Source of the DNA: a virus
Virus record (IMG/VR): IMGVR_UViG_3300045988_000106
Span: 1 to 5,690 of that record
Direction: 5' to 3' (one strand)
Length of the DNA: 5,690 bases
The position numbers and the translations under genes were made by a program. Below the pieces are notes generated by a model. That model was not told the DNA's origin. It saw nothing but the letters and a program-made list of their open reading frames with translations, and ran no database searches. This document shows positions 1 to 5,690 of this stretch, one piece after another (the first letter of the stretch is position 1; the number at the start of each line of letters is the position of its first letter).

Positions 1-1641
1 GTACAACGGCATCCGTCTTGTGGTTTTGTTTGCTACCCTGATAGCTCCGAAAAATTGCGGCTCATTTTGTACGATTAACGTCCTTGCGATTTCTTCTTTT
101 CCTTCTGCCATCCACTCTTGCGATAGTGTCGGTTCATTTTTATAGTTGTCGGCATAGTGCCAGAAGTCTAGTGTTCCGGTTGCGTTGCTTCTCATTTTAC
201 CGGATACCCGGTTAGGTTTCATTCTGTAGTCTGCCCAGGCTTCCTGATAACCGAAGGTATTTTCATCTGTTGCTGTGCCGGTAAGGTAAATTTCTTTTTT
301 CTTTACTGGCTGCTCGCCTAAGTTTGCGAATTGAGGCACGTAGTAGTCTAGTCTGTCTGTTCTGCTCCAGAAACGTTCCAAGCCTTGCTGGTAACTGTGA
401 TTGTGTCGCACACAGCAAACACCGATTACAAAACCGTGCTCCTCAAAAGATTTCGTAAAACTGCTTTCATTGATTGGCGTTACCGACATTGCGCCTGTTT
501 CGCCGATTGGCGTATCTGTGTCGGTCTGCTGTCCGCTTGTCTGCACGATTTGGTTCATGTTGACGTGGTATCTGCCACCGCCAAGGTATTCCGGAACCTG
601 TACAGTTTTATCGCTGATAACCACGTCCCACAGTGCCTGTACCTGTTCACGGTATCTGCTGCCACCTCGTGCAAGCGCTTCGTAGTACTGCTGCACTGCT
701 ACGGCTTTTCTCAAATCGTTGACGGTTGCTGCGCTAACTGATGCGAGGTCTGCACCAAGGTATACTATGTCATGTTCACTGCCTGTTCCATTTCCAATGT
801 TTAAGTATGTTGACCCTGTGACACCGTCTGCTGCGATTGCATACAGTTTGCTTCTGAGGTTGCCCGGGTTTACGCTTCCGTCGTGAAAGCTGTTTACATA
901 CAGAGGTGCTTTTTCGTTAAATTTATCATTTGTGAATCCGCTTATTCTTGCGTTACCTGCCATTGGCATTTGCACCGCTGGTCCGCGCTGAGGATATGGT
1001 AGGCAGCTGGTGAAGTAGTCATGGAATTTGTTTACCGGTAAGCACCGCCCGCCGGTAATTGCGTTCATCAATCTTTTTTCTAATTCCGGTTCGTCTCTAT
1101 AGAGAACTTCGTTGCTGTCTGTTTTGAATACTGCTGCATTGTCTACGTTTTCATCTCTGAAAAATTCATTCCATATCATTACATACGCACGGATTGGTAA
1201 TGCATTGATTTTGAATTGATTTTTGATTTTCGTTGGCACTCCCATGTAGTCAAGAATTGACCCTTCTGCTGGGTATGGATTTTGTTGATTTCCGGTTATT
1301 CTGATTTCCGGTACTTTGTAGCTCTTTGTTGGCATCCAAGGTTTGTCTTCGACTTCTCCCATAAATTGTTTGAAGTCATCCCATAAGATACGGTTAGGAC
1401 AGTAGAAATAGTAAAAATCGATGAACGCGTCATCGAAAACAGGATATTTCGGCGTTGTCATTCGGATGATTGCTGCAGTATCTACGTTGAATGTGTCGCC
1501 CGGCAATACTTCGTCAACGTAAAATGGAATCAGTTCGCCGGAATCAAATGTTGTGAGAATAGTCTGGTCACGGTTGAACCGTGTTCGACTTGCTTTCATT
1601 TCTGGAATCTGGTTGAAATGCCGTTCATTGTTTCGATTCAC
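1..1641 (-). CDS. VP1: Major capsid protein VP1 (phiX174 F-like). This is the N-terminal 547 codons; the ORF runs off the left edge and is completed by 5635..5609 across the circular junction (555 aa total).
   Basis: Hand translation of the - strand frame ending exactly at nt 1 is open for all 547 codons. It is missing from the ORF track presumably because it has no stop inside the window. It starts (GTG)NRNNERHFNQIPEMKASRTRFNRDQTILTTFDSGELIPFYVDEVLPGDTF. It contains LPIRAYVMIWNEFFRDENV, VNDLRKAVAVQQYYEALARGGSRYREQVQALW, PEYLGGG, FGYQEAWADYRMKPNRVSGKMRS and LDFWHYAD, and ends ...RRMPLY at nt 1. These are hallmark Microviridae capsid blocks. AGGAGG lies 7 nt upstream of the GTG at 1641..1639. 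The first in-frame ATG (MKASRT) would remove the conserved HFNQIP segment. Confidence 0.93.
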   Translation of the reverse strand, partial: MNRNNERHFNQIPEMKASRTRFNRDQTILTTFDSGELIPFYVDEVLPGDTFNVDTAAIIRMTTPKYPVFDDAFIDFYYFYCPNRILWDDFKQFMGEVEDKPWMPTKSYKVPEIRITGNQQNPYPAEGSILDYMGVPTKIKNQFKINALPIRAYVMIWNEFFRDENVDNAAVFKTDSNEVLYRDEPELEKRLMNAITGGRCLPVNKFHDYFTSCLPYPQRGPAVQMPMAGNARISGFTNDKFNEKAPLYVNSFHDGSVNPGNLRSKLYAIAADGVTGSTYLNIGNGTGSEHDIVYLGADLASVSAATVNDLRKAVAVQQYYEALARGGSRYREQVQALWDVVISDKTVQVPEYLGGGRYHVNMNQIVQTSGQQTDTDTPIGETGAMSVTPINESSFTKSFEEHGFVIGVCCVRHNHSYQQGLERFWSRTDRLDYYVPQFANLGEQPVKKKEIYLTGTATDENTFGYQEAWADYRMKPNRVSGKMRSNATGTLDFWHYADNYKNEPTLSQEWMAEGKEEIARTLIVQNEPQFFGAIRVANKTTRRMPLY

Positions 1642-2036
1642 TTTTCTTCCTCCTTTGCTTTAGTTTCTTTTTCAGGTTCTTTTTTTGCTGCTTTCTGCAG
1701 TTCTTCCAGCTTCATGGCGTTTGCCTGTGCGGTCGCGATCATGCGGTGATACTCGTGAATGTTCTGCGGAAATTCGGTGATGTCCACTTCTGCCCCCGTC
1801 ATTGCTCCTTCTGATAAGCTTTTAAGGAACATTGGGTCAAAACTTGCTTTTCGGACAATGTTTTTGATGTCGCATTCGTCCGCATAGCTTTCGATTTCCT
1901 GCTGGATGTCGATTGATTCAGTTTCTTGAAGTACTTCTTCGCCTTTCTCGCCTTTTGTCCAGACGTATTGCTTTCGGAACTTTTCTCCTGATTCAGAAAA
2001 GAAGGACTCTCGCCCTTCTTCGTATCGTTTATTCAC
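1638..2036 (-). CDS. VP3: Internal scaffolding protein VP3
   Basis: The ORF-track frame 1638..2141 contains the gokushovirus VP3-like block IQQEIESYADECDIKNIVRKASFDPMFLKSL and an acidic/lysine-rich tail. The start is uncertain. GTG at 2036 has GGGAGGG 9 nt upstream and overlaps the upstream gene stop (GTGAATAA). The alternative ATG at 2090 has only GAGG abutting the ATG and would overlap the upstream gene by 62 nt. The TTG at 2141 used by the track has no RBS. The TGA stop overlaps the VP1 GTG (GTGA, 1638..1641). Confidence 0.75.
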   Translation of the reverse strand: MNKRYEEGRESFFSESGEKFRKQYVWTKGEKGEEVLQETESIDIQQEIESYADECDIKNIVRKASFDPMFLKSLSEGAMTGAEVDITEFPQNIHEYHRMIATAQANAMKLEELQKAAKKEPEKETKAKEEEK

Positions 2037-2268
2037 GCGGCTTGCCCTCCCATACTTTTTCTTTCCGGTTCTGGAAAAGTCCCGTTTCATCCTCGAATTC
2101 TGCCAGTTTGTAACCGGTGTAGTCCTGCGGACTCTGCCCAATGAAGGTCTTTTCGTCCTTTGCCATTACGTTGCACATACGTGCGAACGTTGCATCGTTT
2201 TTGCTTTCGCCTACCCATGCATAGCATTTTGCTACATCGTCCCAGATGCCATAATAGTTGTGTTTCAT
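2029..2268 (-). CDS. VP5-like small nonstructural protein (conserved Microviridae ORF5-type protein), 79 aa
   Basis: Starting from the ATG at 2268, with AAAGGA about 9 nt upstream, the protein is MKHNYYGIWDDVAKCYAWVGESKNDATFARMCNVMAKDEKTFIGQSPQDYTGYKLAEFEDETGLF... This matches the pattern I recall for gokushovirus VP5-type proteins: N-terminal Y-x-I/V-x-D, then ND-x-x-A-x-R, then P-x-D-Y/F...G-x-F-D-x-x-T-G. The position between the small DNA-binding gene and VP3 is also typical. The family assignment is from memory, not a search. Confidence 0.6.
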   Translation of the reverse strand: MKHNYYGIWDDVAKCYAWVGESKNDATFARMCNVMAKDEKTFIGQSPQDYTGYKLAEFEDETGLFQNRKEKVWEGKPRE

Positions 2269-2284
2269 TGTTTTTATCCTTTCT

Positions 2285-2404
2285 TTACAGCCGGATTCCA
2301 CCGCGCATAGGTTTCTGGCTAAGGTTGATTTTTTTGGTTTTGCGTGCGGTTACGTTGAACATACGTCGGTCTTTTGCACCGCTCATCTTCTTACGATATG
2401 CCAT
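2285..2404 (-). CDS. Small basic DNA-binding/packaging protein (phiX174 J-like, gokushovirus VP8-like), 39 aa
   Basis: This ORF is too short for the ORF track. Codon-by-codon hand translation gives MAYRKKMSGAKDRRMFNVTARKTKKINLSQKPMRGGIRL* with 13 of 39 residues K/R and the C-terminal PMRGGIRL motif typical of gokushovirus small DNA-binding peptides. AAGGGAG lies 7 nt upstream of the ATG at 2404. The TAA stop is at 2285..2287. It overlaps the 3' end of the upstream 74-aa ORF by 14 nt. Confidence 0.8.
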   Translation of the reverse strand: MAYRKKMSGAKDRRMFNVTARKTKKINLSQKPMRGGIRL

Positions 2405-2615
2405 TATTGTGCTCCCTTCTCATTAATTCTAATTCGATTGTATTTGCAAAGCTTTTCATTTGCCAAATTTCGTCTATTAGCCTTTTAGCATCTTCGATTT
2501 TTGACACTTTTCTAAGCATTTTGTAATTGTCATCAATTTCTTTGTATTTTCGTATGATTAGATCTTCTAGTGCTTCTTTGGTCTGATCTCGTACGTTCCA
2601 TGTTTTGTGCATCAT
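2391..2615 (-). CDS. Hypothetical protein, 74 aa, predicted all-helical
   Basis: This is the internal ATG-ATG of track ORF 2391..2675, with AAGGAG 7 nt upstream. The product is MMHKTWNVRDQTKEALEDLIIRKYKEIDDNYKMLRKVSKIEDAKRLIDEIWQMKSFANTIELELMRREHNNGIS. It is charged with heptad-like hydrophobic spacing and has no hydrophobic span. I do not recognise a family. Confidence 0.55.
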   Translation of the reverse strand: MMHKTWNVRDQTKEALEDLIIRKYKEIDDNYKMLRKVSKIEDAKRLIDEIWQMKSFANTIELELMRREHNNGIS

Positions 2616-2619
2616 GGCT

Positions 2620-2742
2620 TTACTCCTTTTCGTTTTCGTTGATGCTATCATGCAGTGCATGATAGATTTCGTCAAGCTTTTCCAGAATCTGCATCATAAT
2701 CCGGATTGCCTGCTTGACGTCTTTAATAGAAATCAGTGCCAT
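2620..2742 (-). CDS. Hypothetical protein, 40 aa, predicted helical
   Basis: This is the internal ATG of track ORF 2620..2835, with AAAGGGGG 7 nt upstream and located 1 nt after the peptidase stop. The product is MALISIKDVKQAIRIMMQILEKLDEIYHALHDSINENEKE. Its tight packing between two RBS-bearing genes supports it being real, but it is short and I do not recognise a family. Confidence 0.45.
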   Translation of the reverse strand: MALISIKDVKQAIRIMMQILEKLDEIYHALHDSINENEKE

Positions 2743-2743
2743 T

Positions 2744-3133
2744 TTATACCCCCTTTCTGTATTTGCTGGTTCGTACATCGAAGTGCACCCAGCTTCTGTA
2801 TACGATAATGCCGCATTCATCCGGTACAATTTCATTCAGTATGTTGGCTACCTGTTTCGGTTTCATTCCATTTACTCGGATGTCTGCTGCCATACCGCGC
2901 ATGTGATAGCTGTATTTTGCTCCACCGCATTTTTCGTTCCACTCTGGTGTTCTGTATCCGCTTGTGATGATGACCGGCTTTCCTAGTTTATTTCGGAGAA
3001 TGTTCAGAACGTTGTGTAAGTAGTCGTCTATGAATACTACCGGGCTCAAGTCGTTGCAAGCAAATTCTTTTACTTTAAAATATTTTCCAAGTTTTTCATT
3101 TTTATCTGTTTCCACAATGTAGCTTCTAATCAT
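2744..3133 (-). CDS. Zn-dependent peptidoglycan peptidase, Peptidase_M15_3 / LAS-superfamily (D-Ala-D-Ala carboxypeptidase-like putative endolysin), 129 aa
   Basis: The translation contains FKVKEFACND...GKPVIITSGYRTPEWNEKCGGAKYSYHMRGMAADIRV...GIIVYRSWVHFDVR. This carries the SGYR-x4-N, the S-x-H-x6-D and the V-H-x-D-x-R blocks (His/Asp/His Zn ligands) of M15/LAS peptidases. The start is taken as the ATG at 3133, which has GAGGT 7 nt upstream and lies downstream of a good promoter. The track start at 3169 has no RBS and lies inside that promoter. Confidence 0.85.
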   Translation of the reverse strand: MIRSYIVETDKNEKLGKYFKVKEFACNDLSPVVFIDDYLHNVLNILRNKLGKPVIITSGYRTPEWNEKCGGAKYSYHMRGMAADIRVNGMKPKQVANILNEIVPDECGIIVYRSWVHFDVRTSKYRKGV

Positions 3134-3159
3134 GGCCGTTACCTCGCTTTCTAATTTGA

Positions 3160-3188
3160 ATGATATCATTTTTTTGGTCGATCGTCAA
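3160..3188 (-). promoter_or_regulatory. Sigma70-type promoter with extended -10, driving the peptidase/accessory/VP3/VP1 gene block
   Basis: The - strand reads TTGACG (3188..3183), a 17-nt spacer ending in TGA, then TATCAT (3165..3160). This gives a 5/6 match at -35, a 5/6 match at -10, and a TGn extended -10. The predicted TSS near 3153 leaves the GAGGT RBS and the ATG at 3133 in the leader. Confidence 0.5.
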
Positions 3189-3279
3189 TTGTTTTTTGGT
3201 TTGAATGGCGCTTTAGCGCCTTGCCGTGCGGAGCGCATGCGGAGCTCGGCTAATCCATTCATTGTTAGCGCTGTGCGCG

Positions 3280-3454
3280 TTTTCAACACTTTCAACACTT
3301 TCAACAGGTTTTCCACAAAATGTTGCACAATGATTTTCGTCATTTTGACGGACTTTCAACAATTCAACAAGTTTTCAACAAAACTTTCAACAGTGTTTTT
3401 TGCTTTTTATTTACGTTTTAGCGTTAAATTTTAGTGCTTTTCAACTTTTCCACA
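3280..3454 (+). repeat. Array of 11 direct, same-orientation 9-mers YTTTCAACA / TTTTCCACA (iteron-like or DnaA-box-like)
   Basis: The core TTCAACA occurs at 3282, 3291 and 3300 (three exact tandem 9-bp units), and at 3355, 3363, 3374 and 3386. Variants are TTCCACA at 3311 and 3448, TTGCACA at 3323 and TTCAACT at 3440. The 9-mers at 3309..3317 and 3446..3454 are TTTTCCACA. Confidence 0.9.
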
Positions 3455-3492
3455 TTGCCTACTACTACTCCTACAACAAGTTATATATTATA

Positions 3493-3524
3493 CGGCGCTT
3501 GTGAGCTTGCGAACAATAGCGCCG
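3493..3524. other. Hairpin: CGGCGCT / AGCGCCG 7-bp stem, with 3 further bp after a 2-nt bulge
   Basis: 3493..3499 pairs with 3518..3524, and 3500..3502 pairs with 3513..3515. It sits next to a - strand TATAAT (3492..3487) that has TTGTTC (3516..3511) 18 nt upstream. Confidence 0.55.
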
Positions 3525-3531
3525 AAGAGCA

Positions 3532-3574
3532 CGCGCGTGCGCGCGTGCGCGTTTCGCGCGCGTGCGCACGCGCG
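3532..3574. other. Very stable GC hairpin: 20-bp stem, TTT loop, built from alternating purine-pyrimidine sequence
   Basis: 3532..3551 pairs base by base with 3574..3555. There are 18 Watson-Crick pairs and 2 G-T pairs, and the loop is 3552..3554. The arms (3529..3551 and 3555..3574) alternate purine/pyrimidine without a break and are almost entirely G/C, which is out of character with the rest of the genome. Confidence 0.85.
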
Positions 3575-3592
3575 ATGAAGTATAGCTATTTG

Positions 3593-3610
3593 ATAGACTG
3601 AATAGACTGA
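3593..3610. repeat. Tandem direct repeat, 2 x ATAGACTGA
   Basis: 3593..3601 is identical to 3602..3610. It is preceded by the 8-bp palindrome ATAGCTAT (3582..3589). Confidence 0.8.
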
Positions 3611-3633
3611 TACATGGAGTTCTTAAATGATAA

Positions 3634-3666
3634 TAGCCAAGTACTTACTTGATAGGTACTTGGCTA
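3634..3666 (-). terminator. Hairpin 18 nt downstream of the VP4 stop; possible intrinsic terminator
   Basis: The 11-bp perfect stem is TAGCCAAGTAC (3634..3644) / GTACTTGGCTA (3656..3666). On the - strand it is followed by TTATCATTTAAG, an interrupted U-rich tract. Confidence 0.4.
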
Positions 3667-3684
3667 GGTGACACCATGACACTG

Positions 3685-4704
3685 TTAAAGTGTCCCTCTC
3701 TTCTTCATCTGCTTCTTTATCACTCTCTCTTTCGTTTTACATTGTTCTTCAAAGTCTGCATTTTCGTACTTTAGTTTGTTTTCTGCTATTGCTGCTGCTT
3801 GTCTGTTCTGTTTAATCCTCCACAATCTTTGTGGGTTTTCTGCTTCCATCATTTTTTCATAATAACGTGGAATTTGTGCGTGTTTGCCGTTTGTGCATTG
3901 GATATATCCTTGCCTCCAGATTTCTTCTTTGTGTTCTTGATAGTAGTGGTCTCCCAGTCCCGGTTTAAGACTCATGCATGCAAAAGGCTTTTGTTGCCCT
4001 AGTTCGTAGTATGCGTTTGCTTTCTGCCCGTCTATCTCGTACATTTTCTTCGTGACGTATCCTGCAACATATCTATAGGTTTCCGGTACTGCTTGAGCTA
4101 TCTGTATTTGACCCATGCCCCATAGGTTTTCTAGCCATTTACTTGTGAAATATCCGTTGTGTTGTTTTTTGTATAGATGTTCTAGGTCTGTTGGTTTCCA
4201 CCCATATAAAATCATATGGTAATGTGGCCTAGCTGTTTGTTCTCCGTACTCTCCCGCTACAAAATAGCGTAATTTGCCCTTATAAGCTTTTCTGAGACGT
4301 TTTAAGAACTTTTGAACGTCAGTATACAGCAACGTTTGGACGCTTTCAGGGCGCTTCTCTCCCGGTTTCCAGACGTATTGTACTTTTCGCATGATTTCAC
4401 CTGTGTTTACTATCATGCCCGGTATATGGTCATCGTCATAAGTCAATGTGATAAACCAAACTTCTTCTCTTGGATAGTCTCGTGCTTCTAATTCTATTCG
4501 TGTTGTCCAGTCCTCTCTTTGTCTGATTCTGCATCCGATGCACTGCCCGCATGGTATTAGCATGACATTTTTTCTATACATCAAATCTTCATACTTTAGC
4601 TGTTTTCCCGCTAACTGAGAATAGCGGGAGAGTGAATACACCCTCCCGCTAATGTTTTTTTCGTTAGGGTTGTACAGCCGTATTAACGGTTTGTAACAAC
4701 TCAC
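3685..4704 (-). CDS. VP4: Replication initiation protein VP4 (phiX174 A-like HUH rolling-circle endonuclease), 339 aa
   Basis: It has the (GTG)MSCYKPL N-terminus, the Cys cluster PCGQCIGCRIRQREDWTTRIELE, FITLTYDD, the HUH motif ARPHYHMILYG and the catalytic Tyr motif YRYVAGYVTKK. This is the canonical Microviridae Rep motif set. The start codon is GTG at 4704..4702, with AGGTGA 9 nt upstream, and it overlaps the VP2 TGA stop (GTGA). Confidence 0.93.
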   Translation of the reverse strand: MSCYKPLIRLYNPNEKNISGRVYSLSRYSQLAGKQLKYEDLMYRKNVMLIPCGQCIGCRIRQREDWTTRIELEARDYPREEVWFITLTYDDDHIPGMIVNTGEIMRKVQYVWKPGEKRPESVQTLLYTDVQKFLKRLRKAYKGKLRYFVAGEYGEQTARPHYHMILYGWKPTDLEHLYKKQHNGYFTSKWLENLWGMGQIQIAQAVPETYRYVAGYVTKKMYEIDGQKANAYYELGQQKPFACMSLKPGLGDHYYQEHKEEIWRQGYIQCTNGKHAQIPRYYEKMMEAENPQRLWRIKQNRQAAAIAENKLKYENADFEEQCKTKERVIKKQMKKRGTL

Positions 4705-5570
4705 TTTAAATAATCACCTGGCTTTCGTTTTTCTCCGTAGCTTCCTGTTTTGTCCTGTGGCTTTATGCTTCTGCCTTGTTCTACACCTTTGCCTTTTTCT
4801 GTCTTTGCTGTTGCATCTTTAATGGCTTCGCTTGTGTCGTTTCCGACTTTGGTTAGTGTTTTCATCAGTCCGTAGGGTGTCATTTGCGTTGTGCTTAGCA
4901 TCTGCTGCCAGCTTTGTGCCGCGTTGTACCAGTCGCTTTTACTCCAGCTTGAACTAGAGTATGCGTTTGGTACGAATCCACCGCTTCGGCTTACGCCTAG
5001 TGCGCTGCTGCTTGCTAGTCCCATACTTGCTCCACTGATTGTTCCTGCACTTCCTCCCGGTGTGCTTGCGCCGCCGTTTGAGAATGCTAAGATAGGATTA
5101 AGTCCTGCCTTTTTCATATCCTCAACGGCTCTCTGGTATGCTGTGCTTGACATGTGCTCTTGCCATTCACGGTTTGCTAGTGCTTCTGCACTGTTGTAGT
5201 TCATTGCTACGCTGTTTTCAATGTGGTTGTATACGCCTTGCATGATTGCTTGTAAGGTGTTGTAACCCATCTGTTTTAACATGCTTTGACTGTTGTATTT
5301 ACCTTGCATGGCAGCCTCTTGCCCTTGGTATGCGTATGCTTGCTTTAGCCAGTCGTTTACCTGCTGAATGTTTGTGCCTGCTTGACTTCCACTTTCAGAG
5401 TGTCCGCCGCCTTGGCTTACGCTTCCACCTTGGCTTTGGCTGTTGCCTGTCTGACCCCATCCGCCTAAAGCTCCAGTGATATTTTTTGCTGCTCCTGCGA
5501 TTGTTCCGACCGTGTTTGCTACGTTTCCTGCTACGTTTAGTGCTGTTAAGAATCCTGATAATGCTCCCAT
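4701..5570 (-). CDS. VP2: Minor capsid / DNA pilot protein VP2 (phiX174 H-like), 289 aa
   Basis: It has a Gly/Ala/Ser-rich N-terminus and low-complexity GNSQSQGG region, followed by the conserved block SSTAYQRAVEDMKKAGLNPILAF typical of gokushovirus VP2. Its position between VP1 and VP4 is also typical. The ATG is at 5570. Confidence 0.85.
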   Translation of the reverse strand: MGALSGFLTALNVAGNVANTVGTIAGAAKNITGALGGWGQTGNSQSQGGSVSQGGGHSESGSQAGTNIQQVNDWLKQAYAYQGQEAAMQGKYNSQSMLKQMGYNTLQAIMQGVYNHIENSVAMNYNSAEALANREWQEHMSSTAYQRAVEDMKKAGLNPILAFSNGGASTPGGSAGTISGASMGLASSSALGVSRSGGFVPNAYSSSSWSKSDWYNAAQSWQQMLSTTQMTPYGLMKTLTKVGNDTSEAIKDATAKTEKGKGVEQGRSIKPQDKTGSYGEKRKPGDYLK

Positions 5571-5598
5571 TTAAAAATAGCCCGGATTTCTCCGGGCT
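5571..5598 (-). terminator. Rho-independent terminator after VP1
   Basis: The - strand reads AGCCCGGA-GAAA-TCCGGGCT, an 8-bp GC-rich stem (5598..5579) with a GNRA tetraloop. It is followed immediately by ATTTTTAA (5578..5571). It begins 11 nt after the VP1 TAA stop. Confidence 0.7.
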
Positions 5599-5608
5599 TC
5601 CTCCTTTC

Positions 5609-5690
5609 TTACAGTTTGTACAAGCCCGGTACACTGTACAACGGCATCCGTCTTGTGGTTTTGTTTGCTACCCTGATAGCTCCGAAAAAT
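5609..5690 (-). CDS. VP1: C-terminal end of major capsid protein VP1 (the continuation across the circular junction is 5635..5609; 5636..5690 duplicates nt 1..55)
   Basis: The same frame as feature 1..1641 reads ...FGAIRVANKTTRRMPLYSVPGLYKL*. MPxYSVPGL is the characteristic Microviridae capsid C-terminus. The TAA stop is at 5609..5611. Confidence 0.9.
   Translation of the reverse strand, partial: FFGAIRVANKTTRRMPLYSVPGLYKL
5636..5690. repeat. 55-nt terminal redundancy (identical to nt 1..55) marking a circular genome of 5,635 nt
   Basis: By direct comparison, GTACAACGGCATCCGTCTTGTGGTTTTGTTTGCTACCCTGATAGCTCCGAAAAAT is present at both window ends. Joining the ends restores an uninterrupted capsid ORF. 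Confidence 0.95.

What the first reader, a model, noticed from the sequence alone, without database searches (positions are those of the whole stretch)
3280..3454. Eleven same-orientation YTTTCAACA/TTTTCCACA repeats (DnaA-box-like iteron array) in a 515-nt non-coding region of a microvirus
Seen in sequence: the region 3170..3684 (about 9% of a very compact genome) has no supportable ORF on the coding strand. Within 175 nt of it there are 7 exact TTCAACA cores and 4 one-base variants, all in one orientation. Three of them form an exact 9-bp tandem (3280..3306) and four form a second cluster (3353..3392). A random 7-mer is expected about once per 16 kb per strand, so this is not chance. Established knowledge: the copies at 3309..3317 and 3446..3454 read TTTTCCACA, which fits the DnaA-box consensus TTWTNCACA exactly. 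TTTTCAACA and TGTTGCACA are each one mismatch away from it. On the other strand the core TGTTGAA is one mismatch from the Spo0A 0A-box TGNCGAA. Inference: the array could be one of several things. It could be a DnaA-recruiting element for complementary-strand or RF replication (compare DnaA-box-dependent ABC-primosome priming on ssDNA plasmid origins). It could be a DnaA-titrating sink like datA. It could be a set of host-regulator operators (compare Spo0A sites in phi29) placed between a possible upstream promoter and the late gene block. It could also be iterons for a phage protein. As far as I know, iteron-type repeat arrays are not part of the described Microviridae replication model, which has Rep nicking a single origin sequence.
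Basis: partly seen in the sequence, partly recalled or inferred. Interest (0 to 1): 0.8.

Follow-up and report, generated by a model that had tools for sequence, protein, structure and literature searches.

The report
Host-origin-like DnaA module in a microvirus
The repeats belong to a conserved 213-bp non-coding cassette in gut gokushoviruses that has the layout of a bacterial chromosome replication origin, which suggests these small ssDNA phages use the host initiator DnaA, a step absent from the textbook microvirus replication model.

Summary
Seven exact TTCAACA cores and four one-base variants lie on one strand at 3280-3454, far beyond chance. The array is part of a discrete 213-bp non-coding module (3280-3492).

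The module is conserved in more than 130 gut gokushovirus genomes, with near-invariant boxes and fixed spacing but variable spacers. It occurs in both orientations and in two intergenic positions.

The pooled box consensus is TTTTC[A/C]ACA, which matches the published Mollicutes DnaA-box consensus and the boxes of a Ruminococcus-type dnaA-dnaN origin. This matches the experimentally defined B. subtilis basal unwinding system in strand polarity, 8-bp box offset, 4-bp spacer and trio phase. It also matches the stretch just upstream of dnaN in Ruminococcus-like contigs.

Best reading: a compact copy or mimic of a host oriC that binds DnaA on the double-stranded replicative form and opens the adjacent AT-rich DNA. 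What follows the opening is inferred, not shown. I found no paper linking Microviridae to DnaA boxes or DnaA-trios. Biochemistry is needed.

The parts
3280..3492 (+). Whole conserved non-coding module (oriC-like cassette), read 5'->3' on the window + strand, antisense to the genes.
   Evidence: Conservation falls to background outside 3279/3493. Exactly this segment (3279-3490/3496) is inverted between collinear flanks in four close relatives.
3280..3329 (+). Left DnaA-box array, boxes 1-5: TTTTCAACA (3280), CTTTCAACA (3289), CTTTCAACA (3298), TTTTCCACA (3309), TGTTGCACA (3321).
   Evidence: The stretch resembles the host dnaA-dnaN intergenic string TTATCAACATTTTCAACAGGTTTTTCAACA.
3330..3352 (.). 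Spacer 1: variable sequence, constrained length, weak hairpin in some lineages.
   Evidence: The interval from the end of box 4 to the start of box 6 (3318-3352, which also contains box 5) is 33-36 nt in 130 of 131 modules. Mean hairpin z-score for the spacer-1 window is -1.6.
3353..3392 (+). Middle DnaA-box array, boxes 6-9: CTTTCAACA (3353), AATTCAACA (3361), TTTTCAACA (3372), CTTTCAACA (3384).
   Evidence: TTATCCACA replaces box 8 in 23 modules. The host intergenic region carries AAACAATTCAACAC.
3393..3437 (.). Spacer 2: AT-rich, variable sequence, length 44-45 nt in 130 of 131 modules.
3438..3454 (+). Tandem DnaA boxes 10 and 11 (TTTTCAACT and TTTTCCACA, 8-bp offset). These are the box pair of the unwinding system.
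   Evidence: The offset is the same as B. subtilis box#6/box#7 (TTATCCACAAATCCACA). The distance from box 10 to the first trio is 21 nt in 130 of 131 modules.
3455..3458 (.). 4-bp spacer (TTGC here; GCCC, CTCC or TACC in relatives). It corresponds to the GC cluster of the BUS.
3459..3473 (-). DnaA-trios. The + strand reads CTA CTA CTA CTC CTA. The - strand, read 3'->5', gives GAT GAT GAT GAG GAT.
   Evidence: A box followed by (CTA)3 occurs in 0 of 1000 shuffles. The trios are more than 90% conserved. Polarity is the same as the B. subtilis scaffold and the C. difficile trio.
3474..3492 (.). AT-rich element (CAACAAGTTATATATTATA), the putative DNA unwinding element.
   Evidence: The stretch of at least 80% AT has a median length of 21 nt over 132 genomes, followed by DNA of 59% GC. 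Variants found without selecting on this end carry about 30 nt of pure A/T.

Best explanation
The array is the DnaA-box part of a 213-bp cassette that copies or mimics the dnaA-dnaN type chromosomal origin of a low-GC Gram-positive gut host. Ruminococcus-like Clostridia are the best match found.

Proposed mechanism, all steps inferred:
1. On the double-stranded replicative form, host DnaA occupies about 11 head-to-tail boxes of consensus TTTTC[A/C]ACA, held at fixed spacing.
2. From the last tandem pair (3438-3454), a DnaA-ATP oligomer extends onto the DnaA-trios on the complementary strand (3459-3473).
3. This melts the adjacent AT-rich stretch (3474-3492).
4. The opened DNA then most likely serves to load the host replicative helicase and start replication of the replicative form. 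Other uses of the opening remain possible.
5. Titration of host DnaA by many copies of the module is an expected side effect.

What is shown computationally: the sequence grammar, its conservation, and its independence from orientation and position. What is not shown: DnaA binding, unwinding and any replication outcome.
For: 1. **Consensus.** The pooled box frequencies over 131 modules x 11 boxes are T.52 T.77 T.90 T.95 C.83 A.76/C.21 A.94 C.93 A.85. This equals the published Mollicutes DnaA-box consensus TT(A/T)TC(C/A)ACA. Natural variation produces TTATCCACA and TTTTCCACA.
2. **Unwinding-system layout.** Window 3438-3476 reads TTTTCAAC TTTTCCACA TTGC CTA CTA CTA CTC CTA CAA. The B. subtilis BUS scaffold reads TTATCCAC AAATCCACA GGCC CTA CTA TTA CTT CTA CTA. 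Strand, 8-bp box offset, 4-bp spacer and trio phase are the same. The rules of Pelliciari 2021 are met. The pattern occurs in 0 of 1000 shuffles.
3. **Host origin.** A real host origin (L228: dnaA-489 bp-dnaN-recF, confirmed by Pfam) carries TTATCAACA TTTTCAACA GGT TTTTCAACA at one end. Just before dnaN it carries cTTTCCAACA AAATCAACA caca (CTA)5 CAA ATATAT. Both ends of a relative's copy of the module (L006) align to it collinearly (91% and 81% identity, E = 4e-7 each).
4. **Selection.** Boxes and trios are more than 90% conserved, spacers vary in sequence but keep their length (44-45 nt; 21 nt), and conservation ends sharply at both edges.
5. **Orientation and position.** The module is antisense to the genes in 94 genomes and sense in 38. 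It lies in the VP4-to-late-gene region or the VP2-VP4 region, and is precisely inverted in four close relatives. This fits a site that acts on duplex DNA.
6. **Same boxes across diverged phages.** Phages whose VP4 is only about 38% identical to the window's carry the same boxes. This points to a conserved host factor.
7. **No other initiator.** No additional phage replication initiator beyond VP4 was found by PHROGs or Pfam.
8. **Directionality.** All boxes point toward the trios, and reverse-oriented boxes inside the module are essentially absent.
Against: - There is no binding or unwinding data.
- The commonest box, TTTTCAACA, breaks the strict E. coli consensus TTWTNCACA at position 6.
- The host is not identified. 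The only hit in genome collections is a microvirus-sized contig binned with a 'Bacteroides sp. CAG:545' MAG.
- Two genomes keep the box arrays but lack the trio and AT-rich part (L145, L148), so that part may be dispensable or those genomes defective.
- Classical gokushoviruses (Chp2, phiMH2K, SpV4) have no such module, so it is not required for gokushovirus replication in general.
- CTACAACAAGTT is more conserved than a plain AT-rich unwinding element needs to be.
- The similarity to the host origin is one of motifs and layout, not long homology.
Confidence: 0.62

Rival explanations
1. DnaA sink or DnaA-dependent regulator. The boxes bind DnaA, but the purpose is to titrate the host initiator (as datA or the B. 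subtilis inc regions do) or to tune the nearby phage promoter, not to open DNA for replication.
For: There are eleven boxes per genome copy on a multicopy replicative form. A promoter-like site for the downstream genes lies about 90 bp from the module. Two genomes keep the arrays without the trio part.
Against: The trios, the 21-nt box-to-trio distance and the AT-rich run are conserved in about 129 of 131 modules. A pure sink would not need them. The module works at two positions and in both orientations, so it has no fixed relation to any promoter.
Confidence: 0.12
2. Rolling-circle origin with iterons for the phage Rep (VP4) or another phage protein. The nick site would lie in CAACAAG/TTATATAT, which loosely resembles the phiX174 origin CAACTTG/ATATTAATAAC.
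For: CTACAACAAGT is invariant in the 11 modules found by BLAST. Iterons next to nick sites are typical of HUH-Rep replicons (established knowledge). Cassette edges at a nick site would explain module exchange.
Against: - The boxes are the same in phages whose VP4 is about 38% identical to the window's.
- In a sample not selected on this motif, the G is replaced by A or the motif is altered in 11 of 13 newly recovered modules (8 of them read CTACAACAAAT).
- Base skew at four-fold sites on the coding strand is the same whichever way the module points: -0.58 in the largest sense group versus -0.51 to -0.61 in the antisense groups. The packaged strand therefore does not appear to follow the module.
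- The layout matches a host DnaA system in detail.
Confidence: 0.12
3. Complementary-strand (ssDNA to dsDNA) origin. DnaA-box-dependent ABC-primosome assembly or another priming signal would act on the packaged single strand.
For: Microviruses need a priming site on the incoming strand. Some lineages carry an inverted box, TGTGGAAAAC, at the left edge that could form a hairpin with a duplex DnaA box. Small hairpins occur in the spacers.
Against: A single-strand signal should keep one orientation relative to the packaged strand. The module is found both ways with no change in strand composition. The window and all of clades A and B lack the inverted box. Hairpins are weak and not conserved.
Confidence: 0.07
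4. Operators for another host regulator, such as Spo0A 0A boxes as in phi29.
For: The reverse complement TGTTGAA is one mismatch from TGNCGAA. In B. subtilis, 0A boxes overlap DnaA boxes (established knowledge).
Against: The base that would create the 0A box has a frequency of 0.01 at that position, whereas the base that creates the canonical DnaA box has 0.21. A Spo0A reading does not explain the trios or the AT-rich run.
Confidence: 0.04

Closest known systems
Bacillus subtilis oriC basal unwinding system (DnaA-box#6/#7, GC cluster, DnaA-trios, AT-rich region; Richardson 2016/2019, Pelliciari 2021)
   Same: A tandem box pair at an 8-bp offset, a 4-bp spacer, CTA-phase trios on the strand that reads TTATCCACA, then AT-rich DNA. 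Several further same-direction boxes lie upstream.
   Different: It sits in a 5.6-kb ssDNA phage rather than between dnaA and dnaN. The boxes are mostly TTTTCAACA. It is more compact (213 bp). Activity has not been tested.
Ruminococcus albus-type dnaA-dnaN intergenic origin (metagenome contigs L228, L196, L178)
   Same: The same box variant, T(T/A)TCAACA. The same left-end triple box with AGGT. The same AAACAATTCAACA pair. The same right end: two boxes, 4 nt, (CTA)n, CAA, ATATAT. All elements are in the same order and orientation.
   Different: The host region is about 490 bp and the module is 213 bp. There is no long homology. Whether this genus is the host is unknown.
Mollicute oriC plasmids and DnaA-box consensus TT(A/T)TC(C/A)ACA
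   Same: The box consensus is identical. They are a precedent for small DnaA-box regions that support autonomous replication (established knowledge).
   Different: Those are chromosomal fragments cloned in the laboratory, not natural viral elements.
E. coli datA and B. subtilis DnaA-box clusters (initiator titration)
   Same: A dense cluster of DnaA boxes away from the chromosomal origin.
   Different: datA-type loci lack a trio-plus-unwinding-element arrangement. The module has one, and it is conserved.
phiX174-type microvirus origin (gpA nick site) and HUH-Rep iteron origins
   Same: A cis-acting replication element in a small ssDNA replicon, with a loose CAAC...G...ATAT resemblance.
   Different: Its orientation is not fixed. 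The repeats do not co-vary with Rep. The putative nick context is not invariant.
ABC-primosome A site (DnaA box in an ssDNA hairpin; Masai and Arai)
   Same: Uses DnaA on an ssDNA replicon.
   Different: It needs a duplex box in a hairpin and a fixed strand. Neither condition holds in the window.

Membership tests
Bacterial origin basal unwinding system (BUS) | At least one DnaA box, usually a tandem pair, within 2 mismatches of TTATCCACA | tested here: met
   TTTTCCACA at 3446-3454 has 1 mismatch and fits TTWTNCACA exactly. The partner TTTTCAACT lies 8 bp upstream.
Bacterial origin basal unwinding system (BUS) | At least 3 consecutive DnaA-trios (3'-NAN-5', consensus 3'-GAT-5') within 16 bp of the box | tested here: met
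   GAT GAT GAT GAG GAT on the - strand at 3459-3473, 4 bp after box 11. The pattern occurs in 0 of 1000 shuffles.
Bacterial origin basal unwinding system (BUS) | Polarity: the trios read CTA on the strand where the box reads TTATCCACA, 3' of the box | tested here: met
   Compared with the B. subtilis scaffold oligonucleotides oHM778, oHM590 and oHM558.
Bacterial origin basal unwinding system (BUS) | AT-rich unwinding region distal to the trios | tested here: met
   A stretch of at least 80% AT with a median length of 21 nt, followed by GC-rich DNA. Variants carry about 30 nt of pure A/T.
Bacterial origin basal unwinding system (BUS) | DnaA-ATP-dependent oligomerisation on the trios and strand separation | not testable with these tools
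   Requires a strand-separation or footprinting assay with purified DnaA.
Chromosomal oriC | Location on the chromosome next to dnaA/dnaN, supporting chromosome replication | tested here: not met
   The element lies between VP4 and the peptidase gene of a 5635-nt phage genome. It may work like an oriC, but it is not one.
Chromosomal oriC | A cluster of at least 3 DnaA boxes with a mean spacing under 100 bp | tested here: met
   Eleven boxes in 175 bp, all in one direction.
Rep (HUH) rolling-circle origin with iterons | Repeats co-vary with the Rep protein; orientation is fixed relative to the packaged strand; the nick site is invariant | tested here: not met
   The boxes are the same in phages whose VP4 is 38% identical to the window's. 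Both orientations occur with unchanged strand skew. The G of CAACAAGT is not invariant in the unselected sample. The skew test is indirect.
Spo0A 0A-box operator array | Core TGNCGAA | tested here: not met
   The required base has a frequency of 0.01 at that position over 131 x 11 boxes.
ABC-primosome A site or single-strand origin | A hairpin that places a DnaA box in duplex form on the packaged strand, in a fixed orientation | tested here: not met
   The window and clades A and B have no inverted box. The module occurs in both orientations.
datA-like DnaA titration locus | A box cluster that lowers the amount of available or active DnaA | not testable with these tools
   A box cluster is present. 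The effect on host replication initiation cannot be computed.
Known RNA families (Rfam) | A match at the gathering score | tested here: not met
   There is no hit in 3170-3684. The only weak hit lies elsewhere in the window.

The most novel reading that the evidence does not exclude
A large group of gut gokushoviruses captured a compact host oriC and uses host DnaA to start theta-type replication of the replicative form, or to persist as an episome. This would be the first DnaA- and DnaA-trio-dependent origin in an ssDNA phage. It would add a Rep-independent replication mode, and possibly a carrier state, to Microviridae. It would also offer a sequence-based handle on the hosts of these uncultured phages, through the match between phage and host origin layout.
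Probability: 0.35. Interest if true: 0.9.

Novelty: new variant of a known kind. Interest (0 to 1): 0.8.

Why it matters
- **Replication model.** Microvirus replication is taught as Rep nicking one origin, followed by host elongation factors. DnaA plays no part in that model. A conserved, movable origin-like cassette in more than 130 gut gokushovirus genomes points to an unrecognised use of the host initiator.
- **Possible consequences.** These include amplification of the replicative form without Rep, plasmid-like persistence in slow-growing anaerobes, and interference with host replication initiation through DnaA titration.
- **Host prediction.** The match to Ruminococcus-type origins gives a testable host hypothesis for abundant uncultured gut phages.
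- **A compact test substrate.** At 213 bp, the module is a compact natural arrangement of DnaA boxes, trios and an unwinding element, which makes it a convenient substrate for studying origin opening.

Tried and rejected
- **RNA families.** An Rfam scan of the whole window found nothing in the non-coding region.
- **Coding potential.** No frame stays open across modules, and spacer lengths differ by amounts that are not multiples of three.
- **Plasmids.** No relatives of the module were found in the plasmid collection.
- **Bacterial genomes.** The only hit was a microvirus-sized contig in a MAG bin. The module is therefore not a prophage end or a chromosomal element.
- **Promoter or terminator role.** The only good promoter-like site (3188-3160, - strand) lies outside the module, and the module's orientation is not fixed.
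- **Structured ssDNA or RNA in the spacers.** Hairpins are weak and lineage-specific.
- **Rep nick-site idea.** Tested by coding-strand skew against module orientation and by a sample not selected on the motif. Both argue against it, although the skew test is indirect.
- **dif/Xer site in the AT-rich end.** Compared by eye only. The match to dif arms recalled from memory was poor, and I dropped it.
- **Classical gokushoviruses.** Chp2, phiMH2K and SpV4 have no box cluster or trio run.
- **Wasted scan.** One viral-contig scan used a wrong gap length and was repeated correctly.
- **nhmmer search.** A search with the module profile against the metagenome loci was dominated by simple (TTTTCAACAGGT)n arrays and was not informative about homology.
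- **Literature.** Searches for Microviridae + 'DnaA box' and gokushovirus + DnaA returned no papers. The search for DnaA-trio + phage returned 16 papers; judging from the titles and abstract openings of the 15 listed, none appears to describe a phage-borne element of this kind.

Full report
**1. Context**

The window is a circular gokushovirus genome of 5635 nt with a 55-nt terminal redundancy. All genes lie on the - strand:
- VP1 capsid: 1641 and wrapping around the end
- VP2 pilot protein: 5570-4701
- VP4 Rep: 4704-3685
- a peptidase M15 endolysin: 3169-2744
- small ORFs
- a VP5/ORF5-like protein
- VP3 scaffold protein

The stretch 3170-3684 between VP4 and the peptidase gene is non-coding.

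**2.

- TTCAACA occurs seven times, all on the + strand, at the stated coordinates. The chance expectation is 1.17, and 0 of 200 shuffles reach seven.
- The four one-base variants and the 9-bp tandem (3281-3306) are as described.
- Nine same-strand matches to TTWTCMACA (at most 1 mismatch) fall within 175 nt. The largest cluster in 1000 dinucleotide shuffles is four.

**3. The array is part of a discrete, conserved module**

- BLAST of the non-coding region against phage records found 52 records. Some of them share only about 30% of the genome, at about 69% identity.
- Alignment of 11 genomes shows a block from the first box to ...CTACAACAAGTTATATAT. The flanks on either side are unrelated.
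Every hit was a contig of microvirus size.
- Over 131 distinct modules, the boxes and a CTACTACTAC..CTAC run are more than 90% conserved, while the two spacers vary freely in sequence.
- Distances are nearly fixed: spacer 2 is 44-45 nt in 130 of 131 modules, and the distance from box 10 to the first CTA is 21 nt in 130 of 131.
- No reading frame is open across the modules, and there is no Rfam match.

**4. Orientation and position are free**

- Among 132 genomes, the module is antisense to the genes in 94 and sense in 38.
- It lies either between VP4 and the next gene or between VP2 and VP4. GenBank annotations confirm this.
- In four close relatives (VP4 91-94% identical to the window's), exactly 3279-3490/3496 is inverted between collinear flanks.
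- Those flanks are GC-rich and partly palindromic (GTGCGCG ... CGCGCAC). This could explain inversion by recombination, but that is an inference.
- Module similarity mostly follows the phage clades, so the module is inherited rather than repeatedly re-acquired.

**5. What the repeats look like**

- The pooled box frequencies are T.52 T.77 T.90 T.95 C.83 A.76/C.21 A.94 C.93 A.85.
- This is the published Mollicutes DnaA-box consensus TT(A/T)TC(C/A)ACA.
- TTTTCAACA is also listed as a DnaA-box motif for other bacteria in origin tables.
- Natural variation produces TTTTCCACA and, at one box in 23 modules, TTATCCACA.
- The base that would create a Spo0A 0A box is virtually never seen (0.01).

**6.

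Directly after the last two boxes comes TTGC CTA CTA CTA CTC CTA CAA CAAGTT ATATATTATA. The B. subtilis basal unwinding system, as used in strand-separation assays, reads 5'-TTATCCAC AAATCCACA GGCC CTA CTA TTA CTT CTA CTA-3'. The window reads 5'-TTTTCAAC TTTTCCACA TTGC CTA CTA CTA CTC CTA CAA-3'.

- Strand polarity, the 8-bp box offset, the 4-bp spacer and the trio phase all coincide.
- The published search rules are met: a box within 2 mismatches, a spacer of at most 16 bp, and at least three NAN trios with GAT preferred.
- The C. difficile trio is written CACCTACTACTATTACTACTATGA.
- A box followed by (CTA)3 occurs in 0 of 1000 shuffles.
- After the trios comes a stretch of at least 80% AT with a median length of 21 nt, followed by GC-rich DNA.
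- In a sample not selected on the right end, some lineages carry about 30 nt of pure A/T. Two genomes lack the trio part and one has it duplicated.

**7. Link to a host origin**

- The origin table of Pelliciari 2021 lists TTTTCAACA GGT TTTTCAACA for Ruminococcus albus 7.
- A metagenome scan with that 21-mer recovered contigs carrying dnaA-489 bp-dnaN-recF. Pfam confirmed the genes.
- The intergenic region starts with TTATCAACA TTTTCAACA GGT TTTTCAACA and contains AAACAATTCAACAC.
- Just before dnaN it ends with cTTTCCAACA AAATCAACA caca (CTA)5 CAA ATATAT.
- Two related contigs show the same plan.
- Both ends of a relative's copy of the module (L006) align to this region collinearly, at 91% and 81% identity with E = 4e-7 each.
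- There is no long homology. The relation is one of shared motifs, order and spacing. This fits either an old capture followed by compaction, or mimicry.

**8. Interpretation**

The best reading is a DnaA-dependent, oriC-like element that acts on the duplex replicative form. Its independence from orientation and position, the identical boxes in phages with very different Rep proteins, the absence of any further phage initiator, and the detailed match to a characterised DnaA system all point this way.

The step after DNA opening is not determined. The leading candidates are helicase loading followed by theta-type amplification, or episomal maintenance. DnaA titration is a likely side effect.

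**9. Rivals**

- **Rep nick site in CAACAAG/TT.** The G is not invariant in the unselected sample. Coding-strand base skew at four-fold sites (about 53% A and 16% T in the window) does not change with module orientation.
- **Single-strand priming site.** This is hard to reconcile with both orientations and with the lack of an inverted box in the window.
- **Pure sink.** This does not explain the conserved trios and spacing.

**10. Limits**

- Everything rests on sequence grammar and comparative data.
- The host is unidentified.
- TTTTCAACA is a weak box by E. coli rules.
- Classical gokushoviruses lack the module, so it is an accessory of one large gut clade.
- Within the searched library, I found no paper that connects Microviridae with DnaA boxes or trios.

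Noticed in passing
window 3529-3574: A GC-rich, alternating purine-pyrimidine palindrome (CGCGCGTGCGCGCGTGCGCG / CGCGCGCGTGCGCACGCGCG; 20-nt arms, 90% complementary) lies just right of the module. Unrelated GC-rich hairpins sit at the same place in other clades. Together with GTGCGCG at 3273-3279, it forms short inverted repeats around the module that could mediate its inversion.
   Followed up: partly
window 3634-3666: A 14-bp inverted repeat (TAGCCAAGTACTTA / TAGGTACTTGGCTA) lies directly after the VP4 stop codon on the - strand, followed by TTATCATTT. It looks like a terminator and is conserved in close relatives, including those that lack the trio part.
   Followed up: no
window 3188-3160 (- strand) and 3133: A promoter-like site (TTGACG, 17 nt, TGnTATCAT) overlaps the first ATG of the 141-aa peptidase ORF. 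Relatives annotate the peptidase at 130-133 aa. The true start is therefore probably the ATG at 3133, preceded by GAGGT, and the non-coding region is nearer 550 nt.
   Followed up: partly
whole window; also L001-L131: Four-fold degenerate sites on the coding strand are about 53% A and 16% T in the window. This is the opposite of the T-rich coding strand of phiX174. The phiMH2K record is also A-rich, with A 0.35 and T 0.19. The cause is unknown, and so is which strand is packaged.
   Followed up: partly
window 3593-3610 and 3227-3245: Two further short direct repeats occur in the non-coding region: ATAGACTGA x2 in tandem, and TGCGGAGC x2 spaced 11 nt apart. They lie outside the module and their function is unknown.
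   Followed up: no
L144, L145, L148 (viral contigs): L144 carries a tandem duplication of the box pair plus trios. L145 and L148 keep the left and middle box arrays but have lost the box pair, the trios and the AT-rich run.
   Followed up: partly
L006, L008-L010, L016 and others, left edge of the module: An inverted box, TGTGGAAAAC, sits 4-5 nt before the first forward box in 24 of 32 clade D, 2 of 2 sense clade C and 8 of 20 antisense clade C genomes. It could form a hairpin with a duplex DnaA box, or serve as an oppositely oriented boundary box.
   Followed up: partly
L153, L218, L222, L200, L162, L202 (metagenome contigs): Long arrays of (TTTTCAACAGGT)n with a 12-bp period occur in environmental contigs that are not microviruses. 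Their nature is unknown.
   Followed up: no
L156, L160, L170 (human-gut contigs of 70-240 kb): The same triple box, TTATCAACATTTTCAACAGGTTTTTCAACA, lies in an intergenic region beside what looks like a tRNA gene end. It is away from any dnaA or dnaN hit. It may be a second DnaA-box cluster in a gut bacterium.
   Followed up: no
L131 (CAVKUS010000079.1): A complete 5739-nt microvirus contig carrying the module is binned in a MAG labelled Bacteroides sp. CAG:545. As a host hint it is weak, and it conflicts with the Clostridia-type origin match.
   Followed up: no

Follow-up and report, generated by a model that had tools for sequence, protein, structure and literature searches.

The complementary-strand origins described for the coliphages are the oric hairpins of G4, which are used by primase, the n′/PriA site of phiX174, and hairpins B and C of f1/M13, which are used by RNA polymerase. 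In the anelloviruses, which are small circular negative-sense ssDNA viruses, the untranslated region carries a GC-rich stem-loop tract that is assumed to be linked to replication. Few ssDNA phages are as abundant in the gut of humans and animals as the gokushoviruses; to our knowledge, their replication origins have so far remained undefined. Concerning the mode of action of the known elements, the hairpins of the coliphage origins are presumed to be free of SSB and to recruit the priming enzymes of the host (PMC9865509), and single-strand origins are orientation-specific, dependent on structure rather than on sequence, and usually located upstream of the double-strand origin (PMC4595007).

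The DNA analyzed here (the window, the whole stretch of 5,690 nt) corresponds to a circular genome of 5,635 nt with a terminal redundancy of 55 nt, and it is the genome of a gokushovirus. All its recognisable genes are on the - strand: those of the major capsid protein VP1 (from 1599 across the junction to 5609; Pfam Phage_F, E = 4e-133), VP2 (5570-4701), the VP4 Rep (4704/4581-3685; Pfam PF23343) and a peptidase M15 (3169/3133-2744), the genes of VP5 and of the scaffold protein VP3 being also present on that strand. The nearest GenBank records are those of human and pig gut gokushoviruses, with 77-85% identity. The sole long non-coding region extends between the VP4 stop and the peptidase gene (3170-3684). 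A sigma-70-like promoter, TTGACG-17-TATCAT with TG, was located by a promoter scan at 3188-3160 of the - strand, where it serves the peptidase M15 and downstream genes; it is the well-supported promoter of the region and shows that transcription runs in the - strand direction. The scan gave no + strand promoter for an antisense RNA spanning the hairpin considered below. A canonical terminator formed by a hairpin plus a T tract occurs after VP1 (5598-5579, - strand). A search of the whole window against Rfam 15 gave no match in the hairpin region and a lone weak match elsewhere (E = 0.44).

The non-coding region contains, at 3529-3574 of the + strand, a twin-arm hairpin of alternating purines and pyrimidines (CG/TG), recognised by folding, repeat search and conservation, which is referred to as the GC hairpin. 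Its stem is formed by 3532-3551 and 3555-3574, two arms of 20 nt that are 90% complementary and are separated by 3 nt, with 18 Watson-Crick and 2 G-T pairs around a TTT loop (3552-3554), exactly as described in the original prediction. The purine-pyrimidine alternation, mostly CG, is unbroken along 3529-3552 (24 nt; arm 1) and 3555-3574 (20 nt; arm 2). The G+C content of the hairpin is about 83%, versus 43.7% for the genome, and its composition is indeed unlike the rest of the genome, as had been claimed. The DNA fold of 3480-3590 yielded -41.1 kcal/mol (z = -5.4) for the + strand and -35.9 kcal/mol (z = -3.3) for the - strand. When fold energies were compared across the whole genome in sliding segments of 60 nt, the segment with the hairpin reached -32.0 kcal/mol (+) and -27.3 kcal/mol (-), the runner-up elsewhere was -14.8 kcal/mol, and the genome mean was -4.1 kcal/mol (sd 3.3), which agrees with the claim that this is the most stable local structure. 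It was also borne out that the big stem has no T tract after it on either strand; the arrangement of an intrinsic (rho-independent) terminator, a hairpin and then a U/T tract, is thus not found here.

The conservation of the GC hairpin was studied in a set of 174 related genomes, composed by scanning IMG/VR with the invariant motif of a neighbouring hairpin (H1, described below) and by including close VP4 relatives. The sampling was independent of the GC hairpin, because the motif used to scan IMG/VR was a different one. Relatives devoid of any structured element at this place would have spoken against the original prediction; instead, twin arms were found in 155 of the 174 genomes, in 95 distinct sequence versions. 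The 11 GenBank relatives that were aligned all display two alternating arms of about 20 nt and a short non-alternating centre, with different sequences. The worry that the tract could be an assembly artefact can be dismissed, as those 11 relatives come from different laboratories and hosts and the element recurs through the larger set. Of 42 clade genomes, 38 have GC-rich alternating runs, versus 4 of 78 other gokushoviruses, where they are single short runs. Clade members that depart from this pattern have a truncated hairpin, a remnant of it or a clean deletion; it is missing or truncated in assemblies L074=L243, L280, L281, L231, L041, L095 and L250. In the assemblies without it, the element may be dispensable or may have been lost as a hairpin-deletion artefact.

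Analysis with RNAalifold of 20 representative sequences yielded a consensus of 20 pairs with -42.1 kcal/mol on the + strand, with compensatory CG<->UA or GC<->AU changes (T for U in DNA) at 12 of the 20 pairs, so that the compensatory changes across related microviruses that the original prediction proposed to look for were actually found. By pair counting, 99.5% of the cells were paired. The 12 double-change pairs compare with 5.1 in shuffles, none of 500 shuffles reaching 12, and with 2 and 6 in controls slid by 2 nt with respect to the true register. Register slips of 2 nt still give 90-93% pairing of the stem. The changes in the arms were only of the transition type, with no C-G to G-C flips among 390 cells. 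The central break of the alternation was retained in 89 of the 95 variants, and the loop, TTT in the window, varies among relatives (TT, TAT, AT, C or T). Conservation falls on the structure and not on the primary sequence. These results support the view that selection maintains the GC hairpin, whose pairing is preserved by covariation throughout a large clade of gokushoviruses from the human and pig gut.

The counts of paired bases over the 95 versions were 1,359 C-G, 171 T-A, 368 G-T, 25 A-C and 9 other (1,932 in total), with A standing opposite T in 87% of the cases versus about 29% expected from composition. The composition-corrected ratios of observed to expected pairs were 3.1 for T-A, 0.76 for G-T and 0.18 for A-C, and they changed to 2.6, 0.76 and 0.29, respectively, with one sequence per cluster. 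So, it can be said that G-T wobbles are near neutral and A-C mismatches are strongly depleted, on the + strand only. The 57 variants compared by folding were, without exception, better folded on the window + strand (mean -23.7 versus -17.7 kcal/mol), and the consensus of the reverse complement, which is the coding strand, reached only -5.6 kcal/mol with 10 pairs. The favoured strand of the hairpin, the window + strand, is antisense to every gene. T is more abundant than A on the strand of H1 in 109 of 110 genomes, including five in which an iteron block (see below) is inverted. The excess of T over A in the arms, taken alone, is about what the genome-wide composition bias predicts; selection and bias can be told apart only by the analysis of pairing partners. 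Altogether, the GC hairpin is very probably a conserved hairpin that acts on the single window + strand.

The main rival of a single-strand role is a role in duplex DNA, where the element, as Z-DNA or as a cruciform, would absorb supercoils in the supercoiled replicative form; in variants of this explanation it would tune the melting of the origin by Rep or insulate the VP4 unit from the downstream transcription unit. The two unbroken, mostly CG tracts of 24 and 20 nt are well above the alternating tract of at least about 12 bp, preferably CG, that is expected of Z-DNA-forming sequences. The alternation is kept clade-wide, by transitions only and with just 9 of 1,932 pairs that are not purine/pyrimidine, a regularity not needed by a plain hairpin, and the element adjoins the putative origin. 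However, Z-DNA does not need complementary arms, yet the pairing of A with T is three-fold above expectation, and the break in the centre of the alternation would be a cost for Z-DNA. A cruciform should penalise G-T and A-C alike, yet A-C is about four times more depleted. A constraint of either kind would be strand-symmetric, while the consensus fold occurs on one strand only, and therefore neither Z-DNA nor a cruciform predicts the observed asymmetry. A duplex role as the explanation of the element is thus rather improbable. What stands of the predicted Z-DNA-prone element is its potential by sequence, which alone explains neither the covariation nor the central break nor the strand asymmetry. 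It is worth noting that the strict purine-pyrimidine alternation exceeds what a plain hairpin needs, unlike the stem of H1, which tolerates transversions; this hints at an additional or different constraint. As judged from sequence, the alternating CG/TG make-up would let the stem tolerate slips of 2 nt and would give it Z-DNA or cruciform potential in the replicative form.

Hairpin H1 is located at 3634-3666 of the + strand and consists of a covarying stem, with A-T, C-G and T-A at one same position (changes of the transversion type), and of an invariant loop, cttaCTTGATAg. Directly 3′ of H1 there is a conserved box, AGGTGACACC (3666-3675, + strand), and 3′ of the box comes hairpin H2 (GACAC-TGTTAAA-GTGTC; 3678-3694, + strand), whose loop contains the VP4 stop codon. 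The CTTGATA sequence in the loop of H1 is the nick motif of phiX174 and pC194, placed on the window + strand, and the loop, as ACTTGATA(T), matches the origin sequences of both phiX174 and pC194. According to the GenBank annotation of phiX174, viral-strand synthesis starts at the A of CAACTTG|ATATT, on the coding strand. In comparison with origins of this type, the motif of H1 does not vary, is presented in a loop and has a conserved box beside it, and the genome encodes a Rep of the family concerned. We infer that H1 is the origin at which the VP4 Rep starts rolling-circle synthesis; as a candidate nick site for this protein, it would, by analogy with CAACTTG|ATA of phiX174, be cut between G3651 and A3652. 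The original prediction had considered the big GC hairpin as a possible Rep recognition signal, a role for which the hairpin with the invariant CTTGATA loop at 3634-3666 is better suited.

An architecture homologous to that of H1, formed by a stem, a (T)ACTTGATAT loop, the other side of the stem, and then ACTGACA or AGGTGACA in the position of the box, was found in 10 other gokushoviruses. In all 10 of them the spacer between VP3 and VP4 contains the H1-type element, always in the coding strand. In L338, 12 nt are identical to phiX174 (AACTTGATATTA), and a hairpin equivalent to H2 occurs 3′ of the box in L338 and L334. The elements of distant phages were located by descriptor search; MAFFT and RNAalifold misaligned the 3′ arms and gave no structure. 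With the same kind of search no H1-type element was found in SpV4, Chp2 or phiMH2K. These phages were discarded as references for the origin motif: CTTGATA is absent from Chp2, and its matches in SpV4 and phiMH2K fall within coding sequence and are not accompanied by a stem and a box. In the window clade, H1 is on the non-coding strand in 114 of 114 genomes with a clear VP1 strand, and no coding-strand alternative to H1 was found in the window.

The GC hairpin invariably lies 5′ of CTTGATA on the same strand, at a distance of 18-193 nt (median 74; 74 nt in the window), and its T-rich strand stays aligned with H1 in the five genomes in which the adjacent iteron block is inverted. A permissive scan of IMG/VR for twin (YG)n arms gave mostly CG/TG microsatellites of large contigs, and it revealed three distant gokushoviruses (L391, L392 and L435), with VP1 35-39% identical to that of the window, which also have a twin-arm alternating hairpin. 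In these three phages the wobble-tolerant strand of the hairpin is the coding strand, and in L392 there is an H1-type hairpin with a ACTGACACC box 3′ of the GC hairpin, on the same (coding) strand. Taken with the data of the clade, this indicates that the order GC hairpin, nick hairpin, box constitutes a shared module, and only the orientation of the module relative to the genes differs in the window clade.

Concerning the other elements of the non-coding region, a GGCGC...GCGCC hairpin next to the GC hairpin (3493-3524, + strand) folds as stated in the original prediction, and the - strand hexamers TATAAT (3492-3487) and TTGTTC (3516-3511), 18 nt apart, are also present as stated. Nevertheless, the idea of paired hairpins plus promoter, like those of f1, did not hold. 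The place of the neighbouring hairpin is a variable slot, occupied by the same hairpin in L008 and L012 and by an unrelated hairpin, CCCCTT/AAGGGG, in L003, L005, L007 and L009, and empty in L004, L006, L010, L011 and L013; TTGTTC agrees with the -35 consensus at 3 of 6 positions, and the pair of hexamers, being below threshold, was unlisted by the promoter scan. As the proposed -35 sits inside the variable hairpin, both the paired-hairpin and the promoter ideas are unsupported, and the two adjacent promoter-mimicking hairpins of an f1/M13-type origin are not found here.

The variable slot is flanked by a conserved block, B1 (CCTACTACTACTCCTACAACAAGTTATATATTATA; 3458-3492, + strand), and before it there is an array of TTTCAACA-type iterons (3279-3455, + strand) with two exact matches to the DnaA-box consensus (TTTTCCACA, at 3309 and 3446). 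B1 inverts jointly with the iteron array in six genomes. Since the orientation of the iterons relative to H1 is not fixed, they probably act in duplex DNA. Between the GC hairpin and H1, a degenerate nick-like motif, TTTGATAG, followed by a direct repeat, ATAGACTGA x2 (3589-3610, + strand), is present in part of the clade only, and the motif reads ACTTGATAGACTGAATAGACTGA in KX513868. A dif/XerCD site was considered at TATAATATATAAC and discarded: by eye, the match to the dif sites of E. coli and B. subtilis was poor, and no prophages were found. An eLife paper on gokushovirus dif motifs makes no mention of such elements. When the loop pattern of H1 was searched for in 185,579 genomes of bacteria and archaea, with a view to prophages or hosts, 90 matches were obtained, about the chance level, none of them with GC arms or with similarity to the window, including one in a 5.9-kb Enterococcus contig.

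The GC hairpin and the phiX174-like nick site are both on the complement of the coding strand, which suggests antisense packaging; such packaging contradicts the textbook description of the Microviridae. Four lines of evidence agree on this point: the orientation of the phiX174-type origin; the strand-specific conservation of the two hairpins, the GC hairpin and H1; a codon usage in which NNA is favoured over NNT; and an excess of C-to-T substitutions on the non-coding strand. In ssDNA phages NNT codons are normally preferred, a bias that has been ascribed to C-to-T pressure acting on the strand that is packaged (PMC3278643), and genes on the complementary strand are essentially unknown in the Microviridae (PMC3394797). 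The frequency of T at 4-fold sites was 0.49 in Chp2 and 0.65 in SpV4, fitting the NNT preference, and the window genome displayed 0.52 A and 0.15 T. Substitutions at 4-fold sites, polarised with sister pairs and an outgroup within the window clade only, occurred on the coding strand with 0.196 G-to-A per site versus 0.071 C-to-T in VP4 and VP2 (45 pairs), and with 0.139 versus 0.053 in VP1. This excess of G-to-A on the coding strand means an excess of C-to-T on the + strand, with a per-site value of 2.75-fold for the non-coding strand. Base-composition skew was discarded as the sole test of polarity: the AT skew at 4-fold sites of other gokushoviruses varies widely, from -0.87 to +0.88, and does not track the strand of the origin hairpin. 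Because of this, the skew was kept as supporting evidence only. On balance, it seems probable that the window clade, and hence the window genome, packages the strand antisense to all its genes, with the replication module inverted with respect to other gokushoviruses. The original prediction of a structure in packaged ssDNA is favoured by the behaviour of the GC hairpin as a single-strand signal, and works only if the clade packages the antisense strand.

In the mechanism that we propose, VP4 would nick H1 on the + strand, and this strand would be displaced and packaged; if H1 is the Rep origin on the + strand, it follows that the + strand is the one displaced and packaged. The infecting DNA would contain the GC hairpin, and this would be the site, or part of the site, where host enzymes start the complementary strand. 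Being just upstream of the nick, the hairpin would stay double-stranded until leading-strand synthesis has almost finished its round, a late exposure that would resemble that of most rolling-circle plasmids. Concerning the known properties of single-strand origins, action of folded ssDNA in one orientation is found for the GC hairpin in its evolutionary signature alone; the conservation of structure over primary sequence is seen in the many versions that keep the fold; and, given the inferred origin at H1, the element is non-coding and just upstream of a double-strand origin. On the other hand, the GC hairpin displays none of the sequence hallmarks of known single-strand origins that were looked for: CS-6/RSB, a promoter mimic or a conserved primase trinucleotide. 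In an ssoA origin, RSB is in the stem and CS-6 (TAGCGT/A) in the terminal loop, neither being found in the GC hairpin, whose loop is TTT and variable in relatives. There is a TAGCGT at 3419-3424, which belongs to another, non-conserved hairpin. As compared with a G4-type origin, a stable hairpin is present, and no conserved trinucleotide (CTG/CTA) flanks its stem in the GenBank alignment. The likeliest of the roles considered, at even chances, is that of the GC hairpin as a structure-dependent single-strand origin for complementary-strand priming, a reading that fits only if the packaged strand is the antisense one. Of the complementary-strand origin that had been predicted, the conserved, strand-specific structure in the replication region stands, and the promoter-mimic mechanism fails.

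The GC hairpin could have another single-strand role on the same strand, as an aid to stop rolling-circle replication, a landmark for Rep or the packaging motor, a contact with the capsid or a condensation signal, or a protection of the side of the nick. The strand-specific conservation and the fixed site 5′ of the nick hairpin apply equally to such roles, and the loop is not conserved, so that recognition would be by shape. Against them, no known microvirus requires a signal of this kind beyond the origin, whereas complementary-strand priming is the one step that needs a structured site in every ssDNA phage (PMC9865509). It seems reasonable to take these other roles as unlikely.

An RNA-level role on the gene strand, in which the hairpin, in the 3′ UTR of the VP4 mRNA, would separate VP4 from the peptidase promoter as a terminator devoid of U tract, a roadblock or an mRNA stabiliser, is less probable still. 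In its favour, the hairpin follows the VP4 stop at a distance of 110 nt and precedes the promoter at 3188-3160, the mRNA-sense RNA of the window genome folds at -39.1 kcal/mol, and it is the coding strand that is favoured in L391, L392 and L435. Nevertheless, across the clade the mRNA-strand consensus is the poor one of -5.6 kcal/mol given above, with A-C mismatches accepted on that strand; no T tract follows the stem, though the phage has a canonical terminator after VP1; and the orientation of the hairpin tracks H1, not the genes. The view of the element as functionless, either a slippage-prone, self-complementary CG/TG microsatellite or a sequencing or assembly artefact, is very hard to hold and largely refuted: microsatellite-like CG/TG tracts are common in unrelated large viral contigs, a 2-nt register shift keeps most of the pairing and a few genomes are without the element, but the fixed genomic site, the two-arm design with a central break and the comparable arm lengths (in 155 of 174 genomes, which come from many studies), the compensatory changes in excess of both shuffled and slid controls, and the depletion of A-C argue against it.

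In the literature searched on gokushovirus origins, hairpins and Z-DNA, no account of the GC hairpin was found; neither did the literature searched contain an account of the gokushovirus element formed by a CTTGATA hairpin plus box, or a report of antisense packaging or negative-sense genomes in the Microviridae. The analysis gives a testable replication module for uncultured phages, in which a nick hairpin and a box accompany a structured single-strand signal, and a sequence-based route to calling the packaged strand. If the proposal is true, the window clade would contain the first negative-sense Microviridae, with the alternating-CG hairpin as the origin of their complementary strand (here the coding one), and a family-level assumption would be overturned for a large clade. 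This would affect strand-specific virome libraries, models of the mutation spectrum of ssDNA viruses, and synthetic genomes for 'resurrecting' phages. From a practical point of view, a hairpin of 46 nt with 83% GC is a likely cause of assembly deletions and coverage gaps in these phages.

When the locus is compared with known systems, the GC hairpin resembles the repeats that form Z-DNA or cruciforms in having two alternating tracts of at least 20 bp, mostly CG, arranged as an inverted repeat, and differs from them in that its evolutionary signature is strand-specific and pairing-dependent. It is like the anellovirus tract in being extremely GC-rich, non-coding and located in a small circular ssDNA virus, although the viruses and their hosts are unrelated and there is no homology. 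The likeness to the coliphage complementary-strand origins is that of a stable intergenic hairpin in a small ssDNA phage. However, unlike f1/M13, there is no promoter-mimic pair at the GC hairpin, the neighbouring hairpin and the -35 being unconserved; unlike phiX174 and G4, whose origins are far off in the F-G spacer, the GC hairpin is beside the viral-strand origin; and unlike the coliphage origins in general, the GC hairpin of the clade is on the strand antisense to the genes. It is H1, and not the GC hairpin, that resembles an origin of the phiX174 gene A or pC194 RepA type, with ACTTGATA, the CTTG|ATA site and a Rep of the PF23343 family; the gokushovirus H1 differs from phiX174 and pC194 in that the motif is in a hairpin loop with a TGACA box after it and, in the window clade, on the non-coding strand. 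With respect to the single-strand origins of rolling-circle elements, the GC hairpin has no RSB or CS-6 (TAGCGT) and is a near-perfect stem of 20 bp instead of a long, imperfect, multi-stem structure. It matches the general properties of single-strand origins and no specific class of them: like ssoA, ssoT, ssoU, the pBAA1 origin and ICEBs1 sso1, it is non-coding, strongly folded on one strand, conserved in structure and placed upstream of the nick.

On the + strand, opposite to the genes, a phiX174-like origin module was located at 3634-3694, formed by the hairpin H1, whose invariant CTTGATA loop is the candidate nick site of the Rep protein (VP4), by the box AGGTGACACC and by another hairpin, H2. 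Homologous modules were found in ten other gokushoviruses (L313, L338, L334, L312, L360, L314, L320, L327, L321 and L331), in these cases on the coding strand. Between H1 and the GC hairpin, i.e., the twin-arm stem of alternating purines and pyrimidines at 3529-3574, there is a degenerate second nick-like motif, TTTGATAG, followed by two copies of ATAGACTGA (3589-3610). This motif occurs in only part of the clade formed by the gut relatives of the window; its version in the GenBank relative KX513868 is ACTTGATAG, and genome L006 carries a further CTTGATAG in the loop of a CCCCTC/GGGGGG hairpin.

The region 3279-3492 contains an array of iterons, TTTCAACA, with two exact matches to the DnaA-box consensus (at 3309 and 3446), together with the conserved block CCTACTACTACTCCTACAACAAGTTATATA. 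In six genomes (L016, L045, L066, L090, L231 and L269), array and block are flipped as one unit relative to H1, which suggests that they constitute a putative protein-binding region that would act as duplex and independently of orientation, and whose boundary is palindromic and AT-rich.

In three distant gokushoviruses of 4.6-4.7 kb (L391, 917-954; L392, 4012-4051; L435, 4640-4682), the VP3-VP4 spacer contains the GC hairpin as well, again with twin arms of alternating CG/TG, and the strand that tolerates G-T wobbles is the coding one; L435 has an extra, smaller copy about 130 nt downstream of the first. Within the clade, L074 (identical to L243), L280, L281, L231, L041, L095 and L250 have lost the hairpin, keep only a remnant of it or carry it with one arm truncated, while in L032 the arms are fused into a single unbroken alternating run of 38 nt. 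These aberrant forms may be natural variants or artefacts of hairpin deletion during amplification or assembly. Long microsatellite-like CG/TG tracts, with periods of 6-8 (e.g., GCGCGTGC repeats), are common in unrelated large viral contigs (IMG/VR loci L363-L441).

Upstream of the peptidase promoter, a GC-rich patch (3205-3280) includes small palindromes and repeats, namely GGCGCTTTAGCGCC, two copies of TGCGGAGC, and GTGCGCGTTT, the latter recurring at 3545-3554, inside the GC hairpin. The peptidase ORF as listed begins at ATG 3169, within the -10 region of the promoter, and ATG 3133 is preceded by GAGGT; the latter is more likely the true start.

On the - strand, the stretch separating the VP1 stop from the VP2 start holds a canonical intrinsic terminator or attenuator (5579-5598), made up of AGCCCGGAGAAATCCGGGCT and a subsequent ATTTTT; it overlaps the ribosome-binding region of VP2. 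Another local fold, at 4596-4655, ranks second or third in stability genome-wide, scoring -13.7 on the + strand and -16.5 on the - strand. It is flanked by the two alternative starts of VP4, GTG 4704 and ATG 4581, a position from which it could regulate VP4 translation. The weak Rfam match to Termite-leu at this place (E = 0.44) is probably due to chance.

Concerning base composition, the 4-fold degenerate sites of the coding strand, considered over the whole genome, contain 52% A and 15% T. Among 78 other gokushoviruses (loci L282-L361 compared), the 4-fold skew ranged from -0.87 to +0.88. The excess of A over T in the window is the opposite of what occurs in Chp2 and SpV4 and of the usual NNT preference of ssDNA phages; phiMH2K is also A-rich and G-poor.
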